From Paraphysomonas bandaiensis (Eukaryota; Protista; Chrysophyceae): 64,000 nt of DNA. The notes under the pieces were generated by a model. That model was not told the origin of the DNA. It saw only the letters and a list, made by a program, of their open reading frames with translations, and did no database searches. This document shows, in pieces, positions 1 through 64,000 of this stretch (its first letter is position 1; every line of letters starts with the position of its first letter). Made by a program: the position numbers and the translations under genes. Location: contig CBFFRP010000152.1 of assembly GCA_965644295.1 (NCBI GenBank), positions 1 to 64,000 of the forward strand. The letters run 5' to 3'.

Positions 1-192
1 AACCTATCAATTTAACTGATAAATTATAGCAAAACTCTAAAGATACAGGATTGTTTGTCCTTTCAATATTGCAAGCTTAACTAAGACTGCTAGAGAGTAT
101 ATTTATACATATTTCAGGGTTTCGTCGTCATACTAAAATATACTTATTAGAAGAATCTATAAGGCTAATTGTTTCTACGCTCTATATCTAAG

Positions 193-2049
193 CTACGACT
201 CATCGTCGGAGCTGTCGTCAAAATCCATCATTGCGCAAAACTGCATAGCCAATTCCGCTGCTTTTGCTCGTCTATCTTCATCCGAAATATTTCCTTTTAC
301 AGCTTGCTCCCGCATTTGCCTTGCCTAGGAACAATAGACATACGAGTGGAAATTAGATGCACAAGAAGGAACAACGACGTAGGTCATATTAAGAGGCATA
401 ATTGATAACGTACCTGGGATATTACGTTGGAAAAATCATTCCACATTTTGTCATCTTTATCTTCATTATTCACTGGAAGTACATACCAATAAAGTTAATC
501 ACACTAGACATGGACAACGGCGAGCGATGTATTTTATACGTTATATACCACAACGTGATTTCGCAATTACCACAACACATGCATATTACAAATACTGTTA
601 ATTTGCTTACTTGGAATTGTTCCCTGAATGATGTCCATAAAATCAGGACCAGATTCTTTTTCTGCTGCCGCTACAGCCACAACAATGACGAGGATAATAG
701 ATAAAAAACACTTGTCGGATCACAAATAGATCACATCCATATAAGCAGTGACCATATTGTCATTACCTGAGGCGCACCCTTCTTGAGACTCGACTGCACT
801 AGCACTAGCCTCGTGATTACGATTCGGTTTACAGTCTTCCTTTTCTGTCCTCGTATCATCAGGTTTTTCACTTGGGGTCTCAACTGCTGGCATGCGGAAT
901 ACAGTCTTGTCCACTTGAGCAACTCCTACAAAGACATCAGTATTTAGCAACTGGTTCGGAGGAGTGTACTAATCTACTGCTGTAATACATTACAAATAAC
1001 AACCTGAAGTCTTTTTCTTCATTGACCTCCACATGTTAGAGTTCAGTGCCTCCATTAATCGAGGCAGACCCTCTTTCTCGCGCAGTTGATGTCCTGAGCA
1101 ATATAAATCAGCCATAACATACACCAACAATAAACACGCCATGAAATACACGCCAATATTCTGCACAAACAACCCCTATGAAAACATAAACACACCTTCC
1201 ACGGGGTTGGAGACATCGATTTCAAGATATTCAAAGCCATTATCCAGAGACCACATCAGGCGTTCGTGGCGATGTCTCTCCACAGTTTCTCCATTATCTT
1301 TGTCCTGCGTTATTACATACAATAATAAATCACGCGTCAATAATCTACAGTTACTAGTAGATATAAAATTTATACACATGTAGTTACTGATACTACCTTT
1401 ATGGCTACAAACATACGGACATCGATTCCATTCTCAACCGCGTGGCTGCTAACTGTTGAAATGCTGTCATCGATAACTTCCTAACATACCCCATCAGCAC
1501 TGCGCATCACATATACAGCTTAAGCCTACATCATGTGGAGCTGTTAAGATGCAACACTCGGCTTGAGATACAATATCTCTATATTCTTCACTAGTATGAG
1601 ATGATTGCAGAGACAGAATCAAGTCTGCATCGAAGTACTTGTTTGCTATACTGAATGTAATATTGTCTGATTGACTGTCTCCAGTATGAGGCCTATATAT
1701 AGATTACACAAATATGTAAACATCAATACAAATATATAACTGCTAATATCTCACTACATAACTACAATCATATATATATATATAGGTATAACACTGCATA
1801 CAGTTCTCACTATATATAATAATATCATTACATATATATACAGACATACATACATGCATACATACAATCGTCTCTATGCAGTTATATATATATACAATCA
1901 CGCATATACAGTTATATATATATGTATGTATACCTGAGTATGTAATCAGTATCTAACGAACCCGCACACAGCTCATCATACTGAAGAATACCACTAGTAA
2001 CAGTCTTAATATGAGGTTCACATCCAAAGATAAGAATAGAAGATGACAT
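193..2049 (-). CDS. AAGAB: Alpha/gamma-adaptin-binding protein p34 homolog, multi-exon
   Basis: ATG at 2049 (MSSSILIFGC). Spliced exons give FSIANKYFDADL, REKEGLPRLMEALNSNMW and C-terminal QMREQAVKGNISDEDRRAKAAELAMQFCAMM..DDES*, typical p34 motifs. GT-AG introns; stop at 193-195. Confidence 0.8.
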
Positions 2050-2141
2050 GTTGTTATAGGGTTCTGTTGTGATAGATTAACTATACTAACATACTATCAC
2101 ATCTATGTGCTTATCTCCATATATACATACATATGTATGTA

Positions 2142-2318
2142 CTGGGGGTGGTTGTGAATATCGATTTCATCGATTTGTTCATCGTTTATTTCATCGAAAA
2201 ATCATCGTTTTTTCATTAAAAAGTCACTTTTTTTCACTTTTCACTGAAAAAACAATGATTTTTCGATGAAATAAACGATGAACAAATCGATGAAATCGAT
2301 ATGCACAACCACCCCCAG
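2142..2318. mobile_element. Foldback/MITE-like palindrome (~83-bp arms)
   Basis: ctgggggtggttgtgaatatcg... and ...cgatatgcacaaccacccccag are reverse complements over ~83 bp with ~4 mismatches. Internal TTCATCG-type repeats. No clear TSD. Confidence 0.7.
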
Positions 2319-2591
2319 CTGCATAGACGCATGTATACTATATGGATGAGATATGAGGCAACTTTTACTCAGAGTTGTGCAAGTATGTTGATGTTTTTGG
2401 AAAAAACTTCCTAAAAAACAGGGCTATTGGGACTATTTTCCATTAAAAAAACCATTTTTTGAAAAAACAGGTGTACTCCACTACATACAGTATGTGTATG
2501 TACCTATGTACAGTAGGTAGGTAGGTACAATGTATTTATCTCAGCACATCAGATACTATGTTGGATATACTTGTACTGTAGGTAGGTACAT

Positions 2592-2740
2592 GTATCGGCA
2601 TCCTTTGTATATTTTTGTTCCAAGATGCCTCTAATATTGAGACAATAATTATCTGTATTCCAGACGTAGTTGTATATCAGTAATATCGAGTATATTTGCT
2701 TCAATTTATTTCCGAATAATAAGATGCTGACTGCCGATAC
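2592..2740 (+). mobile_element. ~150-bp MITE family (CGTATC-TIR), copy 1
   Basis: gtatcggca...tgccgatac inverted ends; body aligns by eye to six other copies. Confidence 0.85.
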
Positions 2741-2835
2741 CATGTACATACATAGAGCCGATGTATATGAGATAGAGATGAGAGAGAGTAGTGTTATATA
2801 TCCCCACTAGTCAGTCATATCTCCTCAATCTCGAA

Positions 2836-3678
2836 ATGGAACATGATAGTGACAATACTAGTAGTGATGATGAAACAAATCATTCAATAAACATACGTCC
2901 CAAACATGATGTTCGTTATGTCTTTGTATTAATCGGATGTGTGGCTGTATTATTTATAGTATTAATATTTTATCAAATTAAAGAAATGGATATACAGTTA
3001 CATGATGATGTTCATCATATAACCACTGATTTAACACATATACAAAATATAACAAATGATGAAATGAATAGTAATACACAATCTAAGTGTCCATTGTTTT
3101 TAAATAAAACAATACTAACATTTGGGGATAGCTTAACTAGTGGTTTTCCTAGTGGACATCCCTATTCTCTTATGCTTTCTACCTTGTTACCAATGTCACA
3201 TGTGATTTCAAGTGGTATTCCAGGAGAGATGACATCGGAGATGCTATCCCGACTGACAAAAGAGCTGCCGATTCACAAACCTAATGTCATTATCATATTG
3301 GGTGGAACTAATGATATATTAAGAGATACAGCGGCAAATATTACGCTTGCTAATATCATCAACCTTCACGAATTGGCTAAACAGTGGATAAAATCGCGAA
3401 ACTATACAATTGCTCATACTATTGCTGTTACAATACCCGAGATTGAGAACGGCAGAAACGACAAAACAAGATACGAAATTAACAACGGCTTGAGGGAGTA
3501 TGCTCGTAGCACTAATGGATTTACTGTTATTATGGAATTAGAAGGCATGTATAAACAGTCCTTACCTCAGAATTCGATATACTGGAATGATGATTGTCTT
3601 CATTTTTCACCGTTAGGATATGATAAAGTAGGCGAGGTGGCTTATGAAGTTTTGTGCAGTTTAAGAAAGAATAGTTAA
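2836..3678 (+). CDS. SGNH/GDSL hydrolase with N-terminal TM anchor
   Basis: Blocks FGDSLT, SGIPGE, GGTND and DCLHFS; hydrophobic stretch YVFVLIGCVAVLFIVLIFY; first ATG at 2836. Confidence 0.88.
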   Translation: MEHDSDNTSSDDETNHSINIRPKHDVRYVFVLIGCVAVLFIVLIFYQIKEMDIQLHDDVHHITTDLTHIQNITNDEMNSNTQSKCPLFLNKTILTFGDSLTSGFPSGHPYSLMLSTLLPMSHVISSGIPGEMTSEMLSRLTKELPIHKPNVIIILGGTNDILRDTAANITLANIINLHELAKQWIKSRNYTIAHTIAVTIPEIENGRNDKTRYEINNGLREYARSTNGFTVIMELEGMYKQSLPQNSIYWNDDCLHFSPLGYDKVGEVAYEVLCSLRKNS

Positions 3679-3981
3679 ATAGTTTTGTGACTTTGTAGTA
3701 GGCACACTGACGTATTGAAAGCTTTATACATAAGTGTATTTTATCCATTACTTTTCGTCTCGTTAAGAGAAATTGTATTTTTCCTTTCGCATATCAGGCC
3801 AGAATAGAATCGCTACATGCACTTGACTTATTGATATATACTTCCTCTTACTTTACTATCTCACATAATCCTTATATGTGTCACCATAGCGGACGTGTCG
3901 AAGTAACGAATAATACAGTTCTATCTTAGAGGAACATACGTAATCCAACACCAAACTCACACTAGTAATCGCTAGAAATGT

Positions 3982-4950
3982 CTAATTTTGTTCATACTCA
4001 TCGAACGTTGGATAATATGTTTGAATTTGTCGCTCCATAATAGATATAGACTTCGCATTGCAAATACCTTCAATACTAGGACTCGGAGTCTCTCGTTGAT
4101 CTATGAATTTGAAAGTTTTAGTATCTATTTGTCGACGATACTCATGTGAATTGTAGAGGGATTTTATTGTCAAACATATATCCATTCGTTGAATTTCCAG
4201 TTTACTTAGAAGCATTACAGACATACGGCGAGAGTACTGAAGATATTTTTTCATAGTGTCTTTTGAGACATGAGGAATCATGGTAGTTGTATCAATTGGA
4301 AATTGTTCAAGTGAGAATATACCTCTCTGGTATCTCGTTCCATTCGATTCTTTATTGCTATCGATATTAGTATGAACTTTCGATGAATCCTGTGGTTGAG
4401 AGCAACCCGCGTCCGTCGAGAAATTTACATTAGCATTAAAAAACATAGCTGCTGTAATTCCATACACGTCTGCAGATTGTTTATTGCTCGTGAGAATAGT
4501 CAGATATTGATACGTTACTTTATTCCTATTTCTGCCTGCCCAATGCAATGCTGTACGGCCCCACTATAGTCTTATGATCATATAATGATATGAAGCACTC
4601 TTTAGGTTTACTTACATGATCTACCGTGTCAGGATTGAACCCGTGGTTTAAGAGGACCTTGAGTGTTTCAAAATGACCTTTCATTGCAGCAATATGAAGA
4701 GGTGTAAGGCCATACTAAACAGTATTACTGCCATGTATGATACCACATATACACATCCACAAACCTTCCATGAAATATTACATAGGTCAACAGAAGAGTC
4801 ATCGAGAACTTTAATGAGTGCATTACACTCTCCGGCTAACACGAGATGAACTACAGCTGCAACTACAGCATCCTTGTTATTCACAACTCTGTCATCTAAA
4901 CTCATGCCATTCATGCCCAGTAAGCAACATGAGGAAACTTCAGAACCCAT
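3982..4950 (-). CDS. Ankyrin-repeat protein (3 exons), MGSEVSSCC N-terminus
   Basis: Splicing gives YGLTPLHIAAMKGHFETLKVLLNHGFNPDTVDH-WGRTALHWA, canonical ankyrin repeats. Confidence 0.85.
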
Positions 4951-5562
4951 GGGTTCAATGATTGGGTAAGATATTGTGTGTATAGTTTTATGTATATAGA
5001 AGTAGAGTGTCTATACATATAGAGCAATATGTATATATATAGTGTAGTTTGATGGGTCATTATAGTAACACTTAAGATATAGAATGAAAGAAAGAACTGC
5101 ATGATTATTAGTTGAAATCTGCGATAAGGATGATAATTTTGCAATTAATAGCTCAAACAATGCACAGCTATATATACAGCTTACAACTTAATATTAAGAG
5201 TAACTGCTCTTATCATGGCACCGCAAGATATCCTGATATCTATACCATGCATCACAATTGTACCTCAAAAGTGGTAGTTTTTCATAAACCAGGTATAAAA
5301 TATCGTATTTTACCAATATATTAGGATTTTTATATTTTTCTTTGATTTTTAGATATAAGATTCTGATTTTGAACCGTTTTTTGGTATGATCCCATTGTCG
5401 TACTTGGACTCATCATACCATACATACATACCATACATACATACCATACATACTGCTGTATGCTGGGATACACTGCTTTACTTCTTGTCAATACATATAC
5501 ATATATGCATGAGTTAAACCTCTACATCACACTTCATTACAATCCTTCATGTATATATAAAC

Positions 5563-6483
5563 ATGTCAACTTCACACCATATCTTGAAGAGTTTTTATCT
5601 TTTATTATTATTTTTCTATATATCTACTGCACATAAATCCCTTACACATAATATTATAGTAGTATGTGATGGGGAAACAAAGTATATGAATTCTATTATA
5701 AGAAAAGTTGCTACTGATAAATATAATGAATATGTACGTGATTTACATCGTTGGACACCAGAAAAAAATAAAACTTATGGTTTTTATTTTGCATCTAAAT
5801 ATATGGATTTTCTAGATTATGAAAATAAATTAGGAAACTATCGTGCAGTGGTGTTTACACATCATCCATTAGATACATTCATACGTGCTAATAAACGGAA
5901 TAGAAAATCAAATGATCCATGGATATTAAAGAAACGTGGGTTTTTATATGGTAGTAGTTATTCAACATATATCAAGAAACTATCAAACCGTGATGGTATC
6001 TTATTAGAGCTGACATGTGCTCTGGATGTACATGAATTAGTGAAATTGGTATCAATGACATCCGATAATCAGAATGTTTTACTTTATCGGGATATTGATA
6101 TGGCTTCAAATCTTACTTTATCGGGTATTATTGTGTCTGATCATTTGGGTATTGATAGGAAGTCATGGACTGATGCTTCACGGAGGGTAATACGTGAGAA
6201 AACTTCTACAAAAGAAGAATTTCTGTTCGAAAGTTCCTTAGATTGTATCCATTACAATCATTTCAACGCCATATATGGTCTAAGCGCATTGTGTCAGTCT
6301 GGATACGGTGACACTGTGGATTTGTTTCGTAGCCAAATGCAGAAAACATGTGCCAATGAACAAGAGTCCGACAAATATGTTGCGCATAATTGCACGTGTT
6401 ATCATGACTCCGGGATAAAGTATACCTTTCAAGGGTGCAAATATATAAAGCCACATCCAAAGTTCTTTATACGAGGAATGTGA
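5563..6483 (+). CDS. Hypothetical secreted/anchored protein, 306 aa (weak sulfotransferase-like resemblance)
   Basis: Intronless ORF with a hydrophobic N-terminus; VVFTHHPLDTFI and NVLLYRDIDM loosely resemble sulfotransferase blocks. Confidence 0.6.
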   Translation: MSTSHHILKSFYLLLLFFYISTAHKSLTHNIIVVCDGETKYMNSIIRKVATDKYNEYVRDLHRWTPEKNKTYGFYFASKYMDFLDYENKLGNYRAVVFTHHPLDTFIRANKRNRKSNDPWILKKRGFLYGSSYSTYIKKLSNRDGILLELTCALDVHELVKLVSMTSDNQNVLLYRDIDMASNLTLSGIIVSDHLGIDRKSWTDASRRVIREKTSTKEEFLFESSLDCIHYNHFNAIYGLSALCQSGYGDTVDLFRSQMQKTCANEQESDKYVAHNCTCYHDSGIKYTFQGCKYIKPHPKFFIRGM

Positions 6484-7169
6484 CCGCAGTCGTCATGAGT
6501 TGTAGTGTAGTAGTATGAGATGAGGGGCGCAATATGCGAATTATTTTGTAAGCGCTGCTTTTATTTAGTCGTGTTTTAGCGTAAGCATCGTAATATATAT
6601 TAATATCCAAGAACTAAACCTGGATAATTTAGTAGTTAGCGTTGCATACTCGTGGTGCTGAATCTTTTGTGTATTTTGGTGCTATGGCCAAGCAGACGTT
6701 GGATGATAGTAGTCATAGTAGTACTGATAAAAATTACATTCCAATAGTATTGCAGATCGTAATGGGACTACTTGACCAGAATATATATTCTGATATATTT
6801 GTCAGATTGCATGCGGCGGTTACCTGAACTATTCCTTTAAAGCCGTTCCTTTTGACAATTCTACTTTCCCGAATATATAGAGTTTTTTCTATATAATCAA
6901 CACAGCCAAATCCAATACACAATCTATAACACCGAGATTTTGCACTGCTTCTACCACCCTACTACCCGTGTACCAACGTAGCTGACCGCGCAGATTCTGT
7001 TACCTCCCTACCCGTTTTCACCTTTGCTAAGATTACGCGAGATTTCTCATAGCTATGCATGACTTATATATGTAATTCGCGCAGATTCTGGTAGTACCAT
7101 GTTTACCTTCCCATTACCTAAAAGAGATTACGGGGAGCTGCTTGTGACCATGCATGACTCAGTATAGGC

Positions 7170-7258
7170 CAGGGCCTGGTAACCATTAATGGCCTATTAA
7201 TGATAGTCCAGTTCCCAATTATAATGGCCATTTAATGGCTATTACTAGCTACTAACTT
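7170..7258 (-). mobile_element. Solo terminal fragment of the hAT element at 60032-61162
   Basis: Starts with the same 23 bp (cagggcctggtaaccattaatgg) as 60032. The rest matches the reverse complement of 61080-61162. Flanks are gtataggc / gtataggt. Confidence 0.75.
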
Positions 7259-7440
7259 GTATAGGTCTAGCGTCTAGCGTGATATTGGCCGGGCTCCCAC
7301 CTCCCCTAGAATGCGCGGGGTTTCTCGTATAGGCTATCTAGCTGGAGCTTTCTTGGCGCCGACACACAAAGAATATGCTGAGATTTTGTTAACAATCTGT
7401 AGGATACTTAGCTTAATGAAAACTAATGCTTTACTAGGGA

Positions 7441-8096
7441 ACGCTCTCGGAATGGGGCAGGACTAAATAACTTATAATGAGACATTAGAATCGTCGGTGT
7501 GGTAGAAGTGTCTTGTTGCCTTACGAACCCATCTCTCAATATGGTTATCGAAGTGCTTGATGAGATATCCTTATGGGTTATACCACCATACCCCCACAGA
7601 CATTCTTACCACTACAGCGGTTCACCGACTGGTCGGTTAACTTCCTTGCTAACTCCTTTGACGCTATCTCAGCTGTCTGCTGTACATCAGCACTCCTTTT
7701 ATCCTTACTTGTGCTGCTTTGCTTATGAATATCGCATGTGAATGCCAGGTATGTTGGTGAAAAACGGCAAAACAACTTTCTCGCCCATCGGTCAGGCTAA
7801 CCCTAATCACTGCGTACGGCCTTCTAGTGGGTGCTGCCGAGTGCTGCGACCACGCACCTCTACCTATATGTACAAATTGCTTTGTTCAGCGTTTCCACAC
7901 ACCCGGGTTCTCACTGCATATTCAGCGCTAAATACCGTGAGATAATTATGTAGCTAGTAGGGTTCAGTAGGTAGCTAGCAAATAAGTATTTGTGAGGTAC
8001 CCACCCGGCTCTACCTAAGCACGCACACAGAATGGAGCAGCACGCTCACGGAATGGGGCAGGACCAAATATCACATAATGAGACATCAGAGTCGAC
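7441..8096 (+). repeat. Pair of 55-bp direct repeats 601 bp apart (7441-7495, 8042-8096)
   Basis: acgctc(t/a)cggaatggggcaggac(t/c)aaata...ataatgagacat; ~8 mismatches in 55 bp. Confidence 0.75.
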
Positions 8097-8303
8097 TTAC
8101 TTACAGTGCGACATCTGCACTTCTCTACTACTACTCCACTACTAACAAGTGACTGTGCCATGAACGGCAAGCAACTTCCATTAGAATTTATTCCATCGAT
8201 TAATAAAAAATGTCCTTATCAAATGCTTACAACCAGAGCGGCTTAAATTAGAATAAACTCTACCGCCACAATAAGACATACAAACATCAAAAATAGCTGC
8301 GTT

Positions 8304-8502
8304 TTATCCAAAAAGGAGTTGGCCTGACGTAAATCTTTCGAGGATTCGGGCTCTCATATCAGCATATTCAGCTTCCGTTATCAAACTATTGGATAGTGCA
8401 TCCTCCAACTGATGCAAGACCCCTGAAAGACTATTCCTCTGTTCGCTATCTACACCCACCACTACAGCAGCAGTAGTAGTAGCAGCCTCGTAAAGTATTC
8501 AT
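8304..8502 (-). pseudogene. Internally deleted, frameshifted duplicate of the 13193-14026 gene
   Basis: 8209-8491 is near-identical to 13098-13380, and 8492 onward matches 14016 onward. The 635-bp deletion joins at a 2-bp microhomology and shifts frame. Confidence 0.85.
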
Positions 8503-8545
8503 AATAAAAGTGTATAATTAATGAGTTCTAGATACTGCACACTGA

Positions 8546-8682
8546 CGTATCGGCATCCTTCAAAGATGCCTGTAATATTGAGGCAACAATTATGTGTATT
8601 CCAGCCGTAGTTGTGTTGCAGTAATATAAAGTATATTTGCTTCAATTTACTACCGAAAATTAAGATGCTGACTGCAGATACG
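8546..8682 (+). mobile_element. CGTATC-MITE copy 2 (small internal deletion), GA TSD
   Basis: ga|cgtatcggca...tgcagatacg|ga; the empty site cacactgaatagattgagag is present at ~14078-14097. Confidence 0.88.
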
Positions 8683-9126
8683 GAATAGATTGAGAGCAGA
8701 AGCAATGATGCACAGATAAAAAAGTCCGTGTATTTGTCCATTTTTTACTGAATATACTCGCTTGCGATGAGATTTTGTGAGGAGACGTTTTTCGACAAAG
8801 CGGACCAGTTTGGTCCCACTTCTTTTTTTTGTATTGTGTTTTTTGGTATGGAACTTGAGTGTAGAGCTTTGAAATGACGAGTAGGACCATCTACAGTCCG
8901 ACAAGTGCGTGGAGGGCTGGTCCACTTTGTCATGTACGCTGCAATACCGGTATACACATACATACAGTACATATACACACGTGGATACAGACGGACACAT
9001 ATATGCAAAAAACGTCTCCGAGGGAGCTAAATCGAAACTATCCCATCCGAAGTATGAAAAATAGTTGAGAAAATATCCTGGAAACATCCGTATTTTGTGG
9101 CGCAGTGGGAACAAGGACCCTAAGGA

Positions 9127-9278
9127 CGTATCAGCAGACTGCTATATATTTTTGTTCAAAGATACCTTAGATATTGAGACAACAATTACGTGTATTCTAG
9201 CCGTAGTTGTACTGCAGTAATATAAAGTATATTTGCTTCAAATTATCTCCGAAAATGAAAATGCTGACTGTGGATACA
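9127..9278 (+). mobile_element. CGTATC-MITE copy 3
   Basis: cgtatcagca...tgtggataca; body aligns to the family. Confidence 0.8.
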
Positions 9279-9391
9279 CAATCCGGCAACAGAGAAGACT
9301 CCAATGGAGTCTATGGTGATTATCTGTGGCATATACAGTTGAAAGTGCATCTGATAATCATCTTTTCTCTTTCATTTCTCATTGTGCAAAC

Positions 9392-12085
9392 ATGCTTACA
9401 CTTACATGCATTCTTTTGCTTATATCGGCAGCCAGGGCATCTGCCAGTGCTTCATTTAAAGTTGATTCATCATTCAGAAATCTGGGAGATACATTGCAAA
9501 TATCTTACGTGAATTATTTTGCAGCATCGAATGAAGACTGGTTCTATTTAGTTCCGAAGAGTTATGGGGGAACACTGAGGGATTATTGGCGACAGGATGT
9601 TGATGCATCATGGGACGCGGAAGGATATACATGGTCGTATGTAGATCACTATAATGTAGACGTAGGATCTGTTCTGCTTACGCTCAACCCACAGTATCTA
9701 CAGAATGGAGAGTACAATCTGTATTACTTGGCAATCGATGGGTTTGATCTGCACATCTCCCCTTCTATCACTATAGTTATTGGGGACAACTGCTATGACT
9801 GGATCGATAAACGCAGTGGGGTAACTAGTGGCAAAACAACCAATCGATGTGACGCCGCTTATGGCCGATTTCGCTTCTCTCTTAACCGATTGGAAAAAAC
9901 ACCATGCATATCTACTGATGATTGTGCAGATAAATGTTGTTTCCATTTTCACTATGTAGAGGTTGTACGCACACATATAAGCAAAGACGGAGTATTCGGG
10001 GAGCTTTATGTTGATGGCATAGAACAAGTGAAGACTCTAGAAAATATCGATCATGTTATTCCAGCTGGAACATACTCTGGTACGTTTCGACGGTACAATA
10101 AGCGTGGCTACGTTACTCCTTTTGTTCTCGGGGTCCCGATCAAAGATCCTTGGATTTTATTCCATACTGGTAACTACCAGATAGATTCTAAAGGGTGTTT
10201 CTTAGTTGGGCTTACACATTCAATAGTTTCTTCAAAACCAAAAGCTGTCGTAAATTCACGTAAGGCAATGAAAAAACTCATGTCTGTGTTAGATTATTCG
10301 CAGTTGGAGTTATCAGGGGAGATTACTCAAACACCAAAACAGGATTTATTTTATGTTGACTTTAATATGTGCAATATCGAACCATTTATTATGAATGACT
10401 ACTCTGGTTTGACTGTACATCCACTTGTGATAACAGTTACATCAACATCAGAATTTGATGAAGCGAAGAAACGTTTTCTCACCCAACATACACCTCTAGG
10501 CGAATTTATAAGTAACGAGGAGGACTATAATGTTACCACTAAGTATATCGAATTCCTGGTGGAACATCCTTACGACAGATTCTACAGTTTTGTAAATGTA
10601 ACATACATTCGAATTGAAATTCAAATGAGAATTCGAAACGTTTTCAGTACTCGTGCAATTACAGTGTTCCCATCATTTGAGGGGTATTCAATGGACCCTA
10701 ATTGTGACTATTGCTCAACGCTCTATCTTCAAATTGCCATACATGGCCCTCTTGACAACACTGAGTGGGATCTTATTAAAAGTAGTATTACAGAGACACC
10801 CTTATGTTTGAACCAAACTCAGAGTACCTGCACAAACATATCTGCTGAGACATGTACGACTTGTCGAGATAACACCACATGCACAGAGGACTTCACATGT
10901 GATACACCTGATACAGGTAACTATTCCTCATCAGCTATTTACTTGTATCTGGAGGCAAAGTATTCTTCCAATTGGGACGGTGCTAATTTATTCATGAAAT
11001 CTCCTGAAGGGGACATTGTATTGTCAATGGCGCCTTCGAATGCAACAAAAAATCCTTTCCAGACGAATGTTTTTCCCACTGTTAGCGGAATGTACGAATT
11101 TGGAACGTATTTTCCAGAAGGTGAACCAGAATTTATCGATGCTTGCACGGTATGTAATGTCAGTTTCTGCCTTCGCATTGTTATGATATATATGTCTTTA
11201 ATATATAATATACGGATTGTGCAGATATACTGGATTGTTTCCTACAACAGCAGAAGTAATACTAGTTCCTTCTATGGAAGCATCAACTCGTCGGTACTGC
11301 TGCATTACAATGCAGACAAAGAGGTATGGTCGTTTGAAAGAGATTCAAATATTCTATCAGAAGAGGACTTGCTGGACTATTGTGTTCCCACGCATTTTCC
11401 TTCTGGACAACCCAGTGGTCTTCCAAGCAGTTCTCCCACATCCCCTTCGATGAGTCCATCTTCACATCCTTCATTGAATCCAACGACACTGCCAACTTCC
11501 ATTCCTTCATTTCTTCCGACAGCTCCAACTTTCTCTCCAACGACTTTTTGGGACAGTAACATCTTGTCTGCTCCAGAGGACATGGTATTATTTTCAGTTG
11601 TGACCCCACGGAGAGCTACTGGTGGCGAAATGTGTGCAACACCAATTAATTTTTTCAAATTGAGGATTGATAACGGTGCGTTATTTCCCACTTCCGGGTA
11701 TCTAAGCGGCGTTGTGTCAATTAAACATATCAAAGGAGGCTTTCGCCGGGCAGATATGTCTCTGAGATTAGCACTATATCGCACGAGTAATTCGACAATA
11801 GTCTTTTCCACCACGAATAATCTTTTGGAAGGTTCATCATTCCATAAAATTACAGGCGATCCTTACGCTGATGACCACAAGCATTGGGCTGTGGGTAAGG
11901 CAGATTATAAATTACTCATAAGGCTGCCATACTATGGTTTGGTAGACGACGGTGGGAACCAATTTCATTTCCCCATTGCCAGTGATTATACTTTGGAAAT
12001 TGACCTCAAAGTGTTGGGAAGAAGTGCCGGAGAAAGTGATATAGTTCACAGCTGTGTACGCATTACTGGAGTGTCTTTGTTCTAA
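9392..12085 (+). CDS. Secreted multidomain protein with DUF5675-like domain, Cys-rich segment and PS/PT repeats
   Basis: Signal peptide MLTLTCILLLISAARASA. GVFGELYVDG..KTLE..IPAGTY..ILFHTGNYQIDSKGCFLVG matches the DUF5675 pattern. PSxxP/PT linker. Probable in-frame intron at 11150-11224. Confidence 0.8.
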   Translation: MLTLTCILLLISAARASASASFKVDSSFRNLGDTLQISYVNYFAASNEDWFYLVPKSYGGTLRDYWRQDVDASWDAEGYTWSYVDHYNVDVGSVLLTLNPQYLQNGEYNLYYLAIDGFDLHISPSITIVIGDNCYDWIDKRSGVTSGKTTNRCDAAYGRFRFSLNRLEKTPCISTDDCADKCCFHFHYVEVVRTHISKDGVFGELYVDGIEQVKTLENIDHVIPAGTYSGTFRRYNKRGYVTPFVLGVPIKDPWILFHTGNYQIDSKGCFLVGLTHSIVSSKPKAVVNSRKAMKKLMSVLDYSQLELSGEITQTPKQDLFYVDFNMCNIEPFIMNDYSGLTVHPLVITVTSTSEFDEAKKRFLTQHTPLGEFISNEEDYNVTTKYIEFLVEHPYDRFYSFVNVTYIRIEIQMRIRNVFSTRAITVFPSFEGYSMDPNCDYCSTLYLQIAIHGPLDNTEWDLIKSSITETPLCLNQTQSTCTNISAETCTTCRDNTTCTEDFTCDTPDTGNYSSSAIYLYLEAKYSSNWDGANLFMKSPEGDIVLSMAPSNATKNPFQTNVFPTVSGMYEFGTYFPEGEPEFIDACTVCNVSFCLRIVMIYMSLIYNIRIVQIYWIVSYNSRSNTSSFYGSINSSVLLHYNADKEVWSFERDSNILSEEDLLDYCVPTHFPSGQPSGLPSSSPTSPSMSPSSHPSLNPTTLPTSIPSFLPTAPTFSPTTFWDSNILSAPEDMVLFSVVTPRRATGGEMCATPINFFKLRIDNGALFPTSGYLSGVVSIKHIKGGFRRADMSLRLALYRTSNSTIVFSTTNNLLEGSSFHKITGDPYADDHKHWAVGKADYKLLIRLPYYGLVDDGGNQFHFPIASDYTLEIDLKVLGRSAGESDIVHSCVRITGVSLF

Positions 12086-13192
12086 ACTGTGTAACTTTAT
12101 ATTAAGCAGAGTTAATGGTTTTGTTAAGTAACAATTTTGGAAAGTATTGAACAGTATAGATATAATGTAGTATAAGTTTGAGTTGTAGTTAGGGGTTTTA
12201 CAGTTTGGTTTAATGGATATTGATATGTATGACACTTTGGTAAATTGTTGACTGTAACAACATCACTGAAACAACAATTTAGGCAATATCACTGGTGTGT
12301 ATGCTTTTCTGTAGTATCTTTATTCTAATATATGCAGCGCTATTGACGCATTGCTAATGTTCATGCTAAGTAACACTTATGGAAAAAGTATTGAGAAATA
12401 TTTAAAGTAGCACGGTAAAGTTTTGAAGACAGAAAAGTCGTTGTCAGAGTTATCCTCTTTTGCCTTGATGGAATATTGACACGTATGGTGTTCCGAGCGT
12501 CTTGGTGAATGAATAATTGTTGTTTACCATGATATCCGCGATGCATAACAACATCGAAAAACCAACTTGGACAATACTACATATACTGTCTGTAATTGGC
12601 CTTGTGCTGATAAATGTGATTTCTAGGTAGTAATTTAATCGTATCGATTCACTTCTTTTTTGAGAGAGTTTAGTAGTCTAGAGTCTAGAGAATTATATCA
12701 GAGTGGATTGAATAATTCTTCATCGCAGTGAAGCAAATAACTATATTAACAGCACACCTCTGGTGCTCGCAGTAATGCACATGAAGACTCTCGTAGCATT
12801 TTACTTAGTTAGATAGTTGAGAATGTTAGAGTTATTACTTTTCGATGTCAACAGTGCAAAACATTATATGCTATAATCAGATTTTCAATATATGTACGAG
12901 GTTCGACTGATTATTAATTAACTTAAATTATCTATTAGCTACTCACTCTCACAAATGTCAGCAACCATTTTTACACTGAATAAATTTACGTATTTCAAAA
13001 CAAATAATAAATCGCGCTTGTCGTTTACATTTGTCCGCTCATTAGAGGAAACTGACACTGTAAGAACGCAATCCATATTCTAATTTATTCTAATTCTAAT
13101 GTCTTTATCAAATGCTTACAACCAGAGCGGCTTAAATTAGAATAAACTCTACCGCCACAATAAGACATACAAACATCAAAAATAGCTGCGTT

Positions 13193-14026
13193 TTATCCAC
13201 TAAGGAGTTGGCCTGACGTAAATCTTTCGAGGATTCGGGTTCTCATATCAGCATATTCAGCTTCCGTTATCAAACTATTGGATAGTGCATCCTCCAACTG
13301 ATGCAAGACCCCTGAAAGACTATTCCTCTGTTCACTATCTACACCCACCACTACAGCAGTAGTAGGAGCAGAAGCCTCGTCTCCTCTTGCAGTCTCCTCT
13401 GCTGTGGCTTCGTGAATAATGACAGCCTCGGCTTCGTGCAAGGGGCTGTGACTGGCACTCTCCGTTAGCGGCGCGGGTTGGGCCACACTTGCACTGGGAG
13501 CATTTAAATTGTCGATAGCGCGATTCTTACATAGCGAAGAAGAATCGGGTGGCGATGATATCATAAAATCAGTCAATTCACCATGCAGCCTGTGCATGCT
13601 CTCATTCTGTTTACCAGGTACCAAACATTTGCCGGGTGGTTTCATGTCAAATTCAGAATCGGACATCGTTTGTGGGATTTCGCATCTCGATTCAACACCA
13701 TCGATCGCTATAGAGAGTGACCGGCGGGTCTTTTCAATTCTTACATCATGCCAATGCCCAATACGCAGTGGAATACTTTTTACCCAACCTTGATTCTGAC
13801 TAGACCCATCTGGTGTTCCACTTATTCCACGCCCATGTGGCCCTTTTCCAGATACTGTGTATATGTAGAAACCCATCCTTCCTTGGTCGCTACCATAAAC
13901 AGGACCAAGTCCATGACACTGCAGTGCGTTGTTTTCAGTCGTCACACACATAGGATACGAATTAGAAAAATTATCAAAACGTACACGAAAAGTTATAATA
14001 AAACAATCACATGGTAAAGTATACAT
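13193..14026 (-). CDS. ConA-like/laminin-G-like domain protein with C-terminal SHOCT-like motif
   Basis: IGHWHDVRIEKTRRSLSIAIDG and LHGELTDFMI are LamG-like; LHQLEDALSNSLITEAEYADMRTRIL is SHOCT-like; intronless. Confidence 0.65.
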   Translation of the reverse strand: MYTLPCDCFIITFRVRFDNFSNSYPMCVTTENNALQCHGLGPVYGSDQGRMGFYIYTVSGKGPHGRGISGTPDGSSQNQGWVKSIPLRIGHWHDVRIEKTRRSLSIAIDGVESRCEIPQTMSDSEFDMKPPGKCLVPGKQNESMHRLHGELTDFMISSPPDSSSLCKNRAIDNLNAPSASVAQPAPLTESASHSPLHEAEAVIIHEATAEETARGDEASAPTTAVVVGVDSEQRNSLSGVLHQLEDALSNSLITEAEYADMRTRILERFTSGQLLSG

Positions 14027-14127
14027 AATAAAAGTGTATAATTAATGAGATCGAGATAGCACAGCAGGAGTCGACAACACACTGAATAGATTGAGAGAGT
14101 GATACATACATACATACATACATACAT

Positions 14128-14278
14128 CGTATCGGCATCCTTTGTTTATTTTTGTTCCAAGATGCCTCTAATATTGAGACAACAATTATCTGTATTCTAG
14201 CTGTAGTTGTATGTTAGTAATATAGAATATATTTGATTCAATTAATTTCCGAAAAATAAGATGCTGACTGCCGATTCG
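14128..14278 (+). mobile_element. CGTATC-MITE copy 4, AT TSD
   Basis: at|cgtatcggca...tgccgattcg|at, inserted at the end of a (CATA)n run. Confidence 0.88.
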
Positions 14279-14763
14279 ATAGCAGGTGTGTCGAAAAAAG
14301 TCCCTGTATTTGTCCATTTACTGGAATTTTGGAAAAATGTTCTAAAACGCAGAAATTGCTGGAAAAATCCAGTTATGTATATGCATTAATACACGTATAC
14401 TAAAAATGGCAATACGGTATACTGTAGTTCGGTAGGCATTTGCCGGATACCAACAGCAGGGCTTTCTCAGCCAGTGGGATTTCTCAAAAATCCAGCTCAA
14501 AAATCCATTAAAATCAAAGCCTTTCTACACTTTTTTCTATCTTTTCTAGGGTAGGTGGGTCGAAATACTCAGTTTCTAAACACTGAATTCTGAAAACCAG
14601 GGTTTCTGTGTTTATAGAGGGTGAGGTTTCCACCACAAGAATGAACTGAACTCCACACATATAAAAGTACTTAACACCCCATATATATATACATATACAG
14701 ATATATATACATATTACAAAACCATTACAATTACATATAGTTTTAGATAGTTATTTAATTAAA

Positions 14764-15216
14764 ATGTTTCGAAGTATTGGTCGTATTAATGCATTGAGAT
14801 GTCTGAAGTCACCTCAATCAATCAGATCAGTGTCCAGTACAGTTCATATACATGGATTACCTGTGACTGTTCAAAGGGAGGAATTACAGACTGTTTGCGG
14901 AGAATTTGGAACAATCATTACATGTATGCGGATAGTTACTATCATATAACGGGTCTCATGTACTCTTCTATAGTATTTTTTGTGCAGGCTAGATCTGGAA
15001 AACACTCTATTGCTACTTTAACATTTAAACATATCGAGTCGGCGATTGCAATCGTGGATGAGCTTCATGATTCGGTAACATTTTTTTTGTTATCGTGTTT
15101 TGTATCCTAATTTTCTGGTGTAGTTTTTATGGGGCAGGAAAGTCAAAGTAATTTTCTCGAAGAAAATTGAACTTCAGTCGAATCGAAAATTGAGTCAAAG
15201 TCATAACAGAAAATGA
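14764..15216 (+). CDS. Small RRM protein with mitochondrial-type presequence (3 exons)
   Basis: VHIHGLP (RNP2), EFGTI, IATLTF (RNP1), LHDSFLWGRKVKVIFS after two GT-AG introns; Arg/Ser-rich N-terminus. Confidence 0.75.
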
Positions 15217-15985
15217 AATATTGAAGATGCTGAAGCATAAGTAAATTTAGGTGTTGGATCGACGAGAGTTATGTTTATAGTAATAATGAGTTTAAAGTCG
15301 TGTCCCTGTAGCGAAATGTGCGTCTGTTGTTACTATTTGGCGAAAGTTCTAGCATGATGTCTAGACGCAGTGCATAGTGAACAATCAGCATGATAGTGAG
15401 CACGTACACAGGTGTATTCAATTTCACAACTATTATTGTCTCTACTTCATTATTCTATAGTCTATAGTCACAGATATCTCACAATATATTATTTCTGCAT
15501 CAAATAATCTCTGTGTCTCAGCCATAAGCATTGATATATAAGATTTTCCACATTGTGCTGCATTACTTTCATATCAGAGTAGATAGAAAATAGAAATAGG
15601 AAGCCCAGATAGGAAGTAGTATGATGCACTAAGGAGCATACTGGTTAGAATGTCAATCTAGTGTCTAGTATAAGAAAAAAGGTTATAGGGAGAATGCGAT
15701 AAAGCTGCATTTGGAAACAACAATATTTCTGCACAATACAATATATCATTTTGGTTGACTCCACTATTGTACTCCACATGAAGTCAGGGATGGTTTTAAA
15801 AGTTGTAATGAGTTATATTATTGAATCTGCTTGAAGAGTAACACCACTAAATATGACAAACTATATGAATCTGTTTGTGCAGAAGACATTTCTTTTTCCA
15901 ATTGCTAAACGTGCAATGACACCGCGCACTTCATATTCACACTCTGATATCATAGTGACTGGTGTACTATTCGCTACAAACTTAA

Positions 15986-16590
15986 CTATATTATTGGAGA
16001 TCCACTATCTCTTGGTTCTAATAAACTACGCTTCAATGCTGATGAGGTAACACTATAGTCAGAGAGCTTTCTATCATGAAAGTCTCGCATGAATTGGTAC
16101 TGCTGAAAGATACCACACGGACAACAACAACCCTTGAGCACTTCTACGAGCCCCCCTTCAATATTAAACTGGTCCATTATTCTTCCTCGTTGGCAGAGAA
16201 CACAACAGCCCAGAAAAGGAGACAATGGTGCAGGAAGACATAAATTTAGCAAAGCACTGCTAGAACAGATAAAAATGCCAGTAGGCCCCAGGCCGGAAAA
16301 ACAGCAATATCTTAGGCCTTCTTCGTTGTCTAATATGGACTGCGTTTGACCAAGCAAAACACATGGGCACATGACAGCAAGTGGAAAAAAAGTTGGGTAG
16401 CATCTTGATTCGCCTGTATAGACAGCATTAGGTCATATATCTACCTAATAAGATATATATACATGTATATATAATATTGCATACATAGAGCCGTATATAT
16501 AGCTGTATATATAACATAAATACCTGTTACAGCATCCGTATATTCTGATATTTCAAATAGGTCATTCACCCATTGTTCGTGCCCGTCCAT
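15986..16590 (-). CDS. PLAC8 family Cys-rich protein (2 exons)
   Basis: CPCVLLGQ, QRGRIMDQFNIEG and GCCCPCGIFQ motifs; ATG at 16590 (MDGHEQWVNDLF). Confidence 0.85.
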
Positions 16591-16810
16591 TATGGCTCTT
16601 AATAAACACTACAGGTATATATATATGATACTTAACACACTGTGTATAATAGCTCAGTAGGATACTGTATAATGCATATCAAATACAAGGAATTATTTAA
16701 TAAGTATCAATAAGCACTTTGTTACATTAAATTGTTCTTAGTTCATGTCTACACAGTGTGTTCGAGGCATAAGATAGAGCAGGAGGGGCTGGTATAGTAT
16801 GCAATAACTG

Positions 16811-16961
16811 CGCATCGGGGTTCAGCATGATATTTTTCGGAAATAAATTGAAGCAAAATTACTCTATATTACTGATATACATCTACGGCTGTAATACAGA
16901 CAATTATTGTCTCAATATTAGAGGCATATTGGAACAAAAATATACAAAGGATGTCGATATG
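16811..16961 (-). mobile_element. CGTATC-MITE copy 5 (inverted), TG TSD
   Basis: tg|cgcatcgg...gtcgatatg|tg; the reverse complement aligns to the family. Confidence 0.82.
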
Positions 16962-17159
16962 TGTTTGTGCATATTTTAGGTATGCAACACGCTTTACGAT
17001 ATACTCTATATACAATCCTACAGTACAAACTAGTGGAAGACACAACAAGACTGATAAACCCTGATTTCTATACTTTCCAGAAAACAAAACTAGGGTTTAT
17101 ATGTACAGTATGTGTGATGTACACAGTACATATGTATTTATATATACTGTATGTACTGC

Positions 17160-17237
17160 AGGTAGGTAGGTAGGTACGGTACAGTATGTAGGTAGGCAGG
17201 TAGGTAGGTAGGCAGGTAGGTAGGTAGGTAGGTAGGT
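17160..17237. repeat. Imperfect (GGTA)n microsatellite
   Basis: Direct reading. Confidence 0.9.
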
Positions 17238-17332
17238 ACCTATGCAGCCATATCATGCTATTCTATTGTTATACTATATCACTCATATATATCACACACA
17301 AACCACAACTCAACAAACCTCGAATAACCACA

Positions 17333-18013
17333 ATGGGAAACTGTTGTAATAAACCATCTACCTCCACTCCTCCCACTAATCAAAACACCGACCCAGCTCC
17401 TCATACAACAACTAACAACACTACTAACAATACAACAGCTACTAGTACTACTAAGATAACTAATCGGGCATGTTTTGGTGCAGGATGTTACTGGGGTACT
17501 GAAAAGTTTTTTAAAATTGATTTTGGTAGAAAACGATATCCAGAGAGTTTAATTAAAGGTGATGTGGGGTTTATGGGTCCACCTGGAGCTCAGCCTAATC
17601 CCTCATATAGAGAGGTATGTGAGGGCACAACAGGACATGTAGAAGTATTTGATATGGAATACTCTGGTGGAGAGATAGGAATGGAGAAAATGTATGAAGA
17701 GTTAGTTCGTTTCTTTTTTCAATTTCATGATCCTACTACCTTAAACCGGCAAAGAAATGATAAGGGGACACAGTATGCATCTGTTATATACTGTTATGAT
17801 TCAGTTCAAAAAGAAATTGCCACCCGTGTTAAGAATGAACTACAGGCTCTCATAGATGATGGAAAGGTATCGTGCTTCTCAGAGAAAACTGTGACGACTG
17901 CAATCAAAGATGCGACCGAATTCTTTCCTGCGCATGCGGAGCACCAGGAATATCTGATGAAAAACCCAAAAGGGTATTGCAACCACAAAATCAGATTTGC
18001 GGATTGGCCATAG
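17333..18013 (+). CDS. msrA: Peptide methionine sulfoxide reductase A with MGNCC N-terminus
   Basis: FGAGCYWGTE, PSYREVCEGTTGHVE, HDPTTLNRQ.ND.GTQY, AEHQEYL.KNPKGYC. Confidence 0.95.
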   Translation: MGNCCNKPSTSTPPTNQNTDPAPHTTTNNTTNNTTATSTTKITNRACFGAGCYWGTEKFFKIDFGRKRYPESLIKGDVGFMGPPGAQPNPSYREVCEGTTGHVEVFDMEYSGGEIGMEKMYEELVRFFFQFHDPTTLNRQRNDKGTQYASVIYCYDSVQKEIATRVKNELQALIDDGKVSCFSEKTVTTAIKDATEFFPAHAEHQEYLMKNPKGYCNHKIRFADWP

Positions 18014-18389
18014 TTGTTTTAACCTAGGGAGTGTAAGGAGCTATATATTTGCTGTTTTCGCAACAGCGGCAATCTGTTATGCATGCATGGAGTCCTTTCT
18101 ACTTATGTGATGTTATTATTACAGCTTGTCGCCTTCGAAAGTTTTGATATGATAGTTGAGTACCATGTTGCTAAATATAAATTTCTTTATGTTCAGTATG
18201 TATGGACTTTTGCTGGAATGAATTCCTAACAGGAATTAGGTGAATTGTGCTGTTGTGGTAGTCCCTGGCTAAGTGTATTCGATAATCCAAACCACCTCTA
18301 AGAGGTGGAACCACAAAATTCTGTATAAGACAATGTGGCACATGATAAGCGAAATCACACAAATGTATTGTGAATATAAGGGAAATATT

Positions 18390-18602
18390 ATTCAACTTAG
18401 TCAAATTGGTAGATATACCTAGGCACACTAATTTTGGTGCAATAATTGCATTCAGTAATTGATGAATAGGTAAATATGATAAACACCTAAACATTGTTTA
18501 CTGTTTACTATAAATATGAATTATTTGATGACTAGATATTTAATGACTAGGCTTGGTGTGGCTAGGAATTTCCACCAAATTGACTAGGTCGAATAATAGA
18601 TT
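18390..18602. repeat. Degenerate inverted-repeat element with GACTAG motifs, related to 33866-34030
   Basis: 18536-18600 matches the reverse complement of 33868-33965; 18393-18437 is an inverted copy of 18553-18592. Confidence 0.55.
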
Positions 18603-18644
18603 TTTGAACAATATTTGCCATTAATCTAACCCTTCAATTATATT

Positions 18645-18730
18645 AACACTTACTTCTATTCACACTTAGTAACACTATTATACTTAGTAACAATTACTTC
18701 TATTTACACATAGTAACACTATTATACTTA
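18645..18730. repeat. Tandem duplication of a ~43-bp unit (2 copies)
   Basis: ttacttctatt(c/t)acac..agtaacactattatactta appears twice. Confidence 0.7.
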
Positions 18731-19385
18731 CGACTCATACTTTCATATGTTTCATATGTATCATTCCTTTTCATCAATATATTAATTTCGTAGTAATATC
18801 TCACTTTCTATCACTCACATTCAGGTCTCCAATATTAAAGTATGGGGAAACATGGGTAATAGATTTGTATATTAAGAGTATGCAATAGTACAGTAAGTAA
18901 AAATGTAAATAGAATTGTTATTAATCACTCTTCTTACTAAACAATACATTCTTATTATAGAATCTCACGAGCTATATAACATTAATTCCACTCAGTCGCC
19001 TACTTCAGTAATAGAATCTCTCTATTACTGCATGTATATATTGACTGCAACTACATAGATATGACAAAGATCTTTATATCTATGATACACTGTACTACCA
19101 AACGATTACAACATCACGATCTTGAAGATCCACAACCGGAGAACATTCCATAGGGTTCTATAGCATGTAATAAACACACGTATTTAAGGCACATTCCGTT
19201 ACATGTATACATAAGTAAGTTGAACTCACCATTTATTTTATAGAGATTTAACTCAACTGCAAGTTGAAGAGACCAACAAGATGTTCAACATACAAGCAGA
19301 GGATAGTGTCCTACTGCTGTATATACAACACTGTATAGGTAGCTTATGTATGGATATCTCTGTAGAGCATACTGTATACTGTTAT

Positions 19386-19536
19386 CGTATCAACATCCTT
19401 TGTATATTTTTGTTCAAAGATGCCTCTAATATTGAGATAATAATTATCTGTATTCCAGCCGTAGTTGTATCTCAGTTATATAGAGTAATTTTGCTTCAAT
19501 TTATTCCCGAAAAAGGAGATGCTGACTGCGGATAAG
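19386..19536 (+). mobile_element. CGTATC-MITE copy 6, AT TSD
   Basis: at|cgtatcaaca...tgcggataag|at. Confidence 0.85.
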
Positions 19537-19646
19537 ATGATGTTCTTATGTATATGTACATGACTTTTATATGAATATTTACGTTAACTTTCATATATAT
19601 ACACACATCTCTTCCTCTACCATATTCTACATATAACTCTATATAA

Positions 19647-20855
19647 ATGATATCAAAACAAATCAAATTATTTGTTTTCATTACACAGATATGTCTGGTA
19701 TTATCAGGACGATTATCAGAACCTGAACGTGTTGAATACTGGAGAAATCATCATACATGGCCACCTAACTGGCAAAATGAAACAACTGGATATAAATTAC
19801 TGATGGAACAAAGAGAACATGAAATTATGGCAATACCTGGAGCAGATGAAAGATGGGAGAATTGGTTGGTGTGTATGAGATGAGATGAAATATGTATTAA
19901 TGTATATATGTATGTATAGGATGCAGTATGTTCAAAGCAGATTAGTACCAAGATTTACAGAGACTGGATTTAAAGTCATACAAACACCTGCTGCACAGGC
20001 TGAAAAACTTAAAGCTGTTGTGGATGAAGCTATTCAGAACTGGGATTCTCTTCCGTATGAACAAGATGTGGATGTGATATATAACAGACCGGGATTGCTA
20101 CCAAAGTTTGTACGCATGAAAGGTGTTGACAGAGAAGTCCACCGGGAACTTCTTCAACAGCATGAGGAATGGGCGGGGGGCATTAAGCTGAAGCCCACCA
20201 GTGCCTATGGTGTTCGTCTCTATCAGAACGGATCATCGTTGGTGATGCATTACGACAAGGTATCGAGTGATATAGTTAATAGGTGACTTGATATTGACCG
20301 CTACTTGTCAGGTACAAACACATGTTATATCTTCCATAGTGCATATAGCACACGAATATGATGACGACAACGAACCATGGCCCCTGGAGATCGAGGATCA
20401 TGATGGAAACTTGCATGCCGTCTCCCTAGAACCTGGGCAGGTGAGTCCGTGTGCTGGAATCTTTCCTTACGTCTGAACTTATGGTGATGTCTTGCAGCAA
20501 TTGTTCTATGAGAGTGCAAAGTGCCTTCATGGACGCATGACAGAGTTCAAAGGAAAATATTATGGGTCTCTTTTTCTCCATTATCAGGTAATCACTGCTC
20601 ATGCTGCACTATTTTTCTCTATTCTCGTGTTATTTTTGTATAAAGCCGGTTGACACTTCCCTCTGGTCTTACACTGTTGAGGATGTTATCAACGCTGTGC
20701 CACCGTTTTGGAAGGATGGTACAATAGAGTCCAGGGGATCTCGTTGGGCGGGTCAAGCAATTACTGTTGACAGCAGAGTAGCTGCCGGAGCCCCTCCACG
20801 GCTTGTGGGAGATGCGAATCCGAGACGAGAGAGAGCAAGTAAACGGGAGTTGTAG
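19647..20855 (+). CDS. Secreted 2OG-Fe(II) oxygenase (prolyl-hydroxylase-like), 5 exons
   Basis: Signal peptide; AYGVRLYQNGSSLVMHYDK (HxD), THVISSIVHI, WPLEIEDHDG, LFYESAKCLHGR. Confidence 0.85.
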
Positions 20856-21519
20856 TCAAGGTACAATATAAAAATGAACATGGGGTCTACGTTTATTTTA
20901 TTGTTGGTAACAGTAATGAAACAGCAATAAGAGTGTGCACGCAGTTCTTGCTTATATACATCCATTGTTTAGGCGTGAGTATTGTCAAATTTGAGATCTA
21001 GACATCTGATAAAGCAAGCACATTCCTATCATGCACGAATAAATGTACATGGATATAAGCAAGTTATATTTCTTGCATTGGTGTACATCGTACGCGTAGA
21101 GTTTAGTAGAAGGAAATATATTTGTCCCTAATAAATTTATCCGACGTTTCTACTAAACTAAAACGTGTCATTTGCTCCTATTAAATATGCTTAAAAACAC
21201 CGTTGACGTAATTGTACGGCATACAACTCGAAACATGGATTTTGTGAAGCCGTTTAGCAGTCTCGTGAAACAATTGTAATTTAGCCATTTTTACATAAAA
21301 CCCAATATATAGACTTCAATTGCGCAATCACATGTGATACGCGAAACGCGAAACTAGGAACATTTAAGTGCTATCAATCTATCAATACAAATAAATCATT
21401 AGTTATAAGTCGAAAAGTATTAAACTAGTACTAGTACGCTACATCGTGAAGGTATATACTACCAACAAACCATCGTATGTGTACTTACTGTACCAACACT
21501 ACGATTTTGGAGGCCTACA

Positions 21520-22487
21520 CTAACGCTTATGAAGGGGGGGGAAGCCCTCAATATTATACTTAGTTGCCAGAACCGTTTGTTTGAACACTATATCGGCGTA
21601 TACTTCATGCAGCTGCTTTTTCATATCTATAACAAATAATGTAAATACTAATACAACAATATTACTTAATATATACGCACTCTTGAAGGCTTCCTCTGCC
21701 TCAGGGTTATCAAACTTTACATTACCCATAGCATCGACTGAACTTATGCAATTCGTAATGTACGACAAATGGGCCTGCACCATCTCATCCTCCTGCACAG
21801 TGTAGCAACGTTATCATACTCTACGAACATACTAACCATGCAGCTTACCATGTATTGAGTGTTTTCGGCGACTCTGCAGCGAAAAAATAACAGAGAAACA
21901 CCCATAAGATCACAACAAATAGTACAAAGTCGTTCATATATACCTGTCCAATGAATTCTGGTAGTAGTCCAAAGCCGTCATGCGGGCCAACGCAAGGCCG
22001 AGTGCAGGAAGCACTGCAGTATCCGCTTTCAGCGCTGCCATGACATCCGGTGCATCGTTGGATATATAGCTGCTGATCAAACAGCTCTTATCGTATCCTT
22101 CCACCAGAAAAGGGGCTTCGGCATGGTCCGGTTCAATACCAAGTAATGTGTCAACATGATTCATCTGCTCAGATGACGGCATGTTATAAAAAACAACACT
22201 GCCATAAGTAAACACATCGAAAAATTCTTTATTCTCTTTGTTTACAATTACAGATATGAAATTCGACCCTTCATTTCGTTCCATTCCCTTAAATGCACGC
22301 CTCATTTTCCGAAGATTCATCGATCTTCCTAAATGGAATGCTCGTATTGCATCAGGTGCATCAGTAGAGAACAATCTGTAATTTATGAGAGCCGTTCTAT
22401 TAAATAAACCTCTAGTGACTGCTATATATATAAGAGTAACACATACAAGGGCGTTACATGCATACCTGCACTCCGAGATAGAAACAT
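21520..22487 (-). CDS. DUF155/RMD1-like protein with mitochondrial-type presequence (multi-exon; 3' end uncertain)
   Basis: MFLSRSA|AVTRGLF; IRAFHLGRSMNL, VFTYGSVVFYNM, LGLALARMTALDYYQ resemble the DUF155 family. Confidence 0.65.
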
Positions 22488-22896
22488 GATGATACAGGAA
22501 TACTATAAAATCAAATACAACTAACAAGAAATGTACTAACAGATGTCTAGTATGCAACTAATGACTGTGTAATATATATGTATATGTTCCATAGTATTGT
22601 GCTGCATTAACAACACTTTCAACCGTTCATCACCATTCTCATAAACTCCTAATTTTCATCTCTAAATTATAATTTTTCATTTATATATTCCATAAAATTG
22701 CAGTTTATAGAAATACCTCCCAATTTAATAAAAATAATCCATATTTTTTGTATATTCTTTCTATATTCTCTAATTTTTACAAAGTAGGATGTTTTCACAT
22801 GATTTTGATGTAAAAATAGATACCATACTCTGGTGCTGCATATCATACATACATACGCTCTACCTGTAGGTCTAGTTGCGTACGTAGACGATGACA

Positions 22897-23047
22897 TGTA
22901 TCGGCATCCTTTGTGTATTTTTGTTCAAATATGCCTCAAATATTGAGACAATAATTCTCTGTATTCTAGCCGTAGTTGTATCTCAGTAATATAGAGCATA
23001 TTTGCTTCAATTCATTACCGAAAAAAGAGATGCTGACAGCCCATACC
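22897..23047 (+). mobile_element. CGTATC-MITE copy 7
   Basis: tgtatcggcatcc...gatgctgacagcccatacc; no clean TSD. Confidence 0.8.
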
Positions 23048-23266
23048 TGTACAGCATCTTCTATACATTAATAATATCATATGCATCCGTACGATCTCTA
23101 CAGCATATTTCATACATTACATCGACATTCTATTTCTATACTCCCATAATTCCATAGTAGCATCTATTTAACCATATATACTTAATAAAACACCCTTCAT
23201 TCCCTTATTTTCACACATACACACATTTCTTATTCCATTTCCATTCATAGAAACACTTTTAATTAA

Positions 23267-26200
23267 ATGAGTGATCATAAATCAAGTCGTAGAAGATCAT
23301 CAGTGGCATTTATACAACAAACTAAACAAAGTGGTGTCTATAATGATACATGGGATGATGCAACAGTATGGATTACTTCATCATCATCATCTTCAATACA
23401 AGATGTATGGAAAAAGGCTGTGGTAGTTTCTAAAGTCCCACCTGATGAGGGTGAAGAGTGGGAGTTTAAAGTACGTGAGATTGATAGTGGAAATACAGTA
23501 TCTATACGTACACCTTCATTAGGAAAACAAGGACTTGAATATGTTTTAGTGAAACGCAGGGATGAAGGGTTGAAGGGTTCTGAAGTGCATGATATGACAT
23601 CGTTGCTTTATTTGAATGCACCAGAATTGTTGGAGTGTGTTAAGCAACGTTATATGGAGAAATCCATATACACATCTATAGGCCCAATTTTATTGGCTGT
23701 GAATCCTTTTGAGAGGTTGCCACTTTACTCTTCCGAAATTCTGAACAAATACAATGTAGATGACAATAGCCTCGGTCAGAAAGCGCAACCCCATGTTTTT
23801 GAAGTGGCAAACAGAGCGTACAGTAAAATGTTTGTTGATAAATTTCGCCCAGATGAGCGTGAGAACCAGTCTATCTTAGTCAATGGGGAGTCCGGAGCAG
23901 GGAAAACGGAATCGACGAAACACGTCCTTCATTTTTTAGCAGTTGTGTCTTCAAAAGTTGCATCACAGTGCATTCTTGGTGACGAGAGCAACCAGGATAT
24001 CGAGAACCAAATCCTGGCATCCAACCCTATCCTGGAGTCTTTCGGGAACGCCAAGACGTTGCGAAATAATAATTCTTCTAGATTCGGAAAATTCATTGAG
24101 TTACTGTACACCTCTGATGGGTACATCGAAGGTGCTGTTATGCGTACATATCTCCTGGAGACTATGCGCGTTGTCGGGCAGGGTACAGGGGAAAGGAACT
24201 ACCACATCTTCTACGAAGTGTTTGCGGGCCTCGCCCCGGCTGTTAAAAAGAGGTATGGGCTGACTGATCTAGCACATTTCCGCTATACCAATCAGAGCGG
24301 GGAGTTGTGCCGTCATGATGGGGAGTCAGATCTTGAGAACTTTGGTGACCTAAAGGATGCCTTGACCACGCTGGAGGTAGATGAGGACTTTCAGGACGAT
24401 GTGGATAAAGTGATAGCAGGCATCCTCCATCTCGGAAACCTCAGCTTCGAGGACTCGAGCAAAGCTGGGGAGGATGCAGCTGATTTTTCGCCCAGCAGTC
24501 AATCGAGGGAGACTGTGGATTTCGTATGTCAATTGCTGGGACTCCATGAATCAATGCTACTATCCGCTGTTGCGCGCAGGAGTGTGACTGTCGTCGGTAA
24601 TACCATAGAGAAAACTCTAAACTCAGAGTCTGCTGTGCATGCACGTGATTCGTTCGCGAAATTTTTATACAGTGCATTGTTCGCCTGGGTAGTCGCAAAG
24701 ATGAATGTATGTCTTGTGGGAGATGTCAATATAGAAGAGACGGCCTCATTCATCGGTGTGTTGGATATATTTGGATTTGAACATTTTGACCAAAACAGCT
24801 TTGAGCAGCTCTGTATTAATTATACAAACGAGAAGCTGCAAGACCACTTCAACTACTCTGTTTTCCGGAGTGAGCAGGAGGTGTATCAGCAGGAGGGCCT
24901 TAAGTGGACATTTGTGGAGTATCCAGATAACAGTGCACGATTGGATTTGATCGAACATAGCTCAGTTGGTATCCTCGCCATCTGTAATGAGCAACTCAAG
25001 ATGCCTAAATGCACAGACGAAAAGCTTGCGCAATCACTATACCAAAAGTGCGGAACTCACACGTACTTTCGCGCAACCCGTGCGGAGAAGGGAAAACTCG
25101 AGTTCACAATTCTCCACTACGCCTGCCCTGTCACGTACCAGACAGAGGGATTCTTGGATAAGAACCGCACAGAGAACCCCAAGGAACTGTATGATACACT
25201 GCGTAAATCTCGTAACGCATTGATGCGAGAGATGTACGGGGAGTGTATGGGTGCGGGGCGCACCAGCTTCTTTGGGGACATGCGATCATCTAATTCCTCT
25301 ATGAGTATAACCCAAGTTCGTGGTTTCAGTAGGCAGCCCTCAAACAGGTCTGTCGGTGGAGGCCTCACAAAGCAACCATCAGCAAAGTTCAACATTGCTA
25401 ACCGCTCTAGCCCGAAGCCCAGCGAGACTACCAAGTCCAGGCAACACAGATCGTCTATCGGTAAGAAAGTTACGAGTCTTTCATCACAATTTCAAACTCA
25501 GTTGTCTGAACTCATGGGAAAGATTCGGTCTACTCGCTCTCACTTTATCTGTTGTATAAAGCCAAATAGGCAAATGCAGGCTGGTGTTTTTGACAGTGAA
25601 ATGTGCGCGGATCAAATTCGGTGTGGGGGTTCTTTGGGAGCATTACAAGTGTTCAAAGCGGGATTTGCAAACCGATTGTCATTCGCGGCTTTCACGAATA
25701 GATTTTCAGCATTCGCTTTTGTGTCCGGAACTAATATGCTTACTCGCGACCTACAGTCAGCGATTGAGTTGGCGCGTACTACAGGCAGCCTAGTACACTG
25801 GAGGAGGGCTGCTGGATGTTTACTCGATATTGTACCGCTGTCTCATATGGTACTATCACTGGCCCTTAATGAGCCGCCTGATTGTGAGGTTGATATTGTT
25901 CGGGACATGCAGATGGGAAAGACACAGATATTTTTGAAGGCCGAGGCATTCGAGTTCTTGGAGAGGCTACACTTGCGAACGCGTAATTTGACAGCCCGGC
26001 GACTGCAGCTCCGGTGGAGGGCATGGAGAGTGTCTAAACACAACGAGAATCTCGGTATAAAAACGACGTCTGGGATGCTCGCGGCGCAAGAAGCAATGCG
26101 CTATTTTTCTGATTTCCGTCGTATCCAGGCGATGAAAAAAGTTTCTGCCACAATTGTGCTACAGAGACGCGCACGTATATTTTTAGCTGTGCACTACAGG

Positions 26201-27820
26201 AAGCTTATGCTTTCCCGTATATCTAACTTTCAGAGGCACTGCAGAAGGTATCTTGAATGGCGACGAGAAATGCGTTCCCGGGAGGCTGCTGTTCGTGTAG
26301 TTCAACACTATATTAGAGGTCTTTTGGCGCGCTTTCGGTGGTTACGGTTTCATCATGCAGTCATCCGCCTTCAATGCAATTTCCGTGGGAAAACTACTCG
26401 CAAGCGATTGAGGAATGAGCGTAATGCTCAGGAAAGAGGGATGTGGTGTATTGTTAGACTTCAGTCGCTTGCCCGAGGGCAAGCTGCTCGTGAAAAGTTT
26501 CATGCTATTCGTCGTGCTATGGTTAGTATGGAGTCGCCAGTTACAATTACTGTAGCCCTAACACTGTGCGTGATTGTTTTTGCAGATATCAAAACGGTTT
26601 GAAGATCAGATGAAGGCACAGATGAGAAAGAAAGAAATACTGGTCAGTGTCGTGTATTATTACAAGGAAATGACTGACTTTTATTCAGGCAAAATTGGAA
26701 GCAAAATTGGAAGAAGACCCTCATTTATTGGATACTCTGGAAGGTAGCTCTGGTGCTATTCCTCCAAGTAATGGAGGGCTTAAAGATGAAGAGATACAGC
26801 GTCTTCGAAACGAGTTAACTAATCTTCAACTTAAAGTTAAAAGCTTGGAGGAAGAAAACCATCGTCTTAAGGCCCAGTTAGAGGTTTCCGCAGTTGCGGC
26901 TTCCGGGGATCCGACTGGCCACAGCGTGTCCATGTGGTTGGAGCGTGTTGAAAAGCTCGAGCGTGAGAATCTTGCTCTTAAGAAAGGAAATCCTGGTATG
27001 GCTCGCTCCCGTAGTTCCTTTGCAACTGCTCGTGGTTCGTTTGTGGGATCTGCTGACGACCCGTCTTCTAAAAAGGGAGGAGATGCTAAGGAAGTTTTGA
27101 GGAGGCGTTTGTCTGCCACGTCATCTGCGAATGCGGTTTTCTCCAACGACGATCGACTCGACGCAGTCACTTTGTCCGCTAACTTACTGTCGAGTGACAA
27201 AACTGATAAAGACATGGAATCGCAACATCCTGATTGGATCAAGAAATTTTCTGATCAGCACAAGCGAGTATATTGGCGACATAAGGTTTGGCGATACATT
27301 TTCCCAAGTTAGTACAATAACTTGTTTTTAGGTTACGGGTAAAACCACTTGGACAGCCCCAGTATTAAGTACAAGCAAAGAAGTTGGTATTGCTGAGAAA
27401 CGCCAGCAGGATGTCGCGAGCAATGCTGCACCTTCAGCTCGACGGGAAGACACTGAGGATGAAGGTTTATCAGTACCTGAGCTGCAGATTGCCATTGAAA
27501 AACTTATGTCGGGATGGGTTGGATTGAAACTCAGCAGTACAAACTACCCGAAGGAGCGTACTATATCTGTTGATCCGACCACCCAGATTCTGGCATGGAA
27601 GAAGACTGGTGGTAAGATGGAAGGTTGCTTAAATTTGGATACTGTCAAACGAATCACCAGAGGAAAGAAGAGTCGGACTCTTGAAAAGTCAAAAGGCCTT
27701 GATGCGAGTTTGTGTCTCTCTGTGCATTACTTGAAAACATCGTTGGATTTACAACTCGCCAGTGAAGCAGAGAGGGATATGATGTACTTTGGCCTGAAAG
27801 AACTACTTAAGGTCGAATAA
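23267..27820 (+). CDS. Myosin heavy chain: motor, IQ motifs, coiled coil, WW, C-terminal PH (4 exons)
   Basis: GESGAGKT, NNNSSRFGKF, LDIFGFE; several IQ-like motifs. WW domain HPDWIKKFSDQHKRVYWRHK|VTGKTTWTAP spans an intron. PH-like end (SLDLQLASEAERDMMYFGLKELL). Confidence 0.93.
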
Positions 27821-28586
27821 TTTTAAGAAGTGTAGACGGTTGTTTAATAACAGATCTCATTACCATGTACTGGAGCTAGTAGATTGTGAGGTCATCCGAC
27901 GTTATTTTGCAATTGATTGTGAGTCATAATATTAAATCATGTGTCTTATTACAGACTTGCTGTGTACTACAAAACTGCTTTTCCTCGTATTTAGTTTTAT
28001 ATAATTATTGAACCTCAAAAAGCATTCATTTTAGAGTCTTATGGAAAGAAAAAGCACTCCAGTTCATATTAGCTTCGTAGTATGGATGAAGTACTGAACT
28101 ACTCTAAGTAACCCTCCAGAGAAGTTGGCTTGGCAATCCTAGTAAGTATACAAATTCAGGTGTTAATAGTTAGTAATTAGTAATGCATTTATTGTTGAGA
28201 TCTGAAGATTCCATATACTTGCAATTGAGTGCAGTATTATGTTAGATGCAAGGATCGAAAGATATATATGTAATTAGTACGTTATATTGTGTAGTATGAA
28301 ACTGAAGTAGAAGTGGGTGACTGTACAGGATACAATCACTGAGTGTGTGGTTTGTACACTATAGTAGTAAATGAATGGTATTGAACACAACTTAGGTTCC
28401 TTATCATGTAATGTTTATAATTTCATCTTATCACTTGAGAATAGTAAACCTTAGCAAATAACCTTGACATTATGTCAACTTCTGATATTTATACAAGTAA
28501 ATTCCTTCATAGCAGGGTTCGGTAACACTATATATTGCAATACTATTGTATCATTATTGATCAGTAACTAAGTAAGTAAGTAAACA

Positions 28587-28700
28587 CCTCAACAAAGTCG
28601 GACTTGCACTTTTTCGTGGTGTTCTGGGGGATAAGTACCGGAGATATATCTCAGGGAAACTAACGTGAGCCGCGTATATGAAGTCAACAGATGTTGTTCT
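28587..28700 (-). repeat. Dispersed repeat, inverted relative to 34537-34648
   Basis: ~85 bp of high identity, decaying inward; a (GTAA)n run lies just outside. Confidence 0.8.
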
Positions 28701-29737
28701 TTTCACTCAGAGAGCGAAAGTAGTTTCACCTTGATGCTTGTAGTGACACACCAGCAGCTTTTGTAGCACTTAACCGTAGGATAAGAGTTAAGCACTGGTT
28801 AATTTAATTTTTTTGCTAAAGTAGTTATTATGACTCTTACACGCCTATTGCTAATTTATCAGACGTTCACTAATTGTAAGTAAAAGCATCCGTATATTCC
28901 ATTTTTAGTATATAACTAGTGATATTTTATACTATTAAGGTATATATGGTATTATTATTATTGTTGGCTATACACATGTTGGCTGTACGCTAACTACTGC
29001 TTCGCTAATCCCATCCCGTGACCCATCATTGGTGACGCCAGCACCACAATATTCTTTCAAAATTAATTGACAATATTCATACATCCGGAATCCGGTCACA
29101 ACTGTCGATTTGATTCATAAACAACATCATAATATTATTATTAATAGGATGCATACGTTAGCAAAACATTGACAAAATAATAAGTTTATCTTTGCTGAAC
29201 AGGCCTTCATATGTATCGCAAGTACATATTACATGACTCGTGAACCGGTGTATAGATATTTCAACTTTCATTTCTGAAGTTTTTGAACTGACTGAAGAAG
29301 TTTTCCCGCATATAATAGGCAACATCAGCGTCATCATTCTTTGTGTTGTTACAGTGTTGCAATCGCTGTATGAACTTATATTTTGCGCCCTACAGTTTTA
29401 AGAAGCTTTCGGTATCTGACTACTAAAATTTTGACTGCTATATATATTGTGAGCGGCTTTAACAAAACAATATTGATGGAATTGTATCATATTATATTAC
29501 AGTTCAATATAATATATACTCTGTTAACGAACCCTGCTTCCAAGTACAGCAGACAACAGAATAGATTTCGAGATCGTGTCATGAAGATCATAATATGTAC
29601 ACAATGCTTGAATTATAAATTAATCTCACTTATCACTCATTGTCATTAATTCGCCAAATTTAGGTTACCTCAACTACCGATAATTTTCATACGATCATCT
29701 CATATAGATACAATCTTATATTTTATTATACCAGAAC

Positions 29738-31188
29738 TCAAATGATGCGATCAATCAAATCAACTGGTGCATTGGAAAGTGTGCCCGCATACGCATACAC
29801 TTGGTTGGCTAGTGACTCGCATAGACTGTAATAATCATCTTGAGTTCTAGCAATGCCATTTATTTCGCAGTAAGCATTGAAAGTATTTTGCAAGACACAA
29901 CCAAACGCAAACGAATTAAACTTCCTCATTTCACTCAAGTAACTTCTGCCACCATGCCTATGCGGCCATACTCTACTCTTCACCTGATTGTTGAATACAG
30001 CACATGCGTTAAACATCCTATCATAGTCACTCCACACAGGTTCAGACTGCCTTTCAGACTTTGTTTCTATTCTGATGTAAGCATTACTCAGAGCAGTATA
30101 CTCACTGCCATCATTGGTGTACGAATGAACAACCAGCTCCTTCCGTACTTCGTTCCACAGCCCCTTCCACGCCCCCACTGCATATACCCCTTCACTTAGT
30201 ACGCGAGTAATAGTTGGAAACCGCTGAGGGTTCACAACAGCGATGAACTTTACATTCTTTTCAGCAAGGGCTTCTATTGCAGCATCATGCATGTTGTATA
30301 AGTCTAATTCTAGCAAAGTGTCTGCCATTTTAGTTGAATTGAAAGAGTGGATAATTTTACTCCAATGTTTTACCACAGTACTGACTGGGATAGACTCCTC
30401 AAGAACACTGATAGCATCATGAAGCCAAATGTCCAACATATATGATTCGTTGTTAGACAGCTTCACACACAACTCGTAGATCCACAAGCCAACGCTGTCT
30501 GGTTTCATGTAGGCTACACTCACATTAGGGATTCTACCTACGCTGAATAATTAATGCTATCACCACTATTTCATCTGATATAGATACCTCTAAAACAAAT
30601 TGACTTCTCGTTGCCGACTACAACATTTCCAATACCACGGAGAATAGACCTGAAATTGACGGATAGCTGATTCGAATATCGACAATCGAAAAGGAAATGG
30701 GATGATAGAATTTCCATATATGTAATTCCGAGAGTGGGCACATTTGGATAGGCATTCTTGAAGTGCTGCTGATACCACTGAAGCTGTTCACGCAGTGATC
30801 TATTACGACTAATAACGCCATCAGACTGATGTCTTTCCCCATATATTCTAATCCATATCGACAGTAATATATATATGGATTGTAATGAAGGTAGTACAAG
30901 ACTGTTATTCCCATACAGCATAGTTGTAGGGTCGATATCATTTGCTATAGACACTACCAGTGAATGTGTGATAAAATTTAAAAAGATATCTAAAAGAGTA
31001 GCTGTTTGTATGTTAAATGATGGAGGATTTGATGTGTTAGCTATGGAAGATACATGGAATGATTCATTGTTTAAATTAACGGGCCTCCAGTGCTGGTTCA
31101 CGTCTATTTCCTCATATGTTTGTCTAGAAGTGTTAGTAGCGTGATTCTCATGTATGAGAGAGTGTGTATGGTGTGTATTGGATGTCAT
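29738..31188 (-). CDS. piggyBac transposase-derived (PGBD-like) protein, 2 exons, ~466 aa
   Basis: A 50-nt GT-AG intron (30587-30538) joins two ORFs in frame to give VVVGNEKSICFRGRIPNVSVAYMKPDSVGLWIYELC. Also DIFLNFITHSLV, VWSDYDRMFNACAVFN and FGCVLQNTFNAY, collinear with DDE_Tnp_1_7 motifs. Confidence 0.75.
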
Positions 31189-31265
31189 ATGGTGTGATTA
31201 TTGTGTAGTTAAGGTATGTATGTATGTGTGTGTATGTATGTATGTGATGACTTTACACTGAGAGT

Positions 31266-31590
31266 TATGTACAGTGTGAGTGTATGTATGTGAGTCTATG
31301 TGTACAGTGTGAGAGGGTAGGTCGATAGGTGTATGTATGTGTATATGCTATAGGTGTATGTGTACAGTGTGAAAGGGTAGGTCGATAGGTGTATGTATGT
31401 GTATATGCTATAGGTGTATGTGTACAGTGTGAAAGGGTAGGTCGATAGGTGTATGTATGTGTATGTGCACAGTGTGAGTGTATGTATGTGTACAGTGTGA
31501 AAGGGTAGGTCGATAAGTGTATGTATGTGTATGTGCACAGTGTGAGTGTATGTCTATAGGTGTATGTGCACAGGTGTATGTCTATAGGTG
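31266..31590. repeat. Minisatellite, ~59-bp unit (about 4 copies plus partials)
   Basis: gtgtacagtgtgaaagggtaggtcgataggtgtatgtatgtgtat repeated. Confidence 0.85.
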
Positions 31591-31972
31591 TATGATGTGT
31601 CTGTATGTATGTATGATGTGAAAAGTATGACTTCACAGCGTATGTGAATATGTGTGTAGTAATGTATATGGATGTATTACGATGTGAATGTGTGTACGTA
31701 CAGTGTATGTATTCCCTCATAGCAGTCGTCAATCTATACACAGTCATGTAAGATGGGCTACACATCTAGACATACACTCACCTACACATACTACACTACC
31801 CATAGATGTCACTAGAAATACCTTACACGAAGTACAGTAAGACAAAACATGAACAACACTCTCTAAAAGAGTGTGGTAGATATATCATGCCAAATGCCAA
31901 GCTATCTATTTGCTTGCACATATAGCTCTGTGAAGCCATAAACCAAACTGGGGGAAACGGCACATTATGAGC

Positions 31973-32178
31973 TGTATGTATGTATGTATGTATGTATGTA
32001 TGTATGTATGTATGTATGTATGTATGTATGTATGTATGTATGTATGTATGTATGTATGTATGTATGTATGTATGTATGTATGTATGTATGTATGTATGTA
32101 TGTATGTATGTATGTATGTATGTATGTATGTATGTATGTATGTATGTATGTATGTATGTATGTATGTATGTATGTATG
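31973..32178. repeat. (TATG)n microsatellite, ~51 units
   Basis: Direct reading. Confidence 0.97.
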
Positions 32179-32287
32179 TGTGTATGTGTGTATGTAACCA
32201 CTGCTGTCTGTGTGTGTGTTGTGTGTTTGTTATATTCATAATCTAGAATCTAAACCCATCTATCACTCTCCTACACACACTCTACAC

Positions 32288-33262
32288 ATGGAAGAATACA
32301 TCTCCCTCAAACCCTATGAACCTCTCATCGGTCTCAGTGTCTTAACACTCACTGGTGGTCTCACTATATGGGCTATACGTAAATATATATCCACCCCCTC
32401 TTCCACCCCTCCAAACACTACTAATAATCAATATCAACATGCTGTACATACAGCAACTGATGAATTATACTCTGTAAGATATGCATTACTTGAAAAAATT
32501 ACACATATTGGATCTTGTCATTGTAAACGATGTCAGTTTCGTGTCCGGGCCCCCCGTACAATCAATGCATTTGATGCACAATCAAAGATACGTTATCCTC
32601 GTATGGTTATTAAAGGTGAAGATTTTTATAATTTATCAGATGAAAAATTATTATCATTATATGCTGTAACGAATGGTAATTCGATTGGTATACATGCATT
32701 TTGTAGTTTTTGTGGGGTTCATATCCTCTATTCACCATCTGAAGACCCGAAAGAGGTCCATATTAATGTGGATTGTCTTGATCCTTCGACAATTAGTGCT
32801 ATTAATGTATCATACTACGGGTCTTTCGATACAGTTCCTTGTAGTGTCACTGATACACGTGCTCGTCGGTATTCAAGAGGGGGTCTTGGGTCTTGGCGTA
32901 GTCCTGCTGGTGGATTTGGTGCAGCATCAGTAGTGTCAAATCTATCAGATACTGAGAGTTTATACGAGGACGATCTGCTCTCTCCAACTCACCATCTCGC
33001 CCGTCTTTGCGACGACTGTGCAACGGATGGGTCTTTGCAGGATCTGACCTCTCTGGAAGAAGATGATGACGAGGAGAGCGGTTGGGAATCTCGAAGCACC
33101 CACGGGAGGGCACAGAGAGTAGGCAGTGATTGGGGGAATTACGTTCGGGAGACCGACAGTCCTGCTACTCTCCACAGACTTCGCTCTCATCTGCGTCGTC
33201 ACCTTCCTCGCACTCGTACCCGCCAGCCATTAAGCCAGCACTCGAGTACCAGAAAAAAGTGA
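32288..33262 (+). CDS. Membrane-anchored GFA/CENP-V-like (Mss4 fold) protein
   Basis: TM LIGLSVLTLTGGLTIWAI; HIGSCHCK, HAFCSFCGVHI, VHINVDCL; disordered tail. Confidence 0.75.
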   Translation: MEEYISLKPYEPLIGLSVLTLTGGLTIWAIRKYISTPSSTPPNTTNNQYQHAVHTATDELYSVRYALLEKITHIGSCHCKRCQFRVRAPRTINAFDAQSKIRYPRMVIKGEDFYNLSDEKLLSLYAVTNGNSIGIHAFCSFCGVHILYSPSEDPKEVHINVDCLDPSTISAINVSYYGSFDTVPCSVTDTRARRYSRGGLGSWRSPAGGFGAASVVSNLSDTESLYEDDLLSPTHHLARLCDDCATDGSLQDLTSLEEDDDEESGWESRSTHGRAQRVGSDWGNYVRETDSPATLHRLRSHLRRHLPRTRTRQPLSQHSSTRKK

Positions 33263-33865
33263 CTCTTGTACGACATTTTGAAGTACTGTATATAGAAATA
33301 AGTTGTAGCATGCAATAATAGAGAGTACCTCTTCATCGTTGTACACAGTTTCAATTCCTCGATAAGAACACTATGTACTAAATTATCGGTCCGTTATCCG
33401 GATAGCGATATGATGTACGTTTAAGTGGTGAACCTGCACTATTGATATCAGCGAAATCATACCTTGAAGTAATGTAATAGATACAAAGACTGGTTATCAT
33501 TTGAAATTCTTTGTCAGAGGAGCTAGGTACTTTCGTATACATTAGTGTAGGTTTTAATTTCATGTTGGAGAGCAGTAGGGCTGCTGAATTCTTATATTGC
33601 TATTCTATCTGCCTTCCTTATGCATTCCACAGAAGTGTGTAGCCAAGAAGTTGTGATGGGAAATAAACGCAATGTGTGTATCATTCTCTATTCTATCACG
33701 GTATCAGTTTAGGAAGAGTCATATAGTGATTTAGTTGCCTAGATTAGGTTTAATTCAATAAGTGGAGAGCTGTTGTTCGAAACTAGAATATCGAGAAAAT
33801 TTTAGGGTAATTAAGAGTTAAGAGTTAGCAGTTAATAGTTAAACTTAAGAAATTCTTAAAAAGGG

Positions 33866-34030
33866 GATCTATTTTTCGACCTAGTCAATTTGGGGGATTT
33901 TCCTAGTCACACCAAAATTTGTGTAATAACCTAGTCAAAAGGTTGAAAAACCTAGTCATTAAATAATTAGATTTTTAACTTTACAATGACTAGGTTGACT
34001 AGGTTGACTAGTAAATTGGTGGTGAATTTA
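33866..34030. repeat. GACTAG/CTAGTC-motif element related to 18390-18602
   Basis: Four cctagtca followed by tgactag repeats. Confidence 0.55.
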
Positions 34031-34269
34031 AGAAGTAATAATATAATAACTCTAGAAGCGCTAAACCCATTCCTCAATCATGTCACAGTGTCTTGTGTCT
34101 TGTAAATAATTTTAGATTGAAAATTTATAGTTTTTCTTATATTGAAAGTCTTATTATTAGCAATAGGCGTTAAAAACCTGCACCAACATAGTAGCTAGAT
34201 GAATGCTAGACAAAAACTAGTTAGACCTCTACCTGTAACTAATCAGTACACCCTTTTTTTATCCTACTA

Positions 34270-34648
34270 TTTAACGCTGCGGAAGCTGCTTGTGCGTCGC
34301 CGCAAGCACCAAGTGCGACCACTTCCGCTCTGAGTTCTTAAGGTGAACATCCTGGATGCTTGACTTCAGCAGGCAGCCCAATACCCCGGTTACCCTTCAG
34401 GTGGGCCCTGTCCCGGATGCCCTTGAGGTGGGCCCATTTCCGGATGCCTGTTTATTCGTCAGGGCCCAAAGACGTCTACACAAGTGACACTTATTGGTGT
34501 CCCTTGTACCACACAAGCATTCGGCTATGAGTGGGCAGAAGAATATCTGCTGACTATGTTTGCGGCTCACGTTAGTTTTCCAGAGAAATAACTCCGGTAC
34601 TTATCCCCCAGAACACCACGAAAAGGTGCGAGTCCGACTTTGTTGAGG
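34270..34648 (+). repeat. GC-richer repeat remnant whose 3' ~110 bp match 28587-28700 inverted; contains two tandem ~27-bp units
   Basis: ccctt(c/g)aggtgggccc....ccggatg occurs twice at ~34393-34447; terminal match read directly. Confidence 0.6.
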
Positions 34649-34985
34649 CATAGTTTTTCTTAATTTATTCCTTTCCTGGTTCTGCGTACTTCCCTTTCTA
34701 CAGCCAGACAGCCAGGTAGTGCATGGTGCATGGGTGTAGTATGTAGTAAGTAGTTGTTAATAATGCAGTGAGTGTAATCCAGTTTACTGATTTCTACTAG
34801 TTTATCCGTGAAGTTTCGTCAATTCCAGATATAGCGTGTATTATTCATTAATTACTAATCTGTAGCCATTCAATATTTTAAATCTCTACTAAGAAATGTT
34901 ATCATAATATGCGTTGCAGCACTATGTCACTACTAAGTAGAATATTTAAATTCTAATAAGAAAAATTGACAGATGTTAAGACATA

Positions 34986-37900
34986 TTATTTATGAACAAT
35001 AGCGCACAAATTGGGTCTATACTTGCTGATATACTCCTCCACGGACATCACTGTGTTGTTGCCACAATCAATTTTGAGAGTCCACAGTTCTGAAGCAATA
35101 ACACAAGAACGAGATTCATCGCAGTCTTCTTCGAAATTATCAAGGTATAAGCCCGCCGCCGCCCACACATCGAGAATGCTTTTGGATGTACACGTCAGGT
35201 CGGGTACTTCACCTTCAAACTGAGTACATAAAAGCTGCTCTGTATTCGTCAAAACAGAGTAGCAAATAAGTAAGTCAACGGCAGTGCATCGTACACTTGC
35301 TGCATCATCCACATTTTCAACAGCACGACGAAAGAGTCGGGCACGAGCTCCAGTGAGTGCATTGTCAGAGTTTATACTTTTCTTCCCGGCGACTCCTGTG
35401 AATATAAACCACGCAATTGAATATAGCCCAATAAGATATATCAGCATATGGCGATCCTTCTTATAACATCGAAGTGACATTATCGCAGTCAAAATTACGC
35501 CTTCTAAACTGCCATCACTGGACACGGCATCGGTGCTGCTGGGGAGAAATAGTGGAAGAAGTTTTTTAAGCATATCTCTGTCTTCGGCCATGTGCAGAAG
35601 ACGGAGAGTACCCAGTTCCTTCCACACACGTGCCTTTAGAGTCTGTGGTAGAAAGCCTGAGACCAAAACCGGTAGCAATGCAGCAGTATTTATTCTTCCA
35701 TCAGTGTAGGTTTGCTCACAGAGAGCATTTACCAGTCGAACTACTAGTTCCCGCGCACCAGACAATTCCGAAGTACGGGTGTATTCTGACTCAGTCTGCT
35801 CCCACTCTCTCAACTTTCCACCACGACCTGCAGATTTCCATTGTGACGAGTCAGACTGAGATGCATATTCAGCAGCAACACTGATAAATTGACTCGCATA
35901 ATTACCATAACCCCTACCCCGACGTTTCCAAAGGCCAACGAGAGACTCTTCAATGAGGAATATAAAACTATCGACCTCATCTGACAGTGGATCTGCGCTC
36001 AGACCAGCAGATGAATCTTTCGAATCATCTACATCAGATACAGCTAAGCGGCAGAGGTACAACAGAACGTGTCCTAAACGGTCGTCAAATATACCCTTTT
36101 CAATTCCACTTCGAGCTAAGACTCTGAGCCACAGTGCAAGAGCTCCTCCCCGAAGGCGAACAAGACATTCAAACATCCAAACCGGTTTGATACTGACAAC
36201 AATAGGAGAGGTATAAGCAAGATGTGGGCGATTGCGCGAATTGTGGAGCACCGTCATGGATGTCGATTGCGTTTCGGATCTATAATTGTCTGCTTCAATA
36301 AAGCCACTAAACCTACATGTATTCAGTGTATCCAAAGCGTGTCCATCTTCCTTTATATCTCTCATAATTAGGTTCACTGCTTCCTGAACAGCATCTGTTG
36401 TGACTACCTCGGACGGCAAACACGACGATACAAAATAATTCATTGTTAAAGCAAGGAGTTTCTTCGCAGTAATGGGGAAAGCGCCACATAAGTAAGGAAG
36501 AACCGAAGAAACAGTCGCAGCAAACTCCGACCGAACTGAGTCATTCTCGGAATTGAACACATAGGTTGCGGCAAATTGTAATGTGATCATCAGTGCACTA
36601 TGCTGGATTTCAACACATCGATGTAGAAATAATCCTCCAGCAACACTATTTATTTTGAGCACATACTGCAGAAAGTGTGTAATGTCCGACATAACCATTA
36701 CGGAGTAATTTGGTGTCGATACCATGTGACTGACGCAAAGTGCTAATCTGCGCACCGAAAGGGCATGATGGATGCATATACAGCCGTGGAATGAGTCATT
36801 GTCATTTGTAGCATCAACTTTATTCACTAAGAGGCAATCAGATAGCTCCTGTGTAATAGCTTTTTTGAATTCTTGAGACTGCGCCATACAGAGTCCTATT
36901 TCCGGCGACAGGGCTTCAGAATGGCTGAATGAAAGACTGCAAAATTTATCCACCGCATATAATAATCCGGGTCCCTTTATACATGACGCCAACAGAAGAT
37001 CTCTGAGTGAATTTTGTTCCGCTGTGCCACAGAAATCACCGCCGTAAAAACCAACTATACTAGATATAAAATCCATACACACGGCTGAGAAGCGAATATT
37101 CCAGTGAGCATCCTGTCTAGATGCTTCCTTTCCTGATACTAGTATACACTCTATCGTATCTCTGGATATATCAAAAAGTACTCTAGTTAAACTGATAACA
37201 GCCAAGATTTTCGTGTCAGAAGAGAGTAATACTATCTCTTCCGCCGAATACTGTGAAATATTTAGAAACTCTACTGAGCAGTGAACTGCTGCTTCCTCCA
37301 ACATGAGCATCAGTTCAGATCTCAGGTATAAAGGCCAGTCAACAGGAAACCACTTAGCCATAGTGACTTGAAAACCTGATTGAGACTGGTTCTTTCCCAA
37401 AGTTAAATTTGTGCGGCTCCGCAGCACTGCAACAAGTTCTGTGAGACAATGAAGGGCCACTCCATAGGCAGCACAACAGCGGAAGCATCTCAACACCCAT
37501 GCAAGCGGCGTGTTCGTTCCGTCAAAAAAAGAATCCAAATACCACATATTCGCACTTTCTGCTTGACTACACATTTCACTTCCCTTCAGCGATAGCTGCT
37601 GGCCTACCACGGCCACTCCTGCCTCCAATAAACCTCTATCACACATCCATTCCGCGTACTTTACCCCACTACGGCACATTTCCGCGATAAACTTCCACAG
37701 CGCTGCTGAAAAGGTGTGCGCCCATTCTCCACCTCGCGCACGAGGGAAGGACCGGCTACAGATGCGCACAGCACTTGGCCACATCTTTTCTAAAGCATGA
37801 TTAAACACAGCTTCGCTAACTCTGTAGTCTATAGATCCGCGCAGAGCAGCTGTTAACACATCTAGAGCTACAGTCCCGATCTCTACAGCCGTCACTACTG

Positions 37901-39832
37901 GACTATTGGGATCCAATGATATTTCTCCTCCCAATTCTATCCCGAGCAATGCCTGCAATGCCCCTTCCACACTAGATCCTATAGCGCCAGATACACCCCA
38001 CGTACCTTCAGTGAATAGGCCTTCAGCTCTACTCCATCGACATAAGAGTGCAAACTCCTCCTGTTTGTAAGCAAAAATACTAATTACAAATCCACATTTG
38101 TCAACAATATACAGAATACGCATTTATGATTGATAATGTGCACAGAACCTGCGGAGTGCGGGCAGCTCCCATCCATGCAGCATCCTCAGGCAAATCACGA
38201 CTCTCAGAAAGAGAAGCATTGTGGGTAATGTCGGCTTTCGCTTTGGTAGCATTGTCTGAGCAGCTAGCAATATGTTCGGCATAGCTCCTCTCATGTCGTC
38301 TGGTGTGAGGATCTGACAGAGGTGGCGGTCTTGTGAGCTCAATTCCCCACATCATATCGCCAGCTCTGAACTCAAGCTTACAGGATAGAAAACATTGCAG
38401 AGAACGCAGTGCCATAAGTTCATGCAGAGCACTGCGCGTATGGGAAAGAGCTGAACCGCAAGAAATCACTGCGAAACGGGTCAGAATCGAAGCGAGCTCG
38501 GGAGGATAGTCATGAGCACAACAGCTTCTGAGAAGTACAAAGGCAGCCAATCTGGCAACGTCTTTGCGCATTAAGAAAGCTCTCTCTGGGTTCGCACAAA
38601 CTGGTCGTGCAGTCTCGACCCGACTGCATACCTCTCTAACAAGCTGGGCATATGCCGTACAAAATCGGTCTGACAGGGTTGCAGAGTTATCGTCACACTT
38701 CGACACAGATGTATGACAGTATGTCTCCACAGATGTTGCCACATCGCGACGCCACATGACTCCAATAACAATACGTCCTCCTGCTAGTCGCTGAGAGGGT
38801 ACTTCCGACCGCAAGAGCTGCAACAGATTGGTTAGATATGTATACATAAGTTTCTCTTCAATCTCATATATTCTCATGCAGTCATAAATAATGCATACAT
38901 CTGAGTAAATTAAGTACCTCGCACGCTTCGTGCAATGAGTATCCTGGTCTTCCCTGCTCCGCTTGGTGGTGGGAGAGTTCCCTTAAAGTGCCCAGCCCTG
39001 CTTCCTCGACAGCAAACCCGCTGCATAAGGCGGCGTCTGCACACAGAAGCGCCACTTCATGCAATGAATTTGTGGGCAGTATCCTAGATAGAAAGCTGCT
39101 GGCCATCACATGTCTGCATTCTTCGCCCAGGTCCTCCCGGCCTCCCACTATTCTGCGCCCTTCCAAGTCGAACCGAGGAGTACTACCAACAGTAGTTGAA
39201 TCGTCCTCCTCATTGACAGTCCATGCCAGTGCTTGACGCACTGACTCGGGCGCCGATCGAATCGCTGCCATAAGTTCCTCCTCAGTCCTGGGAGCACTAG
39301 ACGCTTCTTTAATCATCACATTTTTGACGTTGGAATCATTCGTAGTAGCCGAATTATCAGAGGGTGGAGGAACTTCAGGACCCGATGCCCCTCGAGCTTT
39401 CAGGAACTCCAAACTCTCAGCTGAAAATATAGTCGATAGTTCACGAATAGAGTTTTCAATTTCACTCTCAGACATGCACATTACTTGTTTGAGATTTTCT
39501 GTCTTGTAATCGTCATCATCTTTAGTACTTCCATTCTGATCTGTTGGCACTGTACTAGCTGATGCTGTACTAGCTGATACTGTACTAGCTGAAGCTATAC
39601 TAGACTGCTCGCTCTTGGACTCTTCTCTCTTTATTCCAAGTGACAGACGTTGATGAGGAATAGTAGGAAATCCATGACTACCACATGTCACTATATCTCT
39701 CTGTAATGACTTCTTTCCCTCAATAACATCACCAACTATAAGTGGTGTGGTGTTACTCTGTTTCTGTCTCTCACTCTTGAATTTGGATACTTTCTGTACT
39801 TTCCCTTTAGGAATAGCAATTTTCTCTGGCAT
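34986..39832 (-). CDS. RPAP1: RNA polymerase II-associated protein 1 homolog (3 exons)
   Basis: ENLKQVMCMSESEIENSIREL..LEFLKAR (RPAP1_N); PRFDLEG and HHQAEQGRPGYSLHEACE|LLRSEVPSQR (RPAP1_C) joined across GT-AG introns. Confidence 0.8.
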
Positions 39833-40710
39833 GGAATATAAAGATAATGTTACTGGGATGATTAAATGAAGGGATATTTACATATTAGCTTTGTAATAAT
39901 AAGAATGGGGTGTGATGTTGTTATGTATGGATTGTGCTGTAGAAATGAGATGGGAGTTATGGTGATGTGTTTTTTATTGTATTCTCTCGTAATAAACCAA
40001 TCAGAGGTATTTGATGTATTTTGAAGGTATATGATTGGATAATAAGATCGAAGTAGCACTGGCTCTGAGTTACTGCAGTATATATATGTATGTAAGAATT
40101 CTTATGTATGTATATGTCTGTATAGTATATATAGATGCCCTTATCTGTACATATAAGTATCAGGTTCATAAGAGTATAGAGAATATATACTTTAATCACT
40201 CAATATGCTCACTTCTTTATAATTATCCAATCATATCAAAGAAAAATGCATACTTCACCAATCAAACTTAATTTACGAGCTCGTCAAAGTCATACTACAG
40301 TCACTATACGTGACTCTCAACCCACTTCAGCTATAGGGATTCCACAGAACTCTACTGTATGTCCAATGTACGTACTTTTCCCCTCGCGTATACTTCCTCA
40401 TTAACTTCTATAGATGTACTATTGCACATGCAGCATATTGCTGTCCACGTTGCTTTAAACCATACTGCTCATCAGACTGCTATAAGGTACATACTTCCCA
40501 CTATACTCATACATACATACATACATACATACTCGTACATATACATACATATACATACATACGTACATACTCATATATATACATACATATATACATACAC
40601 ATCCCATTACATACATATACATACATGTCTAATCTAATCATCTCCTACAGAAACACGATGTCATCTGTATTGAAGAATTCAGTAAATCTCATTGTGATCG
40701 TATAACTCAC

Positions 40711-41754
40711 ATGGAATCCCTTCATACAAACCTCTCCAACCCCTCCAACCCATCCACGAATACAAACCCCTCCAACCATTCCAATGAATTCAATACACAT
40801 CAACAAGATCTTATGCTACAATTATATGATAAAATAACGGAGATAAACAATAACAAAAATATGAAACTGACATCAGATGAAAGATACTGTATAATGAAAC
40901 TTAAACAGTCTGTGTCTCTTCAAGATATTCAGTGGAATCCTTATTGGGAAGATATACATATACAGTTACAAGATAATGTAGCATGTATTAAGTTTATACA
41001 TACAGGTACTGGTTGTGGTCAAGTTGATGTTGTATATCTTCATCATCTTCGATATGAATTACATCAATTGAGTGATTCATTAAAAGGATTAACTGATGAA
41101 AGGACGCTTCCTTCTCTTTCTTTACTGCAGTTTCAGATACTAGGAGCACTGTTAGGCTATGCTACTGCAATGAGGTCTACATTAGGAGGATGGGCACGTC
41201 CAGTTGGTGAATCACCTGATTTATCACTCTCTCCATCTGAGTGTGTAACTTCCCTGCTACAATCTACACCTATTAGCAGCAGTCGATATAGACCGATATC
41301 TGTAAGTGATGCTATATCTGGGTGGGTAACTTCTTCACCGCCGTCTTTACCTCGGGGAGAGAAGCGAGGGACATCTCTGAGGAAGATACTATGTGATGCA
41401 TGTCGCCTTCTATCCTGCAGAGAGCTGGCTGTGTACGCAATTGCAGACATGTGGATAGTCTGCATGGTCGCCCAAGGTCTCCCCAACAGTGACACGATCG
41501 ATATGCTACGAAGAATTGCTGGTTCTCCACCACCTTCATCTGAACGAATTGCGGATGTGCTCCTACCGATAATGATGAGATACTACTCTGATGTATTTTC
41601 AGTGTCAAGCAAAAAGAAACTCTCAGTTTTAGACCGTTTGACCAGAAAGTCGTTTCTTATTCTATTGGTGCTATTGCAAAACATCGAAGAGGAATGGAAT
41701 TTTGGTATATTTAGTGATTTGAAAGAGTATATATCTGAATACTGCAAGGGATAG
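40711..41754 (+). CDS. Hypothetical protein, 347 aa
   Basis: Long intronless ORF with ATG, divergent from RPAP1; no motif recognised. Confidence 0.7.
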   Translation: MESLHTNLSNPSNPSTNTNPSNHSNEFNTHQQDLMLQLYDKITEINNNKNMKLTSDERYCIMKLKQSVSLQDIQWNPYWEDIHIQLQDNVACIKFIHTGTGCGQVDVVYLHHLRYELHQLSDSLKGLTDERTLPSLSLLQFQILGALLGYATAMRSTLGGWARPVGESPDLSLSPSECVTSLLQSTPISSSRYRPISVSDAISGWVTSSPPSLPRGEKRGTSLRKILCDACRLLSCRELAVYAIADMWIVCMVAQGLPNSDTIDMLRRIAGSPPPSSERIADVLLPIMMRYYSDVFSVSSKKKLSVLDRLTRKSFLILLVLLQNIEEEWNFGIFSDLKEYISEYCKG

Positions 41755-42122
41755 CTTTTGTAGCCATGTATATTTAACTCTCGAAAGAACCGTAAATACT
41801 TTAGACAATCGGAGAGTTTTAAAATGAAATAGAGTGGAGTTCCGTATTCTATTAACTAATATGTGCTTTATATTATACAGTTTTGAATCTGTATTTCGTT
41901 TACTTTGCTACAAGCAATTCATTTCACGATTCGACAAGTGTATTTAGCGAATGGATATTAAGTGGTTATAATTGATAGAATTGCATATTCTCTACTAAAA
42001 AGTAAATTGCTTAAAATTACATATGAATTACCATCATGATCACACTATAATACAACATATTCACAATGCGCTACAGAAATCTACAAACTATATTGCGTCT
42101 AAACGTGTAACCGCAAGCTAAC

Positions 42123-45100
42123 TCATGAAAATTCGTCGGCAAGTTGCCTTGCATTGAGAATAACTTTCTCAATGGCGGAACCTGATTGTGCTATTCTGGA
42201 GGCGCGCTCCTTCATCCTCTTCTCTCGCATATCATCGTGTGCAACGCGGGCCATTTCCCTCTCAGCGGCCTCGTCAGCATTCGTTTTACTCCCTTTAAGT
42301 TTTTCCCTTACGCCTTTGTATTTCCGTAGTTTTCTTAACCACCAGTCCTCTCCCATACTCTACAAAAATGTAATAGTGTTAACTGCTTTAAAGCGATGGT
42401 ATAACACGAGTCACCTTTTCACGCATCGTATACTGTAGTCTGAAGGCGGGGTACATCAGAGTAGGTAATATGCCATTAATAACTTTAAACTCCTCCCACG
42501 TCATCTTCTTTGTCGGGGATAGATCCAACTCTGCCAGTGCTCTTTTCGTCCTGGTTTTGTCGAAAGGGTGCAGTTGGTTCAAAAGTCGAATAAAATCTGC
42601 GTGAGAAACCAAACCCTCATGTTCTGAATCTGCAAACGTGAAGCACAATCTGAAAGTATGTGAGACAATAAACAAAGTGAAATCACATAGGAGAAGTACC
42701 TCAATATTTCATCTGCTCCAAACATGCAGAATACAGCAAACGTACGCAAGAAGTCTCCGAATTCAAGTGTACTATCGGTACCAAGAGAGTCTAAAGATTG
42801 AAGGATATACATATTGAACTTGGTGGGTGGCTCTCCCAGCCATTCGAATAGGTCATCTGTAGTAATCCTCGTTGTACGCTTTTTGTCGACTTTATGAAAG
42901 ACTTTCATCCACTTGCTCAACTCGCTATTACTCAACGCGAGTAAGTCGACAGCGTATTCAATAGGGTCAGTAACCTCGGCTTCTTTTTCATTTTCATACG
43001 CGGCACCTAATTTTTCTTCCAGCTTATTCACAAGTTTAATCAACTCCTGGTCGTCGGGTCTATTCTTAAGCATTTTTCTTGCATTTCTTAACTCCCCAAT
43101 CAGAGCATTCGTATTAGCTGCCTCTGGTTTATCGTCTTTATCAATTTTATGTATCCATAAATAGATGTCCGGCAGATCAAACTCACTCAAAGACACACCG
43201 TCACTAACTCTTTCATAGCCATCTACCCTGAAACGGTTCTCCTCCGACTGTTCGTAGGACACACGGACAGCATTTATTGCTGTATCTTTTCTCTTGTCAC
43301 GCTTCACAAAAATGACCATTTTAATGAGAGGGTTTGCAACTCTCTCGAATCCAATGCGGTCAAGTTCCTTATACAGTGGATTAGAGGGGTCGGTATGCCC
43401 CAATTCCATATGTGTAATAAAATCCTCGGGGTTACTCGACATCTCAAACCATAAAAACACATCACCCTTCGTTCCGATACCTCTTTCCATCATGCGATAA
43501 TATGGGAGACCTTTAGAAAACAACACGTCATTTTGGCGTTGAAACACTTCTAATTCTTCCTGGCTTGCAGTTATCTTAATCTTCCGGATGCCTTCCACCC
43601 CTCCTGTAGTCTTTTTCTTGCGCATGTACCCTGCCATGCGTTCTTCCTCTTTGTCCAAGCCGTTTTCTCGACGCTCCTTCATCTTTCTGTACTCATCTGC
43701 TGCACTTCTAACCCCTCTTTTCATTTTGTCTGCAACCTGCATGTATGTATCAGAAACATTAATCAACAGATGAAAATAGCCATACAATCGCGGTGATCGT
43801 CTTCTTTTCTATCTTTGCCTTCTTCTCCTCCTCCTCTTGTCGCTTTCGTTCTTCTTCCTTGGCTATTTCCCTAACCTGCTTTATAGCAGCCATTCGAATA
43901 TCGCGCATCTCTCTTAAACGTGCCTTCCTTTCATCTAACTCCCTCTGCAGTGCGTGTTGTCGGCGCATATTCAATTGCGAATTCAAAAACATTTCCATTC
44001 GTTCTTGGTGATGAGCTTTGTTGGCTTGAAATGAGGCAAATATTGCCTCCTCTTTGTTGTGTACCTCCTCTCGAAACTCGAAATGTTTGACAATAGATTC
44101 TGCCACAGCGGTGCTAACTTCAATGCTCAGTTCAGCAAGTCGAATTCCACCACAATTAAGATTCTTAGATACATTTGCCACACAATCTTGCAGCTGAAAT
44201 CGTGGAAGTTTATTACTTTCACTCAGCAAAACTTCTGTTTCAAAATCTGTAAAAGAATTAAATGCAAGTAAAAAAAACTACGCAATGCGCACCAGTAACA
44301 CAATTTAGTAATTGTTCAGGAACATCTCTCAGTACCGCTGTCTCTGTTAATCTGCATTTTTCACGTAGCGAGGACAGCTTAACAACCACTGCTTTGATCA
44401 TATCGATCATGGAAAGGGACAGTTCCGATGAAAGTTTCTCTTCAAGCTGAAAATACTTATTGAGCAATCTACACATGGTGTCAAATTTGTGACCCCATAT
44501 GTATTATATGTCTTACACTTTTCGTTGACTGTTTCTTGTTTCCAGTGCATCCTTCATTTTCATAAACTGCATATTTAGCACTTCAACTCGGTCTTTGAGT
44601 GTTGGCAACAAATCCGTGTGTTTTTCAACATTGCTGAGTTTCAATCGAACTTCGGCATTAAGTCGACTTCTTTCCTATAAGTCACAGAATCAAGTAAACA
44701 CGGATTGAACTATAACATAAATTTCATACATGATTTAGAAGCTCGATGTTGTTTTGAATATCTTCCCATACATCGGGGTCGTGGTCTTCTTCAACCTCTG
44801 TTTCCAAAACGGAAACCTCCACTCCGATTTCATTAATCTAAATGTTCAATGTTACACGCTGAACAAATATTATACAGATTATGAAGGACCTTTTTCTCAG
44901 CAGCGGCTATATCGGACTTGCAGATATCGATTTCTCTTTCCAATGAGGTAACGTTACTTTCCAGTTTATCGAGATTAAGTTCCTTTGTGCGCAAGGTTTC
45001 CTCAAGATGTACATCGGCAAGTGCCTGCTTAGCCATCCATGGTTGTGAGTATAAAACATCAACAAAAGCTTTCAACTCAAAGTGTTTCTTGGGAACGTGT

Positions 45101-48100
45101 CGGTCTACCAAGACAGCAGTGATGGTTGATGGCATATCTTCCGGCTCTAAATCTGTTGAGTCAGTAGGAAAAGCAGCAATATCCACATATTTATTTTCGT
45201 CTTCCTCAAACCTTGCATCTAGCCCCATCTTAACTTGATCCAAAACAGATTCTGCAATTCGTTGTTGCTTTAACTTCAACGCTAGCGCCCTATCACTTAT
45301 TGATACAGACTCATCAGAACCTGCAGTAACATAGAAGGAGCGTGAGTCCAGGTAAACTCGCTCGACAGCGTACTGAGAGTCCATCTTCATTGCATTCATT
45401 AACTCAGACATCAGCGAATCTGTTGCCTTGAAGCTTGCCTGATCCGCCACTGGACAAAATATCGATTTAAGCAGCCCTATCACTCTTGAAGTCAACAACC
45501 TACCTATTCGTCTCAATTCCTCGGTAAGTACCGTCTCCTGCATGGCATCTAGTTTGGCTCGGAACTTCTCGGCATAGTCCATGTACTCCTTCATCCAGTC
45601 TCCAGCAAACCCTAGGTCTTTATCGTTCTCAACGAGCTCAATGCGAAGTTTCAAATGCTCACACAATCGTTCCATGACAAAGTCTTCATCAGTTAACCAT
45701 TTCACTCTATCTATGGTGTCTTTAAACCTCTCTGTCAGAATCAAACTACAGTTAGTGCAATTAAAGTACTCTTGGCGGTCTACCTTTTATGACGGCTAGT
45801 CGTCTGCAATTTCCTCTGATATGATGTGTCAGCCACCACTTAGTGGAATTTATATGCTCTATTCGATGTGTACATGCCCCTCTTTTCAAAAACAAGCTTT
45901 TAACTTTAGCGTTGAGATGAAAAAGTTCCTTCGGTTCAAGAGAGTTCATGCCTGCTTGCAGAATTATTTCGTTTTTTCTGTGCTCCTGCTTAAATGCTTT
46001 CCGTTGCTCCCTTAACTTCTCCTCCATTTTAGGAAATTTCTGTATCAGCTCCAACCAGTGCGTATTGTTTGCCTCTATCATCTGACACACTTTTCAGCTG
46101 TATAGTACACAAAATGAGAATGTACCTGAATAGCTTGACAGTATTCCTCGAATATATCAGAAAATAACTTATTACGAGCATTAACCCTCCGTTGCTGTAC
46201 ATCGTAGAGCACCCGCTTCTCAACAGCTGCTTTCCTAATCGCAAGTCTACGTGCCTCTTCTTTTGCGGACTTTTTTATGTATTTCTTTTTCTTCTTTTTG
46301 AAATCTACACGGAATTTAATACCCACCTTCTTCTGGAAATACAACCTCACGGAATATACTCTATAACGTCGCTGTATGACGACTGCAGCGCGATGAGCAT
46401 TGTCACACCTAAACGATACGTCTTCCAATTTTCGCTGATTTGCTTTCGCACGGACGTATTTCCTGGCTACAAGCTGTCGATAGCAGTTGGCGATTTTCGT
46501 AGCAGCATTATGTTTTTGAGCGGATTCTTCAGCCGCCTTGGCCGCCTCAATGGCCTTCTTTGCAGCGAGTTGCTCCATTTCCTTAGCAAGATTCCGTTCC
46601 TTCTGAATTCTTTGTATCTCCGCACTGCTTTTCAAAAATCCAACCAAATATCTAGCAAATATACATTAATCCGATATAAAATAGATACCATGCATGTGCT
46701 CACTTGATGTCATAAGTTGCTTTCTGAACCATATCCATATGATATATAAGTGATGTATTCGACTCTTTTACGTGAACGACCCGCGGCTCTATCATATCCA
46801 TGTGATGGTTACGCTTGGAACCATCCACATGCGCCTTAAAAGCACAAAAAAAGCAATATCCTTTCACACAAACTTTGCAGAAAATTAACCGAAGCCTCAA
46901 GCCGCACAATTCACAGTGCAGGGTACGCTTCATATTTTGCCGAACTTCAAATCCATTTAGCATAGGGTCAAATAGCGTGGTATCTGATGCCGGCTCTTCT
47001 CGATGGGGCTCGATAGGCCAGAAAGTAAAAGTATATTGGTGTACTTTTTTCTGCTCACTGTCACGGCTAATATTTTCTAATCCAAAAGTGAGAGCTGCTT
47101 GAGAGGCATACATGGACTGCGCTGCGCCTTTGATAACGACATCACTCCGCAGAAGCGCAGGCGGATCACTGAAAAAGGCTAGCTTTCTACCATCAGCCCG
47201 AGAAACGTACGGTTTTTTATCAAATGCCTGGGGAACAATGAATGGGAGTTTTGGAGCCAGATCGAATTTTGCAACAGCACCACTAGACGCATATTCAATA
47301 TCTGGTACATTCGTCCGATTGGCTTCAATGCCCTTAATCATATCTTGTACCTCTTTCTTTTTTCTTGCAATTTGGTACGCTTTTACTCTCTCTTGATATT
47401 CACCCCTCGTGGAAAAGCTGCCGAGTGATGCCATTAAATCGTCGCCTTCCTCTGGAGCGCATGAGTGAATGACCGTCTTCCAAAATGGAGGAAGTTTCAT
47501 ATATATCTGAGCAAGAATGTATCTATCTGAGAGACGGACAATCATTCCCCTGGCAATTTTCTGTATCTTTTTCGCGGAATCATTCATGGATTTAATACGC
47601 ACGAATGTGGTGCGACCTTTCCACCCTCTCACGATTCGTTGTACCAGAACGATAGATCGCAACAGCGGTAAAAGATTCTCACGAAACTTGCGTTGAATTC
47701 TTGTCGCACAATCAATAATATATAAGCGGTCCCTGATCAGTGATAGTTTGTATTCTCGACGCTTATACCTATACCATCTTTGCAGATACTTCGTCGTGTT
47801 CACTAGTTTCAGTTCACGATAGCTTACGGCTTTGCGGTATACAAATTGGATTTTTCTAGCCGCCCACTGCTCATCCATCTGGCGACGGATAAAGCTGTCG
47901 CGATACGCCCATATATCGCGCTTAGAATGAGGAAAGAGTCCACCCCACTCGTATGTTTTTCCGTCCAAGATTGTCGAATGAGTTGAATAGCAACTCCTCC
48001 CGAAAACAGCATGCCAAAATGTCTTCGGGTTTTCAAGATTCGCACTCTTCACTAGGTTTCTCAAGGTTACCGATGCCCCACTGCTCATCGACGAGTTCTG

Positions 48101-49966
48101 ACGCTTAAATAAGCTGGCCGCCGTGCTGAGACGACTTGTTCGCCTTGAGTCAGTAGAGTTCCTTCCAGTAGGAGTACTAACCCCGCTTCCCCTAGATGAT
48201 ACAGTTTCGTCATCCTGCGAATGCTGCTCTTCATTTCCTTTGTCATTCAACTCAACTCCAGAATCTGCAGGGCCCCGAGGAAGAGTGACATGCTCCAACG
48301 CAAAACACTTAGACAGTACAGCTGCCATGCCAGGAATTGATAGCTTATCTGCGCCCAACAAATCCAGTCGCTTCAAAAATAAATGTCCTGCAAAATCTGA
48401 TGCTTCCCCACGACCACCCCGTAACCAAGATGAGGTCATTGTGATACCGCACTGGTTGCGTATGTCCAGTACACGTAGACGCCGCAGATACATAAAAATT
48501 GCCTTGAGTGTGTTATCCGTGTACTGCTGCACTCTTCCCCCCCATGCATCTGTATTACCAACGACAGTGCCGATGTGAAGTTCCAGCAGCCCTGGACATC
48601 CTTCGCAGAGCCTCTCAATTCCCTCTTCACCAAGTCCAAGACAGTCATTTGCCCGTAGAATCTTTAAATTGTGACAGTGGCTCCCCAGAGCGGCCAGAGC
48701 CGCGTTGTCAATACGCGATAAACCAGAAATAGTAAGCTCTTCCAGTGACGTATGAGAGGTGGCCATCATTGCCACGCCGGTTGAAGTCACGAGTGCACAG
48801 TTGTGCATTAGAAGCCGCTTCAACCTGGACTCACCAGCTGGCAGGTCCAGTCCGTTGCAGAACATGTCGTCAGTAAGCCCAGCGTTTCCAGATATATCTA
48901 ATGACTCCAGTACTACACAGTATTCTAGCACTCTACGCACTGCAACAGACTCTAGCTTACGAGTGCCCAAATATGATATGTCAAGGTGAACAAGAGTGCG
49001 CCTGCACTGACAGCCTGCAATGAGTACGACCGAACTGGAGTCGACTTGCTTGCAGTTCCGGATGTTAATACGCTTCAAGTGTGGGCTACCAAGAGCAAGT
49101 CCTTGTACAAACCCATTTTCCACCTGTGGAATTGCGGATAAATCGACCGTTTCCAGATCAGGTAATGCAGCACCAATCCAGTCTAAAGAGTCTGTCAATA
49201 GTGGGCAACCAGAAACATCTAGGTGTCGAATAGATCGAGTGACGTACTGCTTCATTGGTTTTTCACTAAAACCATATGTAGAATCAGCAGTGATTACTAT
49301 ACCAACAAAAGTAAGACTGGTGCAACTCGACACATCCAAATCATCCAGCTTTAAACATTCAAACAGTACCCGTTTAACGCCAACATGTGTGACGTTAGAG
49401 TTATTCGAGCATTTAAATGTTGTCAGCACGTCACAAAAAGCGGAGTTCGAAATAGCAAACAGCGCGGTGTCGGTAATATCAGGACAGTTTGAGACATCGA
49501 GACCAGATAGGTGAGGCAACTGACTTGCAAATGATTCGACATCACTATCCTGCAAAACAGACACACCTTTAAGGTTTAAATGTTGCAATTTCGAAAGAGC
49601 ACAAATGTAGCCTAATCCAACTTCTGTTAATAAACTACAGCTCGATAAATTAATAGATTCCAAACTATCAGCAAACGCTCTTAGATTGAACACAAACTTA
49701 TCATCCACTTCATCATTGTCAGATACATTAATATCTTTCAACTGGAATCCATCTAATTTATATCCATTTAATGCCTCTTGTATATTACTCCAATATCTTA
49801 AATCTAATGATGATACAGGTGATCCTTGTTGATGTAATGTGTGATACTGTAATGTATCAGTGTCCGGACAGTGACTATATAAATATTTCTTTAATGCACA
49901 TGGTACTGTACCGTCTTTACTTCTTTGAAAATGTGGATGAGGTTCTGGTGGTTTGATATGTTTCAT
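42123..49966 (-). CDS. Giant (~2,450 aa, 11 exons) protein: cysteine-type LRRs, IQ, B-box, IQ, coiled coil, MABP-like, EF-hands
   Basis: Ten GT-AG introns join the ORFs 46700-50035, 46078, 45761, 44833, two small exons, 44258, 43759, 42579, 42388 and 42123 in frame. LxxLxLxxCxxxTD repeats; IQRKFR/IQKIARG; CELC..C..C....C..C...H......HH; EF-like DKKRTTRITTDD and DSEHEGLVSHAD. Confidence 0.82.
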
Positions 49967-50242
49967 TATATGAATGAATGTTGAATGAGTGTGTGAGTGA
50001 TTGATTAATGTGATCAATACATGTAAGGAGTTCAAGTCTTATGTATAGTGTATATATACATATATATATATATAGAGGTGATGTATTACTGTATCGTGAA
50101 TAGAGTAACAGTACTCATAGATACTGTAGTGAGGATCAAGTAACAACTCAATAGAGTTAACAGAATGATTTATAAGAAGAAGAAATTCTACTTAAAGTGT
50201 ATGTGTACACACACAGAGCACATGTACAGTAACTGCCTGCTA

Positions 50243-50833
50243 TACCTACCTACCTACCTACCTACCTACCTACCTACCTACCTACCTACCTACCTACCTA
50301 CATACATACATACATACATACATACATACATACATACATACATACATACATACATACATACATACATACATACATACATACATACATACATACATACATG
50401 TACACATACATACATACATACATACATACATACATACATACATACATGTACACATACATACATACATACATACATACATACATACATACATACATACATA
50501 CATACATACATACATACATACATACATACATACATACATACATACATACATACATACATACATACATACATACATACATACATACATACATACATACATA
50601 CATACATACATACATACATACATACATACATACATACATACATACATACATACATGCATACATACATACATACATACATACATACATACATACATACATA
50701 CATACATACATACATACATACATACATACATACATACATACATACATACATACATACATACATACATACATACATACATACATACATACATACATACATA
50801 CATACATACATACATACATACATACATACATAC
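50243..50833. repeat. Compound (TACC)n-(TACA)n microsatellite, ~590 bp
   Basis: Direct reading; it fills most of the spacer between two divergent genes. Confidence 0.97.
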
Positions 50834-50913
50834 AGACATACATGTGCAGGGTATCCTTGTGTTACTATTTCTCTGTAGAGATCAAAGATTGTTGATTCCA
50901 TATCACTCGTGAC

Positions 50914-51876
50914 ATGTATACTACACGAAACATTACTCGCTTGCCTTGTTCTTGTCTTCGACGACTATCAAACACTATCAGTAAAGATAAAGTTGTCGTG
51001 ACTGCTGCATTGAATGGTATCTTAACTGATCCTGCTAAGTTTAATATTCCAGTCACACCTGATGAGTTAGCAGTGGCTGCATCAGAGGCATATGATGCTG
51101 GTGCTTCAGTTGTGCATATTCACTTCCGTGACCAAAGGCCAGGCAAGGGTCACTTACCTACTTGGGATCCTGACGTAGCCCGTAGTATATCAGATGCCAT
51201 ACGAGCTGCTCGACCTGATATTATTGTCAATTTTACTACTGGGACGGTTGGAGAGGTCGGACCAATGGGAGGGGGTCCTTTGGGACCTACTGGAGGACCG
51301 ATATCTTGCATGGAAGCAGGATTACCTGAAATTGCGGCACTTAACAGTGGTACATTGAACTACCTCAAGACGACAAGTAAAAAGACATGGGCGTGGCCTC
51401 CCATGGCATTCACTAACCCAGTTGAAAAAATTGATACAATGTTTAAGGCAATGGATCGGTTAGGAATTAAAGCAGAGTGTGAGTGTTTCGACACTGGTAT
51501 AGTGCGCAGTATCCGTATGTTCGAAGATGTGGGTATGCTGAAGCAACCCATAAATGTCAGCCTCGTAATGGGAGTTGCAAGTGGAATGCCTTGTCGACCG
51601 GAGTGGATTCCACTGCTTGTAGATGAGCTAAACGAAGAAACACAATGGCAGGTAATTGCTATTGGAAGAGAAGATGCCGTGTGGCCTACGCTGCGCCGGG
51701 CGGCTGAGCTGGGAGGGCACGTGCGCTCAGGGCTGGAGGACACATTTTATCTCCCTGATGGGAAACGTGCAAGTACTAGTGGTGCTTTAATCGAAGCTCT
51801 CGTAAAAATGGTTCGGGAGGTGGGTCGAGAGCCTGCAACTCCCGCAGAGGCGAGACTCATTCTCGGGTGCAGATAA
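50914..51876 (+). CDS. Beta-keto acid cleavage enzyme (BKACE/DUF849, Kce-like) with mitochondrial-type presequence
   Basis: VVVTAALNG, IPVTPDE, AGASVVHIHFRD, ECECFDTG, GGHVRSGLED, GREPATPAEAR; intronless. Confidence 0.92.
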   Translation: MYTTRNITRLPCSCLRRLSNTISKDKVVVTAALNGILTDPAKFNIPVTPDELAVAASEAYDAGASVVHIHFRDQRPGKGHLPTWDPDVARSISDAIRAARPDIIVNFTTGTVGEVGPMGGGPLGPTGGPISCMEAGLPEIAALNSGTLNYLKTTSKKTWAWPPMAFTNPVEKIDTMFKAMDRLGIKAECECFDTGIVRSIRMFEDVGMLKQPINVSLVMGVASGMPCRPEWIPLLVDELNEETQWQVIAIGREDAVWPTLRRAAELGGHVRSGLEDTFYLPDGKRASTSGALIEALVKMVREVGREPATPAEARLILGCR

Positions 51877-53299
51877 ACTGCCTATGTGTTATTCAATGAA
51901 GAATCTGTTTGTGATTTACTAAAATATTTCAAAATGTGGTGCCGTGTATTAGTAATAAAATATACTATTTCTATTTTTAAGCTATTATGCTTGCGTGGTT
52001 GCCTTTAAAGTACCATGAGCTACTTTCATGGAATGTTCGGCTCAAGAATTGAATAAACCATAAAGCTATATTATTGTAGAGAGAAGGAAGAGTCATTGTT
52101 TGGTTAGTACGATGATGCTATGTCGAACTACTCCTTGCTTATGTCAGAAATACCCCTTGCTTATATCACGTAACGAATATAGACTGGATAATAATCTTGT
52201 AGTAAAGAAATAATCTTGAAAGTTTCTTTGGATAAGAACAAGTTCAGTTTAAGTAGCCATAAAGATTTTTATATAAACCCTATGACGTACAAGTGGCACT
52301 GAGTTTATTCAAAAATTCCATCTAATATCCAGGACCCCAAAAATAAAATAGAATGAATAGATATCGCAGTTCGATTTGAGAAAATATATTTCCTACAAAA
52401 TCTACGCAGAATCATATTTTCATTTCACAACATACTATAGCAAGCCATAAGAGTATTTTCACCCCCTTATGAAGCACGTAGTATACGCTGTACTCTCAAC
52501 GGGAAACAACATATCTGATTACGAGGATTACTGCAGTTTTCGATTGTGAGGAATACGTCCTTGATGATGACAGGAGCAAATATAAGACTCACAAGCCGAA
52601 TTAATGACTTTCAGTATTATACATACTTTTTAAAATAATAACATTCAACTTGTCAGTCATCCGCTAATAGTGGTCATGATAATCTAAGAATTTATTGAAA
52701 AGTCAGGTTGTATTACTACCTTATGGCATACCACCACAACGCCCTCGTATAGCTCTCCTATGCATATATCTATCCTAATGTGTAATATGCAACGCAGAAA
52801 TCTCTTTCATTGCATCATGGGGTGCAGGCCACCACCACTATCTATTGGAAGTGATATTAGTGAATGTTGGATATAATCTATGTCCCATTTATAGTATATA
52901 GATATCACAACGGAACTATATTCCTCATTATACCGCCGTATATGTCGTATACAGCAGTTGACTATATATGGTATACGGACTACATCCATACCATATCCGG
53001 ATATACAGTGCTGTGTACACCACTACACCACTCATCGTACATAGTATTGCAGTGGAAGTGCATGCATACTCTATAGTGCATATCCGATCGCATATATATA
53101 CTACTGTATAGTACAGTACGACAAGTGTATATGTATCATAGCTATGTATATACATGTACTGCATATGTCTATATGAAGGAGTTCGTTACATATATACATC
53201 ATCCCACTCCAAGTTACTTACAATATATATACATAATAAGTCCAACTTGGGCATCAATCTACCTAACACTCTTCATCTATTAATTCTAATCTATCATCT

Positions 53300-54345
53300 A
53301 TGGGTTGTTGTTGTTGTTGTTGTCGTTCTAGTAAAGTATTTGTTGTGAGTGAGAAGCCTGGTCAAGGACCGGATTGTTTAGAGGCATTGAGAACTTTACA
53401 TCTATCTGATGAAGATATAAATAAAATCTATGCTGGATTTTTAGAATTTGATATCAGTGGTGATGGAACAGTTGATTTGGTGGAGTTTTTGACCATACTT
53501 AATATTGGTATGTATACATATGACTAGTACATAGTGTGTGTATATATGACTATATACATGTGATTGCAGAGGAAACACCAATAACTAGAGAGATATTTGA
53601 TGAACTGGACAATTCAGGAGATCACTCAATGACCTTTAAAGAGGTTTATATAGTATACTTCATGTGCTGTTGCTTGACCGTTGCTCTCGCAGTTCGCTCT
53701 CAACATATGGCACTATTGCGTAAAAGATAAGAAAGCAATTGCACAGATGGCGTTCGACATATTTGATATTAATGACAATGGTACCTTGAGTGATCAGGAG
53801 TTGAGGCAAATGGTTTCTGAAATATACGGCAAGAAGGGAATGTCGCATGATTTGAAAACTATTATGAAGAAGCTCGATAAAAACAAAGACAACCAGATAT
53901 CACGGTCTGAGTTTGTAAATGCGGCGCACCAGTTTCCCGCTTTACTTTTCCCGGCTTTCCATATGCAGGTACGTCGCACCATAGCATATGTAAAATTCTA
54001 GCATAATTTTGTGTGAAGACCACATTCCAGCAAAGGATTGGTGGCGAGGCTTTCTGGAAGGACAAGTGTCTACAGGCTTCAACGTATGCACATGTGATCG
54101 TCTTATGTTTTTATCATTCTGATTGTGGTGTGATGTGCAGCTTCATAGATAGTCCTGAAGTGCAGGCTTTGTTTGCCTCCAAAAAGACTGTACAGAAGCG
54201 AACTGAGTTGCGTCGAAAAAAAGCAGCTGCTATCGAGAAGAGTGACAGGAGCAGTAACAGGAGCAGTAACAAGGAACCTTCAAGCCGCGAAGAAGAAAGG
54301 TCTTCCAAGAGGCAATCGAAGTCAAGGAAGCAATCGAAAAAGTAA
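53300..54345 (+). CDS. Calcineurin-B-like EF-hand protein with MGCCCCCC N-terminus (5 exons)
   Basis: EF loops DISGDGTVDLVE, DNSGDHSMTFKE, DINDNGTLSDQE, DKNKDNQISRSE. Confidence 0.9.
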
Positions 54346-54992
54346 CTATTGTGGTATGTGTAGCACTAGATTGCGTTGTCAGGTAACTGCCGACATCGCG
54401 TCATGACTGCTGTATGAAACTCTCTCAAGTATGATATTCAGAGTTTTTTACAAACAATGCACTTTAGAGGTATATTACTGATTTAGTTGTGTGATTTCCT
54501 ATTCCGTGTACTACGTATTCTATTAGACTTTTGTCTTCTTCCTTTACTATTCGATTATGAAATTAGTTATACCGTTATACCGACTAAATAGCATAATTCC
54601 ACTGATATTTGTTGCGAAAGACAATTAATTTGTATTACCATTCTTATACTATGCTCTGCTGGTGTATTTTTCGTCCACATTATGAGACATCCGAAATACG
54701 ATTAGTGATATATAGCTTATGACTTATTTCCGAACACATTGGAATTTTTGGGGACGAAAACTCTACCATTCAAGTTATTAATTAAGTAGCAATTATCACG
54801 TAAATGGGATAAGTAGAAGTTACGAGTCTTGAGATATAGTAGATCCTTATTTCTACAAAAGTAAAAAAGCTGTATTTTGCACTTTATGACTAGTTCGTTG
54901 CCGCTGACGGAGAATTACGTCTACGTCGCGGCCAGAGGAGTGCTACAGGAGAAAATACACACCAAGGTAAACTAAAAACTAACAGTACAAGA

Positions 54993-55816
54993 TCATTCAT
55001 CATCTTTTTGACTTTTGTTATCTTTGCCAGATCCCCAACCCTGATCCTTGGCATATCGGAACATTTCTTCAATAGAAGTTACCTCTTCAGGGTGCAGACT
55101 CGGGTGCCTAAATATAGAAATCATAAGCTCCTACGTACTAGTACGGCCCCATAACTACCATATATCAAAGAGAAGAACAACACGATCCTGATCGGTATTG
55201 TTCCACACGTAGTGCTCATAACAGTCGTCAAATATAATAGGCTCCCCAACTTTCCACTTTATATCATGACCCCCTGTATAGAATTAACAACCAGTCACCG
55301 CCAAAAATTGGTACCTATGTTCATTCCGCAGTCACCATCTGGCACTACTAAAGGAAGATGGCACCTCAGGCGAATGTTACACGGACCAGTATGAGGAGCT
55401 ATTTGAGAGTTTTTCTTCAGAGTGCTGAAAAACGCGTAACTAAACGGAACTGAATGCATCAATCCCGGTACAGACTCCAAAGCTAAAGTCGTTTCTGGAC
55501 AATTAACTGCAAATTCTGTTTGTTTGACTCCTTTCATTATATATGAACTCCATTCCCATGAACCCTTATGCAGAGTATGTTCATCTGTTTTCAATTTATA
55601 ATCAGATACTGTTGATGGTTTAGAATGCCATTTTTCATATTCTTTTATAATAATTGATGTACGTTTTTTTAATATATTAGTAAATTCAAAATGTTTATTC
55701 TCATATAATGGTTGTGCATGTAAACCAGGGAAGAAGAATATTGAAGGCATTGGCCGTGGAATGATGAATGTTTTACACATTGCAGATTGTACAATATCTG
55801 CCATATATTTAGACAT
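54993..55816 (-). CDS. Aspartyl/asparaginyl beta-hydroxylase-domain protein (3 exons)
   Basis: FFSTL...IAPHTGPCNIRLRCHLPL, IFDDCYEHYVWN, RVVLLFDIWHP. Confidence 0.9.
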
Positions 55817-56379
55817 GATAATAGATTAATAGTTGAAGTGATAAGATCAGATGAAAGGGTTAGGGATATATGAGGTGGTTTGGTTAATGTGCAGTCTATG
55901 CATATATATATATATAGTACACAGTAGAGCTTTACCACACTTACAGCCGGTTCTATTGCTTGTATATAAAAATCAGATACATTATAAAAATTAATAGAAA
56001 TTATACTTATAAATCGATAGAAATCCGACATTTTTAAGCTCTATATACACTGTACTGTACAATTACAATGTGTATGGATATACTGCTGTGTATATAGAGT
56101 GTATGTGGGTGGGTATGCCAATGAGACTAGAAAATCACCCTTTTCTCGTTGTTTTAGTTAAACATATTGTCATAAAAAAACAGCATCGAACAAAAAATCC
56201 TGGATTTTTTCCCCTCATCTCACACAGAGAATTTTGAGGGAGTGTGTGATCCGTAAATTGGATTCCTGGTATCTCGAATCCTCAGAATCATATGCAGTGC
56301 ACTGTCATACTATTATGCATACTTAGAAGCTAATCTCCATACCACAAACAAAGTGACAACAAGACCTGAACGTAATATA

Positions 56380-57236
56380 ATGAGCCTCGATAATAAAGCT
56401 CCTAATGGCAATGGCATTGACAAGTATATGGTTGACTGTAAGACACTAGGGAGAGAGTCTCTCATTGAACACGCAGCGATACAGTCTGGAATAGCAGCTG
56501 GAAGTAAAGAGTCTGCTACTTACCAAATGCTTAGTTCGGTTGTGACTGCGATGGGCTCGTACATCAAACACGCCAACACCACGCAAGCGAGGAGTAATGA
56601 CTCTGCTGTGACAGATCAGAGATGGTATAATTTATCCTCAACTGGTTTTGTGGTTGGTACCGTTTCTACCCTAATTGCCCAGCTGCTTGCCCAAGTAGGA
56701 TTGAATGTAACGGTTGAGAGTTGTGCTGCTTACTTCACTTCCGCGTGTGCAAACGGTCCTCATGCCCATATATTGAATATGACTTGTAGAACCTTTGCTA
56801 ACGCATGTTTATCTGGCTCCGCGGGTGCTGCTTCTAGTGTGCTCTCTTTTCTAATGCAGACACTGGTGCAGTATCTTCGCAAAGAAGGCATCACACTTGG
56901 AGACAATGTAGTCACTGGATTGCTTATTGGGGTGTCCACTGCGATTTGTACCTTTCTATTAGAAGGTGTTGTTGCTGTATTTGTTGGGGGTCTGATGGCT
57001 CAAGCGATAACCGATTTGCGGCTGCGGGCTCAGAAGTCTCGTAAAAGCATAATTACTTGCATGGGAGACAGCATTTCTTATGTAAGAGTATATTTTAGTT
57101 TTTCATTTCGTAAGTTGATCAGTATATATGATGTATGCTACAGGCTGTACAATATTATTCAAGATTCCTCATTAGCTTATTTTCCTCTCCCTTCCGAACC
57201 GGAAGTATGACTACAATGGGTCTTTCTGTGATTTGA
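56380..57236 (+). CDS. Hypothetical membrane protein (probably 2 exons)
   Basis: Gly/Ala-rich hydrophobic segments; GT-AG intron at ~57082-57142. Confidence 0.6.
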
Positions 57237-57865
57237 TCGCGCGTGGTCTACAGAGATGTTATCCGAGATGGCGTCTATGATTGACTATATGGTGCTTTTT
57301 TTGTTCAACGAATTTGTGAATGTGTTATAGATAATTAGTGATACTGTAGTGAAAGTGTGCTGGTTGACTGTAGGCCGTGCGTAATGCGTAACACAACACT
57401 TACACAAGTGGAACATTCCCATCAATTGAATAGAACATGAAATAATGCATGATGTTCCAACATTCTCTAAACTTTTCACTATTAACTACGTCCTGTAGTA
57501 ACTATACAACTGTCCTAGATATGATATATATATTCAGTTCAGAAAAAGGCAGAGCATTCGACACACCTATACTAGATGCAAACAAATCATACATTACAAA
57601 CTGATAGTGGCTGTGCTAAGTATGTGGCATTGTTGGCTGCAGATATATAGTGTGCATAGACGTTACTAAGCAATAAAGCAGGTTCCTGTAAATGCTGCTA
57701 ACAACTCATTATTTATGACAACATTTTCTTTGCAACGTACTGCTAACATCGGAGCAAACACAGAGCAAAGGGCCCAACATTGAATGCTGACACAGATAGA
57801 TTTCTAATTGGTAATACCATCCTGAACATGCCACCCAACGCAAGAGAATTACTTACACCCGCAAT

Positions 57866-58647
57866 TTAGCCGAGCAGCAATTTGCCATCAGGAGTCTTGC
57901 TGTATGGGGGCAGCTCGAGGTTAAGAGGAGCAGGCCCCTTGCGAATTCTTCCACTAACATCATAGTGGGACCCGTGGCAAGGACAGAACCACCCTCCGTA
58001 ATCTCCAGCGTTGGAAACCGGGACACATCCGAGGTGAGTGCAAATGCCAATGACTACAAGCCTGAACACACGTAAGTTTACTTTCGAACAAAAAAGGCTA
58101 TAGACTTACCACTCAGGATCATGTGTACGCTCATTATCAGGTACAGGATCACGGAGGGCGCTCATCTCAACGGCCGCCTCTTTATCAATTTCTGCTTGTG
58201 TTCTATGGCGGATAAAGATAGGTTTACCACGCCATTTCACAGTAATTGTGGTTCCAGGCGCGACAGAACTGACATCAAATTCAGCACAAGCCAGTGCAAG
58301 AACATCAGCAGAGGGACTCATGCTTGAAACAAACTATATAAACAATATTATACATGAAGGATAATGACATATGGGTACATACAGAAATGAGTGCCAAACG
58401 GGCAGTGGAAGCATAGACCAAACGACTACCGCCTAGCATAAAGTAGGTAAAATCACGACGATTTGAATCGCCAGGATTTTTCTTGATTCTTTCACTTTCG
58501 AATAAACCATCAACAGATCCTAGATTGGAGCTCGAAAAGCTGCGCAAACCAGGGCGATGAATATCTGTTCAACATTATATAAGAACGTAATGAAAACATA
58601 ATCTAATACATACTCTTGGCAAACGAGGCTAATCGTGAAGCAAGCAT
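57866..58647 (-). CDS. UQCRFS1: Cytochrome bc1 Rieske iron-sulfur subunit (4 exons)
   Basis: [53 protein letters not shown]; presequence [11 protein letters not shown]. Confidence 0.97.
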
Positions 58648-59174
58648 AGTGGAATAATGCCTTATAAGCTACTGGTAGAATGAGGAGTTGGCAATGGCGG
58701 ATAGTATATATATATATATAACATACATACATATATGTCTCTATTAATACACACCACATCCCTTCTATGCAAAAAAATGCAGTACCCCATGCTGATGATG
58801 TTTTTGAGGAGATGGTTCTTGATGGGACACAATAATTTTCAGTTTTTATTTTTATGAAGGGATGGATGAGATTGTATATAGGAGTGTCGTATAGATGAAG
58901 TACAGGTATGTATACCACACGGTATTACTGTCTGTGTACCTATATACTACAGTACTCGTATGCCATCATGTGTATGTATAGTGTATACCGATACATATAA
59001 AGTACAGGAGCAGTACATATGTACATCTATATATGTATATGTATGATATACGTACAGAAGTACAGCAGTACATATATAGCTACTATCTAGCCTAAGCATC
59101 TTGTTAATAGATCTTCCACTAACCATCATATACACCCATTAACGCAATCAACTATTCGATTAGGGTTAGAGTAA

Positions 59175-59850
59175 GGTTTTAATCCAATTGAGGTGCATGG
59201 AACGGAGGAAGAGAAATACTCCATAGGGAGATACTGCATGATACATACAGCAATAATCCGACCGAACCAGACAAAGCTGATCAAGTTCAAGTAATTGATA
59301 ACATATTCATTAAAATTGTTTTGAAAGCGATTTAGCAGACTTAGAAAAGTGCTCTTGATAAGTTGCTGCCTCTCATTCCACAAGATCTAGAAGCTTACGG
59401 GATCGATGGCGGTTCTATATTGGAGCCTACGTATCTTGTAAGCGGAAATAACTCTTTGAAACATATGTTCGGAAATTAATATTACGAAACGTTTATCAAG
59501 ACAATCCAACTTCAAGAAGAGATAAAACCCAGGGTTTGTTCTGCAGCCGCCTCTATTGTAGACCCAGTGATTATGGATGCGGCATCCACCACCTGCGTTC
59601 CTTTATTGGAGGTTATTGCGGACTATGTTGCACAGGCATACGTCGAGGCGGTAAACGATTTTATTGCAGACATTCGGAACAATATACTCTGTAGCGTGAA
59701 GTTAATGAGAGAAATGGGCTCGAATGGAATAGCCGAGGAACTCACGAGCGCTCACCAACGTATTAACTTGGGATACCAATCTGGGCCTCTGAAGAAGTCA
59801 CAAATGATATTGTACACGATGCATCAAAATACCTTATCTATTAGACAGTA
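59175..59850 (+). pseudogene. Decayed coding remnant with several in-frame stops
   Basis: One frame reads ...VLKAI*QT*KSALDKLLPLIPQDLEAYG...MFGN*YYETFIK...DPVIMDAASTTC, continuous with ORF 59567. Confidence 0.4.
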
Positions 59851-60031
59851 TCATTACCCTCGGCCGCTGTACTATATATACCTATGGCAATCTCGTAGTC
59901 GTATAGACTGATTGATCTGGAGACAGCGTTATCGAATTGTATTGAAATGGCCACCGTAGACTCGAAGCGCAGACAACAAGAAGTCTTAGTAGATATACTG
60001 AAATGGTGGGTGAATTCTGACTGATATATAT

Positions 60032-61162
60032 CAGGGCCTGGTAACCATTAATGGTAATGGCCATTAATGGTAATGCCATTTTAATTACCGGGAACCGGAC
60101 TACCATTAATGACCTGTACTGCTATATATAGAACTGAGTGTAGTATAGTGTCTCCTCTATACTCCGAAGAAACTCTAAACAATATTAGACAACAAATGTT
60201 CATGCAACTCTACAGGCACTCTGTGGCAACCTTGTTCACTATCTTCTTAATGCATTCCACAGTTAGAGAATAATGTCCTGCGATATACATAGCAACGTAC
60301 CCATATACCCAAAAACTCTAAAATAATCATTGAAAATATGCATATTTCACCTAAAACATTCATAAAAACACTATTTTCCTCCAAAGTTGAAAGAAGCTAC
60401 AGTACACAACTAAGCGAAGTAATTATACTCTGCATTTATACCATCCAACATATTAAGCAACGACGATGGGCGTAGTAATTGATTGATGGCAGTGTAATTT
60501 ACAGAGTCTTCTTCCGAGTGGATTCAGAGAATCCTCTCAGTGCTCTGTATCTTATTTGTTCGTTGTGCAATGCTCGCCTTTAACAAGATATAGAGCGAGG
60601 TTACACGAGTTGTGTGAATCATATACCCAAGAAGGGCACCAAACATGCGGATTTTTCTTGGCGAGAGAATTTTGGGAAGTGAAAGACTTCACGGGGGCGA
60701 TTTATTGTTTTTTGTAAGAAAGAAAGTATCTCCTGCTGCAAGGAACTTATTTCGACTTGGTACCTATGAGTCCAACTACCGCTGCTTGCTTCATATTGAA
60801 GCACAATCTAATGTTGTTGAGAGGCTCTTTAGTCGTGCAAAGTTGATTATGACACCTGAGCGTAGAAACATGAATCCATATCGTCTAGAATCATTGCTAT
60901 TCCTACGAGCCAATTATATGTTGTGGGATGTCTATACCCTCCATAAAGACCTGCAAGAAGATCCTGATATGCCAGTAGAGAGCGAGAAGTAGTAAAAATT
61001 TGTAGTCTACTATTTAACTAAAAATTAGCAATTAAGGGAGTACTACACTATCTATTATATGAGTGGTGCTATCTACTTTAAGTTAGTAGGTATTAATGGC
61101 CATTGCCTGGACATTTTTCATTAATGCCATTATAATTGCTGGGAACTGGACTACCATTAATA
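60032..61162 (+). mobile_element. Degenerate hAT DNA transposon (right TIR missing)
   Basis: 5' end CAGGGCCTGG; CCATTAAT/GGGAAC.GGACTACCATTAAT subterminal repeats at both ends; SNVVERLFSRAKLIMTPERRNMNPYRLESLLFLRAN resembles the hAT C-terminal dimerisation motif. Confidence 0.82.
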
Positions 61163-61681
61163 CGATATTCTGTGAAATGTAACTCAATATGCTCAAAACT
61201 ATAAAAGAATATGCTGATAATATAGAAGAATGATTTTTCAAGTAATATTATTTGTACCACAAGTACCCTAACAAGGATATATAACTATAGAAAAAGCATG
61301 TGAACAATACAAAGCAGAGATAAAACTTTTTTATTATGAAATGTATAATCTATAATCTATAATCTATAATCTATAGTGATACAAAATTCAGTAAGTATAT
61401 ATATTTTCAAAACAATTTTTTCGATAAAGATCACATAATCATGCAATTCATCAAAATATAATATCTAACAGTACATTACAATACAATACAAAAATAATAG
61501 GTCGCAACTTCAAATGTCGCGATACCATGGAAAATAGATATGACAGAATAACAACATACAGAACAACTATAGAACATGTATACTACGAAACTCGGAGCTC
61601 TATTGATAAACTCTATTGTAAAAACGGCAGAGAATTCTATGCGCTTCCACTGATAGAAATGGAAAATACTCGGGTGTATAT

Positions 61682-63314
61682 CTACAGAGGTGTTTCGTCG
61701 ACGACTTGGTCATCATTTAGAGTAACAGAATGGACTAGAATTCCACTACCAGGAAAGTTGTTTACTTTCCTGCAACATAACACAAGAGCCTCGTCTCTGT
61801 AAGAGATATAGTGAATGGTACATGCGACATATCCAAGTAGAGCTGCCTATACAGAAAAACGATTATATGAGTTCAGTATAACGCTTCTATATAGCATACC
61901 ACGGCAAATGATGACCCGGGCCAAGGAATAACGGCATTCGTTTTAAGAGAAAACGAAAATAATAATGATATCAAATAACCAGGAAATATCGCTAGATCAT
62001 TCAGTTGATTTAGCATGCCACTAACAATGCCTAGTTAAATTGGCATTAGTCACATAAGGCTTCTTACACATAATAAATACCTTGTGTGGATGAGTCATAT
62101 TGAGATGTTATGATGGATTGATAGGCTGGGGCCCAAGAGACACTCAATGCTATTGCAGCAATGGCAGGAATCGCAACTACACGTGCCTCTGATTGACTGC
62201 AACCCATTCCAGAGATGGCCAGAAGGAGAAGACCAGTCGAAAAGAGCATTCCGGTATAAAATACAACCGGAACAGCGTGAAATCTGCTAAGGAGCAGTGG
62301 CGAAGTGATGGTCAGACCAATTCCAATCGATACCAACGTAATAGCCGTAATAAGGCTAGAATATCCATATACAAAGAGACTAAACTGAATAAAGATAATG
62401 AAAATAGTAGACGAACAAATTTGGAGCAGAAAGGTGGCAATCCAGTCCAATGGATGGGATGATAGTTTCATCAACTCAATAGAACCAACATTCAACGGAA
62501 AATTGTCGATTAAAAAATGTTTAATTTGGGCAGGAAGATATCGCCCACATATTAGGTGTCGGGCAGTTGAAGGATCCTTGCGAACTCCAATGGTATCGTT
62601 AACTGGCATTGCAACAACAACAACAATACATATTGCCCCGAGAAACATAGTAATTACAAAAGGTAGACGAATCCCTATCTTCGTTGCTAATACAGCCCCC
62701 AAAGGGGCTCCCACTACAAAAGCAGTTCCTCCAACAGCCCCGGTAAACATCCCTACACGTTTACTGCGACATATTTGGTGAGGATGTAAATCGCATATCC
62801 AAGCTAGAGACGTAAAATAGAAACAGTCAAAGGCGCCACCGATGACACCACCAGCATAAAATTCATCAGATGTATAGGCAAAATAGTAAGCAATTCGAGA
62901 AAGTATTAGAGAAATTGACGATATTATCAGAACGGGTTTACGGCCAATATAGTCGCTAAAACCAGTAGTATATCTTCCCATAACAAAACTTGCTAGGGAC
63001 CGGAGAAAAGTCGTAGTAGTGTCTACAAAGGCACTCTCACTATTTGGGTGTTCCGCGTCTCCCGAAATTCTCTCATTGATCAACAGTTTTAAAGCCACAG
63101 CATTAATCCCCATCCCAGTGAAATATAACACAGCAGCAAAGGTTACAAGAGTCGAGTCTCGTTCATGAATAGAATGTTTATTCTTCTCAGGAGTATTTAA
63201 GGGAAGAGCTGCTGACATATTAACTGAATCACCCTCATCCACTTGTAGAATCGGATGATGAGTTGGAAGCTCAGTATCTATTTTATATACGGAGCTATCA
63301 CTAATTCGAGCCAT
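61682..63314 (-). CDS. MFS transporter, TetA/DHA1-like (3 exons)
   Basis: GFSDYIGRKPVL (motif A), AWICD, GAPLGAVL, ~12 hydrophobic helices, QG|IVSG after an intron. Confidence 0.88.
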
Positions 63315-64000
63315 AACACAAGCGTATATTCCTTAAAACTTAACTGATAATAGTCTGTGTGGTCTTACTGGCTTATGTATATATAAGCCAGCATGCAACT
63401 ATATCACTCCCCATATGCTTTACTTGCTTATAAATAATCTCTAGATATCATATGCTATGATGGGATAATAACTAACTAGTAGAGTGCATTTCCCATCTTG
63501 CTATGCGTGATCGTGTATATCATATGGACATATAGGACAACAGGGTATGATTTTACCCAGGGACTTGTCCCATACATACGTACATACATACATACATACA
63601 TACCTACATACTCAATTTTTCAGTTAACGGGAAGATAGAATGACGAACGGGTTGTAGTTCAATTGACGTATTTCATAAATCAGTGGTTTGGATAGTTGGT
63701 AAATTTGTGGAAATTTGGGTGATTATTGTTAGGATTTGAGGTGATTTTTTCTGGATTTTGGGGTGATATTTATTGGATTTGGGTAGGAATTCCTTTGTAC
63801 GAAGTTTGTTCACCGGACCAGAATTTTGCAGTTTAGAAAATCCAAGATTTATTTCTAGATTTCAGAATTTTATTGTTTATTATAGCTAAAAATAGGTTAA
63901 AGTACTGCTATAGCATCGACCAATGGATTGCTTCATATGTTGTGGTGTAGTGTATCTGTGTATCATATGCAGCACTCATATCTTGATGTGGGCTGGATCG

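What the first reader, a model, noticed from the sequence alone, without database searches (positions are those of the whole stretch)
9392..12085. Eukaryotic secreted mosaic protein carrying a bacterial/phage DUF5675 domain with intact His/Cys motif
Seen: signal peptide; a beta-rich N-terminal domain; at ~9953-10290 VVRTHISKDGVFGELYVDG..KTLE..IPAGTY..PFVLGVP...ILFHTGNYQIDSKGCFLVG...VVNSRKAMKKL; then a Cys-rich segment, PS/PT repeats and an unknown C-terminal domain. Known: DUF5675 proteins are small stand-alone bacterial and phage proteins, and their HxGN(x5)GC motif resembles the His/Cys catalytic motif of YkuD-type L,D-transpeptidase/peptidase folds acting on peptidoglycan. Inference: a horizontally acquired cell-wall-active module grafted onto a protist surface scaffold, possibly for bacterial prey digestion or antibacterial defence. 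This is the best candidate here for an undescribed system.
Basis: partly seen in the sequence, partly recalled or inferred. Interest (0 to 1): 0.8.

Follow-up and report, generated by a model that had tools for sequence, protein, structure and literature searches.

The report
Diatom secreted protein with phage-lysin-like domain
A marine diatom expresses a spliced gene for a secreted 872-residue protein whose core is a phage/bacterial DUF5675 domain with the fold and His/Cys motif of peptidoglycan L,D-peptidases, so an alga with no cell-wall peptidoglycan of its own probably carries a captured bacterial-wall enzyme.

Summary
Window 9392-12085 (+) is a real two-exon gene. An MMETSP transcript and RNA contigs match the spliced 872-aa product exactly.

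The genome is a diatom's: it has at least 7 silicon-transporter genes, and a myosin gene lies on the same contig.

- **Domain:** residues 191-301 hit Pfam DUF5675 (E 1e-19). All 14 invariant or near-invariant family positions are kept, including His258 and Cys269.
- **Fold:** for an AlphaFold model (core pLDDT above 90), the best 20 solved-structure matches are all YkuD-fold L,D-transpeptidases or carboxypeptidases (Z 9.6-5.3). The next match scores 2.8.
- **Phage relatives:** many are fused to a peptidoglycan-binding domain or follow small membrane-protein genes, as lysins do.
- **Origin:** the diatom domain groups exclusively with four long, eukaryote-like metagenomic proteins that share flanking Cys motifs. 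So the capture is old, not a recent graft.
- **Substrate:** the genome has no YkuD, PBP or Mur-ligase genes, so any peptidoglycan substrate must be bacterial.

Prey digestion is unlikely in a diatom. A role against or on associated bacteria is inferred, not shown. I found no paper describing eukaryotic DUF5675 proteins. I class it as a new variant of a known kind: a domesticated peptidoglycan enzyme.

The parts
9293..12227 (+). Transcribed region (5' UTR about 80-100 nt, 3' UTR about 140 nt)
   Evidence: RNA contigs of runs X6 and X7 span 9314/9293 to 12217/12227
9392..11149 (+). Coding exon 1 (residues 1-586)
11150..11224 (+). 75-nt GT..AG intron, in frame and without a stop, so it reads through as 25 false residues
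   Evidence: The joint is seen in two RNA runs. MMETSP protein P0001 lacks exactly these 25 residues
11225..12085 (+). Coding exon 2 (residues 587-872 plus TAA)
9392..9454 (+). Signal peptide (about residues 1-21). The cleavage site was not computed
   Evidence: It is the most hydrophobic 19-residue window of the protein and is followed by Ala/Ser-rich small residues. There is no other transmembrane segment
9455..9781 (+). N-terminal beta-rich domain (residues 22-130), possibly an Ig/SKICH-like sandwich. This is a weak lead only
   Evidence: ESM Atlas structure rows, TM about 0.55. No paralogue in the genome
9782..9952 (+). Cys module (residues 131-187, 6 Cys) conserved just upstream of the domain in the eukaryote-type clade
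   Evidence: Invariant C...C...CC pattern in alignments A1 and A3. Model confidence here is low
9953..10294 (+). DUF5675 core (residues 188-301), YkuD-like fold
   Evidence: Pfam E 1.1e-19; pLDDT above 90; Z 9.6-5.3 to 20 YkuD-fold structures
10163..10165 (+). His258 codon. This His is the only fully invariant position of the family
   Evidence: Alignment A2. hhalign places it on the LdtB active-site His
10196..10198 (+). Cys269 codon, the putative nucleophile and the only Cys in the core
   Evidence: At least 90% conserved in A2. Aligned to the LdtB Cys
10295..10456 (+). Eukaryote-specific loop (residues 302-344, disordered in the model) followed by the last beta-strand of the domain (residues 345-351)
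   Evidence: pLDDT 37-43 for the loop and 94 for the strand. A D-Y...V motif is conserved in A3
10457..10801 (+). Middle region (residues 356-470) with no family match
10802..10921 (+). Cys/Thr-rich knot (residues 471-510). Its C-x2-C-x-D...F-T-C motif is shared with P0003 and P0016
11387..11551 (+). Pro/Ser/Thr-rich linker (residues 641-695)
   Evidence: 67% P+S+T; a weak PT-repeat hit
11552..12082 (+). C-terminal all-beta domain (residues 696-872). One paralogue sits at the C-terminus of a sulfatase-domain gene elsewhere in the genome
   Evidence: G000:C259:72085-72447, 28% identity over 131 aa. The model is of low confidence, pLDDT 50

Best explanation
This is a nuclear diatom gene for a secreted, probably glycosylated, multidomain protein. 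Its catalytic core is a DUF5675 domain that was captured long ago from a phage or bacterium. DUF5675 is a compact branch of the YkuD (L,D-transpeptidase/carboxypeptidase, MEROPS C82-like) fold. Inferred mechanism: Cys269, activated by His258, attacks the bond after the L-centre of the third residue of a peptidoglycan stem peptide and forms a thioester. That thioester is then resolved by water (L,D-carboxy- or endopeptidase) or by an amine (exchange or transpeptidation). The diatom makes no peptidoglycan, so the substrate would be the walls or shed muropeptides of bacteria living on or around the cell. The role would then be defence, control of the associated microbiota, or scavenging. The flanking domains (N-terminal beta domain, Cys module, Cys knot, P/S/T stalk, C-terminal beta domain shared with a sulfatase gene) would hold and present the enzyme outside the cell. 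Shown here: gene structure, expression, domain identity, fold, conserved residues, phage/bacterial affinity. Inferred: secretion, substrate, chemistry, biological role.
For: Gene reality and host: the spliced mRNA matches exactly. Identical pieces occur in a poly(A) marine metatranscriptome. A myosin gene lies on the same contig. The genome has at least 7 silicon-transporter genes. The gene is single copy. Domain: Pfam DUF5675 E 1e-19, and all 14 invariant or near-invariant family positions are kept. Fold: AF2 core pLDDT above 90. The top 20 of 48,161 chains are all YkuD-fold enzymes, including Pgp2 at Z 9.6, Csd6 9.0, Bd1075 8.4, Ldt enzymes, Tlde1a 7.8 and DpaA 6.6; the next match scores Z 2.8. 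Foldseek also puts Ldt enzymes on top, though weakly. hhalign's only aligned stretch puts H-x-G-N...G-C on LdtB's H-G-T-N...H-G-C. A 2026 preprint independently calls DUF5675 'C82-like'. Link to peptidoglycan: a phage cluster of 107 members pairs DUF5675 with PG_binding_1 in 96% of members. One phage relative is annotated as an L,D-carboxypeptidase/transpeptidase. Phage genes sit next to small membrane-protein genes at the end of late modules. Origin: 569 relatives were found, and 144 of the best 150 are at most 230 aa. Phage hits reach 36-38% identity. The eukaryote-type clade is exclusive, with SH-aLRT 93 and UFBoot/SH-aLRT 82/88. Exogenous substrate: the genome has no YkuD, Amidase_2, PBP transpeptidase or Mur-ligase genes.
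Against: No DUF5675 protein has a published enzymatic assay; the preprint says the function is still unknown. No sequence method links DUF5675 to YkuD with significance: there is no PF03734 hit, no PDB hit by sequence, and hhalign probability is 1.3%. The canonical (S/T)-H-G-C-h-N motif and its His-Cys spacing are not kept. A secreted enzyme cannot reach the peptidoglycan of intact Gram-negative bacteria, which dominate around diatoms. Secretion was inferred by eye, without SignalP. The taxa of the four sister proteins are unknown.
Confidence: 0.6

Rival explanations
1. The captured fold was repurposed. It still does Cys/His acyl-transfer chemistry, but on a non-peptidoglycan substrate, for example cross-linking or trimming the diatom's own extracellular wall or mucilage proteins or amines.
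For: The eukaryote-type clade has its own added Cys module and a 43-residue insertion. Most members are membrane-anchored. The C-terminal domain is shared with a sulfatase-domain gene, which suggests a matrix-directed module. Known YkuD enzymes also attach proteins to amines (LdtA-C join Lpp to peptidoglycan, established knowledge).
Against: All family-wide conserved positions, not only His and Cys, are retained. This is what one expects if the ancestral substrate pocket is still under selection. No diatom substrate with an L,D peptide bond is known.
Confidence: 0.2
2. It is a non-catalytic peptidoglycan-binding sensor or lectin at the cell surface. This would parallel animal PGRPs, which are built on a phage amidase fold.
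For: Sister proteins are type I membrane proteins with short cytoplasmic tails, a receptor-like layout. One Vitrella repeat has lost the Cys.
Against: His and Cys are invariant in all five members of the clade at only 27-35% overall identity. This diatom protein has no membrane anchor.
Confidence: 0.1
3. The protein is sent to the plastid or periplastid compartment rather than outside the cell. A Phe follows the Ala/Ser-rich end of the signal peptide, as in the diatom ASAFAP import motif.
For: The order ...A-S-A-S-A-S-F-K-V... read from the sequence. The role of a Phe at +1 in diatom plastid import is established knowledge.
Against: Acidic residues follow within 4-12 positions. There are ten N-glycosylation sequons, 21 Cys and a mucin-like stalk. 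Homologues have plasma-membrane-type anchors. The genome has no peptidoglycan synthesis genes that could supply a plastid substrate. The cleavage site was not computed.
Confidence: 0.07
4. It is an assembly contaminant or a mis-called bacterial or phage ORF.
For: The domain family is prokaryotic and viral.
Against: The intron is spliced in two RNA runs. GC matches its surroundings. Myosin and other eukaryotic genes lie on the contig. The assembly lacks the common bacterial wall genes PBP, Mur ligase and YkuD.
Confidence: 0.01

Closest known systems
DUF5675 (Pfam PF18925; phrog_1501) proteins of phages and bacteria
   Same: Full-length domain match. All conserved positions are kept, including the H-x-G-N-x6-G-C motif. 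36-42% identity to the best phage and metagenomic members.
   Different: Those are mostly proteins of 110-170 aa without a leader, or are fused to PG_binding_1. Here the domain sits inside an 872-aa secreted eukaryotic protein. It has an added Cys module upstream and a 43-residue loop before the last strand.
YkuD-fold L,D-transpeptidases and L,D-carboxypeptidases (MEROPS C82: LdtMt2, Ldtfm, E. coli LdtA-E, Csd6, Pgp2, Bd1075, DpaA)
   Same: Same fold (Z up to 9.6, rmsd 2.8 A over 108 residues). A His and a Cys lie in the equivalent sequence stretch.
   Different: No significant sequence similarity. There is no PF03734 hit. The His-Cys spacing is shorter (10 against about 15-17 residues), and the His of the H-G-C triplet and the trailing Asn/Arg are absent. 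Activity is untested.
Tlde1 type VI secretion effectors (Salmonella Tlde1a, 7uma)
   Same: A small stand-alone YkuD-fold enzyme used as a weapon against other bacteria's peptidoglycan. Z 7.8.
   Different: Tlde1 is injected by a bacterial secretion system into the periplasm. The diatom protein would have to act from outside.
Domesticated bacterial or phage wall enzymes in eukaryotes (tick Dae2 from Tae amidases; GH25 lysozymes; PGRPs on the T7 lysozyme fold). Cited from my own knowledge, not checked here
   Same: A peptidoglycan-active module of prokaryotic or viral origin, fixed in a eukaryotic genome with a signal peptide and an intron.
   Different: Different fold and chemistry (a YkuD-like Cys peptidase), a different host (a photosynthetic diatom) and a much larger mosaic architecture.
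Vitrella brassicaformis CEM21648.1 (UniProt A0A0G4G0P8, auto-named 'DUF5675 domain-containing protein')
   Same: A eukaryotic protein with a signal peptide that carries DUF5675.
   Different: It has three tandem repeats (one with Cys replaced by Gly), no shared flanking Cys module, and forms a separate clade. A single origin with the diatom-type clade is not rejected (AU p 0.34).

Membership tests
DUF5675 (PF18925) | Match to the Pfam model above its gathering score, over the whole model | tested here: met
   70.9 bits against 26.7, model positions 2-113 of 114. Own-genome scan gives 75.8 bits.
DUF5675 (PF18925) | Family-invariant residues (Arg, Gly, Leu-Glu, Gly-x-Tyr, His-x-Gly-Asn, Gly-Cys, Gly, Ser) | tested here: met
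   R193, G203, L216, E217, G226, Y228, V248, H258, G260, N261, G268, C269, G273 and S289 are all present.
YkuD / L,D-transpeptidase superfamily (PF03734, MEROPS C82) | Sequence match to the YkuD model | tested here: not met
   No PF03734 hit at E up to 1. A profile search against PDB sequences finds no Ldt enzyme. hhalign probability is 1.3%.
YkuD / L,D-transpeptidase superfamily (PF03734, MEROPS C82) | YkuD beta-sandwich fold | tested here: met
   The 20 best of 48,161 chains are all YkuD-fold, Z 9.6-5.3, and the next scores 2.8.
YkuD / L,D-transpeptidase superfamily (PF03734, MEROPS C82) | Catalytic His and Cys in the H-x(14-17)-(S/T)-H-G-C-h-N motif | tested here: inconclusive
   His and Cys are present and are aligned to those of LdtB. 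However, the spacing is 10 residues, and the second His and the Asn are missing. The 3D positions could not be inspected.
YkuD / L,D-transpeptidase superfamily (PF03734, MEROPS C82) | Acyl-enzyme chemistry on the peptidoglycan stem peptide | not testable with these tools
   Needs muropeptide assays.
Phage endolysin / virion lysin (for the donor family) | Fusion to wall-binding domains, or a place in a lysis cassette | tested here: inconclusive
   A phage cluster carries PG_binding_1 in 96% of 107 members. Small membrane-protein genes lie next to the DUF5675 gene in a Salinibacter phage and in two phage-like contigs. In Vibrio phage 355E48.1 the gene sits among nucleotide-metabolism genes. No lysis assay is on record.
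Horizontally acquired gene fixed in a eukaryote | Eukaryotic gene structure and expression | tested here: met
   Spliced GT..AG intron, RNA contigs and a poly(A) metatranscriptome. Eukaryotic neighbouring genes.
Horizontally acquired gene fixed in a eukaryote | Nested within prokaryotic or viral diversity, and patchy among eukaryotes | tested here: met
   Only 6 long eukaryote-type proteins are among the 150 best of 569 relatives. They form an exclusive clade inside phage/bacterial sequences with support 93 and 82/88. The donor is unresolved.

The most novel reading that the evidence does not exclude
The five long proteins define an undescribed family of surface enzymes or receptors found in several eukaryotic lineages. 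The family would derive from one ancient capture of a phage lysin-type YkuD-like domain, and protists (diatoms, a groundwater eukaryote and others) would use it as an innate antibacterial effector or peptidoglycan sensor, as animals use PGRPs and lysozymes. This diatom would have turned the membrane-anchored form into a secreted one by exchanging the anchor for a stalk and a C-terminal binding domain.
Probability: 0.3. Interest if true: 0.75.

Novelty: new variant of a known kind. Interest (0 to 1): 0.6.

Why it matters
Diatoms live surrounded by bacteria that can feed them or kill them, and few diatom proteins are known that act directly on bacterial cells. If this protein cuts or remodels peptidoglycan, it would be a molecular handle on how a major primary producer controls its microbiome. 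It would also be the first functional assignment for a domain found in phages and in bacteria of over 500 genera (the preprint's figure). And it would add a YkuD-type enzyme to the short list of bacterial wall enzymes that eukaryotes have domesticated. The gene is single copy, expressed in culture and at sea, and the prediction reduces to two residues (His258, Cys269), so the test is straightforward.

Tried and rejected
- **Word-index protein searches.** The whole protein found only its own transcript. The domain alone found nothing. The alignment of eukaryote-type proteins found only its first member. Low-complexity words probably swamped the candidate lists, so these blanks say little.
- **Metagenome scan** with residues 130-470 found no relative.
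- **The genome search 'relatives'** is impossible for this genome.
- **Other family and structure searches** found nothing: NCBIfam and PADLOC had no hit, and PDB sequence searches gave only a low-complexity hit or chance hits.
- **Foldseek against PDB** gave no significant match (best E 0.09), although Ldt enzymes topped the list. The exhaustive aligner was needed.
- **AlphaFold of the C-terminal domain** with a two-sequence alignment gave pLDDT 50, so I did not search with it.
- **ESM Atlas leads for the N- and C-terminal parts** are weak.
- **AU test** could not separate one eukaryotic acquisition from two (p 0.34).
- **Neighbour ORFs on the sister proteins' contigs** gave no taxonomic clue, so their eukaryotic nature rests on architecture only.
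- **Two 1111-aa ORFs in the window** are unrelated.
- **Exon joining.** The spliced product was available as database protein P0001.
Full report
**1. What is at the locus**

The + strand carries one long open frame from 9326 to 12085.

A word-index search with the read-through translation returned one protein, an MMETSP transcript product of 872 residues (P0001). It is identical to the window's translation except for a 25-residue gap.

Laying public runs on 9100-12400 showed the same thing at the nucleic-acid level:
- Two RNA-type contigs (runs X6 and X7, from different studies) cover 9314/9293 to 12217/12227.
- Both skip 75 bases with GT..AG ends, while the DNA contig (X4) keeps them.
- So the gene has two coding exons (9392-11149 and 11225-12085) and a 75-nt in-frame intron.
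- Pieces identical to the gene also occur in a poly(A)-selected marine metatranscriptome (X13).

All work on the mature protein used P0001 by reference.

**2. Whose gene it is**

- The contig also encodes a myosin motor (E 5e-203), a GDSL lipase and a methionine sulfoxide reductase.
- GC content across the gene matches its surroundings.
- The 62.5-Mb assembly has at least seven silicon-transporter genes, so the host is a diatom. Earlier notes of this scan say the same.
- DUF5675 is single copy in the genome.
- The assembly has no YkuD, Amidase_2, penicillin-binding transpeptidase or Mur-ligase match. This argues against bacterial contamination. It also means the alga makes no peptidoglycan of its own.

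**3. Architecture of the 872-residue product**

| Residues | Feature |
|---|---|
| about 1-21 | Hydrophobic leader; no other membrane segment in the protein |
| 22-130 | Beta-rich domain |
| 131-187 | Module with six Cys |
| 188-301 | DUF5675 core |
| 302-344 | Disordered loop |
| 345-351 | Confidently modelled final strand of the domain |
| 356-470 | Unassigned region |
| 471-510 | Cys/Thr-rich knot |
| 511-640 | Further unassigned stretch |
| 641-695 | Pro/Ser/Thr stalk |
| 696-872 | All-beta C-terminal domain |

There are ten N-glycosylation sequons and 21 Cys, which fits an extracellular protein. The C-terminal domain has one paralogue in the genome, at the end of a sulfatase-domain gene on another contig (28% identity over 131 residues). 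It therefore looks like an accessory module shared by secreted enzymes. The other parts have no paralogues.

**4. The domain**

Pfam DUF5675 matches at E 1.1e-19 over essentially the whole model, and phrog_1501 matches at 6e-14. I aligned 119 family members. In that alignment His258 is the only fully invariant position. Thirteen further positions are at least 90% conserved, among them Gly260, Asn261, Gly268 and Cys269, and the diatom protein keeps all of them.

The AlphaFold model of residues 130-360 has pLDDT above 90 over the core.
- Foldseek against the PDB gave no significant hit, although L,D-transpeptidases filled the top of the list.
- The exhaustive aligner over 48,161 representative chains was decisive. 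Ranks 1-20 are all YkuD-fold enzymes: Pgp2 (Z 9.6), Csd6 (9.0), M. smegmatis Ldt (8.5), Bd1075 (8.4), LdtMt2, Ldtfm, Tlde1a (7.8), B. subtilis YkuD, DpaA (6.6), YcbB and others. Rank 21 drops to Z 2.8.

By sequence the link is not detectable. A profile-profile comparison with five E. coli enzymes aligned only 18 columns at low probability. Those columns put the H-x-G-N...G-C stretch on LdtB's active-site H-G-T-N...H-G-C, His on His and Cys on Cys.

A 2026 preprint reached the same structural conclusion. It calls DUF5675 'C82-like' and states that the function is unknown.

My reading is that DUF5675 works like a YkuD enzyme but is not a member of PF03734. The canonical motif and its spacing are not kept.

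**5. What the relatives do**

An exhaustive profile search found 569 relatives. Of the best 150, 144 are at most 230 residues, and most have no leader.

Named phage hits at 36-38% identity include Salinibacter and Vibrio phages and a microvirus.

Context evidence for action on peptidoglycan:
- An ESM Atlas cluster of 107 mostly viral proteins pairs DUF5675 with PG_binding_1 in 96% of members, the classic lysin layout.
- BFVD holds a phage relative named as an L,D-carboxypeptidase/transpeptidase, and DUF5675 modules inside virion-size proteins of about 1200 residues.
- In Salinibacter phage M8CRM-1 the gene follows a giant structural gene and lies shortly upstream of two membrane-protein genes.
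- In two phage-like contigs a tail-anchored ORF of about 50 residues lies just upstream, at the boundary between the late and early modules.
- One Vibrio phage shows no such context.

Action on peptidoglycan is therefore well motivated, but no assay has shown it.

**6. Origin**

After the self hit, the best relatives are long proteins: P0003 (555 aa), P0004 (662 aa), P0016 (551 aa) and P0132 (352 aa), all from metagenome or run assemblies. One of them appears, from its contig name, to come from a groundwater sample. A further long relative is a Vitrella brassicaformis protein with three repeats.

The four unnamed proteins share several features with the diatom protein:
- the upstream C...C...CC module;
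- the D-Y...V strand after the inserted loop;
- in two of them, the C-x2-C-x-D...F-T-C knot;
- three of them end in a membrane anchor and a short tail.

On the domain alone the five form an exclusive clade. Support is SH-aLRT 93 among 155 rows, and UFBoot/SH-aLRT 82/88 among 70 rows. Their sister group is unresolved. Candidates include P0018, which is phage-borne.

Vitrella forms its own clade, but a single origin with the others is not rejected (p 0.34).

So the domain was captured from the phage/bacterial pool well before this diatom lineage arose, and it then evolved as part of a eukaryote-type surface protein. In this diatom the membrane anchor is replaced by a stalk and a C-terminal domain. 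The taxa of the sister proteins remain unknown.

**7. Function and rivals**

The most likely reading (0.6) is a secreted Cys/His L,D-peptidase-type enzyme that acts on bacterial peptidoglycan or muropeptides around the cell.

Prey digestion is unlikely, because diatoms do not engulf bacteria (established knowledge).

Rival readings:
- Repurposing to a non-peptidoglycan substrate (0.2).
- A non-catalytic sensor (0.1). The invariant His and Cys across the clade argue against this.
- Plastid or periplastid targeting, suggested by a Phe after the Ala/Ser run (0.07). The acidic residues that follow, the glycosylation sequons and the missing peptidoglycan pathway argue against this.
- Contamination (about 0.01). 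The splicing refutes it.

**8. Novelty**

Only three papers in the searched library mention DUF5675, and none deals with eukaryotes. UniProt auto-labels the Vitrella protein.

Eukaryotes domesticating bacterial wall enzymes is a known theme. A YkuD-like DUF5675 domain in a diatom mosaic protein, and the small eukaryote-type clade around it, are to my knowledge undescribed. I class it as a new variant of a known kind and score interest at 0.6.

Noticed in passing
L005:171-581 (+) (MT135445.1, Microvirus sp., 5428 nt, reverse complement): This is the best named phage match to the diatom domain (37% identity). It is an unannotated 136-codon DUF5675 ORF in a small ssDNA microvirus whose record annotates only the replication protein. 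It could be that virus's wall-cutting or lysis enzyme.
   Followed up: partly
G000:C259:72085-72447 (L016:1462-1911): The C-terminal domain of the finding has a single paralogue (28% identity). It forms the last exon of a gene whose upstream exons match the Sulfatase family. This may be a shared, unnamed C-terminal module of secreted diatom enzymes.
   Followed up: partly
L020:7767-8477 and L021:1071-1785: Two phage-like contigs show the same three-gene arrangement. A tail-anchored membrane ORF of about 50 residues lies upstream of a 158-aa DUF5675 gene, and a trypsin-like protease gene lies on the opposite strand. The arrangement sits at the boundary of the structural and replication modules.
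   Followed up: partly
P0108 (Vitrella brassicaformis CEM21648.1): A chromerid alga has a 1028-aa protein with a signal peptide and three DUF5675 repeats, plus a possible degenerate fourth. One repeat has Gly in place of the motif Cys.
   Followed up: partly
G000:C127:25957-26403: A marginal GH25 lysozyme-family match (27.2 bits, at the cut-off) elsewhere in the diatom genome. It is another possible peptidoglycan-active gene.
   Followed up: no
window 23267-26602 (+), 2791-3678 (+), 17255-18013 (+): Neighbouring genes are a myosin motor (E 5e-203), a GDSL lipase and a methionine sulfoxide reductase. The second 1111-aa ORF, at 46700-50035 (-), is unrelated to the myosin.
   Followed up: partly
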